DNA of 59,123 nucleotides, filler included, from Fonticula-like sp. SCN 57-25 (Eukaryota): NCBI GenBank assembly GCA_001724245.1. It is 4 parts of 4 records of this genome, joined end to end, with 100 filler letters (N's around TTAATTAATTAA, not from the genome) between each part and the next. Parts side by side here need not be neighbours in the genome. Positions count along the whole stretch, not along the records: positions 49,983 to 59,123 come from MEDX01000685.1; 3 more parts are not named here. One strand, 5' to 3'. A model generated the notes under the pieces. It made no database searches, had not been told where the DNA came from, and saw only the letters and a list, made by a program, of their open reading frames with translations. Shown one piece after another: positions 1 to 59,123 of the stretch. Position 1 is the first letter of the stretch; each line of letters starts with the position of its first letter. Both the position numbers and the translations under genes were made by a program.

Positions 1-3000
1 CATGGTACGCGCTCGTATTAATCAGTAGAGCTGTTGTTAACGTTTGTTTTATTAGCATCCGCACTGAATGTTATCGGTATTTCGAGTACGGCGTGGAAGG
101 GCTGCACTCCGCCTCAGATCCGCATTTCGCTCAACAACGTTGTCGCCGTCCCTACTGTGCGATACTTGCCCCCTTTCGACCCCGGCTAACCCCCGCGAAT
201 AGTCGTCGTGGAAGTGCCGCTTTGTATCGTCCACGGAGACGATTGACGTCTCCGTTGTCAACTACGATGCCGGCGCACAGAACGTTCTCTGCCAGGCGCG
301 TGCCGCCTGGGTGACCGGCTCGTACGCTTACGGCGTGGTCAATCCCGGCGGATCCTTCTTTGAAGGCGTTACCCCGCACATCACCGTATCGGATGGTACG
401 CTTTCCGCGCGCTCTTTTGATTGCCTGCTGACTGCGGTATGCAGCGGACATTAGCGCCGCCGACAGCGAGTACATTCCTCGCGCGTCGTACCAGGCGGGT
501 GACGAGATCGTTGTCGAGGTGACGCCGCTTTCGGCTTGCCAGACGAGCATTTCGACCTGCACGCAGGACAGCGAGACCTTTGAGATTAACTTTTCTGGCC
601 TGTCGACGCAGCCGCCGCGCAGCCCCGTCTCGCTGACCAGCCTCGGCGACTGCGTCTTCTCTGTTAACCTCACCACGACGGGCAACTTTCCGTTCGAGAT
701 CACGTTCAAGGGCAGCACGGTCGAGTCAAACACGTTTGCCATCACGGCCGGCGCGTTTTCGCCGAGCCTCTCGACGATCAACGAGGCCGATCTTGTCAAC
801 CTGAACGTTGGCGCTGAAGCCTGCTTTGGCGTCACCGTTTCCGACGCGTACGGCAACCAGATCCCGAACTTGCTGATTTCCAACTTTGCCTTTGATTGGC
901 GCTCGGCGCCTCTGACGACCGTCTCTGGCGTCCGCCTTGCGAGCTCGACGGGCGGCGTGTACTCTCTGTGCTTTTCGCCCAACCTTGCTGCTGAGCAGCA
1001 GCTCGGCGTCCGCATCCAGAACAAGGACATTTCCAACTCGCCCGTCAACATCACCATCACGGCCGGCGCCTTTGACCCTGCGCACGCCGTGCCGGTCGAC
1101 TACACTACCTGCTCGTCGACGCCGGCGCTGCTCTGCGTGTCGCCGGCGACCGAGCTCGGCCTCACGACGGCCAAGGCCGGCGCCGTGTCAAAGTTCTCCA
1201 TCCTCTCGCGCGACGTGCTCGGCAACCAAAAGCTGAGCTCGACCGAGGTGGACGTTTCAAAGTTCCTCGTCGTGCTTGAGCGCGTCGGCGGCAACGAGAC
1301 TGTCACCGCCACCGTCACTGCTGGCGACGGCCGCTTCTTTGCCGTCTCGTACACTGCCACCGTCAAGGGCTCGTACCTCGTCAAGCTGAGCTATGACGGC
1401 GTCGCCCTCAACGCCGGCGTGCTGCCCGACGTGATTGTGACCGCCGGCACCGTGGCGATCAACTCGTCGCCGCTCGACCCGTCGACGGCCATCTCGGTCA
1501 TTGCCGGCTCGACCGTCGTCGCCAAGGTCACCGCGTACGACTCGCTCGGCAACCTCGCCGACAGCGACCCCAACTGGACCGCCGCGCTCGTCGGCAGCGT
1601 CAACATTGCCTGCCCCATCTCTGAGCTCGCGCCGGCGCAGTACACGGCCAACTGCCGCGCCAACATTACCGGCCAGTTTGACCTCACGTTTTCGTACACT
1701 GGCATCGTAAAGGTCGCCAAGCGCGCTGTCACTGTCACGCCTGGTACGATTCTTTTCTCTTTTTGCGCCGCATTTACTGACGGAAATTCTTTTTTTAGCT
1801 GCCGTTTCGGGTGCTCTGTCGACGTTTGGCCCGATCGACACGATCATTACTGCCGGCGCGAATGTGTCGTTTGGTATCGAGTCCTTTGATCTTTATGGCA
1901 ACGCTGGCGGCACTGCCCTCTCATACCAGGTGTTCCGCACTCTCATGGCGCCCAGCCGCTCGTCGACTCAGGTACGCGCGGGGTCTTTAATGGTTCGTTT
2001 GTGCTGACAATGCCTCTGAAGCGCCCCAACATTCCCGATGCGACGTTTGTTTCCGGCAATGACTACTTGACGACGTTCAAGCTCACTGGCGCCGACACGT
2101 ACAATGTGACGGTGACGTTCAACGGCGTGCCGCTTCGCCCGATGGGCAACACGACCATTGTGGTGCTGCCGAGCGTTACTTCAGGCGGCCAGTCGACGCT
2201 CACGCTCGTCGGAAACGCAACTGTCGGGTCGCCGGTGACGTTTACGCTCACGGCTCACGACGAGTTTATGAACGTGCAGGTGTACAACGAGGTCGAGCTG
2301 GTACGTTTTTGCACTTTTTTGGACATTTTTGGGTCCTTTTTCGGTCCTTTTCAGTACTGACAGCGCTCCTTTTTTCTCTTCTGCAGTTTTCGCTCAAGGC
2401 GACTCAGGGCGAAATTGAAGTTGCCGGTGTCATTTCGACGACTTCCACCCCCGGCATCTACAATGTCCAGTTCCCGCTTACTGTCACTGGCTTTTACCAG
2501 ATCACTGGCTCGTACGCCGGCTCGCTCGCCTTCATCGACGAAGTCACTGTCTCCCCCGGCCCCGTGATGCCCACCCAGTCCTCCTTCACCTCCAACAGCC
2601 CCGGCCACACTGGCGCGAGCGCCGGCGAAAAAGCCTCGATCTACATTCAGGGCCGCGACACTGGCGGCAACCCGATCGCCTTTGCCGACGATTACGAAGT
2701 CACGATTGAAGGCACGGCGCGCCGCCGCGACTCTTTTGTGTACGAGTGCGTCAAGGACACGACGTCGGACTATGCGCAGCAGGCGGCGCTTCACGGCATC
2801 AGCGTGTACACGTACACGATCACGCAGTCGGGCACGTTCTCGCTGTATGTCCGCATCAATGGCACGCTGATGGCGGGGTCGCCGTCAGCGCTGACTGTGT
2901 CGCCGACGCCCGCCGTGCTGGCCGGTGCGTCGCTGCAGGGGCCGACGTCGGCGCTCGTGGGTGAGCAGCTGTCGTACACGCTCGCGCTCGAAGATCAGTA

Positions 3001-3906
3001 TGGAAATCCGGTTAGCGGCGCAGACACTGTTTCGGCCATCCTTGTCGGTACGTGATAGAAATGGAGTTGTCATTTTCGTAGTAGTTTTTGTGGCTTATGT
3101 GCCATTTTTGTGCCATTTTGTCCCTATTTTGTGCCGTTTCTCGTGCCATTTTTGCACTTTTACTGACACTTTTTTCAGGTGACGGCGCCGGTATTGTCGC
3201 TTCGGTTTCGTTCAACACTGCCACTTCGCTCTACACGCTCGTCTTCAAGCCAACCGTCGGCGGTGTCTTTTCCGTCGCCGTGACGCTCAACAACAACCTT
3301 GAAGTCCCCCCCACGAGCCTTTCCGTCTACGCCACCGTCGGCGGCGAGTGCACCGGCTTTAGCGACCCCATCAACCAGGGCCAAGAGTGGGTGCTCACCT
3401 GCTACGCCTTTGACGTGTACGGCCGCCGCCGCTCTGTCGGCAACGACGCCATCCAAGTCATCGCTGAAGGCGCCACAATCGTCATTGTCGACCTCGGCGA
3501 CGGCTCGTACACTGTCACGTACAGCTCGAGCTACATTGGCGGCCACGAAGTTGTCGTGCTCTTCAACAACAAGGAGTGCACCAACATGCCGCTGAATGTT
3601 GTTGTCATCCCCGGCGCGGTCGTGCTCGGCACGGTCATCCCGGCCATCTTTATTGCGGGCCTCATCATCATTGGCCTCGTGGTCTACTTTAGGAGGCGCA
3701 AGCAGCGCCGCATTGCGCTGCTCAAGAGGCAGCGCAAGCCAGAGATGGTGTTCCCGGTCAATGACTATGAGGAGGAGTGGGAGTACGATGGCGGCGACCA
3801 GCTCGACCAGGAGGAGGAGTGGTTCATCGATCAGGATAACCTCACGGCGGAGGATAAGTTGAAGCACGCGCACACGGTCGCGATGCGCGAGATTGGGGGT
3901 GCTTAA
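1..3906 (+). CDS. Multi-exon filamin/Ig-like repeat type I membrane protein (5' end lies outside the window)
   Basis: Repeated filamin-type beta-sandwich motifs (e.g. AGAVSKFSILSRDVLGN, YTATVKGSYLVKLSYDG, DLGDGSYTVTYSSSYIGGHEVVVLFN). One TM helix VVLGTVIPAIFIAGLIIIGLVVYF is followed by RRRKQRR and an acidic tail. The ORFs are joined by short GT-AG introns. Confidence 0.85.
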
Positions 3907-4324
3907 GAGGAGAACAGGAAAGAACTTTCTTTTGCATAGCTTTTCTATTTATGCGCCTTTGCTTTAGCCACGTTTTTCTCTTTTACGCGCTAGCTTGTAC
4001 ATGTCATGCCTCTTTCATTCACATTCCAACAGAAAATAATACTAGTAGTTGAGTTGACTGTTTTAGTACAAGAAAGATATTCGGTGTGTGCCATGCGGCC
4101 TGCTTCAGTGACTGTTTGGAAAAAGAACAAGTTTTTGAAACAAAGTGTACGTAAAGTTGACCCCCAAAAGGCCACTTTGCTGCTCTCTTTGACTGACTTA
4201 CTGTTTGTAATATCATAATATTATGGTTTTTTCGAGTTTTATTCAAATTGCTGTATTGAGGGTGGGTCGCGGAATAACTCTGGGCGTCCTACGGGCAATA
4301 CACATGGCACTGCACAAAGCGCGC

Positions 4325-5126
4325 TTACACGGTCTCGACATCGCGGTGGGTGGAGGCAACCGGGACGTGGGCACCGCCCTGCACCTGGGTGGTGAGGTTG
4401 ACGTCGCACAGGCGCCACGCGGCGAGGATGCGGACGGCAAAGTTGCACATGTCCTCAAAGATGAGGAAGAAGGGCTTGATGACGACGCGGACGGCGCGGT
4501 TGAGGGAAAGGATGAGGACAAACATCGGGGCGATGATGGCCGAGTAGATGAGGTGGAAGACGGGCTTGAGGAGCGAGTCCGAGAGGATCTGGGTCGGGAT
4601 GTAGCAGAAGGCGCTGGTGATCCAGGCAAAGAAGTAGAGGGCCTGGTGGACGAGGGTCGACACGATCGTCATGATCAGGCGGATGAAGCCAAAGAACTCG
4701 GCCCACACGCGGTTGCTGAGGGGCTCGCAGTCGGTGGCGACACGCTCCATGAAGGCGTTGGTCTGGTAGTTGTGGTGCTCGGCAGTGTACTCGGCGGCAT
4801 CAATCGGGCCAAAGACGTACTCCTTGGGCTCGACGCTAGCGATCGGGGGGTAAGCAAGCGTGGGGGGGAGACAAGCGCAGCGTACTCCTCAACGGGGGTG
4901 AGGTAGCAGCCCTCCATGTTGACGCTCTTGGACTTCTTCTTCTCCTGCGGGATCCCAACGGTCAACGGTCAGCGCGCGTGGTCCACGACAAGGGATCGCG
5001 TACCGAGGTCGGGGCGGGGAGCGGCGGGGCATCGGCGTACGAGTTCTCGGCGGCGGCCGGCTCCTGCGAGTAGTAGGTGACCGGGGGGGCCTCGCCGGTG
5101 GGCGAAGAGGTGTTGGACGACGACAT
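4325..5126 (-). CDS. Three-exon hypothetical membrane-associated protein with a long amphipathic/hydrophobic region (possibly caveolin-like)
   Basis: ATG at 5126 and two GTACG..AG introns give a continuous ORF MSSSNTSSPT...EKKKSKSVNMEGCYLTPVE...VEPKEYVFGP...MERVATDC...RLCDVNLTTQ...ETV*. Confidence 0.75.
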
Positions 5127-5224
5127 CGTGGTGGGAGGGGAAGGATCGAGCAAGGAGCAAGTGCGGAAGAACAGCGACCGTTTCTGAAAAATGTAACGAA
5201 CAATAACGGTTACTTTTGAATTGA

Positions 5225-5387
5225 CCAATCACGGGAGAGTCTTATTTCTTGACCACCAATCAGCATCGAGTATTCGAATTACACAGAGAAAGAAGAGAAA
5301 ATCGTTGACCCCCAGAGTCTGCCCCGGACAATGTGGTTTTTGCGCCACACAAAGTCTGGGGCAGACTCTGTGTTTGGGGCAGACTCG
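5225..5387. promoter_or_regulatory. Bidirectional promoter region with two CCAAT boxes and an inverted/direct repeat
   Basis: Lies in the 274-bp gap between divergent ATGs (5126 minus, 5401 plus). CCAATC occurs at 5225 and 5256. There is a 17-bp inverted repeat (5313-5329 vs 5354-5370, one mismatch) and a third partial copy at 5372-5387. Confidence 0.5.
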
Positions 5388-5400
5388 GTCTTTCGCAAAG

Positions 5401-6000
5401 ATGAAGCACGGCGTGGCGATGCGCAAGCTCAACCGGGACACGGCCCATCGGCTGGCCATGTTCCGGACAATGGTGACGCAGCTGATAGAGCACGAGCGCA
5501 TTACGACGACACTACCAAAGGCAAAGGAGCTGAGGCGGTGGGCCGACAAGATCGTCGGGCTGGCCAAGAAGGGCGACCTCGCCGCCCGCCGCGCCGCGAT
5601 TGCCATCCTGCGGTCGCCCGAGGCCGTCCAGAAGGCGTTTATTCACTTTCCGGAGCGCTACGCTACCCGCCAGGGCGGTTACACGCGCGTTCTCAAGGTG
5701 CGTTCTATGGTTACTTTTATTGTGGTTTTTTGACACATTTTTTCTCTATAGAACGGCTTCCGGCAACGCGATGACGCCCCGCTGGCCATCATTGAGTTTG
5801 TGGACAATCCGCACGGCAATATCCCGAGCCCACGAAAGGAGCGCATGATGGCGCAGCACGCGCGTCTCTCTGCAGCCGCCGGCGGAGTTGCCGAGGCGAC
5901 GAACGCTGTCGAGGCTGCCCAGGATCGCATGGTTGGCCGCGTTACTGCTGCGCGCGCCGCCCGCCGCGCGGCCGCCGCCGAGCCGTCGTCGTCGTCATAA
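5401..6000 (+). CDS. MRPL17: Mitochondrial ribosomal protein bL17 (two exons)
   Basis: MKHGVAMRKLNRDTAHRLAMFRTMVTQLIEHERITTTLPKAKELRRWADK...RQGGYTRVLK, intron 5698-5751, then NGFRQRDDAPLAIIEFVD. This is the classic bL17 signature. Confidence 0.93.
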
Positions 6001-6063
6001 GAGAACTATTTGGTAAACTTAATTGATTTCTAGTTTAAATACACATTTGGATATTGACTCTTG

Positions 6064-7444
6064 TTACCATGCGCTGACGCGCGCCTTAAACTGCTCCCTT
6101 GACATTCCCGCGCGCGCCAGCGCCGTCTCAAAGCTCGCCGTCCGCATCCACAGCCTCATACAGTCTCGCTCGAGCATCTCGACGACATCACCGAGCGCCT
6201 CGTCAAACACGCCGTCGTCCGTGCGCCCCTCCCTCTGCGCGCGCAAGATGCGCTGCCGCGCCGGTCCGTCAATGTTGATCTCTTGCGGCGCTTCGACCGC
6301 CACGTACAGCTGGACAATCTCGTCGAGCACGCGCATGCGCCCGAGGTCGTCCGAGAGCGACATGGCGCCAAAGTCGCGCGCGGCAATGTAAAACATGAGC
6401 AGCTCGGAGCGCCAAGTGTCCACGAGGTGCCGCTGAAAGGCGGCTGCCAGGGAAGGCGTGTCGAGCACGGCCTCGACGAGGCACGAGCGGCCGCTGGCGG
6501 CCGACGAGAGGTCGTCGAGCGGCGCGGCCAGGCGGTGCGCAGGCGCGTAGCGGTGCACAAAGCTGAGCACGGCGGGGAGAAGCAGCACGACGCCGCAGGT
6601 GAACACGACAAAGATGAGCTCAAAGAGGTACGGGAAGGGCGTCCACCCGAGCGCGCTGTCCAACAGCCATACCACAGCGAGCGGCAAGTCAACAGCGCTC
6701 AACATCTGCAAGAGTCAGCAAAGGTAAATACAAAAAGAGGACGCACCAAGAGCTCTGCTTTGATGGCGAAAAAGTCGCTGGCGCGCCACAGTGCCCACCA
6801 AAGCAGCGCGACGAGGATCACCGAGATGACCACCTGCGACACGAGCGCCGGCATCATCGCAAATGTGCATGGCGACGCAACACGCTCCCACGACACAATG
6901 TCGTCGCTTTCCACTCTGGAAGTGGTCGTGAGACACGCACCGAGATTGGCAAGGGGCGCACTTTGATAGGCTGAGGTGCGCGATCGCGGCCCAAAAGCCG
7001 AGGACGGCTGCGTAGTAGAGGAACTGGTAGGGCGCCTTGCTCGTCCACCGCAGACGCACGTGCCAGGGGTTGGGACCGCCGCGCAGGCATGCGTCATGAT
7101 AGTCGAACCTGTAGAACAGCGTGTAGCACCGGATGATGATGGGCTGTGTGACACATGTCAGGATTGAATGCAAGTATTGATAGGCGTACGAGAAAGACGG
7201 CGGGCAGCCAGAGCATCGTCGAATAGTTAACCGCCCGCGTGCACGTCTTCGTCTCGCCAGCGGGGGTCTCGGACAGGTGCGCGATGCACACGATCACATA
7301 GTGAGCGAGGCCTGCCGCCGCCACGAGCATCGACATGGCCCACCCGCGCGATGCCACCGGCTCATGCCCGCGCCGTGCTACAAAGATCCCAACGCACAAA
7401 AGCTGAAACGCAAGGCCAATGGCCAGCGCGTACGCGAGCCGCAT
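6064..7444 (-). CDS. Multi-pass membrane protein with C-terminal RGS domain (7TM-RGS architecture), multi-exon
   Basis: Several hydrophobic helices precede an RGS domain (LVEAVLDTPSLAAAFQRHLVDTWRSELLMFY...EIVQLYVAVEAPQEINIDGPARQRI...VFDEALGDVVEMLERDC). Confidence 0.85.
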
Positions 7445-7773
7445 CCCCGACGCCGTTTGAGGCTAACGGCGGTGGCCCCGAGTTAAACGACGGCCCCCGG
7501 GGGCCCCTCTCCCGCCACAGCCCCTGTGCCTGCCATCATCAGAGTCTGGGGTGGATTCTGACGCTGTCGTTGCTTTCAAAGCGCAGCGTCACAGTGGAAC
7601 GACATGACACGGCGTTAAACGCAACTGGTATAATAGGTACACTTGACATACATTTACAAAAAACTATTTCGTACAAAAGCGGAATTCGGGTATTGACACT
7701 TGGCACATCTGCATGCCAAGATGCCCATGTTCAAAAAATTTCAAAAAATTACAGCAGATCATGGACGTGCAGA

Positions 7774-8577
7774 TCAAATGCTTGGGAAAATGAGGTCGGC
7801 CGACACAGAGGCGAGGTCGGCGCCCGTGGAGGTCATCATGCCATCGTCTGCCGGCATCCTCTGTTTGCCATACAGCGGCGGCGCTGCGGCCTCGTGGCCC
7901 CAACCCGCGCGCATCGACTGGGCTGCATAGCTCACCGGGCCTATTAAGAGTCAGCAAATGAGTGCACGTGGCCGTCAACGTACTTTGAAGGCGCGGTAGC
8001 CAGTTTACCGATAGCACAGCGTCGTCGGTGGCGTTGACGTGCGACAGCTTGTGGTTGCCGTGAACGCGCGGGAGAATCGACTGGTGCGCGCGAAGGTGCA
8101 ATTGGAGCGCGTCCAGGTGCCCTACAGTCACGCTAAGCAAGCAAAAAAAAACCCCACCACAATGTACCTTTTGAAATGTCAAAGAGATATGTAAAGGCGG
8201 GGCGGCACATGTCGCCCATTGGCTGCACGCGGTACATGTACACTTCGCGTTGGCGGTTGCCGCCTCGTCTTGATGGGCTCGCGCGGCACTGCTGAAGGAT
8301 GATCAGCAGGTAAAATTCGCGTGCGCGCTTGTCCATGCGCGCAAGGTCACGTCGAAACAGCAGCACCGATTCGGTATCCATCTTTGCCAGGCATTGCTGC
8401 GGTAAAGTTGAGCATCTGGCAGACAGCAGACAAATCACGCAAGCGCACTTTGGAGCAGCAAAAGTCCTTTGCAGCACTCGCCTCTTCCTTGCCGTGCATT
8501 CCTCCCACCATGGGCCCCACCAGCCCCGGCGGGAGCACGCCCGCCTGCCGCTCGTCGTCGTCGTCCAGCGGCTCCAT
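7774..8577 (-). CDS. Four-exon protein resembling the Cys/His N-terminal region of Sola-like/DUF7869-type transposases, without catalytic domain
   Basis: Exons 8577-8449, 8396-8168, 8121-7984 and about 7940-7774 splice in phase. Motifs: CCSKQCL, CRPAFTYLFDISKGHLDALQLH, PRVHGNHKLSHVNA. Confidence 0.6.
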
Positions 8578-9108
8578 GCGTCACCCTCTCAGCTGTCAGC
8601 GGGGCTTTTCCCGCCACAAACAATCCATCACATGATATACAGGCCTGTCACAGGCCTGTTGCGAGTGCGTGTTTCATTGTCAGGTGTGGCGCAGCAGGCG
8701 GAGCAAAGGGACCCCCAGTCGTCGTCGAGGGCCTTTTTCTGTGTTGTTTCAGCTCGCCGTGGCCGCTTTCTGCATCGCTGACACAAGCACGTTTTCTGCT
8801 CTCCTTCTCTCCGGGCGCTCGTGCGCACCAGCATCAAGCGAGCCTCGGGTGCTCGGGCCAATCACCTGCTGCGTAAAAGCGATCAGTAGCGAACTGCGAG
8901 GCGCCGCCTTTTCTCTATTCCTTTTTTCCCTTTTCGCATAGAGGCGAAGGGGAGAACGGGCGGCAGTTTACTTTCGCTTCTTTTCAGTCTTTTACTCTTG
9001 GATTTACTTTTCCACCCCTTTCACGGATCTTTCCTCTACCTGGGAAACGCGGCCGATCGCCCGTCTCGCCCGACTTTTTTCGTCTACTTTTACCACTGTA
9101 TCTTTTAA

Positions 9109-11089
9109 ATGGGTAAGCGCAAGCCCGGGGGCCTTCCGTCGTCGCCGCTCGTGAGCGGCTCGTCGAGCGGATCTCTGGCATCATTATCGCTATCCCAGTC
9201 ATCGAGCGGGTCATCGCAATCGCTGCCCGGCACGCCGCGCAAGCCAAGAAAGCCACGGGTGCGCAGTCTTTTTCCCTTGCTTTTCTTTTATCTGACCTTT
9301 TTGCCGCAGACGGTGTCGCAGTCGCGGGTACTGCCCGGCGAAATCACCGAGCGCCAGCTATCGACGCCAAACATGATTCTCGGCCATGCCGCCTTTCCAA
9401 TCTTTCTACAGTCGTTTACGGTGCTGCTGATCCAGCTGTCGCTCATGTTTGGCGGTTTTGCGCCTTCCTCAAGACTCTGGGAGGTGCTGCCCTACGTCGT
9501 GCTCAGCTTTTTGTGCATCGAAGTCACGCGCCTCATCCTGGCCCGGTACGCATGGCGCATCAAACTGGGGCGGAAAAGGGCGGCGGATCGCCGTTTTTTG
9601 GTCATTTTTGTGTCTTTTTTCGCCTTCTTTTTCGCCTTTTCTTACCCATTTTTGTCGCAGTTACCCGACAAGTCGCATCCCTTCCTTCCTGAACCTGATC
9701 CCCTTTTCGTACATTTGCTTCTTTTCCAAAGAAAGCCACATTTACGTCTCGATGGTCTGGTATTTCATGTTTGCGCTTGTCCGCCGCCGCGAGACACTGA
9801 GCGACACGCGCGGCTCGTTCATGCGCATGCTCGTCCTCTTTTACGTCGCGTACAGCATCGACATTGCGATTCTCTGGGCCTTTTGCGAGCCCAACCACCC
9901 GATCTACCTGTTCCGCCTCGAGACGCCCATTGTGTTTAGGGAGGAAATCGTAGCGTACACGCTCGTCTTTGTCATCCATTTTGGAGTGTCTCTTCTCGAG
10001 TACAACCGCCTTCTCGCAGGCGAGGTCGACGAGGCCACTGTACGTTTGGTATTCATTGTTTTTTTTGTGGATTAAAAGGGAAATTGTGGATGTTTGCGGC
10101 CTTTTTTTGTGTTTTTTGGTTCTTTTTTGGCTGTTTTTGCATCTTTTCTGACACTTTTTCCCCTCTTTTTTCCCACTTTTCCCTTGCCTTTCCTCACTTT
10201 TCTTTATCAGACGAGCGCGAGCAGCAGTGGTAGCCGCACTTTGACCCCGCCGTCGACGATCCAGTCCACTTCCTCGACCGCCGCCGCCGCCTCTGCCGCC
10301 GCCGAAGCGAGCAGCGCCAACCTTACAGTGACTGTCGCCACCCCCAAAAAGCGCAACAAGATCACTTCCGGCCTTCCCAATCCTTCCCCCATCATTGGCA
10401 CCGCCGCTCGCTGGGAAATCGACATGGCCGAGCTCGAATTCGGCGACATGATTGGCAAAGGCGCCTCTGGCTCTGTCTTTAAAGGCCTCTGGAACAACGA
10501 GCGCGTTGCCATCAAGCGTCTCGTCTCAATGTCGCCGACCTCTGAAGCCGAACTGCTGAGTCAGCTTAGCCACCGCAACATTATTCTGTTCCGCGGCATG
10601 GTGAGCAGCCCGACAAACCCGTGCATTGTGATAGAGTACGCCGACAGTGGGTCAGTGTATGACTATCTGTACAAGAGCAAGCGCCCAATGGACGGCCGCG
10701 CGGTGCTTAATTGGGCGCGCCAAATCGCCACTGGAATGGATTATTTGCATACTGGCGCGCAGCGTCAGGTGATTCACCGTGACTTGAAATCGAGCAATAT
10801 TCTTGTCAAGGGGAGCACGCTAAAGATTAGTGATTTTGGGTTGTCAAAGGAGATGGACAAGACGGCGCAGATGAGCACGGTGGGGACGTACGCGTGGATG
10901 GCGCCAGAGGTGATCAAGCATGAGCAGTGTAGTGAAAAGGTGGATATTTGGAGTTATGCTGTTGTATTGTGGGAGCTCATCACAAGAGAGGTACGGAAAA
11001 GAAGTGGAAAGTGATACGGAAAACGTGTTTTTGTTGCAATTGTCGTCATTGAATGTTCATGTTAATTGTCATTGATAATGATGTTATTC

Positions 11090-11128
<39 letters not shown>

Positions 11129-11969
11129 GTAAAGTATGTTCATGATGTTACCATGTTGTTCATGATGATGATGATGTTATTGTTCATATGTTACCTGTTG
11201 TTCTTATTTTCAATATTTTTGCCCTTCTTTTTCCCCTTTTGATCTCTACTGACTCTTATTAGCTTCCTTATCATGGCATTGAACCGGTCGCAATCGCCTT
11301 TCACATTGGCCAAGGCACTCTTCGCGTACGTTTTTTCCTTTCCTTTTCCCTATCTAACGTTCCTTTCAGTTGCCTTCCAATCTTGAAAACCTTCCACCAT
11401 CCCTCAAACTCCTCCTCGACGCATGCTTTAGCTGGGCCCCCAAACTGCGCCCCTCCTTCAAAGACATTATCCAGCGCCTCGACCAAGCCGCCGAAACCAA
11501 CTTTGGCCAGCTCGACGCCGCCCAGCTCGCCGCCCAGCAGGCCGTATGGAAGCCCGCAATTCGCGAGGCCGTCGGCCGCTCATCTTCTTTTTCATTCTTT
11601 TCGTCGCCCGCCGCGGCAGCGCAGCCAGTGTCGCATAATAGACCTGCAAGGCCGCCTACGTCATCATCTTCTTTGTCGACGTCATCATCTGCGTCATCAT
11701 CATCAACATTGACGACATTGGCGGCGTCGCCCGCGGCCAGCAGCAGCGGCAGCAGCGGCAGTATCAAGATGAATGGCCACGTGGCGTCCAATGGCGCGTC
11801 GCCGAAATCGAAACAGTCGCCTGGTCGGCCGCCGGCGGTTTCTGCCGTGTCAGCGTTTGGCGGGCGGGTTCCAAAGTCGCCGGAGGTAAAGGCGGCAAAG
11901 CAGCCGCAGGGAAAGGCGGCCGGCGGGCAAAAGGGGAACGCGTGGATGAAACCGCCAAGTTTTGGGTGA
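9109..11969 (+). CDS. TKL kinase (MLK/ZAK-like) with N-terminal multi-pass membrane domain, multi-exon
   Basis: About six hydrophobic segments in 9310-10040. Kinase motifs: IGKGASGSVFKG, VAIK, IHRDLKSSNIL, DFG, GTYAWMAPEVI, EKVDIWSYAVVLWEL. Ser/Ala-rich C-terminal tail. Confidence 0.85.
11090..11128. repeat. (ATG/GAT)n microsatellite in a kinase intron
   Basis: About 13 perfect trinucleotide units, with degenerate copies continuing to about 11180. Confidence 0.9.
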
Positions 11970-12543
11970 CGGCCACGTGGTGAACCATAAAAGAGGAGAA
12001 GCAAAGAAGAAGAAGAAGAAGCAAGAAAAAGCAAGAGGATGAGTGCATATGTATGTCGGTTTCGCAGTTTATATTATCATTTTGTTGGAAAAGAAGGCGC
12101 GGCGAAGAAGGAAAAAAGGCGGCAGTTTATTTTGCCGCGCTTTTTTGAGTGTCGCGTGTTCATGTTTGTTTAATTTCTGATGATTTCCCTTTTAAAGTGA
12201 AAGAAAAATCATGTGGTTTTTGCCTGTGTCGTCATTCTCGTTATGGCATCGTTTAACTTTTTTACTCGTCTCGCCGTGTGCGCATCGATCCCCCATTGTA
12301 CCATTCCCCTTTCCTATTGGTGCCTCTCAATGAGAATTATCATACACATAACATTATCAGGAAAAAAGTGACCAAAAAGTGACCAAAAATTGGCAAAAAT
12401 ACATCAAAAAGTGGCTATTTTGCATCAAAAAGTGGCAAAATCACGTCAAAATGTTCAATTTTGATATTCATTTTTCGCATCAAAACGTTCACCATTCTTT
12501 CAAAATGTCTAGATGATATATTATGACGCTCTAGCGCCGACAA

Positions 12544-13968
12544 TTACATTGTTTTGATAAGCTTTTTTCCTGTACGCTTCAACTTGTCCTGCGTATCCTC
12601 CACCTTTTCGTTCAAGTCCTCCAGCATCTCGTTCTGCAACGCTACACAAAACATCAGCCACACTCACTCTACCACGTGGCCGCGTACCCAACTCATCCCC
12701 AATAGCAAGTGCCACGTGCTTTGTGCGCTGCACCGACTGCAGCAGCCTATCAAGCGACTTGTCCTGCACGTCGATCGTCTGCTTGGCGAGCTGAAGCAGG
12801 CCGTCATTGTCGTACTTGCGCGTCTCGTCCGTCTCTTCGGGGCCGAAACGGCGCGGCTGGCGACCGCCGGAAGAGGAGGAAGAAGAGCCGCCGCCGCCCG
12901 CGCTGCTGCCAAAGAGGTCGTTGCGGCTGGCAGAGGTGCCGCCGAGGAGGGGGTTCTTGAGCCATGACTCGAGGCGGGTCATCTCGAGCTTGGCTTCAGA
13001 CATCAGATTGCGCCGGCGAAGAAGTTCTTGGTCAGTACTAAGAAAAAGAAAGGGTTAGAGTGAAGAAAAGAGGGGAAAAAGACGGGAAAAGAGGCGAAAA
13101 AGAGGGTGAAAATGGCACAAAACATGACAAGAATCGACTGAAATGCTCCAAAACAGCACCAAAACACACCAAAATGTACCAAAATGTACCACAAAATCAC
13201 ACAAACTACCTCAATCACACACAGACCAACAATACGCAACACCACTGCACTTCAACGCACATGTTGAGCTCCTTGAGAACGTTTGGGCTCTGGAGCGTGG
13301 TGGCGAGCGCCTGGAACTTTGACACGTAGAGCGAGTAGAGTCTCCGCGCCTCGAGCCCGTCGGCGGCGTCATTGTCGCCCTGCCTCAGCAGCTTGTCGCG
13401 GCCTAATATAACGTTAGATCTGCCGCGATGATTCAAGCTCATGCGTACTGGCGAGGTGCGAGCTAATCTTGCCCGCGAGGTTGGACAGCTCGCCGTGCTC
13501 CGACACCCACGTCTCAAAGGAGACGTCGTCGCGCTCGTGCGCCCTCAGCCGCGCGTTCTTCTCGACCTCGAGGAACGAAAAAAGCTCGGGGGCATTGGCG
13601 ATCCGGTCCTCCTTGTTGAGCACGATCGTTTTGAGGTACCGCTCCAGCGCCACGCGGCGGCGCTCAATCACTTCGGGGTTCGAGTTGCCAAACGTGCGCT
13701 TCGGAGGGAACTCGGAGGTCACATGGTACTTGTTGCGCATCTGAAAAGGGGCACATAGTGTTAATCATCACGGGCGGTCGCCATGCGCTCGCGGGGATTC
13801 CCCAGTGCGCACAATAGTATTGAAGGCGTCAAAGTCGCTGTATCTCCGGAAAACGGTCCATAGCTTCTGCTTGGTAGATACCTCTATGGCGTAGACAATG
13901 TGCGCCTCGGGGAGCTTGCGGGTCTCTGCCCGCGTGACGGCCACCGTGTCCAGCGTCCGTGTCGTCAT
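12544..13968 (-). CDS. VAM7: PX-domain soluble Qc-SNARE (Vam7-like), multi-exon
   Basis: N-terminal PX domain (WTVFRRYSDFDAF, FPPKRTFGNSNPEVIERRRVALERYL). C-terminal SNARE motif (QDKSLDRLLQSVQRTKHVALAIGDEL..QNEMLEDLNEKVEDTQDKL) ending at a stop codon with no TM anchor. Confidence 0.8.
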
Positions 13969-14842
13969 GCTTGGTTCAGCGTGCGCCGGCAGAAGAGAGT
14001 CTGACGAACAACAAACATTGACCGTCATCAACGCAATTCTGATGGTCATCAACTGACAACGATCAGCACGTGATGACTTGATGGTCATCAGCGGCGATAA
14101 TCAACAGAAACGTGCCGCTGACCCGGTGCACACAACCAGGAAGTGGGATAGGAAAAATCCAGATTTGAGACCGACCGAAACCGACCATTTTGCAATCCGT
14201 CGTGTCCACTTCAGGGATCAGCCGGTGCGGGATGGCGCACCTGCCCCCGGCGACTGGGCGTCGTTCGTTGTTCTTGCTCCATAGTACGGTACGCCATTTT
14301 ATAGCCATATATAAGGAGGTTTCACGGGCTTACTTTTGTGTTACAGTGACTTCAAATGGGATATGTCACCTATGCTCGTTCGCGATCTGTCGTCCGCGAC
14401 CATCGTTTGTGCGCGGCGCGCCCGATCTCATGAACTTTCAGTTCTAACACCGGGTTTTCTTGGTGTCTTCAAGTGGAGAACCTTTTGGAGTTTATATAAT
14501 TCTAAGGTCGCGTAACTGGATCTTCCCTGGATCCGGAGCTATTCGGCGTGGCGCGCGAGCCTCTGTTAGGTTTAGTCGCCGCCGGCCCGCCGGGTAGTTG
14601 ATGCCGCAAGCCGTCATTTTTACCCGCAAGTACGTCTACCAACGCTACGTTGCGCGCATCCTAATTTTAATATTTGGTGTGTATTAAGTGCCTTTGTGCC
14701 TTTTAGCTCGCGAGAGCGCAGAGCGGCCCATGAGCCGCTGCCCCGAGATCATCGATATTTAGACGTAGTCAAACTGTCAAATGGTGTATTCAAATATTTT
14801 CGGACGTTTTATTAAATAGCGAAGTACTTTATATAACCTAAA

Positions 14843-17452
14843 CTAGTCATTGTTGCGCTTTCTCTTACTTCGTCCCTTTTTGGCTGGCCACGCAACAACG
14901 AGCTTGTTGCGCGTGTCCCACACAATGGCGACGTTGTCACTCGATAGAGGCTTCATGGGGTCGATGAGGGCGAACCCGCCACCTTCCAGCCACTCGGTGT
15001 GGTCACACTCACGTCTCTGGCGGGCCAAGACGCAAACATAGCGGAGGGCCGCCGCCGTCCTTGCGGCCGCCAGCGCGAGCGCCGACGCCGATACTGCGCC
15101 GTAAGGTAGCTCCCCGTTCATAAAGTTGCTAATGTTGTCGTCGACCGGCGTCACCAAGCCGGCGCCCGCGCTTTCCACCAGCGGTCCGATAGTGGCTGCC
15201 TTTTCCAAGTAATTGGTGATGACCTTAACCGGGTCAGGCAGCAATCTCTCCTTATAGTCATTACCTGATATGACGCGCGCGCAGACATACGAAAGCACTC
15301 GAGTGGCGCAACTCCATGAGGCGGGGAGAATGGCGCACACCTGCTTGACAATGTCGTTGATGTTAAAGGTTCGGACCCTAGGTGATCTATTGTGCGAGTC
15401 TCTGAATCTCACGAACCATTCACCTTTCAACGTCCCGTCCGCGTCCATGCGCCGCACGCTCGTCGCGACGGCGATGTCGATCGCGTCCGTGTCCGTTGCC
15501 TCAATGATGGCTGTCTCCCCTGGGTGTGCGAGGAGGCATGCCACGGCGCTCATCTCGGCCTCACCAAACTTGTGTCGCTGTGGGGTCTCCACTCCTTTCT
15601 GGCCGTTGATCATCAGGCGTACAGGGTGAGGGAGGCCCGGGCCGTCAACAATAATGGTACGCCCGCCGGGGTTGCGGGGAGCGTCAGAGCTTACCCACGA
15701 CGCCAGTATCATGCCGATGGCGCGGTCGCGTAGCTGGCGGTTCTTGACGAGTTCGGTCGAGCTTAGGGTCGTGGTGCTGGTCCATCGCTCTCCCATGCGA
15801 GCGGTCGCCACCTGCTGCCGCCCATCTGCGGTTTCTGGTGCTCGTGCTGCCTGCTCAAACCCCTTCGTTGGCGGCACTAGCTCCGGGCGATCCGCGACGA
15901 TGTAGGCCGTAGTGCAGCGGCCGATCAAGCTCTGACACGCTCCCCAAACCTTCTCCTCGAGCATGTGAAAAGCAATCCATTCTTTATCGGGTGCGCTGAG
16001 CAGGCGCATCACTACCTGCGTGAGGTCCACGCTAATGACGGTAGCCGCCACGTCCTGCTTGTTGACGTCCGTCCATTTTTCGAGCACTTGCAGCGTTTTC
16101 CCCTTTTCCGCCCGGATGGGTGCCCCGTCGGTCATGGCGAACTGTAGTGGGAACGAAAGCGCTGCGTCTGCGGCGGCGTTGAGAAGAAGGCGTGCTTGTT
16201 CGTCGTTGCCTTCCTCCAACGATTCGGCAGCTGACGCGATGCTCCGCTGCACTTTCTGAAGCTTTGTTTCGGCGCTCCTTGTCTTTGTCTTGCGTTGCTC
16301 CTTGACATACACAACGTTGGGAAGCGAGGAAGCCCCGCGGCCCTTCGTTATCGGGTTAGCTGCGTGCAGCTGGTCGATGTACTGTTCCTGCAGCCGCTTG
16401 CGTCCCGACTCCAGCAAGCCGCTCAAGCGAGCACGCGTGGTGCTGTTCTGCATTCCGGTAGCGCTCCGGAAAAGTGGGTCTTTGAGCGCTTCTTCGGGTG
16501 TGAGACGGCAGACTGAAACAAGCCGATCGACAAGTTGGCTAACCGCGCCGTCGTATTTGTCTTTGTCTTCCCCCTTTGATACACGGTCCTTGAAGCCGAG
16601 GGCTTCTTCCGCTCGATCGGCTTGCGCCGCCAGCACTTGTGCCGTCGCAATGTGGGTGCGCAAGGCGTCGTCCGACATTTGAGTTGACCACGCGGACTGT
16701 TTGAGGTACCGTACACCCATTGTCTCTAGCCCCTCGTCCATGGCGACCGCGTGGCCAGGTCGCATGCCAGTGCCGTCCAGTCGAAAGGGCCGCTTCTCAT
16801 TCAGGAACTGCACACTCACCAGGGCGTATGGATACCGACCCAGATCGGCAAAGACGGCGGCCAGTGCGCGCGCGGCAAGTAGCTGCAGCTCCTCGTTTGC
16901 CTCTCGGATGCCGTGATGGAGAGCCACAGCGAAGCAGGTCAGCTCGCAGAGGTGCACGAGAGCGTGTTGGACGGCATGGTCTTGTGTCGCAGTCTTAAGA
17001 CCCGCGAATGTCTTCTCCGCCGGGTGGAGCCGACAGAGGGCCGACAGGCACGCTTGAGCGAGCAATCTTATGGTGCGCGTCGTAGCCTTTGCGTTCGTGC
17101 CCTCGTGCAGTTTGTCAAAGTGTGAAACGCCAAGGCAGCTCGCCATCGCGTACAGGCCAAACGAAGACCAGGCATGTATCACTGCGCGGTTTGCGGCGTT
17201 GAGAAAGTGCCACATGCCCGGTACGAGGAGCACGCGGGACATGTTTGACCTGGCAACAATCTTTTGTGCCCGTGCGTATATCGACTGGTCGCACACCACC
17301 TGCACCGTGCTGCTGCTCGACCGGCGCAAAAAGTCCTCCAGCGCCGCCTTGATGCCGACATCGGTCGTCGCCGTTCCCTCGACGCAGGGCAAGATGTGGG
17401 CCCTGAACGCCGGAGGCGTACAGCGGACTTCCTCCCGAAGCCGCTGCATGGC
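14843..17452 (-). mobile_element. Academ-type (AcademX-like) DNA transposon ORF: transposase plus XPG/FEN1-like nuclease; 5' end cut by the gap
   Basis: Intronless ORF of at least 868 aa. Transposase-like motifs: VCDQSIYARA, LVPGMWHFLNA, DLGRYPYA, AMDEGLE. XPG/PIN-like motifs: GEAE, ATDTD, SGNDY. Confidence 0.7.
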
Positions 17453-17552
17453 NNNNNNNNNNNNNNNNNNNNNNNNNNNNNNNNNNNNNNNNNNNNTTAA
17501 TTAATTAANNNNNNNNNNNNNNNNNNNNNNNNNNNNNNNNNNNNNNNNNNNN
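17453..17552. other. Artificial contig spacer
   Basis: N-run containing TTAATTAATTAA (stops in all six frames). Confidence 0.97.
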
Positions 17553-18479
17553 TGGTGAATCCCGATCTCGCTCCCATCGGGTCGTTGCGCACGTACAACG
17601 TCGTCAACGAGATGTCGATGTACGTGGAGTACATGGTGAGCTGCGTGGCGAGTGAGAAGAAGGCGGCAAGTTTCTGGGGGCGGCGGATCGATGGGAGAGC
17701 CTGTCGCCTGCCGCAGCACTGTCGCGGTCCGAACGCAAGGACATGGCTCAGGCCGGCACTGACCTCATGCTTGCCATTTTCCTCATTCTTTACCCGCCGC
17801 AGCGAAGAGAAACCCATATATACGGCGTAGCGGAGCGTCGCGCGTGTGGCGGCCCTCGGCATCAAAGGAGCGGCGTGCGTGTCGAGGGACTAGTGCCCTT
17901 CTGCATCAGAGGGTCGTGCGTGTCGAGCCCTTCTGCATCAAATCTCAAATTGAAAAGAGCCTAAAAAAAAAATTCCGAGTCAACTAAACGAGCTTTCATC
18001 AAATTCATGATTTTATGGGGCGGCGGCGTACTGTCGTTGAAGCCTTGCGCCATCATTAGCGGTGCTTAGAGAGGCATCATGGCAAAAGACGAGGGAAAGA
18101 AAGAAAGACATCCGATTTGATTGGCTCACACAAATTTACAAAAGTCACCCATGATTTCACCCCTGATTTTCAGTTTTCCGGACTACGGGCTTCAACGTCA
18201 ACTGCAGATCCTGCGATGGAGGAATGAATTCAAAATCAAGTCAAAGGTCTCATAGATGAGGTATCCGTCATAATGATCACGCGTCCTGCGGCCTTGCACT
18301 AGCGATGGTGCACACGCGATGGTGCTGGCAGGACTCGGGCAACTCAAAAATTGGTGCTGTGTTGCAAAGTCGCTGTTGAGACGATTCTCCAAACCACCCA
18401 AGATTCTGCCCCTGTTTTGGCTTGGCAGGCACTCTAGTCGACGCCTGATTCTGCCCCTGATTCTGTCCCTGATTCCTCA

Positions 18480-20642
18480 ATGGAAGGTCTGCGCGCCCTG
18501 TGGCGGGGCGCCAATGCCGGGAGCGCGGACGTGGACGGGCCTGGCGGCGGCGCCGACGTGGAGGACGAAACGGACGATCACGGTGGCCTTGTTTCCGGCA
18601 GCTTTGATCCGCCGCGCTTTTCCTCCGCGGAGGGTGCGACGTCGGACAATGACGATGACCTTGATGTCGAGGACGGCGACGCGCACCACTGGGAGCGGAT
18701 TCGCATGATTGCAGAGGCACCGGCGGCGGATTACCAGTCTTCTTCTTCTCTTTCTTCTCCAAGTGGCCCCGTTCAGCCGCTTCTTCCCGCCCGCCCCTCG
18801 TGGCACAGCCGCTCGCCGAACGAATCGGCCCTCATGAGCGCGCTCGCCGCGAACGATGCCGCGCGGCTTCAGCTTCGCCGCGTTCTCCAGCACGTGGAAG
18901 CCGCCCTGCACGACACGCACGCCGCGCAGCAGCACATTCGCACGGCCGTCACGGACGAGTTCCGGGCGCATCTTACGTTGAGGGCCGACTATCTGTCGCG
19001 ATCAATTGGCCCAAACTACTTTGTCGGCGTTGACGCGAGCACGCCTGCTCCCAACGTCGACTGCGACCCGCGCCACCACCGCGCGCCGAGCATGCACCAC
19101 ACGCTTCCGATGCGCTGGCTCCCCGACGACTGCGCGAGGCTCGCGCGCGGCGTCCAGCAGCAGAACCAGCTCGCCCTTCTTGCCGGCATCAATGCCAAGT
19201 ACGCGCCTGCCTGTCTTCCCCTACACCGCTCACCTTGTGCCCAGGATGGTCGCGCTTGAGCAGCAGATACCCGACGCGGCGCAGCGCGTCGCGTGTCCCG
19301 AATTCGGCGAGCTTCGCAAGGAGATGGACCGCGTGCAGAGCATGACACCCCGCGAGCTCGAGCTCGGCACGCACGGCCTCGACTGGTCGCTCCTCAGCCA
19401 GCGCTTTGTGCGCCTCCTTGTGCCGTTTCCTTTCCACTGACACTTTTTTCTCAGCTTCCCGACCGCACGCCCGACGAGTGCCGCATGCAGTGGCTGTCTG
19501 TTCAGCACCCTTCCGTGAACCACAGCGAGTGGACTGCCGACGAGGACGCGCGTCTCATCTTGCTCGCTCATGAACATCACGAGCGCGACTGGGCGCTGAT
19601 TGCGCGCGAGCTCGGGACGGGCCGCAGCGCGCTGCAGTGCCTCGAGCGGCACCGCGTCAAGCACTCTGGTCAGGTTCGCACGCGCTGGACTGTCCAGGAA
19701 GACGCGCGGCTACGCGAAGCCGTGCGGCGTTTCGGCGAAAAAAACTGGCAGCAGGTGGCGAACGCGCTCGAGGGCCGCTCTGGGCAGTCGTGTCTTCACC
19801 GCTGGCAAAAAGCGCTTCACCCGCTGATTGTGCGCGGTCGCTGGCGGCCGGAGGAGGACGAGCGGTTGCGGGAGGCCGTGCAGCTGTACGGCCCGCAAAA
19901 CTGGGTCAACGTTCAGCGGCTCGTGCAGGGCCGCACCGACGTGCAGTGCCGCGAGCGCTGGATAAACGTGCTCGACCCGGCGCTCAACGCGGGGCCGTGG
20001 ACGCCGGAAGAGGACAAGCGCATTATCGAGCTCGTCGAAAAGTACGGCGCGGGAAAGTGGTCCGAGATTGCAAAGGAAATGCCAAGCAGGAACGACAATA
20101 TTATTTGGAGGCGGTGGAAGCGGCTCATTAGGGACTCGCAGCAGGTGTTTTCAGACTATAATGTGTTTAGGCGGGCGAGGGTCGGCGGCGACAGGTCGGA
20201 AAGGCGCGAGGTCAGGTACACTAGGGACGTTTCGGCGGCGGAATGCCTCCAGGACGCGCTCGCGGCCGTACGTTATTATTTATGTATGTGTTTCCCGCCA
20301 CTGACGTGCCCGAAATAGAACTTTAAAGGCGCGCGCGGCGAAAACACGTCTCGCGTCGTGTCGCAGCGGTTTCGACCGCTGCCGCCGACCGACATTACCT
20401 GCGAGGCGTTCAAGGCGACCGCGGCCGCGTGCGGGCTTAAGGACGGCGTCGAGATTAATGCTTCGTACACGCACAAGCCCGCCGCGGACGAGCGGTATGC
20501 GCTGTTTCAGCAGCGCTTCCGGACAATTATGTTGTGGCCGGCGCTGCTCGGGACAACGCCGGCGCCTCCACTAGACGAGGAAGGTGAAGAAGAGTCGCCG
20601 TCAAAGAAGAGAAAAGTGGACAAGGTGTACACCGACAAGTAA
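18480..20642 (+). CDS. SNAPC4: SNAPC4/SNAP190-like multi-Myb-repeat protein, multi-exon
   Basis: Four and a half tandem Myb repeats (WTADEDARL, WTVQEDARLREAV, WRPEEDERLREAV, WTPEEDKRIIELV), with GRTDVQCRERWINVLDP. Confidence 0.8.
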
Positions 20643-20810
20643 GCTTAGGTTTGTATAATTTTTGTACACTATTATGGAATGTATCATTAGCGCATTGTGT
20701 CTTGAACATTAAATGCTCTGTTTTATTTTACATTTGTCATGCTTCGGCATGCACGCGACATGCGCCCGCTCTGTGCCCCGTTCGCTCAAACGCTGACTGA
20801 TCACGTGGCC

Positions 20811-21941
20811 ATGTCATCGCTGGCCGCCGTGCGGGCAAAGTACCTGCTCGGGATCCCCTTGACGGCGGACGATCTTGCGGCTGCTGTCGACCAGGACGCG
20901 TTTGTGGAACAGGTTCTTTTGCATGACGTGGCTGTGCGCTTTCCGCCGCGCGCTTCTTCGCGCAAGCGTGCCCTCCGCGCCATCATTGATGCGGTCGAAT
21001 CTCGCCTCGAGGTGCGAGTCAATGTCGCGTGCATTGGCGCTAAACAACACTTTTAGGAAGTGAACGACACGCTTTATAGCGCATACATTGAACTTGTTGC
21101 TCAGCCGACGGACGCCGACGCCTTTCGTACAGTCACCCTTCAGCATGATCCCTTTGTGGGCGTCTCGACGCCCGACACGGGAGCCATGATCTCGCACGGC
21201 ACGACCGGCCTCTCGCTGTGGACCGCCGGCTACGCCCTTGCCGACCTGCTCATCCAGCAGCGCGATTGGGTTCGCGGCCGCCGCGTCGTCGAGCTCGGCG
21301 CCGGGCTCGGGCTCGCTGGCATGGCCGCCGCATATGGTCCGCATTCATCTCCAATTTTTGGTAGCTGCTCACACGTGCTTGCAGCCGGCGCGCAGAGCGT
21401 CGTGCTCACGGACGGACACGACAAGGTGTTCGAGGCACTCGGCCGCGCCGTCGAACTGAGTATGTTTTTTATTTGATAATATGTCGCTGATCCCCCTGCA
21501 GATCGCCCCTTTGCGTGCCCCGTGTCTGCCGCGTGGCTCGACTGGGCGCACTTTGACAAGCCGCGCGACATTGACGCCGACATCCTCATTGGCGCCGACC
21601 TTGTGCGGCATTCATTTTCTTGTTTTGCTTTTGCTAACGCGAGCCCAGGTGTTTGAGGAGAATATGGTGCGACAGCTCGCGCTCACGCTCGCGAGCTGGC
21701 TGCCGAGCGTGCCGCACGGCGCACTCATCGCGTCCACGCGGCGGCGCGACGAAACATACGCATTTTTCCTTTCCCTTGCGTGTACGTCGCTTTTCTGCTT
21801 GAAAATATCACTAAAAATGGTCTAAAAGGCGATAATGGGCTGCGCGTCGAGGAGCTGCCGGTGCCCGCTGGCCTCGGCGACCGCTTCTTTTGCACGCCAG
21901 AAGCGCCCATCGCGCTCGCACACATCACGGCAGCGCTTTAG
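20811..21941 (+). CDS. EEF2KMT: Protein-lysine methyltransferase, EEF2KMT/FAM86 family, multi-exon
   Basis: ISHGTTGLSLWTAGYALAD, VVELGAGLGLAG, VVLTDGH, LDW and DILIGADL motifs, plus a FAM86-like N-terminus. Confidence 0.8.
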
Positions 21942-22043
21942 TTCATTCGTGTAATATATTATTCAACACTACTAATACAAATGTATGTACAAAAAAGCGC
22001 CTTTTATGACAAAATCGCGCAAAATCACACCAAAAAACACACT

Positions 22044-24588
22044 TTAAATGGCGTGCTCGAGCATGTCATTTTGTTCAAAGTAGCTTGAAATATGCCTGTA
22101 CGCCGCCACCTCCTGCAGCGACGCGCACACCTCTTTTGCGCTGCTAATGTGCGCGCCGAGGCACTCTGGCCGGTACACGACTCCCTCCGCGAGCACGAGC
22201 AACGCCATCGACGCGAGCGGGTGAAATTGCCTCAGCTGCACGCTGTTCATGATTGGCCCGCCCGGCAGCTGCGCATTCACGTGCTGCACAACTTCCCACG
22301 GCGACGTGGCGCGTCCGCGCAGCTCGCGCGACACAAACAAACTCTGCGCCGCGTCCATCCACGCGTCGCTCTCGGCCGGCTCGGCGTCATCGTCGTGCAG
22401 CGCCGCGCGCCGCAGCGACGCAAACGCAAGCCGCATCGCGTGCGAGTCGGGCGCGCGCTCACCACACTCGCCCCAAAGACTCTTGTAGTGCACAAAAGCT
22501 GATGGCATGTATCAGTAAAAATTTATAAAAAAAAGAAAAAAGCGTACTGGGCCACGCAGTGTGAAGCGCCGATGACGTCAGCAGCATCATGTCGCGGACG
22601 ACGGCTGGCTCGACGCGTCCCGGCGTCGTGCGCGCCATTTCAATAAACTTTTTCGGGACGCTTCCCGACGGCGTCGCGAGCCCCTTTAACGACGCCGCGA
22701 CGACCGCGCGGCTCCCGCGGATCGACGCGAGCGCCTCGCGGTACTCGGCGTACGCACGCACACCTTCATCCACGTGACGGCTGTGTGCGCAGAGGTTGAC
22801 CATGGTGCGCTGCAAGAGGACGCGCGCGAGGGCAAAGTGCTGGCCAAAGGACTCTGTCGCGCGGGAAAGCAGGTCGCGGCGCATCGCGTACGAGCCAGAG
22901 CGCGAGCAAGCGCGCATCAGAGAACAGTACGCAAAAACGCTCGGCTCGGCAGAGGCGGCGCTCAGCGCGCGGACAGACGAAACGACTTCGGTCATCGAGG
23001 TGCAGTTCATGATGAGCGCAGAGTACAGGGCGGGGCTGAGGGGGCGAGAGCGAATCGCCATGGGGAGCTCGCGGTCAAGATGCTGGCGGTCGCCTTGCGA
23101 AGCGCACATTACTAGGAATAATACATACGAAACATCATCCGGTTCAATCCCATTCGACCGCATGATACTCAAAATTTTCTATTGTACTGTTAGAAACCAA
23201 ACAAAAAGGCAAGTGAAAACGAACCTGGGCGTCGTCCACGCGGCCGCCGGTTACTTTGGTGCAGTATAGGAGCGCATTGCTTACGTAAACGTCGTGACGC
23301 ATGCCGCGTGTCGTGAGGTCGCGTGCCAGCTGCACCGCGTACGCCATTCTATACTCATGTCAGCAAAATAAAATTCATTTATTCGTGCGTACCCTCGGTC
23401 GGGCGCGTGAGCGCCGAGCCTGATTGCCGCCTCGTAGACGCCGGGTGTTGCGGGGCGGTCGAGCGCCCGCCACGCGTCAAAAAAGGCCGTGCCGAGCGCG
23501 TACTGCTCGCGCACCATAAGGAGCCGCATGACGCGGTGAACGGCCAGCCAGCCAGCGGGAACGCCCGACTCTTCCATGAGCGCCAAAAGAGAAAATACGG
23601 GGGTGGCCTCGTGGTCGCCTGATGATGTCAGCAGGCGCATCCAGTCGTCGTGGTGCGCCTCGGTGGCGGCACGGGGGGCGCGAAGGTTGGCCTTGAGGGC
23701 CGCCACGTACGGCGCAAGGTCAAATTCGCCGCCGGGAATGACGGCGTCGGGCATCTGCGTGGCGCGCGCGAGCAGCGCGTTAAAGAGCTTGGGCGACGGC
23801 CGAACGCGAAAGTGGAGCATGCGCTCGAAAGCGCGAAGAGAGAGCGAGTACGACTCAGAGTCGAGCAGGGAAGGGATGAGAAGAGCATAATAGTCGGAGG
23901 TGGGGAACGCGTGGTAGCGATGATGCAGCTGCATCGTCGCCATGCTCGCGTCCACAAGCGAGTACAAGTGGTGGGGGGAAAGACCGACCTTGATGCCGCA
24001 TCGAAGGGCGTTGGCAAGATCACCGCCGTACAGGATGCCGTACGGTGAAACGCGGCGCTTGTCGGCGGCATCGGGCATCAACAGATAGGGATGAACGAGA
24101 TCAAGCAACTCGCCGGCATCGCGGCACTGAAGCACAGCGACGCTAAAGGCGCTGCCACCATACGAGGTCGCCTGGCGCTTCGGCTCTAAAAAGTTGGGGG
24201 CAGGCTGCGGCTGCACCTCAACCTGGCGATCCTGCGGCGTACGCTTGAGAAACTGCGGGCGCGCTGGAAGCGGCCGATCAGGCTGCCGCGAAGCAAAAGT
24301 CGGCGCGCTTAGCGTCTTTTCATTAGCAGTGCGCGCAAGGCTGCCTCCCAGCGGCGCGGCGCTCTGCGGCATTTTCGGCACGGCGGCCAGCGTGCCGTAC
24401 GCACGCGACGATGCGCCATGCCACGCCTTCGAAGAATACTGCAGAAAAACGCCACGCGATGAAGCGGATGACGAGGTCCGCCTCTTATTTGCGGCGAGCG
24501 TCGTCACGGCCGCGGAAGCGACGAGCTGCACCTGGTGCGCCACAGCGGGCGCCTCGAGCCCGCTCGGCTCGTACACGCACAGCGGCAT
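22044..24588 (-). CDS. Pentatricopeptide-repeat (PPR)-like protein, multi-exon
   Basis: PPR-like units: PSPKLFNALLAR, DVYVSNALL, MRSNGIEPDDVSY, PSVFAYCSLMRACSRSG. The start codon is uncertain. Confidence 0.65.
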
Positions 24589-24686
24589 TGGAAACACAGG
24601 ATCTGCCGCCTCGTGTCACGATTGACTCTGATTGCTGATTGGATGCTTCAAATTGACAAATTGTACAAAAATGGAATGATGCAAAC

Positions 24687-26808
24687 TTACCATACAGACG
24701 AAAGCCAGCCGCCCGCTCGGCTCTGCAGCGACTGCTCGAGCTTGACCTTTTCCTCGCCCGTGAGCTCGAGCACCTGGCCAATAGCGCCAAGCATTTTCTA
24801 AAGACGTATTGTCAGAAAAGATTTAATATAGAGCGCGAAAAAGTACCTTTGCCGTGACGGCGTCGCTCTGCATAAACTTGATCACCAAGTTTTTCAAGTA
24901 CTCTAGATTGTGCATTGTCCGCGACTCGTTCCGCGACAGCCGCTCCACCTCCTCGCGCAACATCTTTTCCGTCTGTGCGAGCCGCTGCGCCTTTTGGTCG
25001 CTGTCGGCAAGCGCCTGCCTCGCCGACGACAGCTGGCTCGCCAGGAGGTTCACCTCGGACTCGTGGCGCGCCTGCCCGACGGCCTCTGAAAACACCGCTT
25101 CATCATTCAATAAAAGATCTGCTAGCGTCTTGTGTGTGCTCCCAGCTGCATCGCGCGTCAGAAATTTGAATAAAAAGTTATGACTCGCACATTGCGTCGA
25201 TGATGCCCGCCTCGTGGCGGCGTCGGCGTCGCTCGCGACAATCACCGCCGCCTGGTTCGCGTCCAGCTGCCGGGTCAGCCGCTCAATCATCTGATTTTTC
25301 TGGTCAATTTCCTCGTCGGCCGACGCGCGCATCCGCTTGGCGTGCTGCTGCAGCTCGTCATACCGCCCAGTCCAATCTGCGCCAACATCAGAAAAAGGCA
25401 CCGCCAAACCAACTGCGTACCGTGAACGATATTGCCGAGCTCGTCGTCCTTGTCGCGTATCTTTTGCTGAAGCACCTGAATAGTCGACTTTGACGCGGCC
25501 ACTTGCCTTCCCTGCTCGATGGTCTGCTGCCTGAGCCGGTCCAGCTCGGCGGCGTATGTGGACACTTGCTGCCGCAGCTCCTCGGCCTCGGCGTCGGCAG
25601 GCTGGCTCAGCGCTCCGGCCAACCGCGCATTCAACGCCTCAACCTGGCTGCGCAGCTGTGCAATAATTGCCGCGTCGCGGCCGCTGGCATCATCTTCTTC
25701 AACGGGCTTGGTGTCCTTTGGCGGCGCGGCGTCGAGGGCCGCCTGCAACTGCGCGATGGTCGCGCGATCCTCCTGCTGGCGCTGCTCGTACACGCCAACC
25801 AGCGCGGCAAATTCAGAGACGCGCTCCTGCGTCTCGAGCCGCGCGCGCTCTTCAACATCGTCGAGCTTTGCGGCCTCGGCGCGCAGCTGCTCGACCTCGT
25901 CCTGAAGCGCGGCCATGCGCTGCTGCGTAGAGATGAGCTGCGTGTTGGCATTGAGAGACGCCTCGAGCTCCGCCTTCATTTGGGCAAGCTCGCGGTGCTC
26001 GTCGTCAAGGCGGGCGCGGTCGCGCTCCATCTGCTCGGCAAGCTGAGCGCGCTCGCCGGCAAGATCGGCCAGCTGGCGGTTGAGCTGCGCCTTGGAAAGC
26101 TTGTCCTGCTCAATAATCGCGGCGAGACGACGCTCGGATTCCTGCTGCCGCTCCTGCGTAGCTTGAAACACTTCTGCGTGCTCGGCGCGCTCAGAGGCAA
26201 GCGTGTCTTCTAGCTCGCGCTTCTCGCGAAGAAGCGCCTCGATCGTTGAGGATCCCTCAGAGGGCGGCGAAGCAGCCGTGCCATTCAATTGCGGGGATGC
26301 AGCAGCAACGGGTGCTCCGAGCATCTTTTCTACAAGCGCGCTTACGGACGCGTACCACGCTTGAAGTGGGTGCGGCGCAGAGCTTGTGAGCGGGTCTGAC
26401 GACGATGTCAATGACGATGCTGCATCGGCAAACGAACGCTGGAGATCTTGCCACTCCTGGCGAATTGCTCCGACATCGGGGGCCTGCTGGGCCTTTCGCA
26501 AAAGATCTTCCTTTTCACCAAGCAGTTTCTTGTACGCTTTTACAGAAGCTACAACGGAGTGTGAGCAACACAAAGAGCGGGCACGGCGGCGTACACGCTA
26601 GCGACTTTTTATAGCGCGCGAGCTCATTGACAAGCTCCCCGTGCTCGTCGCGATCCGAGTCTGCGCTGGTCAGCGCGATCCCTCCCGCAGCATTAACTGG
26701 CGTCCCTACCGGAGCGGACGTCTGTGCAAGCTGTGTCGCCGAGGCGTCGTGCCCTGGCGAGGCTAGCAGCTCGCTCGAGCTAAACTTTTCTACAAAGTTC
26801 TTGAGCAT
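24687..26808 (-). CDS. GCC1: GRIP-domain golgin, GCC1/GCC88-like, multi-exon
   Basis: Long coiled coil. N-terminal VKAYKKLLGEKEDL motif. C-terminal GRIP domain RNESRTMHNLEYLKNLVIKFM...AIGQVLELTGEEK ending ...GGWLSSVW. Confidence 0.75.
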
Positions 26809-27010
26809 CGCCGTGGTCGGGCGGTGTTGTGTGTTGACGTGTAGGTCGTTTCGTAACCGACTTTTACCCGATGCGGCAAAACACGAAACGGAGCAAAATG
26901 ATACCAAATTCAAGACAGTAAAAGCACGCAAATAATGCATAGAAGTGTGTGTTATTTCAAGTACAGTATTGTTCAATATAGTAAGCCCTTCCGGCCGATA
27001 AATAAAGCGC

Positions 27011-29427
27011 CTATATGAGGACGGTCGATACGGCCGACACGCACAGCGAGATATTGTGGACATCGGGAAAGTTGGCCTGTGCCTTCAAGAGCAGCCCCAT
27101 CGCACCCGCTACCTTAAGCGACTTGCACGCGTCTATACAATAATTAGAAACACAAATTAAATAGTGTTTGCGTACCTGGAACGAGCGAAAGAATATAAAG
27201 TATGGCGCATCCGTGCTCCTGGACCGCCGCGCTGCCCGCAAACTTTTTCATGGCATCGGCCGTGCACTCGACCGCCTCGTCCCCAATAAGCAACGCAACA
27301 CTCTCTGGCGCTGTAAAAAAAATCAGCACAGACAAAGAAGAAGAAAAAACGCACAGCAATTGCACAAATGGCGGACGACGACGAGCGCTTGTTCAGCAAC
27401 TGCAGCGTCCTTTCCCCCTTTTAAAACCGCAAGCACCGCCCTATGAACTCCCGCCTGCACGATAGCATCGCCATTAGCTGGCAGTGAAGACAGGTTCTTG
27501 AGCAGCCAGCACGCCTCGCGCTGCAGTCCCGTGGCCGCCGGAAAGGCGCGAAGAGCGTCGCCGACAAGCTCGTGGACGCGGCACGGCGGCTGCGCGAGCA
27601 TCGCCTTTGCCTCGGCTGCAGAAAAAATTAGAAAAGATATTTATAAATTAATCGCCGCACAGTTGATGACAATGTTGCTGAGCGCGCCGGCTGCCTTTTC
27701 GAGCATGGCGTGCTCGCGCGGAAAAGCGCGCATCGCCGCCACAATATCGTCATGGGCGCCAATCTGCACAAGCGCCTCCTTGTGCTCGGCTGCTCCACAT
27801 CAGCAAAAAGTAAATGTATTGTTTATTCGCACCAGTAAGCGCGAGCGACTTGAATGCGGCGCAGCACTGCTCGATGACTGCTGGTGCTCCGCCGTGAAGC
27901 TTCATGACGCGCTGAACGCGCCGATGCGCCTCGTGGAACCTCACTAGCATTCGCCCATTGGCCACTGCGCATTGTCAACAAACAAATACATCTTTCAAAT
28001 AGGCGCACCGTTGGCGGCGAGTCTTCCGATGGCGCCGACGGCGGACTGTGCGACGCGCGAGTCGGTCTGAAACGCATCAAGGCACTGCAAAATCGCGTCG
28101 TGCGCGCAGTGCGGCGGCCTCATGAGGAGTTCCTTGGCGTCGCGGTCCAGCCCAATAAGGCGCAGCGCGTCGCAAGCAATCGACTGCAGACGCGCGTCTG
28201 TCGGAAACTGTCGCATGGCGGCAAGCACGGGCTCGTGAACGGCCGCCGGCGGTTCAATTACGGCGCGAAGGCGGTCCGCGCGACGGCCGCTTAAAAGGCA
28301 GCAAAGCGCTTCAAGGCCGACCGTCTGTGTCGCAAGAGACGCCGCGTGGCAGCGCAGCGCAGACGAGACGGCAAGCAGCGCGCCACCGGCAACCTCGCGG
28401 TCAACCTGCTCAAGCGCTGATTGAAGCATTAGATAGAGGGGACACGAACGTTTATCGTACTCAGCGCAGTGTAGTATCGCAAGCTCGACTCAACCGCAGC
28501 CGGCGCATCAGACTTTTGTCCATCAGACTTGATATTTTCAGACTTGGAGTCAATCAAGTTGGCACGCATGTCATGGTGCTTTGGAGGTTCGTAAAGGTCC
28601 GGCACTATTTGAGCACGCTCACTGCATACAAATTGGCCTCCCGCGTCGTCGAGTCGCTCGATGATGGACGCAAAGGACGGCCGGTCTGCGGCGATCTGGC
28701 TCCACGCGTCGGTCATGAGTCGGTGTAGAAGAGGGTGGCAGTCGTTGGGAACAGGCGGCCGCTTGCCGACTGCCACGCGGCCAGCGACGACGCCCGCGCT
28801 GAGCCCGGCGTACGGCAGCTCGCCCGTGGCGATTTCCCATAAAACGATGCCGTAGCTGTAGGTGTCGCAGGCGGTCGTGTACCGCGGCGTGTCGTCGACA
28901 AAGAGCTCAGGGGCCGCCCATTGGATGGAAACGCGGCGGCTCTCGCGGGATCGCGTCGACGACACGGCCTTGGAAAGGCCAAAGTCGGCCACGCGCGCGA
29001 CATTGTGCGCGCTGATGAGGACGTTGGCAGACTTTAGATCGCCGTGCAGGATCGGCGGCTTTTGGTAGTGCAGGTAGTTCATGCCGCGGGCAATGTGGCG
29101 CGCCCACTCGAGACGGACGTCGATGCTCGGGCCCTCGCGCAGGACATCGTGGAGCGACCCGCGCTCCATGTACTCTGTCGCGAGAAACATGCCGTCGTCG
29201 GCGAGCGAGTAGGCCATCAGCGTCATGACGTGCGTGTGCCGCAGCATCTCCATGGCGGCAACCTCGCGGCGCATCGCAGCCCGCTCTTCGTCGGGCAATC
29301 GACACTCCACGGTCTGAAGACGCTTCACCGCCCACTTTTCACCCATGAACAGAGCCAGCCATACTTCCCCAAAGCCTCCCACGCCAATTCGGCGAACAAG
29401 CGTGATCTCGCTCAGCGACACCTCCAT
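27011..29427 (-). CDS. TKL protein kinase with C-terminal armadillo-like repeats, multi-exon
   Basis: Kinase motifs IGVGGFGEV, ILHGDLKSANVL, DFG, WAAPE. These are followed by ARM-like repeats (AAMRQFPTDARLQSIACDALRLI, ALRAFPAATGLQREACWLLKNL, AMKKFAGSAAVQEHGCAILYIL). Confidence 0.85.
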
Positions 29428-29572
29428 CGCGGTGAAAAACGCGCGCCAGCCGCCGCCCACATCTTGATCCCGTCATCTTGAGGGGCAGCCAATGCAGACT
29501 TGCGCTGTTTACGTCACACAGGCCGTTTGATTTGCGTCATCCGGTGAGGAGGCAAAAAGGGAGTTTGACGGA

Positions 29573-31190
29573 ATGGGAAACATCGCCGACGAGCTCGCTG
29601 CGGCCCGTGAGCTGGAGCAGACTAACGCTGCCGGCGCGGCTCAGGCCTACAATGCTATTCTAGGCTCCAACCCCAGTGCGTAGCCCAAGGCATTATAGTA
29701 AAGGCGGGGATGGCTAACGCGATCAACAGGTGATGCCACCGAAGCCACGGTTAAGGCCAAGGAGGCCGCGTTCCAGGCGCTCGGCGAGCTCTACTCGCGC
29801 CAAAAGTGCGTTTTTCTATCCTTTCGCAGTGAGCTAGTTGGACTGACCTTTGTTGCTCGCTTTTTTCGCTCTTTCCGTGCTTAGCATGGCCAACGAGATT
29901 GCCGATCTTCTCCAGTCTTCCCGCCCTTTCCTTACGTCCATCTCCAAGGCCAAGGCCGCCAAGCTTGGTGCGCCCCGTGCCCACCCCGCCTCCCTCTCTG
30001 ACGCCTGCTTGTATAGTGAAACTGTTCATTGATCTTTTGTCGACGATCCCCGGCGCGCGCGATCTGCAGATTTCGCTGTGCCGCGATTGCATAGAGTGGA
30101 GCAAGGCGGAGAAGCGCATTTTCTTGCGGCAGTCGCTCGAGACGCGCCTCGCCGCGCTCTACCTGCAGAACCGCCAGTACCACGACGCCGTGGCGCTCAC
30201 CTCGGCGCTGCTTCACGAGCTCAAGAAGCTCGACGACAAGATGCTTCTCGTAGAGGTCCAGCTCCTCGAGAGCCGCGTCTTCCTCGAGCTCAAAAACTAT
30301 TCAAAGTCGCGCGTGCGTAAATTATACATTTTGTTGATGTTTTGTGTCACCTTTATGCCCTATTTTGCGCTTTTCTGACGTTTTCTTCTAGGCCTCGTTG
30401 ACGACCGCTCGCTCTGCTGCCAACTCGATCTACTGCCCGCCCCTGATGCAGGCCGAGCTCGACATGCAGTCTGGCATTCTCCACGCGCAGGACAAGGACT
30501 TTAAGACTGCCTACTCTTACTTTTTCGAGTCGCTTGAAGGCTTCTCCACGCGGGAGGACACGAATGCCATGCTCGCCCTCAAGTACATGCTCCTCTGCAA
30601 GGTGATGCTGAACCTTGCCGACGACATTGCGTCCATCATGCACACCAAGACTGCGATCCGCTTTGCCGGCCCCGACGTTGACGCCATGCGCGCCGTCGCC
30701 GCCGCCGCCAAGAACCGCTCGCTGCACGACTTTGACGCCGCCCTCGCAAAGTACAAGGCCGAGCTCCAGGACGACCCCATCATCCGCTCGCACCTCGCGC
30801 AGCTCCACAACAAGCTCATGCAGGAGAACCTCAAGCGCATCATCGAGCCGTTTTCGCGCGTCGAGATCGCTCACATCGCCCAGCTGATCGGCCTCGACAT
30901 TAACGTCGTCGAGTCAAAGTACGACATGAGTACATGTTTTTGAGAAAACTGACAATTTTGCCGTAGGATTTCGCAGATGATTCTCGACAAGGAGTTCCTC
31001 GGAATTGTCGACCAGGGCGCTGGGTGCCTCATCGTGTTCGAGGAGCCCGCTGTCGACGTACGCAGACTGGTTTTTATCAATGTCACGCTAATGATTGCCA
31101 TAGAAAACGTACGATGCGGCGCTGTCCACAATGTCGAGCATGAACAATGTCGTCGACGCGCTCTTTGTCAAGGCGAGCAAGCTGTCCTAA
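29573..31190 (+). CDS. PSMD11: 26S proteasome regulatory subunit RPN6/PSMD11, multi-exon
   Basis: [45 protein letters not shown], and the PCI domain [15 protein letters not shown]...SQMILDK. Confidence 0.95.
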
Positions 31191-31381
31191 GCCCGCCTAG
31201 ACGCGCGCGCTTCTCTTTGTGAAACAGAATAATATATATTGGCATAACATGAACGTCACTTGGCTCCAATTCAGACTGACTTTACGAAGAAATAGATGCA
31301 ATATGGTCTGGTTAACGGCAAGTTTCCTGATCGTAATAGTTCTCATTTCGTTTTATTGTACAAGGTGTGTGAAACAAGCGG

Positions 31382-31985
31382 CTAGAGCTCGCCGCACTGC
31401 ACGATAACGACGTCGACGCGCGGCTTGCTGTTGGCGCCGACGGGGACGTTTTCGATCTTGCGGAGTGTCAGCATGCTCTCGTCGCCGAGCACCTTTCCAA
31501 ACACAACGTGCTTGCCGTCCAAAAAGTCGCACTTTGTGCACGTGATAAAGAACTGGCAGCCGTTCGTGTTCGGGCCAGTGTTGGCCATCGACAGGTAGCC
31601 GGCGCCAGAATGCTTCACCTTGAAATTTTCATCGCCAAAGTACTCGCCGCGGCCGAAAATGTTCATCGAGCCTTTCCCGTCGCCGCTCACAAAGTCGCCG
31701 CCCTGAACCATAAAGTCTTTAATTACACTAATAAACAAATGAACTAGTGAGTGAAGAGCGCAACAGGAAAAGGACGGCGTACCGGAAAAAGGTGCTGTCC
31801 TTGTAGCCTCTTGGCACGCCGCTGATCCGATGCTCGCCGGTGCAAAATTGGCGGAAATTCTCTGCAGTTTGCGGGACAATGTCGGCGAAAAGCTCCATCT
31901 TGATGCGCCCGATAGGGGCGCCCGCAATGGCGACATCAAAGAACACAATAGGGTTCTGCGGGTTGGACGGAACCCCGGACGACAT
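31382..31985 (-). CDS. PPIH: Cyclophilin H (spliceosomal PPIase), two exons
   Basis: NPIVFFDV...[24 protein letters not shown]...[11 protein letters not shown]...[27 protein letters not shown]...[12 protein letters not shown]. Confidence 0.92.
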
Positions 31986-32023
31986 GGCAGCGATCGTTTC
32001 ACCTGCACAAGTCACAAAGAAGA

Positions 32024-32059
32024 TGCAAACTGCAAACTGAGAACTGCAAACTGCAAACT
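32024..32059. repeat. Short 7-bp tandem repeat (TGCAAAC)n between the divergent PPIH and Tat-like genes
   Basis: tgcaaac tgcaaac tgagaac tgcaaac tgcaaac. Confidence 0.8.
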
Positions 32060-32107
32060 AATCGTCTGTCGCCGCTGTGCCGCACTGGTGCCGCACCCAC
32101 CTCCAAG

Positions 32108-32356
32108 ATGCTGCAGCGTGCCGCGTTTCGGTTCTCGCCGCGGGCGCAGATGCCCATGAGCTTTGGCGAGGTTGTCGTCATTGGCACTGTCGCGGCCATT
32201 GTGTTTGTCGGGCCGCAAAAGATTATCCCCCGCATCGCCGAGGCGATCCGCATGACCAAGGACATGACCAAGGACGGCGGCGAGGCCGGCAAGCCCGAGG
32301 CCGAGAAGCCCAAGGAGGAGGCCAAGAAGAACATCGAGAAGACGGACCACGTATGA
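32108..32356 (+). CDS. TatA/TatB-family twin-arginine translocase subunit with a putative mitochondrial presequence
   Basis: MLQRAAFRFSPRAQ (Arg-rich, no acidic residues) precedes MSFGEVVVIGTVAAIVFVGPQKIIPRIAEAIR: short TM helix, GP hinge, amphipathic helix, then a charged tail. Codon usage is host-like. Confidence 0.75.
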   Translation: MLQRAAFRFSPRAQMPMSFGEVVVIGTVAAIVFVGPQKIIPRIAEAIRMTKDMTKDGGEAGKPEAEKPKEEAKKNIEKTDHV

Positions 32357-33559
32357 ACTATCGACAATGTTTGAGTATATTTTTCCTGACTGAAGCGGAT
32401 TCGCAGTGACACGTTGCAATGTCGTCTGTCGTCCCATTTCTGCCGCATATCATCCCTTTGTCGTACATGAATTTCGCTTTCAGATGTTGTCCACTGTCTG
32501 TACATTCGTATTTCTCCTTTGCTTGAGACAATACATTAATTATGAATTGATTTGACCTGTTCAGAACATGAGCATGCGCTCGTACGCGTTCCGACGCAAC
32601 CATATTTGGCTCAAGCGGTGCGTGGTCATGAACCGCAACGCACCTGCGCACCTGCCAAAAAACTACTGCTCTGTGTACATACATACACACGTGTATGGCA
32701 GTATTGTTAGAAAAATAACTATGCAAAAACAATAATGTACGGAATACAGTATCGGCTGAGCGTAATGATGCAGACTCATGCTCAAACGCCTTTCGTGACT
32801 TTTCTATTGAAATCGTTGTCCAACGCCGAGTTCACTTCACAATAAGAATTACACATATAAAAGGCATTCACTGCGGCGTTGAACGCCCATAGTCTTTAAG
32901 CAAAACTATGAAAGACGGCAAGGACAACGTCGCACACATTTTTGGTCACGTGATAATTTTGTGTTATTTTTCGTGGGGTATATTGCGTATTCCTCTCCTT
33001 GGAAAGTGAAATATATGAAAATTTACAGTCTTATAGAGCTATACAAGGCTCATATTATGACATTAAAAACACACCACCTTAATCGAGAAAAATTAGAGAA
33101 ATCTTCCAAAACGTCTCCCGAAATTTTTGATCATAACCAAAGTTCCATCAGAGCAAGTTCATCCCATATGACTCTCACTGACAACTTTACTTCAGAATGT
33201 GACGTCCACGTGCGCGGCGTTTTTTCATATTTCTGGCGTGTTTTCCATCATCTATCATACCATATATCAATGTACATTATTGAATGTGACATCCAACACG
33301 TGTTTTCCATCTTTTCATCATCTTTTATCGCTATTTTATCATCTATTTTATGGCACATCAGACACAAAAATGCTCACCTTTTCTGCCTTTCCCACATAGT
33401 TCATCATTTAATATGCTTCCATTTATAGTTTTATTCTCACGTGCGGCTACAATTATTCAGTAGGGGCGGTACATTTCACCGCCCCATTCTGCGGTCGTGC
33501 AGGCCTCATGACTCTCGGCAACGGGACGACCAACGGTGCTGAGAGCATGAACAGCAGCA

Positions 33560-33659
33560 NNNNNNNNNNNNNNNNNNNNNNNNNNNNNNNNNNNNNNNNN
33601 NNNTTAATTAATTAANNNNNNNNNNNNNNNNNNNNNNNNNNNNNNNNNNNNNNNNNNNN
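33560..33659. other. Artificial contig spacer
   Basis: N-run containing TTAATTAATTAA. Confidence 0.97.
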
Positions 33660-34730
33660 CCGCCACCACAAGCGCCAACGCGGTCGAGCGCGAACAATGA
33701 ATCATGATGCTTGTCGAGGATTGCCAGGCGAAGGAGAGTGGCAAGGAACGTGGCGCAAAAGACGGTCGCATGCCCCGTTTTATACCTCAGCTGTGGGGAG
33801 AGCCCCAACCCCCCGAAAGCCTTTGCTAAAAGTAGCAACGTTGCCCTCGTTGGAGGCCAATGGCGGCGTTTATCCCCCGCGCAACTGGACTTTGCAAATG
33901 AGATGGAGTGGCTTTGCATTGTTCTAGAAAGGAGGGCAATGTGATCATGCGTCCGTATGGGCGTGTAGCTCGCCGTGGGAAAACCGAGTCTTTACGTTTT
34001 ATCGCTCCTGGGCCATCGCAGATCGTCATCGCATCATCGCTTCATCGCGGATCTTCGCCATCGCCAATCTTGCCTGCTGATGCTACGTTGGATTTGTCAC
34101 CGGCTTAGGATTCCACGATATTCCCCATCGGCTTCCTCCTTTACGCGACGTCCAACGGCGAGGATGTCCTCGCGATCACGGCCACAGGCAACAGCATTGC
34201 GAACGATCCGAGGCGGCTCTTTTCACTCTTGAACATTGTGGTTCTATTCACCTCGTAAGCTCGCTCGTGTGGCAACGTCCATGTCCAAGTGAGCAGGGCT
34301 GCCGACTGCGGGCAGCCGTGCAATGCCAAGCTGCCGATAGCCATCGCGTGCAGAACAAAAATCATCGCACGCGACGTGTTGGACAGTAGGACTCGGGACT
34401 TTTATGGGACGCTTAGTTCGTCTATATAACGTCAACACTCTCCCGCCATTACCGATTCTCGGCGGATTCGCGCGCGGACTTTAGGACTGATGCGGTTCAT
34501 CTGACTGCTCAAGCTGTGCAACAGTGTGTATCCCTGAATCCTTTTTACTGAATCTTTGCGAATATAATAATATGCTGGTCCCATATTCCATTACCAGTCT
34601 GACCTGGCACAAACTTGCCCCCCGTAATCAAAAACCGCCCATTGGTTGCGTTGCCTAGCCGTAAATAGAAACCGTCTGCCCGAGTTTTCTTTTCTCTTTC
34701 CCTATGTCCTTTCCTCCCTCGTCGCCAGTA

Positions 34731-35231
34731 ATGGCATCCAAGTGGGGCATCCTCGCGGCGTTGGCGGTGCTGCTAGCCTTTCGCTGTGTACCTGTGTCGG
34801 CGTCCGACCAGTGCTTGTGCCAGTGCTGCAACTACAACCAGCAGTCCTGCGTTACGCCAAATGTCATTAACAATGTGGAGTGCGGTGATCCTGAACATTG
34901 CAGTAAGGAGGTGTGCAACCGCAGGTTCTCTTGCGACATGTACCAGTTCCCCATCATGTTTGCCAGCTGCGTTAACGACGACAGTGTCTGCGACACGGTC
35001 GATTCTCCGGCGTGTTACCACGGGCTTTTACCATGGCAGGTGAAGGCGATCAGCATCTCGGTTGTCTTGATTGTCGTTATAGCAGCAGCGGCAGGAGGCT
35101 TCGTGTACTACCGTCGCCGCAAGGCGAACCGTGTGGCCCTCGCTGTCGCCACGTCGTCGCCGTACGAGGAGAGCGATGCCGCCTACACAAAGATTTCGGA
35201 CGACCCGAACTACGACATCGTCAAAGTCTAG
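34731..35231 (+). CDS. Small Cys-rich type I membrane protein (cassette copy 1)
   Basis: Signal peptide, 12-Cys ectodomain, TM helix, RRRK stop-transfer and Tyr-containing tail. Intronless. Paralog at 51471-51968. Confidence 0.85.
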   Translation: MASKWGILAALAVLLAFRCVPVSASDQCLCQCCNYNQQSCVTPNVINNVECGDPEHCSKEVCNRRFSCDMYQFPIMFASCVNDDSVCDTVDSPACYHGLLPWQVKAISISVVLIVVIAAAAGGFVYYRRRKANRVALAVATSSPYEESDAAYTKISDDPNYDIVKV

Positions 35232-35332
35232 CGCGGCTCTGGCGCAGCTTACAGTTGTTTGTATGTATAAAGATTCTCTAGCTACAAATAAACAACGGTA
35301 GCCGCTTTCGCGCTCTCGCAACGCTTCTCTCC

Positions 35333-35740
35333 ATGGTTCAAATAGCCGGAATTGACGTTGGTGTCCGTAACCTCGCGATCACCGTCGCGGAAATAGACGT
35401 CCACGACGGCGCCGCTTGGGCACATGGATCCACAATCCATCACGTGGAGAACATTGATCTCCTCGAGAACAACGGCCTGGAGGTGGGTAACAGCAACGCC
35501 GTCTCGCTCGACCGTATGTACGCCATGTGCACCGCGGCCCTGTGGAATAGCGCATCAATATCTTTAGGGGCAATCGTCCTAGAACTGTGGTCACTGTATA
35601 AGCGCGCACGGCGACGCAGCGCAACGTCCTATGCGCCGAGGCGCCGTGCACCAGACGCCAAATGGCTTGTTGAACTGCAAAGAGTGAGGCCCCTTCGCCC
35701 TCTCATCACCTCCCAAACGGAGGCGTCAATGAACGTCTGA
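35333..35740 (+). pseudogene. Truncated RuvC-like Holliday junction resolvase (poxvirus A22/Cce1-Ydc2-like N-terminus)
   Basis: MVQIAGIDVGVRNLAITV...IHHVENIDLL. The C-terminal acidic motif is not visible. Confidence 0.55.
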
Positions 35741-36490
35741 TGTCAAAGCAATTTGAAAGTGCACTCGAGTCGTGCTACGTACTGTCACAATTCACCTTTC
35801 CATAAAGAATAGCAGAAATGCGCCTTGGACGCGTAGACGAACCACGCAAGAATACGAAATGATTATGCGCGAATTACTTTGTGCGAGCAGAGCAGTGGGG
35901 TAATAGTAGTGCCACTGCCCCACAAAGACCAAAGGCCCTGCCCCAGCCGTGAACGCCGACGAAAGTGGTACCTGTCTACCGACTTTGCGGTAGTACTTGA
36001 AACAGTCAGAAAATTGGTTCAGCCGCAAGCAACTCGCCATTTCTCGCCATCTGACCACTTCTGGCGCCCACCGCCTTTCCCTCAGTCAACACATTTAAAT
36101 GCTCCTCTGCCTCGACGAACAAACTCAAACCGTCAGCCTTGACACGTCGCCGATATCAGGCGCACCAGCGCTAGGTACTGGAGGAGGCCGACAAATAACA
36201 TGCCGACGCAGCGGTGTGTACGACTGCAGTAACCATGTCCCATTGACACCACCGAACTTGCTAGGATGTTTGAAAGTGAAGATGGCATGCACGCCCTCGG
36301 TCACGGAAGCCTTGCCACTTAAGCACGTCCACATTGTACCGACTCGTAAGAACCATGCTCTTTTTAGTCGGGTATCACCACCATACTGCCCTTGCAGTGA
36401 ATGATCATCGATTATCAACAAAGCATAAAAATTACAGAATGGCTCTTTATTGAGGAAATACACGTATTCGTTACTGCGTGCCCGTTTCTC

Positions 36491-37233
36491 TCAGCGGTAC
36501 TCGGCCGCATCCTCCTCGTCGCCAGAGACGTCAGAGTCCTCGGCCGCACCGCCGGAAGGCGCATCGCTCGAGTGATGCTTACGCACATGCTTGCCGAGCG
36601 CACCCTGGTTGCTGTACGTTTTATCACACTCGCTGCAGGAAAGCCTTTTCGATGAGGCCGCGCGTTTCTTGGCGGTGCTGCTCGTCGTCCGCGAAGCTGC
36701 GCGTTTCCTCGCCGGCGTTTGCGGTGCTGATGGCGCCGCCGGCTCCGCGGGCGAACCTGCCTGGTTGACGACAGGCGAGCGGGCGATCTCCGTCGTCGGC
36801 AACCCCTGCTCCGCCTGCTGGGGGGTGGCAACCGTGGTCCTCACCGCAGATAAAGCATTCGGGGTCCGCACAGCAGATGAAGCATACTGGGTGCGCACAG
36901 GGAGTGCAGCTTCCGTTGGGACGGAAGGTTGAGATCTAGACGACAGTCGCTTTTCAAGATTGTAGAGCTCGGCAGAGACAGCAAAAAGAAGATCCTCCTC
37001 CTCGGCATTCTGCCCAAATCCTTTTTCAACTCGAGCGACGACCGCGCTCAGGCTATCGCGCAGCACGCGCAAGGCAAAAGCTGTTCTTGCCTCCTGCATC
37101 TGCTCAACCTGTGCTCAACGAAAAACAACGGAAAGAGAACGGCGCGGTGACGTGATTGGTCGGCTCGGTTTGCGCGCCAAATCCACAAAATGAATCCCCA
37201 TCAAATTCCTTGTGACCCAAGGTTTTGGGGACA
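36491..37233 (-). CDS. Single C2H2 zinc-finger protein (cassette copy 1)
   Basis: CSECDKTYSNQGALGKHVRKHH after a basic NLS-like region. The 5' part is interrupted by a stop relative to copy 2 (intron or lesion). Confidence 0.65.
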
Positions 37234-37514
37234 TACTCTACTAATGAAAATGTGACCTACTTTGAGCGCATGCTAGGCTTCGTTTGACGAATGAACTACC
37301 CAGAAACGACTCTTGACGAACTAATGGGTTGGACTCCGACTGCTAAATCAACTGACCTTGCATTGTCAATTTACAATATTAACACTTTATTTCGCGTTTA
37401 ATGCGAATTGCATGACAAAGACGGATGTTGTCCTCCCAGCGAACGGTAATTTCTTGCTGCGCCAAGTAATGGTGGAGTTGCACACAACTAAAAAACCCAT
37501 CCCACCTGTACCAC

Positions 37515-38821
37515 ATGGCAGCACCCTCTGCAGTCCACGCGAGCCCTCAACAAGAATCATCCGTGCTTGCACAGCGCATAGCTCGCAGCAGTGGGCGCCC
37601 TCTCGCTGAACCGAGCGCGTCCGGAGACCAGTCTACGCTTGACATTGATACGCCACGCGTGCTTCGATTGACCGTCGACGAACCCGCTTGCCAAATGGCG
37701 GATGTAGATGCAAAGCTGAGCGACAGCCAGTACCCGCGTGCGGGGTCTACTTGCATGCCCCCCCCCCCCNCCCCCCCCCCCCAACAAGTGGAACCAGCTC
37801 GCCAACGCGCAGCCATGGAACCCCACCGCCGTCCAAGCAGTGCCAGTGTACGACCGTGCCGTTCACCGCGTCCCAGGCACGGCCCGCTCTCGAGCACGAG
37901 TGGCCGATGGACGAACAGGCACGCTGCCGCGCCCCAATTCGGAGCATCCCGCCGCGACGGGCGATCTCGCGAAGTGGCCAGCGAACGAGTCGCGCCCTGC
38001 CTTTGCAAAAAAGTGTCTCGACCGCGCTCGAAGTCAACCCACGAGCGCGGACGGACCCCATGCGCGCCGTCGAGGACGAGGACTACTGCCTCGTCATGGG
38101 CACCCGCCACATGGAGCCAAACCGTCTTGCGGGCAACTACGCGGATGCTTCCGATCCGGGCGACGCAGCAGCCAACGCTATCACGACGGACATGGCGCAA
38201 TGCCTGCGTAACGTGCATGCAAACTTTCCACCAAATGTGAGCCAGCCTCTGCTTGCCGCCATCGATGCGGCTAACCCCAACGCCGCCACCGACGCATTGA
38301 TCCAGCCGCGCTTCCGCTCCTGGGCCAATGTTGGCGAACCGTACCCCGCCAACGAGTCGCCCTTTCCTGGACGTGACCCAACGTACGTTCCTATATTCTT
38401 TCCCTCGGGTCGCTCCGCACAAGCACCGGCCGCGCCACCGTACGACCAGGCCGACCCTTCGCCGCTCGCTGGCGCCCCTGACTCTGATAGCGAGGCTCCG
38501 TGGGACGCGCGGGCAGTAGCAATGCTTCTGGAGACACGCATGGCGCAACTCACGGCCATCGCACAGCGAGCACAGACACAGCGCATAAACTACACTGCCT
38601 CCGGCACCACACCTGCAAACGACCAATGTGTTTTTCCTATGGCTGCGGAGGCGCTTCCGCTCGGCGATTGGCTTGGCGGGTTTGATGTGACGGACGATGC
38701 CGCACAAACGACGCGTACTGAGGAATGCGCAAAAAAGGAAGCGGTTGATGGGGATGACGTCGCACGCAAGCGTATGCGCACAGGACTTCGATGTGCGTCG
38801 GTTCCAGTCGACACCATGTAA
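37515..38821 (+). pseudogene. Disrupted copy of the orphan ORF at 55793-57253
   Basis: Poly-C expansion at about 37758-37782 and a 200-bp deletion at about 38027 relative to copy 2 split the reading frame. Confidence 0.7.
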
Positions 38822-39380
38822 TCAACGGCCGACGGCGAGAACCCTTTACAGCCGTATGTTGCACTTTCCTGTATTATTAATAATAGGAACCCTGTGGAAT
38901 GTGCTTGCAGCAATGAATGAGAAATGAAAGAAAATACTATGTAAGCTGGTAGAGTCGCCGCACGCGTTTCAGCGTATTAATATTAATTGTAGGTCAACAA
39001 CGCTGCTTAAAATTCAACGCAATTTCCAGCATTTTAAGTTAGTCGACGTGAAAAGCCTTGATCACCGCTCACGATTGCGCGTCTCCTATTCAAAGAATAC
39101 ATTGCGACGAGCGATAATGAAGTGAAGCGTTAAGCTCAAACGTTTCAGAAGAGTAAGAAGCTTCAAGTCAATTCATTGTCAAAATTGTCCAGAACGCGCC
39201 GCGGAAGTCTCTGCCAGCCAGGTTAACGCCAGACATTAAATTAAAAATTCAACTGACTCATTTGGCTGCATCCTACGTCGTCTTTTCGAGATGCCGACGG
39301 ACTAAGTACGCCTTGGTAGTAACGCGCACTTTCTTCACAGTATGCAACAAAAAGAGAACTCTCATCTCAACTCGTCAGTC

Positions 39381-39490
39381 GTCACCATCATCGTCTCCGT
39401 CACCGTCACCGTCACCATCACCGTCACCGTCACCGTCACCATCACCATCACCATCACCATCACCATCACCATCACCATCACCATCACCAT
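39381..39490. repeat. (TCACCR)n hexanucleotide microsatellite at the right end of the cassette
   Basis: Tandem tcaccg/tcacca units. A shorter homolog lies at about 57755-57790. Confidence 0.9.
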
Positions 39491-40178
39491 CGATCACCGA
39501 GCTTCGTAGATGACCGCATCTTAAAGAGATCATCGACTACTTCACAGTTGCTGGGTGGGCTGCCAGTCCGTGGCATAACTGTACCCCTTCTTCTTTTGCA
39601 TACATGTACGTAGGAGGGAAACCAAAGCCCATCGCCTCCCAACTGAATGACGTTTGTCTGACGATAAGCCTGGATATTGGCACAGATATCCTGCGTCTGA
39701 GGGGTTCAACACGTGTAATGTCCTTCATTATTTCAAATGGGATACACTGCATTCCACGTTTATTTGGCATGCCTATGGACTTTACAAATCGCCGCTTCAG
39801 CGACATTTCTGAAATTTACCATTGAGATACCTTTTATGTGGCCGCTGACGATGTCCAGGGCTTAGTAGTCTGCTGTCAGATCAAAATTGACAGTGCAATC
39901 TAACTAGAGATGTTCTCGGTCAAACTTGATGGTTGCTGCGGCACGGACTAGAACTCATGAGACAATAAAATCCTCTGGAACGAATCAACATTGGTCACAC
40001 GATGAGCCGCTGAACGAACTAGCAAACACAGTGTGACGACAGTAAAGGTGGGCAATGTTGGCGCCAAAATCTGATCGGAATGTGTATTTAGCCAGAATAA
40101 GGTGTGTGTTTACTGTATGAAAGGTGGAAAGAGTAAACAAGAAGAAAAAAGCGGGTAGCATAAAGGATTTAATAAAAT

Positions 40179-43211
<3,033 letters not shown>

Positions 43212-43485
43212 CCGCGACGGGTGGCGAAAAAGGGACAACCGATGTTGTGCCACAATCAATTTGCAACCTTCCGAAAATAGATATTAAGTTCCCAAATGGA
43301 CTCGGGAGAATCAGCCGATCCAATCACAAAGCTTGACGTATTATTGCCGTCCAATCGGAACCTTTCTAAACAAGAGATTTTTGTTTTTTTCACACTGCCG
43401 TTGGACGTTCACTGTTCAACGCGTGTTCACCAGCCGATTCTTCTGCTGATGAGCATTGCGTTTTTGTGGGTCAAGACGAAAGGGT

Positions 43486-46445
43486 ATGCTTCCTGAGACA
43501 CATGTGAACGCTTTTTCAGCAGTTGAGCAAGCGCCCCATCCCCATGTGCGGACCGTAGAGGACATTGTGCGCGATGAGGCGATAAGTGTGTCTCTAAACC
43601 GTGGGCTTTCGTCGCAAGAGGCGGCGGAGCGATTGGCACGATATGGAACGAATGAGCTCAAGGCGAGCGGCGGAGCGCACTTTCTCAAGCTGCTTCTGCG
43701 TAACACATTCAACCCCATGAACTTTGTGCTGGCGGCCGCTGTCGCTCTAAGCGCCGTCGCGGGTGACTACATAGAGTCGATCGTCGTCGCTATAATCATT
43801 ATTGGAAACACGTCAATCTCCGTGTATCAAGAGTACAGTTCGGAGAAGACACTTGAGGCGCTGCGCCGCATGTCGTCGCCGATCGCGCACGTGCTGCGCG
43901 ACGGTGAAGAGATCGACCTTCCTGCGGTGCACGTGGTGCTCGGCGACATTATCGTGCTGCGGGAGGGCGACCAGGTGCCCGCAGACATTCGACTCTTTGA
44001 GGCCATCAACCTTGGCGTAGACGAGGCCATGCTCACGGGCGAGTCTCTGCCCGTGCGCAAGAACACGGACGTTCTCACCGACCCTGACGTGCCGCTCGGT
44101 GACCGCCGCTGCCTCGCGTACAAGAACACAGTCGTCACGCTCGGCCGAGGTCGTGGCGTCGTTACGGCCGCCGGTATGGAGACGGAGATCGGAAAGATCG
44201 CCAAGTCGATTGCGTCGTCCGATGGCTCATCGTCAACGTCGCTTGAACGCCAGATGCGCTGGCTCATGTTTGGCCTCTTCGTACGTCCTCAGAGTTGGTA
44301 CCTGTGCACTAATCCGCATGGAATATTAGGGCTGCGCGGTTGCGCTTGCGCTCATCGTCTTTGGTGTAAGCGACTTTAATGTTACGAATGAGGTGCTCCT
44401 GTATGCATTGGCGCTGTCGGTGGCCATCATCCCCGAGGCGCTCCCCGCTGTCGTGACCATCACCTTTGCCGTTGCGATGCGGACGCTGGCCAAGGAGCGC
44501 GCCGTCGTGCGGCGCATGAGTGCCCTCGAGGTCCTCGGCACCGTCACGGATATTTGCTCGGACAAGACGGGCACGCTAACGGTCGGCCGGATGACGGCCG
44601 TAGTGCTCTGGACACCGGCGGGCCGAGTCGCGGCTAAACACGGACACCAAATTGAACTATTCTGATGTGCAGCATGCCGGCATGCGCCGAATGCTGCTCT
44701 GCTGCGCACTCAACAACACTGCCTCTATGATGGACCGCGAAGGCACTATGGTGGCCGTCGGTGACCCGACCGAGACGGCGCTGCTCATCGCTGGCGCCAA
44801 CAGCGGTCTCGACAAGGCATCGCTGCAGGAGAGCGAATTTGAGTACGAGACCGAGTTTCCCTTTGAGGCGTCACTCAAGCGCATGACTGTCGTTTCGCGT
44901 GTCAAGCGCGGCGACGAAGAGATCCGCCTCGTGCTCGCAAAGGGCGCGGCCGAAGTTCTGCTCGAGCGCTGCACCCACATCATTAACGCCCCCGGCGAGA
45001 TTGTCAAGATGTCGGATGACGCACGTGATGCCGTGATTGCGCAAACGCAGCTCTACGCGGATGATGCGCTGCGCGTGCTCGCTTGCGCCTACCGCGAGGA
45101 CAAGGATTTGACCGTCTCCCTCGACATTGACAACCGGAGCGCGTTCGAGTGCGGCTGGATCTTTTGCGGTCTTGCCGGTCTGCAGGACCCGGCACGTCCC
45201 GAGAGCGCGCCTGCCGTTGCGCGGTGCCGCCGCGCAGGCATTGTAGTCCACATGGTTACGGGCGACCACCCGCGCACCGCGGCTGCCATCGCTCGCCGCG
45301 TTGGCATTCTGCAGGAAGGGTCCGTTGTGATGGAGGCACGCGACTTCGATGGTATGTCGGACGAGGCGGTGGACGCGATGCCCGAACTTCCCCACGTGAT
45401 TGCGCGCTGTGCGCCTGAGAGCAAGGTGAAGCTGATCAAGGCGTTGCATCGCCGCAAGCGCACGGTAGCCATGACGGGTGACGGGGTCAACGACGCGCCG
45501 GCCGTCAAGCATGCCGACGTTGGAATTGCCATGGGACACGGAGGCACGGATGTCACCAAGCAGGCCGCTGACGTCGTGCTTACCGACGACAACTTTGCTA
45601 CGATTGTGCGCGCTGTCGCGGAGGGCCGGCGCATTATTACCAACATTTCCAAGTTTACCCTTCATCTACTGAGCGCGAATGTGTCGCAGGTGCTCGTACT
45701 CATCGTGGGTCTTGGTCTTGTCGGCGTCAAGGGTGACATTGTGTTCCCCATGTCGGCGCTGCAGATTCTCTGGATGAACCTCGTGACGTCGTCAGTCCCC
45801 GCAGTTTTCCTCGGCTTGGAAAAGTCGATGCGTGGCATCATGGACCGTCCCCCCAAGTCCTCTCGCCGTGTCATTTTCAGCCCCGAGACAATCATTGACA
45901 CCTTTGCGTACGGCGTCATCATTGGCGCACTTGTCCTCGTCATCTTTTGCCTCGTCATCGTGATCTCCCCCGATGGCTTCTTTAGCGCCACCGGCTGCAA
46001 CCACAACTATGAGCTTCCGGGGTGCGAGGTTGTGTACCGCGCGCGCGCCGCGGCTTTTACTGCACAGTGCATCATGCTACTGCTGCACGCCTACAATTGC
46101 CGTGACCTTAACAAGTCGCTCTTCAGAATGACCTATTCGGACAACAAAGGCCTCTCCTACGTCGTCATAGCAATGACGCTGCTGCTCATCCCGCTTATCT
46201 ACGTGCCGTACGTAAATTACGAGCTGTTCAAGCAGGCGCCTATCAGCTGGGAATGGGGACTCGTGGTGGGAGGAAGCGTCATCTTTGTCTGCATCTCGGA
46301 GCTGTACAAGGCAGGAAAGCGAGAGATCCACAGACGCCTCAAAACTTCGGATAACCTTGGCATTCAACGCAGCGACACCGTGAGTGTTGCCAAACAGAGC
46401 GCCAATGACATCGAACTCCAGGAAGAGGTTGTCATGTCTCTTTAA
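43486..46445 (+). CDS. ENA: ENA-type (P2D) Na+/K+-exporting P-type ATPase, paralog B, multi-exon
   Basis: Same motif set (DKTGTLT, VIARCAPESKVKLIKALHRR, ILWMNLVTSS). Introns at about 44281-44329 and probably 44627-44672. Confidence 0.88.
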
Positions 46446-47027
46446 GTGAGAAAAATGGTTTTCGTGTCTCCTTAAGTGAGAAATTGTTCTTCTAGTTCTC
46501 GATTTTTTTTTGCTTTTCTTTCGATTTAAACTGGAAATTATTAGTAGTAGTAGATAACTTTTCTGAGGATATTTATGCATAGATTCCATTCCCCAAATAT
46601 CTGCGCATTCAGCGGCCATTCATTGTGCATTGCAGTACCATCTCGTAGAAATTCTACTTTCGGCGCAAGGCAACAGATTAAAATATTCCAGGTATCCATA
46701 TTGCAAATATACAAAATGGATGGATAAATTATGGATAATTATGATACCCACAACAAATTCCTTTTAATAATCATCACTTGTGACACTGGGGAAAAGCAGG
46801 TTTATTGTGGCCGTTTGGCCCTTTACATACAAGCCCCTTTTGGGCCAATAGAAACAAAGCAATACCACACGTGCTAAGGGAAAAGGTCGAGAGAGATAAA
46901 GTGAACACCTGGGCGGTCGCGGCACTTGCATGGTCGTGGTGGTCGCTTGACGATCCAATAGCACACTCTCAAACCGTGTAACGATTATCGAGCTCAAGCT
47001 TATACTTCTCCAGCAGTGTATCCGAAT

Positions 47028-47600
47028 TTACGTTGACTCTAATCCAGCTAAAATTTGAGAATCTTCTGCGGACCAACAGCACGACGTCGCCACTTTTCGA
47101 ATTGATTGCGCGCGCTCTCCAAGCGTCTTTGCAAATCTGGTGACGGCTTGGTAGTAGCCGGGCAGCCGCACCCAATGACCAGTCTGAATGACGACGATGC
47201 TGGTGACGCGCGAGTTCACGTTTGCAATGTTCCTGCTGCGAATTGAAACCTGCTTCACGTCCAGAATGATATCGACCGCGTCTTGTTCGCCTGTCGCATG
47301 TAATCGATCAGCGCGTCGACGGTGCCGGTACAGCGGGCGTTGAAATATTTTGCTCTGGTCACCAAATTCTTTTCGGCGGGATGGATTTAGGGAACCACGA
47401 AGGCGGGTCCACCCGACGAGGCATTTCCGCCGCGGGCGGGGACGCTTACACGGGATGGAGGGGTATGATACCATTGCTGGCGGCGGTTTGGGCTGATACA
47501 GCGGATTTAAATTGTCCTCTAGGGGAATGGAGCCGGTTGGATAAGTGCCGACTGGACCGGCATAAGCGGCGCTCGGGAATCTTGCTGACTGGTTTAGGCT
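47028..47600 (-). CDS. Possible hypothetical gene, boundaries uncertain
   Basis: Open frame with a plausible GTAAGC..AAG intron. No recognisable motif. Confidence 0.25.
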   Translation of the reverse strand, partial: SLNQSARFPSAAYAGPVGTYPTGSIPLEDNLNPLYQPKPPPAMVSYPSIPCKRPRPRRKCLVGWTRLRGSLNPSRRKEFGDQSKIFQRPLYRHRRRADRLHATGEQDAVDIILDVKQVSIRSRNIANVNSRVTSIVVIQTGHWVRLPGYYQAVTRFAKTLGERAQSIRKVATSCCWSAEDSQILAGLEST

Positions 47601-48088
47601 TTGGGCAGGAAGAGGCCTCCGAGTTGTCGACCATCGGCGTCAGGTCGGGCGCCGCGTCGTTCGGCGATGGTCGACCTTGGCTTTGACCGAATCCGAGTCA
47701 ATGTCATCACCTCCGCAGTGACGGCGGGCATCTAGCAGACATAGCCGAGCTCGTGAAGGACAGAGAAAACGCCTATGCTTTAAGTACAAACCCTTCCAGA
47801 CCGGCGAGTAAACAGGGGTGTTTCGTAGCAATGCATTTTTCCTTACAAAAGGTTTTGATGCGTTCTTATCTAACTACATAATAATGGAAGAGAGAGACAC
47901 AGGCCTCAGACTCAGAGTAGTTCCAGTTGCATTGGCCAATCATAGACTGCGATCCATATTCCTGATGCCATACGAACCCGCAAACAGGCAATCAAATGTT
48001 CACCCCACGTGAGAAGGACCACAAATACGTCGACTGAATGACTTGCCATTCCAAAGAATCGCGAATGGGTGCCACGTCCCCACACGAA

Positions 48089-49759
48089 CTAGAGACGCAA
48101 GGTACGGCTGTCGTCAATGACAACGTCCTCCATGACAAATTGTTCGGCCACGGTCAATGCCAGCCTACTTTCCGGCCCGTACGCAGCAACAGGACCTGTC
48201 GCCCGATCACCGGCTGCCGTGGTCCCGTCGCTGTCAAAGGGGTCGAGGAGCTTTAACGCGTCCGAAGAGAAGAATCGGGTGATGACAAACAGGCGCAAAG
48301 GTACAAGCAAGCCGATTAAGACAGGAAACCCCATGCTCGCCGGGGTGAAGGTGAGGGCGAAAATGAGCGCCACGCATGCGTGTTGAACGCAAATGAAGCT
48401 GCCAATAACACGAATTGGGAGCTCGACGTAAGGAGCGGAATAGTACGCGCTTACCAGCGATCGATCGGTGCATAACAGCATTGTTCGCTCCACCAGCGCA
48501 CTCCCCGGGAAGGACGCAAACGCCATAACTAGAAAGAAGCCCGCCAGAACACCACGTCTCACCCACGAGAGAAGATATAGAAATGGCGGCGCAAGCGTCA
48601 CCGCCAACAGAATGGATTGCGCCAAGGCGGCGATGCGCGTTTCCGTAACACTAAGCCACACCTCACGCTGTCCTGCCGCCCGCGCTGCACGTCCAAGGTC
48701 CGTTTCGCTGACACGCGCGTCCTCTACTTTGCGAATCTTGGCAAGGGCGCGTACGTGGAGGGGTGCCTGCGGGATCAGACAATTGCAGGCAGGCAAACCA
48801 AAAACGCCCACAATACACATCGCCAAGCCCAACAAAATGGTGTCGTAATTGTACGCCGTCGGCTTTTTTAAGCCAAAGATCGCGTCCTGCGAAAGGCGCA
48901 CCGAAATATTGTGGTCCAAGAAGAAAAGAATCGCAATCATGCTGCCCGGAATGATCGAAGCAAAAACCGCCCACGTCGGAAACCCTTCAAAGTCAACGAC
49001 CCACGCGCGCGGAACGGTCGGTTGGAATCTGTTCGGCACGTCCAGGCGAGGCGCGTCCGCCTCTTGGAGACGAGGCAGAAGTGCACAGGCGGAGAAGAAC
49101 ACGATCGAAAAGACGGTGCCATAATCTGCAATGGCCCCGCGCAGCCATGACCGTAGAAATCGCCACTGACGAGCGTTCTGCAGAGCCATGGCCAGCGCGA
49201 ATGTACCCAAGCCCAACATCAAGGAGAGCAGAGCCGCATCAAGCTCAGCGTCGTCAAACTGCTTATTGAACTCGGTCACGGCCGACTGCAGAAAGAGGAC
49301 GGCAACCAGAAGCCCGAAAATTTCGTCCGAAAACCGCGTTACGTACTTAACCACGGTGGGCGCGCCAAACGAGCCGAGAATGAACAAGATCGCGCCCCCC
49401 CAGAAAGACACGCACGCCACCAGCGGCAGGAACGGAAGTTGCAATTGGTTCACGCCTATCTGATACAGCGTTTCATAAAACACAGTCACGGGACCAGTGA
49501 CGCCAACGATCACGAGTGGCTGGCCGCCGAATATGGCAAAAAACACGCCGCATAGCGCAGTCGATAGCAGTACCTCCACGACGCCAATCGAGCCGCCCGT
49601 TCGCTCCTCTAAGTAGAAAGCAAACGTGATGGCAGGTCCCAGAGTCGCAAAATATAACAGAAAAGTGGCCGATATGCTGCGTTTATCGCGCAAGCCGCAC
49701 CACCAGTCGTCCGCGTAGAGCACTACGCGCTGCTTGAATTCGCGGAAAGCAAGGGACAT
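48089..49759 (-). CDS. SLC4/BOR1-family anion (borate/bicarbonate) transporter, membrane domain only
   Basis: YADDW, FLLYFATLGPAITF, FGGQPLVIVGVTGP, YVTRFSDEIFG, FFLDHNIS, LKKPTAYNYD, LIPQAPLHVRAL, VTETR. Intronless. Confidence 0.92.
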   Translation of the reverse strand: MSLAFREFKQRVVLYADDWWCGLRDKRSISATFLLYFATLGPAITFAFYLEERTGGSIGVVEVLLSTALCGVFFAIFGGQPLVIVGVTGPVTVFYETLYQIGVNQLQLPFLPLVACVSFWGGAILFILGSFGAPTVVKYVTRFSDEIFGLLVAVLFLQSAVTEFNKQFDDAELDAALLSLMLGLGTFALAMALQNARQWRFLRSWLRGAIADYGTVFSIVFFSACALLPRLQEADAPRLDVPNRFQPTVPRAWVVDFEGFPTWAVFASIIPGSMIAILFFLDHNISVRLSQDAIFGLKKPTAYNYDTILLGLAMCIVGVFGLPACNCLIPQAPLHVRALAKIRKVEDARVSETDLGRAARAAGQREVWLSVTETRIAALAQSILLAVTLAPPFLYLLSWVRRGVLAGFFLVMAFASFPGSALVERTMLLCTDRSLVSAYYSAPYVELPIRVIGSFICVQHACVALIFALTFTPASMGFPVLIGLLVPLRLFVITRFFSSDALKLLDPFDSDGTTAAGDRATGPVAAYGPESRLALTVAEQFVMEDVVIDDSRTLRL

Positions 49760-49882
49760 GGCGGAAGGAGGTGATTGCACACGATACAGTCAACCCCGGA
49801 TAAACGTATACAATTAGGGCCGGCCAAATTCCATACGTTATGGCGAATATACGGTGTGCCGGGGAGAAGATAATCCGGATCG

Positions 49883-49982
49883 NNNNNNNNNNNNNNNNNN
49901 NNNNNNNNNNNNNNNNNNNNNNNNNNTTAATTAATTAANNNNNNNNNNNNNNNNNNNNNNNNNNNNNNNNNNNNNNNNNNNN
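49883..49982. other. Artificial contig spacer
   Basis: N-run containing TTAATTAATTAA. Confidence 0.97.
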
Positions 49983-50460
49983 GCACCAGGAACCTGTGAG
50001 GTTGCAGTCGTACAGGATCGTGTTGTCGCACTGCACGCGAATCTTGGGATAGAACGAGCTCCAGCTGGATCCGCCGTTTGGAATATTCAACGTGTGCACG
50101 TTCATGTCCGTGATGCGCTTCGACGAGTATGCGTAGTAGCTGTTGTCCGAAGCCCCCGTGCCACACAACTGCGAACCCCAAGACATGATGTACTTGTCGT
50201 CGTCGATGGCGCGGACCGTGTAGTTGGCCGTGAAGGAGTTCACGTTCGATTGGCATGTCGTCAGATAGTAGTACATGCTGCTTCCGGAAGGAGTTCACGT
50301 TCGATTGGCATGTCGTCAGATAGTAGTACATGCTGCTTCCGCCCTTGAGCAAAAGCTGCTGGTTGTTCCAGCAGGTGAGCGCGTCGGCCGGATGCGTGAA
50401 CAATACTGCCGCTACCGCCACCACAAGCGCCAACGCGGTCGAGCGCGAACAATGAATCAT
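49983..50460 (-). pseudogene. Secreted Cys-containing protein, frameshifted by a 55-bp tandem duplication; 3' end cut by the gap
   Basis: Signal peptide MIHCSRSTALALVVAVAAVLFTHPADA. Exact duplication 50232-50286/50287-50341. Removing one unit restores a continuous ORF. Confidence 0.65.
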
Positions 50461-51470
50461 GATGCTTGTCGAGGATTACCAGGCGAAGGAGAGTGGCAAG
50501 GAACGTGGCGCAAAAGACGGTCGCATGCCCGTTTTATACCTCAGCTGTGGGGAGAGCCCCAACCCCCCGAAAGCCTTTGCTAAAAGTAGCAATGTTGCCC
50601 TCTTGGTGGCCAATTGAGGCGTATATCCCCTGCGCAACTGGACTTTGCAAATGAGATGGAGTGGCTTTGCGTTGTTCTAGAAAGGAGGGCAATGTGATCA
50701 TGCGTCCGTATGGGCGTGTAGCTCGCCGTGGAAAACCGAGTCCCTACGTTTTATCGTTCCTGGGCCATCCCAGATCGTCATCGCTTCATCGCTTCATCGT
50801 GGATCTTTGCATCATCATCGCGGATCTTTGTATCATCGCGGATCTTCGCTTCATCGCTTCATCGCCTGCTGATGCTACGTTGGATTTGTCATCAGCTTAG
50901 GATTCGACGATATTTCCCATCGGCGTCCTGTTCTTCGCGACGTCCAACGACGAGGACGTCCCCGCGATCACGGCCACAGGCAACAGCATTGCGAACGATC
51001 CGAGGCGGCTCTTTTCACTCTTGAACATAGTCACCTTTGTAAGCTCGCTCGTGTGGCAACGCCCATGTCCAAGTGTGCAGTGCTGCAGACTGCGGGCGGC
51101 CGTGTAATGCCAAGCTAACGATAGCCATCGCGTGCAGAACAAAGACATAGTACCGTGTTGGATCGTGGGTGCAGGACTTTGATGGGACGCTTAGTTCGTC
51201 TCTATAACGTCGACAATCTCACGCCAGTACAGTACCGATTCTCGGCGGATTTGCGCGCGGACTTTGGGACTCTGCTGCGATTCATCTGACTGCTCAATTT
51301 CTGTGCAACTGTCCAGTCCGCGGCTCTAATAAAAGTCCCATACCGGTCTGACCTGACACAAACTTGCCCTCGTAATCAAAAACCGCCCATTGGTTGCGTT
51401 AACTTGCCGGAAATAGAATCCGTCTGCCTTTTTCTCTTTCCCTACGTCTTTTCCTCCCTCGTCGCCAGCA

Positions 51471-51968
51471 ATGGCATCCAAGTGGAGCATCCTTGTCCTG
51501 GTGCTCGTGTGTCTGGCAGTCTACACTGTCCCCGTCCACGGTGTGGGAGACGTGTGCGCATGCGAATGCTGCAACTATAACCATGCATCCTGTGTGTCAC
51601 CACCCGTCAGTTTTGGTTGGAATTGCGACGATCCAGGCTGCACTGATCAGTGCATCAACAGGTACGAGTGCACCAATTACCAGTTCCCTATCATGTTCCC
51701 ATCGTGCACTCGAGGCGCCACTTGCGGTGTCCCTGGTACTCCGTTATGTGACGATGGCTCTGTGAATACGGCAACCGCGATGGCCGTTGGCATCTCCATC
51801 ACCATAGTTGTCGTCCTTGCGGGTGGGATCGTTGGAATCCTCTATTTCCGTCGCCGCAAGGCGAGCCGCGTTGCCCTCGCCGTCGCGTCGTCGTCTCCAT
51901 ATAGCGACAGCACTTCGCCCTACACCAAGATTATGGACAACGCCGAAATCGACATCGTCAAGGCCTAA
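51471..51968 (+). CDS. Small Cys-rich type I membrane protein (cassette copy 2)
   Basis: Same 12-Cys spacing, YQFPIMF motif and RRRKAxRVALAVAxSSPY...YTKI...DIVK tail as 34731-35231. Confidence 0.85.
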   Translation: MASKWSILVLVLVCLAVYTVPVHGVGDVCACECCNYNHASCVSPPVSFGWNCDDPGCTDQCINRYECTNYQFPIMFPSCTRGATCGVPGTPLCDDGSVNTATAMAVGISITIVVVLAGGIVGILYFRRRKASRVALAVASSSPYSDSTSPYTKIMDNAEIDIVKA

Positions 51969-52120
51969 AGTCCCTTCCTTCGTGTTTGTTCTTTCCATTG
52001 GTCCAAATATACAATGCTAGAGCAGGATTTGCACAACCAATTCAGTCCAGCACCATCCTGTCTCGCGACGGACTTGGCAGGTCAAGCTCCAACGTACGAG
52101 GCCAGTAGCTCTGTACTCGG

Positions 52121-53000
52121 CTAGTGCAGCGGCACGATATCCGCCACGAGCTCGCCGCGGTCCGCTGTCGTGCGAGCACGACAGCTTGATGCCACCGCAC
52201 TCGCGTAAATGTACCCGCGCTCGCCACACGTCTTAAACCGCTCCATTGCACAGCACCACGTCGCATTGTGCAAACCACCGCCTCGCGAAGTAAATGTATC
52301 CGCATGTGGTAATGCGAAGACGTCACGAGCCCCGCGCCGAATTGCTGATGAAGCGCTGCACGCGTGAGCGACGCACCATGCGCTATGCGTCGAAAGCAGT
52401 AGCACCACATCGCGCGTAGTTGGGAAGAATAATGCAGTGCTGTTGCGAATATGCGTCCAGTGCGACTGAACTTCATCCGCTTAGTGCGCTTGGTGGTCCA
52501 GCCGCGAGACGTCGCTTTTACCAATTTCATGCGCGTCGCCCGTTGGACTGTACGCCATGAGGCACACCGCGCTTGAGCATTACAACGGGCAGGCAACAGG
52601 CTCGAGGGGTCGTCACTGCTGAACGCGTGACGCATAGGTAGATTGCGACCGAGGCGTTCGCGCTGCCCGCGGCGCAAGCGCAACAGGAAACGCGTAGGCG
52701 CCGCGCTTGTGCGCTTAGTGCTTGGCGTGCTCGACGATCGCTTATTTGGAACGTAAGCGGGTCGTGAAGCGCTGGCGCTTGGCGGCAAAGTTACTTTTGA
52801 AAGTGTTGAGCAGGTCGCACAGCGCCTCGTGCGGGCGTCGTACGGCGTGTCGGCGGCACACGGTAGCTCGCGGAGCGCGAGCGAGTCTGTGCTGAAAAAC
52901 GCAGCAAGGAGGTTGGAGCGGGTGCGCGAGGCGCAGCAGCGGACGGCTGCGAGACACGTCCATCGTGCTATGCCCATCCAGTGCCGCAGCGTAGCGGCCT
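52121..53000 (-). pseudogene. Decayed Fanzor2/IS607-type TnpB nuclease
   Basis: Motifs found in order across frames: LRHWMGIARWT, TPYDAR-EALCDLLNTFKSNFAAKRQRFTTRLRSK, MAYSPTGDAHEIGKSDVSRL, SHYHMRIHLL, KTCGERGYI, DRGELVADIV. Multiple stops and frameshifts. Confidence 0.75.
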
Positions 53001-53029
53001 CGGCCGCGGTTTCGCTCCCGATTCACTCG

Positions 53030-53437
53030 CGTTGCTTTCGCGTCGAGCGCTCTCCGTTTTTGGGCGCGACAAACACGAAGCGATGGAGAACAGGCCGTCG
53101 GCAAGCTCGTTGGTCGCGGTGTCGAGACCACCGTGAACCAATATGCGGCACGCCGGCCAGATCGGCGCCAGTTGAGATCGGAGGTGACGCCGGTAAAGGA
53201 GCTCATGGTCGCGGTAGGTGCGTCAGAGGTCGTCGGTCTACCGTTCCAAGTCATGCCGGTGGAGGCGACGCGAGCGTATATGACGTGCGCCTTTTGTGGA
53301 CCGGTAGCACAGGGCGTGCTTGCAGCGAGCTCGCGCACGATGTCGGCGACGTTGTAGCCCCAGGCGCCTGGACAGCGCACACGACCGAGCTCAGCATCGA
53401 TGTGATGTTTCTTTTCCTGGATACGTCGAGGACGCAT
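53030..53437 (-). pseudogene. Decayed IS607-family serine recombinase (TnpA)
   Basis: N-terminal HTH-like remnant, then VIYARVAS, HDLER*TDDL*RTYRDHELL, TSDLNWRRSG and ELADGLFSIA..VFVAPKNGERS, directly upstream of the TnpB remnant. Confidence 0.75.
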
Positions 53438-53659
53438 GCGCGGAAGTGACGAGGTGCGGACTGGGGTGCTGTGCCTTTGACGAACATCGGTACGGAACAC
53501 GCGACAGTGCCCCATGACTGGTGAGCGCCATGCCTTGCTACTGTAAGCAACCGAAAATAAAAGTATGTCTATTGAGGGATTGCATGTTTGTGAATAATGA
53601 ATTGTAATGTTATTCCTCGAGTTTATGGGTGGGTGGTAGCTACGGTTTATGTGCCCTGG

Positions 53660-54045
53660 ATGGTTCGTATATCCGGTTATGACGTGGGTGACTGACACCA
53701 AAATCCAAGCCAAACGCTTGGGACCCTCGGTCTACCATCTGGAAAAAACCTGATCTGCACGAGGACAATGGCTTGGAGGTTGCCAACAGCTACGCCGACT
53801 CGTAGGACCCCATGAACGCCATGTGCACGGCGGCCCTGCGGAAAAGCGCAACTATATCTTTACGGGCGGTCGTCCTAGAGCTGTGGTCACTGCATAACCA
53901 CGCCCGGCGACGCAGCGTAACGTCCTATGTGCCGAGGCGCCGTGCACCAGACGCCAAATGGCTTCCAAAGAGTGAGGCCCCTCCGCCCTCTCGTCACCTC
54001 CCAAACGGAAGCGTCAATGAACGTCTGATGTCAAAAGCAATTTGA
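53660..54045 (+). pseudogene. More degraded copy of the RuvC-like ORF
   Basis: MVRISGYDVG aligns to MVQIAGIDVG, and downstream DNA aligns to 35440-35750 with stops and indels. Confidence 0.55.
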
Positions 54046-54774
54046 ATGTGCACTCGAGTCGTGCTACGTACTGTCACAATTCACCTTTCCATAAAGAATA
54101 GCAGAAATGCGCGTTGGACGGGTAGACGAACCACGCAAGAATACGAAATGATTATGCGCGAATTACTTTGTGCGAGCAGAGCAGTGGGGTGATAGTAGTG
54201 CCACTGCACCACCAAGACCAAAGGCCCTGCCCCAGCCGTGAACGCCGACGAAAGTGGTACCTGTCTACCGAATTTGCGGTAGTACTTGAGACAGTCAGAA
54301 ATTGGTTCAGCCGCAAGCAACTCGCCAATTCTCGCCATCTGACCACTTCTGGCGCCTACCGCCTTTCCCTCAGTCAACACATTTAAATGCTCCTCTGCCT
54401 CGACGAACAAACTCAAACCGTCAGCCTTGACGCGTCGCCGAAATCAGGCGCACCAGCGCTAGGAACTGGAGGAGGCCGACAAAATAACATGCCGACGCAG
54501 CGGTGTGTACGACTGCAGTAAGCATGTCCCATTGACACCATCGAACTTGCTAGGATGTTTGACAGTGAAGATGGCATGCACGCCCTCGGTCACGGAAGCC
54601 TTGCCACTTAAGCACGGCCACAGTGTACCGACTCTATGAACCATGCTCTTTTAGTCGAGTATTACATCATGCTGCCTTGCATTGAACGACCATCGATTGA
54701 CGACAAAGCATAACATTACAGAATGGCTCTTTATTGGAGAAATACACGTATTCGATATTGCGTGCTCGTTTCTC

Positions 54775-55506
54775 TCAGCGGTACTCGGCCGCATCTTCCT
54801 CGTCGCCAGAGACGTCAGATTCCTCGGCCGCTTCGCCGGGAGGCGCATCGCCCGAGTGATGCTTACGCACATGCTTGCCGAGCGCACCCTGGTTGCTGTA
54901 CGTTTTATCACACTCGCTGCAGGAAAGCCTCTTCGATGAAGCCGCGCGTTTCTTGGCGGTGCTGCTCGTCGTCCGCGGAGCTGCGCGTTTCCTCGCCGGC
55001 GTTTGCGGTGCTGATGGCGCCGCCGGCGCCGCGGGCGAACCTGCCTGGTTGACGACAGGCGAGCGGGTGATCTCCGTCGTCGACAAACCCTGCTCCGCCT
55101 GTTGAGCGGTGGCGGCCGTGGTCCTCACCGCAGATAAAGCATTCGGGGTCCGCACAGCAGATGAGGCATACTGGGTGCGCACAGCGAGTGCCGCTTCCGT
55201 TGGGACGGAAGGTTGAGATCTAGACGACAGTCGCTTTTCAAGATTGTAGAGCTCGGCAGAGACAGCAAATAGAAGATCCTCCTCCTCGGCATTCTGCCCA
55301 AATCCTTTTTCAACTCGAGCAACGACCGCGCTCAGGCTATCGCGCAGCACGCGCAAGGCAAAAGCCGTTCTTCCCTCCTGCATCTGCTCAACGGAAACAA
55401 CGGAAAGAGAATGGCGCGGTGACGTGATTGGTCGGCTTGGTTTGTGCGCCAAATCCACAAAATGAATCCCCAACAAATTCCTTGTGACCCAAGGTGTTGG
55501 GGACAT
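54775..55506 (-). CDS. Single C2H2 zinc-finger protein (cassette copy 2)
   Basis: Open 243-aa frame with CSECDKTYSNQGALGKHVRKHH, near-identical to copy 1. Confidence 0.7.
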   Translation of the reverse strand: MSPTPWVTRNLLGIHFVDLAHKPSRPITSPRHSLSVVSVEQMQEGRTAFALRVLRDSLSAVVARVEKGFGQNAEEEDLLFAVSAELYNLEKRLSSRSQPSVPTEAALAVRTQYASSAVRTPNALSAVRTTAATAQQAEQGLSTTEITRSPVVNQAGSPAAPAAPSAPQTPARKRAAPRTTSSTAKKRAASSKRLSCSECDKTYSNQGALGKHVRKHHSGDAPPGEAAEESDVSGDEEDAAEYR

Positions 55507-55792
55507 ACTCTACTAACGAAAATGTGACTTATTTTGAGCGCATGCTAGGCTTCGTGTGACGCATGAACTACCCAGAAACGACTCTCTTGACGAACTAATG
55601 TGATGTGTGGGCTCCGACTGCTAAATCAACTGACCTTGCATTGTCAAGTTACAACAAAAACACTTTATTTCGCGTTCAATACAAATTGCATGACAAAGAC
55701 GGATGTTGTCTTCCCAGCGAACGGTAATTTCTTGCTGCGCCAAGTAATGGTGGAGTTGCACACAACAAAAATACCCATCCCACCTGTACCAC

Positions 55793-57253
55793 ATGGCAGC
55801 ACCATCTGCAGTCCACGCGAGCCCAGAGTCATCCGTGCTTGCACAGCGCATAGGTCGCAGCATTGGGCGCCCTCTCATTGAACCGAGCGTATCTGGAAAC
55901 CAGTCTACGCTTGACATTGACACGCCACGCGTGCTTCCATTGGCCATCGACGAACCCGCTTGCCAAATGGCGGATGTAGGTGCAGAGCTGAGCGACAGCC
56001 AGCACCCGCGTGCGGGGTCAACTTGTTTGCCCCCTAACAAGTGGAACCAGCTCACCAACGCGCAGGCATGGAATCCCACCGCCAGCCAAGCAATGCCAGA
56101 GTACGACCGTGCCGTCCACCACGTCCCAGGCACGGCCCGCTTCCGAGCACGAGCGGCCGATGGACGAACAGGCACGCTGCCGCGCCCCAATTCGGAGCAT
56201 CCCGCCGCGACGGGCGATCTCGCGAAGTGGCCAGCGAACGAGTCGCGCCCCGCCTTTGCAAAAAAGTGTCTCGACCGCGCGCGTCAGATGTACCGCGCGG
56301 CGGAAGGCATCTTCCGCTCCGTGATTGAGGCTGAAGGTGCTGCTGCCCCCAGCCATATTAACTTTCGCAAGGCAACAGGGCTCGCCTATGCCACCACACC
56401 AGGGCAGCCGCAAAGGCCGCGGCACAACCGCCAGAGTGCGCTATGGCTCGTGTTCATGGCCTACCGGCTCGTCCGCGACGTCGAGGTCAACCCACGAGCG
56501 CGCGCGGACCCCATGCGCGCCGTCGAGGACGAGGACTACTGCATCGTCATGGGCACGCGCCACATGGAGCCAAACCGTCTCGCAGGCAACTACGCGAATG
56601 CTTCCGATCCAGGCGACGCAGCAGCCAACGCTATCACGACGGACATGGCGCAATGCCTGCGTAACGTGCACGCAAACTTTCCACCCAATGTCAGCCAGCC
56701 TCTGCTTGCCGCCATCGCTGCGGCAAACCCCAACGCCGCCACCGACGCATTGATCCAGCCGCGCTTCCGCTCCTGGGCCAATGTCGGCGAACCGTACCCC
56801 GCCAACGAGTCGCCTTTTCCAGGACGCGACCCAACGTACGTTCCTATCTTCTTTCCCTCGGGTCGCTCCGCTCAAGCACCCACCGCGCCACCTTACAACC
56901 CTGCCGACCCTTCGCCGCCCGCTGGCGCCCCTGATAGCGAGGCTCTGTGGGACGCGCGGGCAGCTGCAACGCTTCTACAGACACGCATGGCGCAACTCTC
57001 GGCCATCGCGCTGCAAGCACAGCGCATGAACTCCGGCACCACACCTGCCAACGGCCAATGCGCCTATCTTATGGCTGCGGAGACGCTTCCGCCCGGCAAT
57101 TTGCTTAGCGGGTCTGTTGTGACGGACGATGCCGCGCAAACGACGCGTACCGAGGAATGCGCAAAAAAGGAAGCGGTTGATGGGGATGACGTCGCACGCA
57201 AGCGTATGCGCATGGAACTCGGATGTTCTTCGGATACAGTCAACACCATGTAA
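55793..57253 (+). CDS. Orphan 486-aa ORF of the cassette
   Basis: Long open frame divergent from the C2H2 gene, with a homologous but broken copy at 37515-38821. No family recognised. Confidence 0.55.
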   Translation: MAAPSAVHASPESSVLAQRIGRSIGRPLIEPSVSGNQSTLDIDTPRVLPLAIDEPACQMADVGAELSDSQHPRAGSTCLPPNKWNQLTNAQAWNPTASQAMPEYDRAVHHVPGTARFRARAADGRTGTLPRPNSEHPAATGDLAKWPANESRPAFAKKCLDRARQMYRAAEGIFRSVIEAEGAAAPSHINFRKATGLAYATTPGQPQRPRHNRQSALWLVFMAYRLVRDVEVNPRARADPMRAVEDEDYCIVMGTRHMEPNRLAGNYANASDPGDAAANAITTDMAQCLRNVHANFPPNVSQPLLAAIAAANPNAATDALIQPRFRSWANVGEPYPANESPFPGRDPTYVPIFFPSGRSAQAPTAPPYNPADPSPPAGAPDSEALWDARAAATLLQTRMAQLSAIALQAQRMNSGTTPANGQCAYLMAAETLPPGNLLSGSVVTDDAAQTTRTEECAKKEAVDGDDVARKRMRMELGCSSDTVNTM

Positions 57254-59123
57254 TCAACGTCCGACGGTGAAATGCTGCACGTTCCTGTATTAACAATAAA
57301 TAGGAACCCTGTGGAATGTGCTTGCAGCAATGAATGAGAAATGAAAGAAAGTACTATGTAAGTTTCAACGTATGATTGTAGGTCAACAATGCTGCCAAGA
57401 ATTCAACACATTTTCCAGCACTTGGTCGACGTGGAAAGCCTTGATCACCGCTCACGATCTCGCGTCTCCTATTCAAAGAATGCAATACGACGGGCGATAA
57501 TATAGTGAAGCGTGAAGCTCAAACGTCTCAGAACAGTAGGCTTGAAATCAAGATCATTGTCAAAAATGTCCAGAACGCGCCGCGGCAGCCTCTCCCGGCA
57601 GCCAGGTTAACGCTAGACATTAAAATTCAACTGACTCGTTTGACTGCATCCTACGGCGACTTTTCGAGATGCCGACTGGACTCGGATCGCCTTGGTAGTA
57701 ACGCGCACTTTCTTCACAGTTTGTAACAAAAAGAGATCTGGTGAATCTCGCCTCATCACCGTCACCGTCACCATCACCATCACCATCACCCACCGAGCTT
57801 CGTTGATGCAGCTGCCTGAAGGTACTCACAACCGCAATGAGCATGGTTATTAGGTAATGCACCTGCTCATGGTTCCCCCTGCATGTATACCACAGGTTTC
57901 AGCGGTGCCACGGACTGGCAGCCGAGCAAGGCTGTAAAATATTCGATGATCTTTCCATAAGTTGCGGTCAGACGCCTTTCGTCGGTGCACTTGCACCTTT
58001 CAAAGCGTGTATGGGTAAGGCGACGTCCAACACTCGGCAAGGCGGCTAGCGGGCGCATTTTCTTTGCAATATATTGAGCGCAAGAATCGCTTGCAGCATT
58101 GGATCCACCTCTACCACTCAATGCGCATTAATTAAATGTGGAGCAGAGTTATGAGCAGCCTGGTGTGGCCCAAGCGCAGATGACCGCTAAATTTAAAGGG
58201 CTCTCAGGATCGGTAGACGCGGTGGGCTACCGAGCAAGAATTCGCTCTTGATCGCCCAGCATCAGCAGGCCTAGCCAGTCGCCAGCAAAAAAATTTCGAA
58301 TCGTCAGTCGACGATTGACCTGCTCATTTGCACCAATTTATCGCCTATGCAGCGCTCACTTGAGCCTACGGATTTAAGATGGTGGCCAAACAACGATATT
58401 GGCTACACGTGGGAACCACAGTGTACCTCTCCTTCGGTGCTGGCGGCCTCGAATTTTGCCACCTGTCGTCTGCCTTCGGTAATTTGACGCTGCTACTACT
58501 GCGTCGCCTCCAGACGAGAATTGCTCTGCCGGTTGATGCTGAAGTCGTCGCCTGTCCGCCTGCCGGGCGCAACTTTTCCTTGCCGCCCTGCGCAGAAGCG
58601 CGATTGCTTCCCACGCCACAGTGAGCTGACTCACATCATGGAGGAAGAGTTCTCTGCCTGGTGGCATATCGGTGGCACCAGCAAGATTTTTACCTGCGCT
58701 GAAGCCACCAATACACCGACATCATCGCCGCCGACGTCCATTGCAAAGAGAACAAGGAGCTCTACCACGTTTGTTCAAGCATATTGCCTTGTGCTCCGCC
58801 TCTGTGGCCCGATACTTAGTACGCGATGCATTTTCACACGAGCTGAGGTCTCATTCACCGCCCTTCTATCATCGGGAAGCTCGCTAGACAACCGCTGCCA
58901 CCCACTGGCCAGGTATTCGGTCTGTCACCTTCATTTCGGCTACTCCTCCAAACCAACTGTTTCAAAATTGAATGTATTCAAGAATTGCTACAACGCACAG
59001 TCTAACGCCCTGCAAAGAATTTTATACCCAAATGACGACACCCTGATTAACGGCCCGCATCATGCAGCAAACCAGTGGCAGCTAACGCAAAGCACATTCT
59101 CGAAAACATCAAAAGCAGAACAG

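Follow-up and report, generated by a model that had tools for sequence, protein, structure and literature searches.

In the accessible parts of the papers cited here, IS607 elements are described as having no terminal inverted repeats and producing no target-site duplication (PMC6188088, PMC3627910), with a target preference for (G)GG (PMC6188088, bioRxiv 10.1101/2023.08.09.552727). Since 2013, surveys of eukaryotes have listed decayed IS607-like fragments with TnpB or Fanzor2 remnants, which segmental duplication has often multiplied (PMC3673617, PMC3627910), and one of these surveys counts 80 eukaryotic IS607-like sequences, most of them fragmentary and located in segmental duplications (PMC3673617). 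For the nuclease, a conserved motif of the form D-X(125,275)-[TS]-[TS]-X-X-[C4 zinc finger]-X(5,50)-RD has been given (PMC3627910), and the mimivirus member ApmFNuc (L79), an intact protein, is described as an active RNA-guided nuclease (PMC10530073).

We analysed a window of 59,123 nucleotides (filler included), made of four joined parts of the genome of Fonticula-like sp. SCN 57-25 (assembly GCA_001724245.1), in which one cassette occurs in two copies. We conclude, with a probability of about 0.93, that an interval within the second copy is a dead, heavily decayed IS607-type transposon on the minus strand that once encoded TnpA and Fanzor2 in a eukaryote-like genome. The relic adds one member to the known class of eukaryotic IS607/Fanzor2 remnants and has little weight by itself, as this copy can neither move nor cut. 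It does show that this family of RNA-guided nucleases was once present in an uncultured eukaryote that occurs in metagenomes of bioreactors, wastewater, and soil; the host lists for eukaryotic IS607/Fanzor2 in the literature supplements might already include the lineage. The features of the locus are the following:

52021..53653, minus strand: whole IS607-type relic, in cassette copy 2 only (copy alignment; ends ±15 bp)
53500..53653, minus strand: LE non-coding region 5' of tnpA, A+T-richer (TnpA alignments start at about 53495)
52999..53495, minus strand: tnpA pseudogene, IS607-type serine recombinase (single-reference, profile, and HMMER matches)
52182..53010, minus strand: core of the Fanzor2/TnpB-like pseudogene (14-sequence profile and single references)
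52563..52586, minus strand: RuvC-I remnant VVMLKRGV, Lys-Arg for the invariant Asp-Pro of the profile
52022..52181, minus strand: eroded 3' part, where the second zinc-finger half, RuvC-III, and the right end with any guide (omega/f) RNA scaffold would lie
35302..35325, no strand: counterpart site in copy 1, about 24 bp of filler that aligns neither to the two flanks in copy 2 nor to the relic

Homology across broken frames

As claimed in the preliminary description, the element is invisible to single ORFs: none of the six ORFs of the region gave a relevant Pfam family at E values up to 1, and the two long ORFs, searched against PDB sequences, returned only esterase and NRPS noise. The same description listed eleven peptide motifs readable across frames, and translation places all of them on the minus strand, in three frames and in the order given there:

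53281-53261, minus strand: IYARVAS (TnpA)
53252-53241, minus strand: DLER (TnpA)
53182-53156, minus strand: SDLNWRRSG (TnpA)
53108-53082, minus strand: ELADGLFSI (TnpA)
52980-52957, minus strand: WMGIARWT (Fanzor2)
52848-52831, minus strand: TPYDAR (Fanzor2)
52816-52787 and 52759-52745, minus strand: DLLNTFKSNF and RLRSK (Fanzor2)
52552-52538 and 52528-52511, minus strand: YSPTG and EIGKSD (Fanzor2)
52317-52309, minus strand: SHY (Fanzor2)
52234-52223, minus strand: KTCG (Fanzor2)
52162-52154, minus strand: DRG

The last of these is indeed present but, as a supposed Fanzor2 motif, has no significant tie to RuvC-III.

We evaluated the homology with a home-made frameshift-aware aligner and scoring, taking significance from 58 control tiles, cut from both strands of the window, and 40 shuffles rather than from an analytic E-value. 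The TnpA profile scored 70.6 against 24.7±3.0 in the control tiles (maximum 34.9), with two frameshifts and two stops in 56 aligned columns, and the 14-sequence Fanzor2 profile scored 124.8 against 26.3±2.7 (maximum 35.6), with 10 frameshifts and four stops; these scores lie 15 and 36 SD, respectively, above the tiles. With single reference proteins, the observed scores were reached by 0 of 58 tiles. For TnpA, the best were 125 (P0076), 116 (P0119), and 111 (P0093) against tile maxima of 52–72, and 79 of 121 homologues scored at least 55. For the nuclease, the best of 151 Fanzor2 homologues gave 211 (P0153), 207 (P0204), and 202 (P0179) against tile maxima of 59–79. The ORF of L007 gave 243, with 107 of 270 positions identical (39.6%), nine frameshifts, and four stops. 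When our own HMMs were run in HMMER on all 2135 six-frame fragments of the window, the best matches of both models fell here, with E values of 2.2e-4 for TnpA and of 2.1e-5, 0.045, and 0.048 for Fanzor2, the latter collinear along the profile; the matches of the two models lie in three frames. Frameshift-aware alignment, proposed earlier as a check, is thus strongly significant for both genes with real reference proteins, and the earlier reading stands: a gene for an IS607 serine recombinase, broken by frameshifts, and after it a Fanzor2 gene. The refuting condition named with that reading, no significant match of the reconstructed peptides to OrfB_IS605/Fanzor or resolvase (PF00239) profiles, is countered indirectly: the TnpA-type references carry PF00239 with MerR/HTH (PF00376), and the nuclease references carry PF12323, PF01385, and PF07282 (HTH_OrfB / OrfB_IS605 / Cas12f1-like TNB). 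The broken peptides of the window give no Pfam match themselves.

Motifs picked out of three frames could resemble these families by chance, and the empty ORF searches would agree with that. So would the outcome with four arbitrary viral reference pairs, with which the nuclease part was not significant in frameshift-aware alignment (FsV Fanzor2 48 against a null of 40±5); with the same pairs, TnpA was significant for three of four, and tblastn gave just borderline TnpA matches (E 0.65–3.9). We rejected chance resemblance, which is refuted by the distance of the profile scores from the control tiles and by the position of the top HMMER matches, and we assign it a negligible probability. The locus is a worked case of how relics of this type escape Pfam and PDB searches of ORFs entirely and are easily found by frameshift-aware profile alignment.

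The order of the two pseudogenes, tnpA 5' of a tnpB-type gene on one strand (53495-52999, then 53010-52182, both minus), is that of IS607, and tnpA derives from a serine recombinase with an N-terminal HTH and a resolvase domain. Its alignment to P0076 extends from the HTH region to the C-terminus, and the relic retains traces of the HTH region, the active-site motif VIYARVAS, SDLNWRRSG, and, at the C-terminus, ELADGLFSIA/VFVAPKNGERS. A stop comes after DLER, a deletion of about 40 codons removes the catalytic core, and in VIYARVAS the serine nucleophile, which we take to be the first Ser of YARVSS, is replaced by Ala. Judging from its family, a TnpA of this kind, a serine recombinase with an N-terminal HTH, would have excised and re-inserted the element without target-site duplication.

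The core of the nuclease pseudogene spans an HTH_OrfB-like N-terminus (TLRHWMGIARWT), WED/REC, RuvC-I, RuvC-II, and the first zinc-finger half, and its homology to the Fanzor2 / IS607-TnpB clade accordingly covers HTH, WED/REC, and RuvC. The RuvC-I aspartate region had been described as eroded, and VVMLKRGV does occupy the place of ALDPGVRTF in the profile; the corresponding D448 and P449 are invariant in our alignment (A2). Further downstream, EaYTSKTCGxCG of the profile is reduced to ERF--KTCGERG. The relic departs from the published nuclease motif, which requires the RuvC triad and zinc finger to be intact, in that the RuvC-I Asp is replaced by Lys and the second zinc-finger half and RD are unrecoverable; we therefore file it as derived from the family and not as a functional member. 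The profile piece for the C-terminal part (zinc finger 2 and RuvC-III) scored 18.9–21, with 98 of 420 control tiles as good, and the profile of the N-terminal extension was at chance level (28 of 150 control tiles as good). From the sizes of the reference ORFs, we estimate an expected length of about 2.3 kb, of which about 0.6 kb has been lost. Fanzor2 is a eukaryotic/viral TnpB-type nuclease that, if the living relatives are a guide, would have been directed by RNA from the 3' end of the element. For the corresponding part of the relic, we obtained no Rfam match for a guide RNA at E up to 1, and folding 52010-52260 as RNA gave a z-score of -1.8, which does not demonstrate a guide-RNA structure.

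State of decay

The copy had been called probably dead, a judgment that the lesions uphold. In tnpA, Ala stands in for the nucleophile, the core is deleted, and the frame is broken by two in-frame stops and several frameshifts; the lesions of Fanzor2 are 9–10 frameshifts, four stops, the exchange of the RuvC-I Asp for Lys, a broken zinc finger, and internal deletions. The adjacent host ORFs (528–597 aa) are intact. The lesions are not assembly errors because contigs from other samples carry identical pieces: contigs of the runs X2, X4, and X5 show 0–2 differences from the parts of the relic that they cover, and one contig of 2962 nt covers 51300-53960 without a difference.

Open frames as long as 311 and 323 aa extend across the region, as they might if the gene were alive and relied on introns, on programmed frameshifting, or on a nonstandard genetic code. 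We consider a live gene very improbable, though not quite to the degree of chance resemblance. The frame changes within conserved motifs, such as between YARVAS and DLER, leave no room for introns; residues are replaced at key positions (Ala for the nucleophile and Lys-Arg for the RuvC-I Asp-Pro), and conserved blocks are deleted. In addition, the long ORFs are mostly out of frame with the homology and have no relatives besides themselves. A search for close intact relatives with a 326-aa stop-free fragment among proteins of 179–571 aa recovered only the ORF of the window itself, and BLASTN of the relic against 86 comparison loci (L001-L086) gave no match.

Boundaries and history of the relic

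Self-BLASTN pairs 33660-35230 of cassette copy 1 with 50415-51967 of copy 2 at 76.9% identity and 35455-38030 with 53751-56283 at 91.7% identity, leaving a gap between the paired arms of 224 bp in copy 1 and 1783 bp in copy 2. In a finer alignment, copy 1 aligns with copy 2 to about 52020 on the left and again from about 53654 on the right, and the extra DNA in copy 2 amounts to approximately 52021-53653, or 1.63 kb. Both analyses agree with the earlier claim that the element is confined to one cassette copy. The end at 53600 given for it was too short, as the relic reaches about 53653; alignment of the cassette copies places its two ends to a precision of about ±15 bp. Within that precision, GGG (minus strand) is found at 53654-53656, at the LE-side junction with host sequence, and may correspond to the target preference of IS607, a family in which GG also stands at a transposon terminus. 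Terminal inverted repeats of the relic were not found, only internal pairs that are about 75% complementary. A similar motif of about 20 bp is present on both flanks of the relic, but it is not a clean target-site duplication because the same motif occurs twice in copy 1. In contigs of X1 and X2, a joint from 51895 to 53751 was considered as an excision product and rejected; the contig is about 10–15% off the flanks, and we read it as the paralogous copy 1.

The preliminary description had proposed an insertion/empty-site pair. The presence of the element in copy 2 only is consistent with it, but the insertion itself is not established given the approximately 24 bp of filler in copy 1 and the high indel load. 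If the element entered copy 2 after the duplication of the cassette, with copy 1 as the empty site, one-copy presence has its simplest account, the flanks would be expected to align on both sides as they do, and the junction GGG fits the target preference. However, copy 1 is not a clean empty site because its filler matches nothing in copy 2. Over some 830 bp, the relic has also gathered 10 or more frameshifting indels, roughly 12 per kb on one lineage, whereas the whole divergence between copies 1 and 2 amounts to only 5.4–19.6 gap openings per kb; an insertion postdating the duplication should be less decayed, unless the element was already defective on arrival. The alternative history, in which the cassette held the element before the duplication and copy 1 then lost most of that element, is favoured by the unalignable filler, by the repeat of about 20 bp (TTCTCTCCATGGTTCAAATA-like) that stands on either side of the copy 1 filler and on either side of the relic, and by a relic indel load at least equal to the divergence between the copies. 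Against deletion, the filler does not convincingly resemble internal sequence of the relic (its top local score, 17–23, comes from the repeated flank motif), frameshift counts against references of 40% identity may be inflated, and indels are shed from the coding sequence that makes up part of the flanks. The filler and the match between indel load and divergence make loss from copy 1 as likely as insertion into copy 2, and we give the two histories equal standing, each slightly short of an even chance. The relic may be roughly as old as the local duplication, or older.

Kinship and comparison with known systems

The flanking ORFs encode P-type ATPases, an HCO3/boron transporter, and a C2H2 zinc-finger protein, and the best named relatives of the transporter are fungi (early-diverging) and protists, with identities of at most 45%. 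They place the relic in a eukaryotic or eukaryote-virus genome, as is required of Fanzor2. By identity, the nearest relative of the nuclease is a transcript protein of the amoebozoan Phalansterium (39% over 258 columns). The best solved relative of a close homologue, P0153, is the 'TnpB-like protein L79' (9b0l, E 2.8e-33); TnpB and Cas12f entries come next. In a free tree, the relic groups with the Phalansterium protein, P0240, L007, and L008 with an SH-aLRT of 93 (a node not starred) and on a branch of 1.55. An AU test did not reject a clade of the relic and cyanobacterial IS607 TnpBs (p 0.36), so the placement with Fanzor2 instead of bacterial TnpB follows best-hit similarity and the eukaryote-like flanks and not a resolved tree.

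The AU result would also accommodate descent of the relic from a bacterial IS607/TnpB of cyanobacterial type via horizontal transfer, or a contig that is a bacterial–eukaryotic chimera. The window comes from metagenome-type data, and cyanobacterial IS607 are the prokaryotic elements most like eukaryotic IS607-like sequences in the available text of PMC3673617. We nevertheless regard such an origin as improbable. Prokaryotic TnpBs, of which the best is cyanobacterial, score at most 96 on the relic as compared with 243, 211, and 207 for relatives from outside the prokaryote collection, and in the free tree the relic falls outside the starred cyanobacterial clade, together with the Phalansterium protein and sequences from metagenomes. 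Further points against are the position of the relic between duplication arms that also exist without it, the 2962-nt contig across the region with zero differences, and a G+C content of 58–60%, near the 53–54% of the flanks.

The comparison loci revealed a pattern that may be of wider interest than the relic. Of 51 viral and metagenome loci holding both genes, 44 have tnpA 5' of a nuclease gene in the same orientation, and in 38 of these 44 the Fanzor2/TnpB ORF starts near the start of tnpA and overlaps nearly all of it (about 500–700 nt), always in the +1 frame. The same overlap is found in 14 of 20 prokaryote-genome loci, most of the named ones being cyanobacterial, and seven tnpA genes without a same-strand nuclease gene after them have 19–43 stops in the +1 frame. 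We found no description of the overlap in the available parts of the IS607/Fanzor2 literature, the supplements of which might describe it. If the overlap is real and unreported, the N-terminal extension of 150–250 aa in these nucleases would be overprinted on the recombinase gene. Tentatively, and with more doubt than confidence, the relic may mark a Fanzor2/IS607 subfamily in an uncultured eukaryote, possibly an early-diverging fungus, whose housekeeping transporter is only about 45% identical to that of any named genome and whose genome may still harbour intact, active copies.

Among the systems described, the eukaryotic IS607-like elements (Bao & Jurka 2013, PMC3627910; Gilbert & Cordaux 2013, PMC3673617) resemble the relic in having TnpA followed by Fanzor2 on one strand, no detected terminal inverted repeats, and a genomic setting of eukaryotic type. 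Our relic is fragmentary and lies inside a segmental duplication, as do most of the 80 sequences surveyed (PMC3673617); its decay has gone further than that of the potentially active copies described from Acanthamoeba in these papers (PMC3627910, PMC3673617), and it is just 39–40% identical to the nearest available protein. The Fanzor2 of Acanthamoeba polyphaga mimivirus (L79, 9b0l; ApmFNuc), which P0153 matches over residues 263–634 at the E value given above, shares the IS607 context with TnpA, whereas the relic has lost the RuvC-I Asp and the reading frame and has no demonstrated guide RNA. The two-gene layout is also common to cyanobacterial IS607 (ISArma1-type TnpA and TnpB), which share the extended TnpB ORF overlapping tnpA with the comparison loci but differ from the relic in their bacterial hosts and intact genes and score much lower on it (at most 96, against 243). 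The IS607-like element of Feldmannia species virus (L006) matches the relic in its tnpA–Fanzor2 layout and shares YSPDG..GEIG after RuvC-I, WSHYRF, and a C-terminal zinc finger; with a Fanzor2 that alone scores a nonsignificant 48 on the window, it is a distant relative.

Pseudogene detection with frameshift-aware alignment

All motifs listed in the preliminary description were found on the minus strand, in the order given there and over three frames. As it had also noted, no single ORF reveals the element: six ORFs lacked any relevant Pfam family (E up to 1), and a PDB sequence search with the two long ones (323 and 311 aa) yielded nothing but noise. Because picking motifs across three frames easily misleads, we used real reference proteins and controls. 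Scanning viral contigs with a degenerate version of the IS607 TnpA (serine recombinase) active-site motif gave six loci where a TnpA gene is followed by a TnpB/Fanzor-like gene, one being the Feldmannia species virus element. Via the latter's TnpA and Fanzor2 (TnpB-like nuclease) we collected TnpA homologues (120 listed among 423 significant) and the best 150 of 8490 Fanzor2 homologues; 80 metagenome and 80 prokaryote-genome loci were added for comparison. The reference proteins carried PF07282, PF12323, PF01385, or PF00239 with MerR/HTH, and the best solved relative of the Fanzor2 homologue P0153 was 'TnpB-like protein L79' (9b0l, E 2.8e-33), followed by TnpB and Cas12f structures. Proteins were compared with DNA using a purpose-written local aligner allowing frameshifts (BLOSUM62; gap -11/-1; frameshift -10). 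The null scores came from 58 tiles, each 1.9 kb, drawn from both strands of the window outside the region. The four reference pairs of the first round were additionally run against 40 dinucleotide shuffles, and six later references were controlled with the region's plus strand and with reversed proteins.

Three of the four first-round viral TnpAs scored 57–63 against a null of ~35–39 ± 4–6, a level that none of the 40 shuffles and at most 1 of the 58 tiles attained, and 79 of 121 TnpA homologues scored at least 55 on the window. The best references, P0076, P0119 and P0093, reached 125, 116 and 111 (tile maxima 72, 52 and 54; 0 of 58 reaching the observed scores), and a 15-sequence TnpA profile scored 70.6 against 24.7 ± 3.0 (null maximum 34.9). 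Aligned with P0076, the window reads from the HTH region (~53395) to 52999 and shows, in order, VIYARVAS, a frameshift, DLER and then a stop, another stop, TYRDHEL, a further frameshift and SDLNWRRSG; a ~40-residue gap then replaces the conserved 'vvVAHRDRLxRFG...' core, and ELADGLFSIA, a frameshift and VFVAPKNGERS follow to the end. The window has Ala opposite the first Ser after Val of the consensus IYARVSS, which we take to be the nucleophile of serine recombinases.

The Feldmannia virus Fanzor2 alone was not significant (48 vs. a null of 40 ± 5). The closer homologues P0153, P0204 and P0179 scored 211, 207 and 202 (median of 151 proteins, 62), with tile maxima of 71, 79 and 59 and 0 of 58 tiles reaching these values. 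A 14-sequence Fanzor2 profile (A2) scored 124.8 against 26.3 ± 2.7 (null maximum 35.6), covering 53010–52182 with 10 frameshifts and 4 stops. The top single reference, the metagenome ORF L007:852-2321, reached 243; its alignment has 39.6% identity (107 of 270 residues) and is broken by 9 frameshifts and 4 stops. Blocks of ~28, 13 and 8 profile columns are absent from the relic.

Fanzor2 motifs, window versus profile or reference
TLRHWMGIARWT; TLKKWFGxARWTYNQC
TPYDAR / EALCDLLNTFKSNFAAKRQRF..RLRSK; VPYDVRDEAMxDLLKAYKSNFAK...KFRSKK
AIVEHAKH*AHKRGAYA; IVIxxKHWxxxRGxYA
IYLCV; YYLCxP
VVMLKRGV; ALDPGVRTF
YSPTGDAHEIGKSDVSRL; YDPxGxVxEWGxGDxxRIYRL
FDA*RMVRRSRVQRFISNSAR; FETxxMVRRGxRxIxSKTAR
LVTSSHYHMRIHLL; TWSHYRFRQRLL
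CDVVLCN / ERF--KTCGERGYI; CxVxxxxExYTSKTCGxCGxxH

The RuvC-I aspartate region, said earlier to look eroded, has indeed lost this residue, the window having Lys-Arg for the invariant Asp-Pro (D448 and P449 of A2). The C-terminal 40 columns of the profile, spanning the second zinc-finger half and RuvC-III ('DRD.NGARNI'), could not be placed (score 18.9–21), 98 of 420 control tiles reaching 18.9, the score of the shorter C-terminal piece. The 'DRG' motif reported for this end is present, but with the C-terminal piece at chance level its assignment to RuvC-III is only a candidate.

Six-frame translation of the window yields 2135 stop-free fragments, all of which were also searched with HMMs built from the two alignments. 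The best matches of both models fell in the relic region and were collinear over three frames, and together with the profile scores they support the proposed homology to IS607 TnpA and Fanzor2.

HMMER matches in the relic (minus strand)
52745-53731, TnpA, E 2.2e-4, profile positions 42-113
52045-53022, Fanzor2, E 2.1e-5, positions 177-241
52745-53731, Fanzor2, E 0.048, positions 241-273
52484-52579, Fanzor2, E 0.045, positions 361-380

The interval is, judged from its sequence, an IS607-type element that is dead, both its TnpA and its Fanzor2 gene being pseudogenes. Earlier called 'probably dead', it bears stops, frameshifts, the TnpA gap, Ala opposite Ser and the RuvC-I Lys-Arg. Contigs from other sequencing runs match pieces of the relic and the neighbouring host ORFs are intact, so the frameshifts do not stem from the assembly.

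Contigs of other runs matching the relic
51975-53039, run X2, 1 difference
53026-53201, run X2, 0 differences
53337-53587, run X2, 1 difference
53559-53872, run X2, 0 differences
Two 151-nt pieces within 52376-52772, run X4, 0 differences
53556-53784, run X5, 2 differences plus 10 gap letters

A contig in runs X1 and X2 that skips from 51895 to 53751 differs from the flanks by ~10–15% and is read, from this divergence, as probably the paralogous copy 1.

The duplicated cassette and the relic site

The window looks eukaryotic. Among the products of its long, intron-free ORFs are two P-type cation ATPases, a C2H2 zinc-finger protein and an HCO3/boron-type transporter. For the transporter, the best matches with a name come from Basidiobolus, chytrids and assorted protists (identity at most 45%). 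Metagenome runs from bioreactors, wastewater and soil contain the sequence. Self-BLASTN revealed a diverged direct duplication.

Duplication arms, copy 1 versus copy 2
33660-35230 vs 50415-51967, arm 1, 76.9% identity
35455-38030 vs 53751-56283, arm 2, 91.7% identity
38017-39423 vs 56468-57795, arm 3, 84.2% identity

The spacer between arms 1 and 2 is 224 bp in copy 1 and 1783 bp in copy 2. In a finer alignment, left-flank homology extends to ~35301/52020 and right-flank homology resumes at ~35326/53654; this leaves ~52021–53653, ~1.63 kb, as DNA that only copy 2 has. In copy 1 the site holds ~24 bp of filler matching nothing, in keeping with the short, poorly aligning interval noted before.

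The preliminary description took the two copies for an insertion/empty-site pair. The element is confined to copy 2, but insertion is not favoured over loss, given the filler and the indel load. Gap openings between the copies number 5.4, 12.7 and 19.6 per kb in the three arms, both lineages summed and the flanks partly coding, whereas the relic has at least 10 frameshifting indels in ~830 bp in one lineage, a count that distant references may inflate. With this load and the copy 1 filler, an element present in the ancestral cassette and later deleted from copy 1 would be roughly as probable as one that inserted into copy 2.

No terminal inverted repeats were found at the relic termini, which fits IS607, described in the consulted passages of PMC6188088 and PMC3627910 as without terminal inverted repeats and target-site duplications. 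A GGG (53654–53656, minus strand) at the left-end, tnpA-side junction hints at a trace of the reported (G)GG target preference (PMC6188088; bioRxiv 10.1101/2023.08.09.552727), the relic ends being good to ±15 bp. The 3' end matched no Rfam family, had an unremarkable RNA fold (z-score -1.8) and showed no nucleotide similarity to 86 comparison loci (L001–L086). In copy 2 a ~20-bp TTCTCTCCATGGTTCAAATA-like motif flanks the relic, with one occurrence per side (51988–52020 and 53650–53675), and copy 1 has it twice, ~50 bp apart (35274–35345); it resembles a target-site duplication, yet IS607 elements make none.

Other features of the window were recorded. Both copies encode a small Cys-rich protein (34704–35231, plus, 175 aa; 51471–51968, plus, 165 aa) without a Pfam family, reading as a single-pass membrane protein with a signal-peptide-like start; that both frames are open despite ~77% DNA identity suggests continuing selection on the gene in both copies. 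The copy 1 ORF 35333–35740 (plus, 135 aa, no Pfam match) directly adjoins the site of the relic in copy 2, where its counterpart (~53660–53760) is broken, truncated and diverged; its start, MVQIAGIDVGVRNLAI, presumably resembles the N-terminus of an RuvC/RNase H-fold resolvase. P-type cation ATPase gene fragments at 40179–41765 (minus) and 44652–46445 (plus) form a second local duplication, inverted and diverged (~67% DNA identity over 891 aligned bases). The masked stretches 17453–17552, 33560–33659 and 49883–49982, filler between joined records, share a layout of 44 N, 12 bases and 44 N, the end of the second marking the exact start of copy 1 (33660); a lone N lies at 37770.

Affiliation and comparison with known elements

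Prokaryotic relatives scored at most 96 on the window, the best being cyanobacterial (185,579 species genomes). A tree of 50 rows unites the cyanobacterial TnpBs in a starred clade; the relic is not part of it and groups with P0240, the loci L007 and L008, and P0217, a protein from the Phalansterium solitarium transcriptome (SH-aLRT 93); the relic's highest identity, 39% over 258 columns, is to the Phalansterium protein. The relic sits on a long branch (1.55), and forcing it together with the cyanobacterial clade was not rejected by an AU test (p 0.36). As the tree does not decide, we call the relic Fanzor2-type, a provisional label given because of best-hit similarity and the eukaryote-like host.

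Among the comparison loci (L001–L166), the Fanzor2/TnpB ORF overlaps nearly the whole upstream tnpA, by ~500–700 nt and always with a +1 frame offset (e.g., L001:1089-2826, L012:588-2415 and L087:57-1863). Counting stop-to-stop ORFs with at least 300 nt of overlap, 38 of the 44 viral and metagenome loci with both genes on one strand show this arrangement, as do 14 of 20 from prokaryote genomes (those with names being mostly cyanobacterial), and it persists even at 23–31% G+C. Frame +1 of tnpA contained mostly 0–4 stops, up to 7, in the same-strand loci listed; frame +2 averaged 18.8 in viral and metagenome loci and 13.8 in prokaryote-genome loci, and seven tnpA genes with the nuclease on the other strand had 19–43 stops in frame +1. 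The N-terminal extension of the nuclease carries conserved PFWN and SWF motifs. No description of the near-complete overlap was found in the consulted portions of the IS607/Fanzor literature, main texts only; the corresponding passages of PMC3673617 say of the overlap just that IS607 has 'two overlapping open reading frames' and mention one Acanthamoeba ORFB with a 100-aa N-terminal insertion.

The consulted passages of PMC3673617 and PMC3627910 already describe IS607/Fanzor2 fragments from eukaryotes, where segmental duplication has often multiplied them, and the relic adds one more case.
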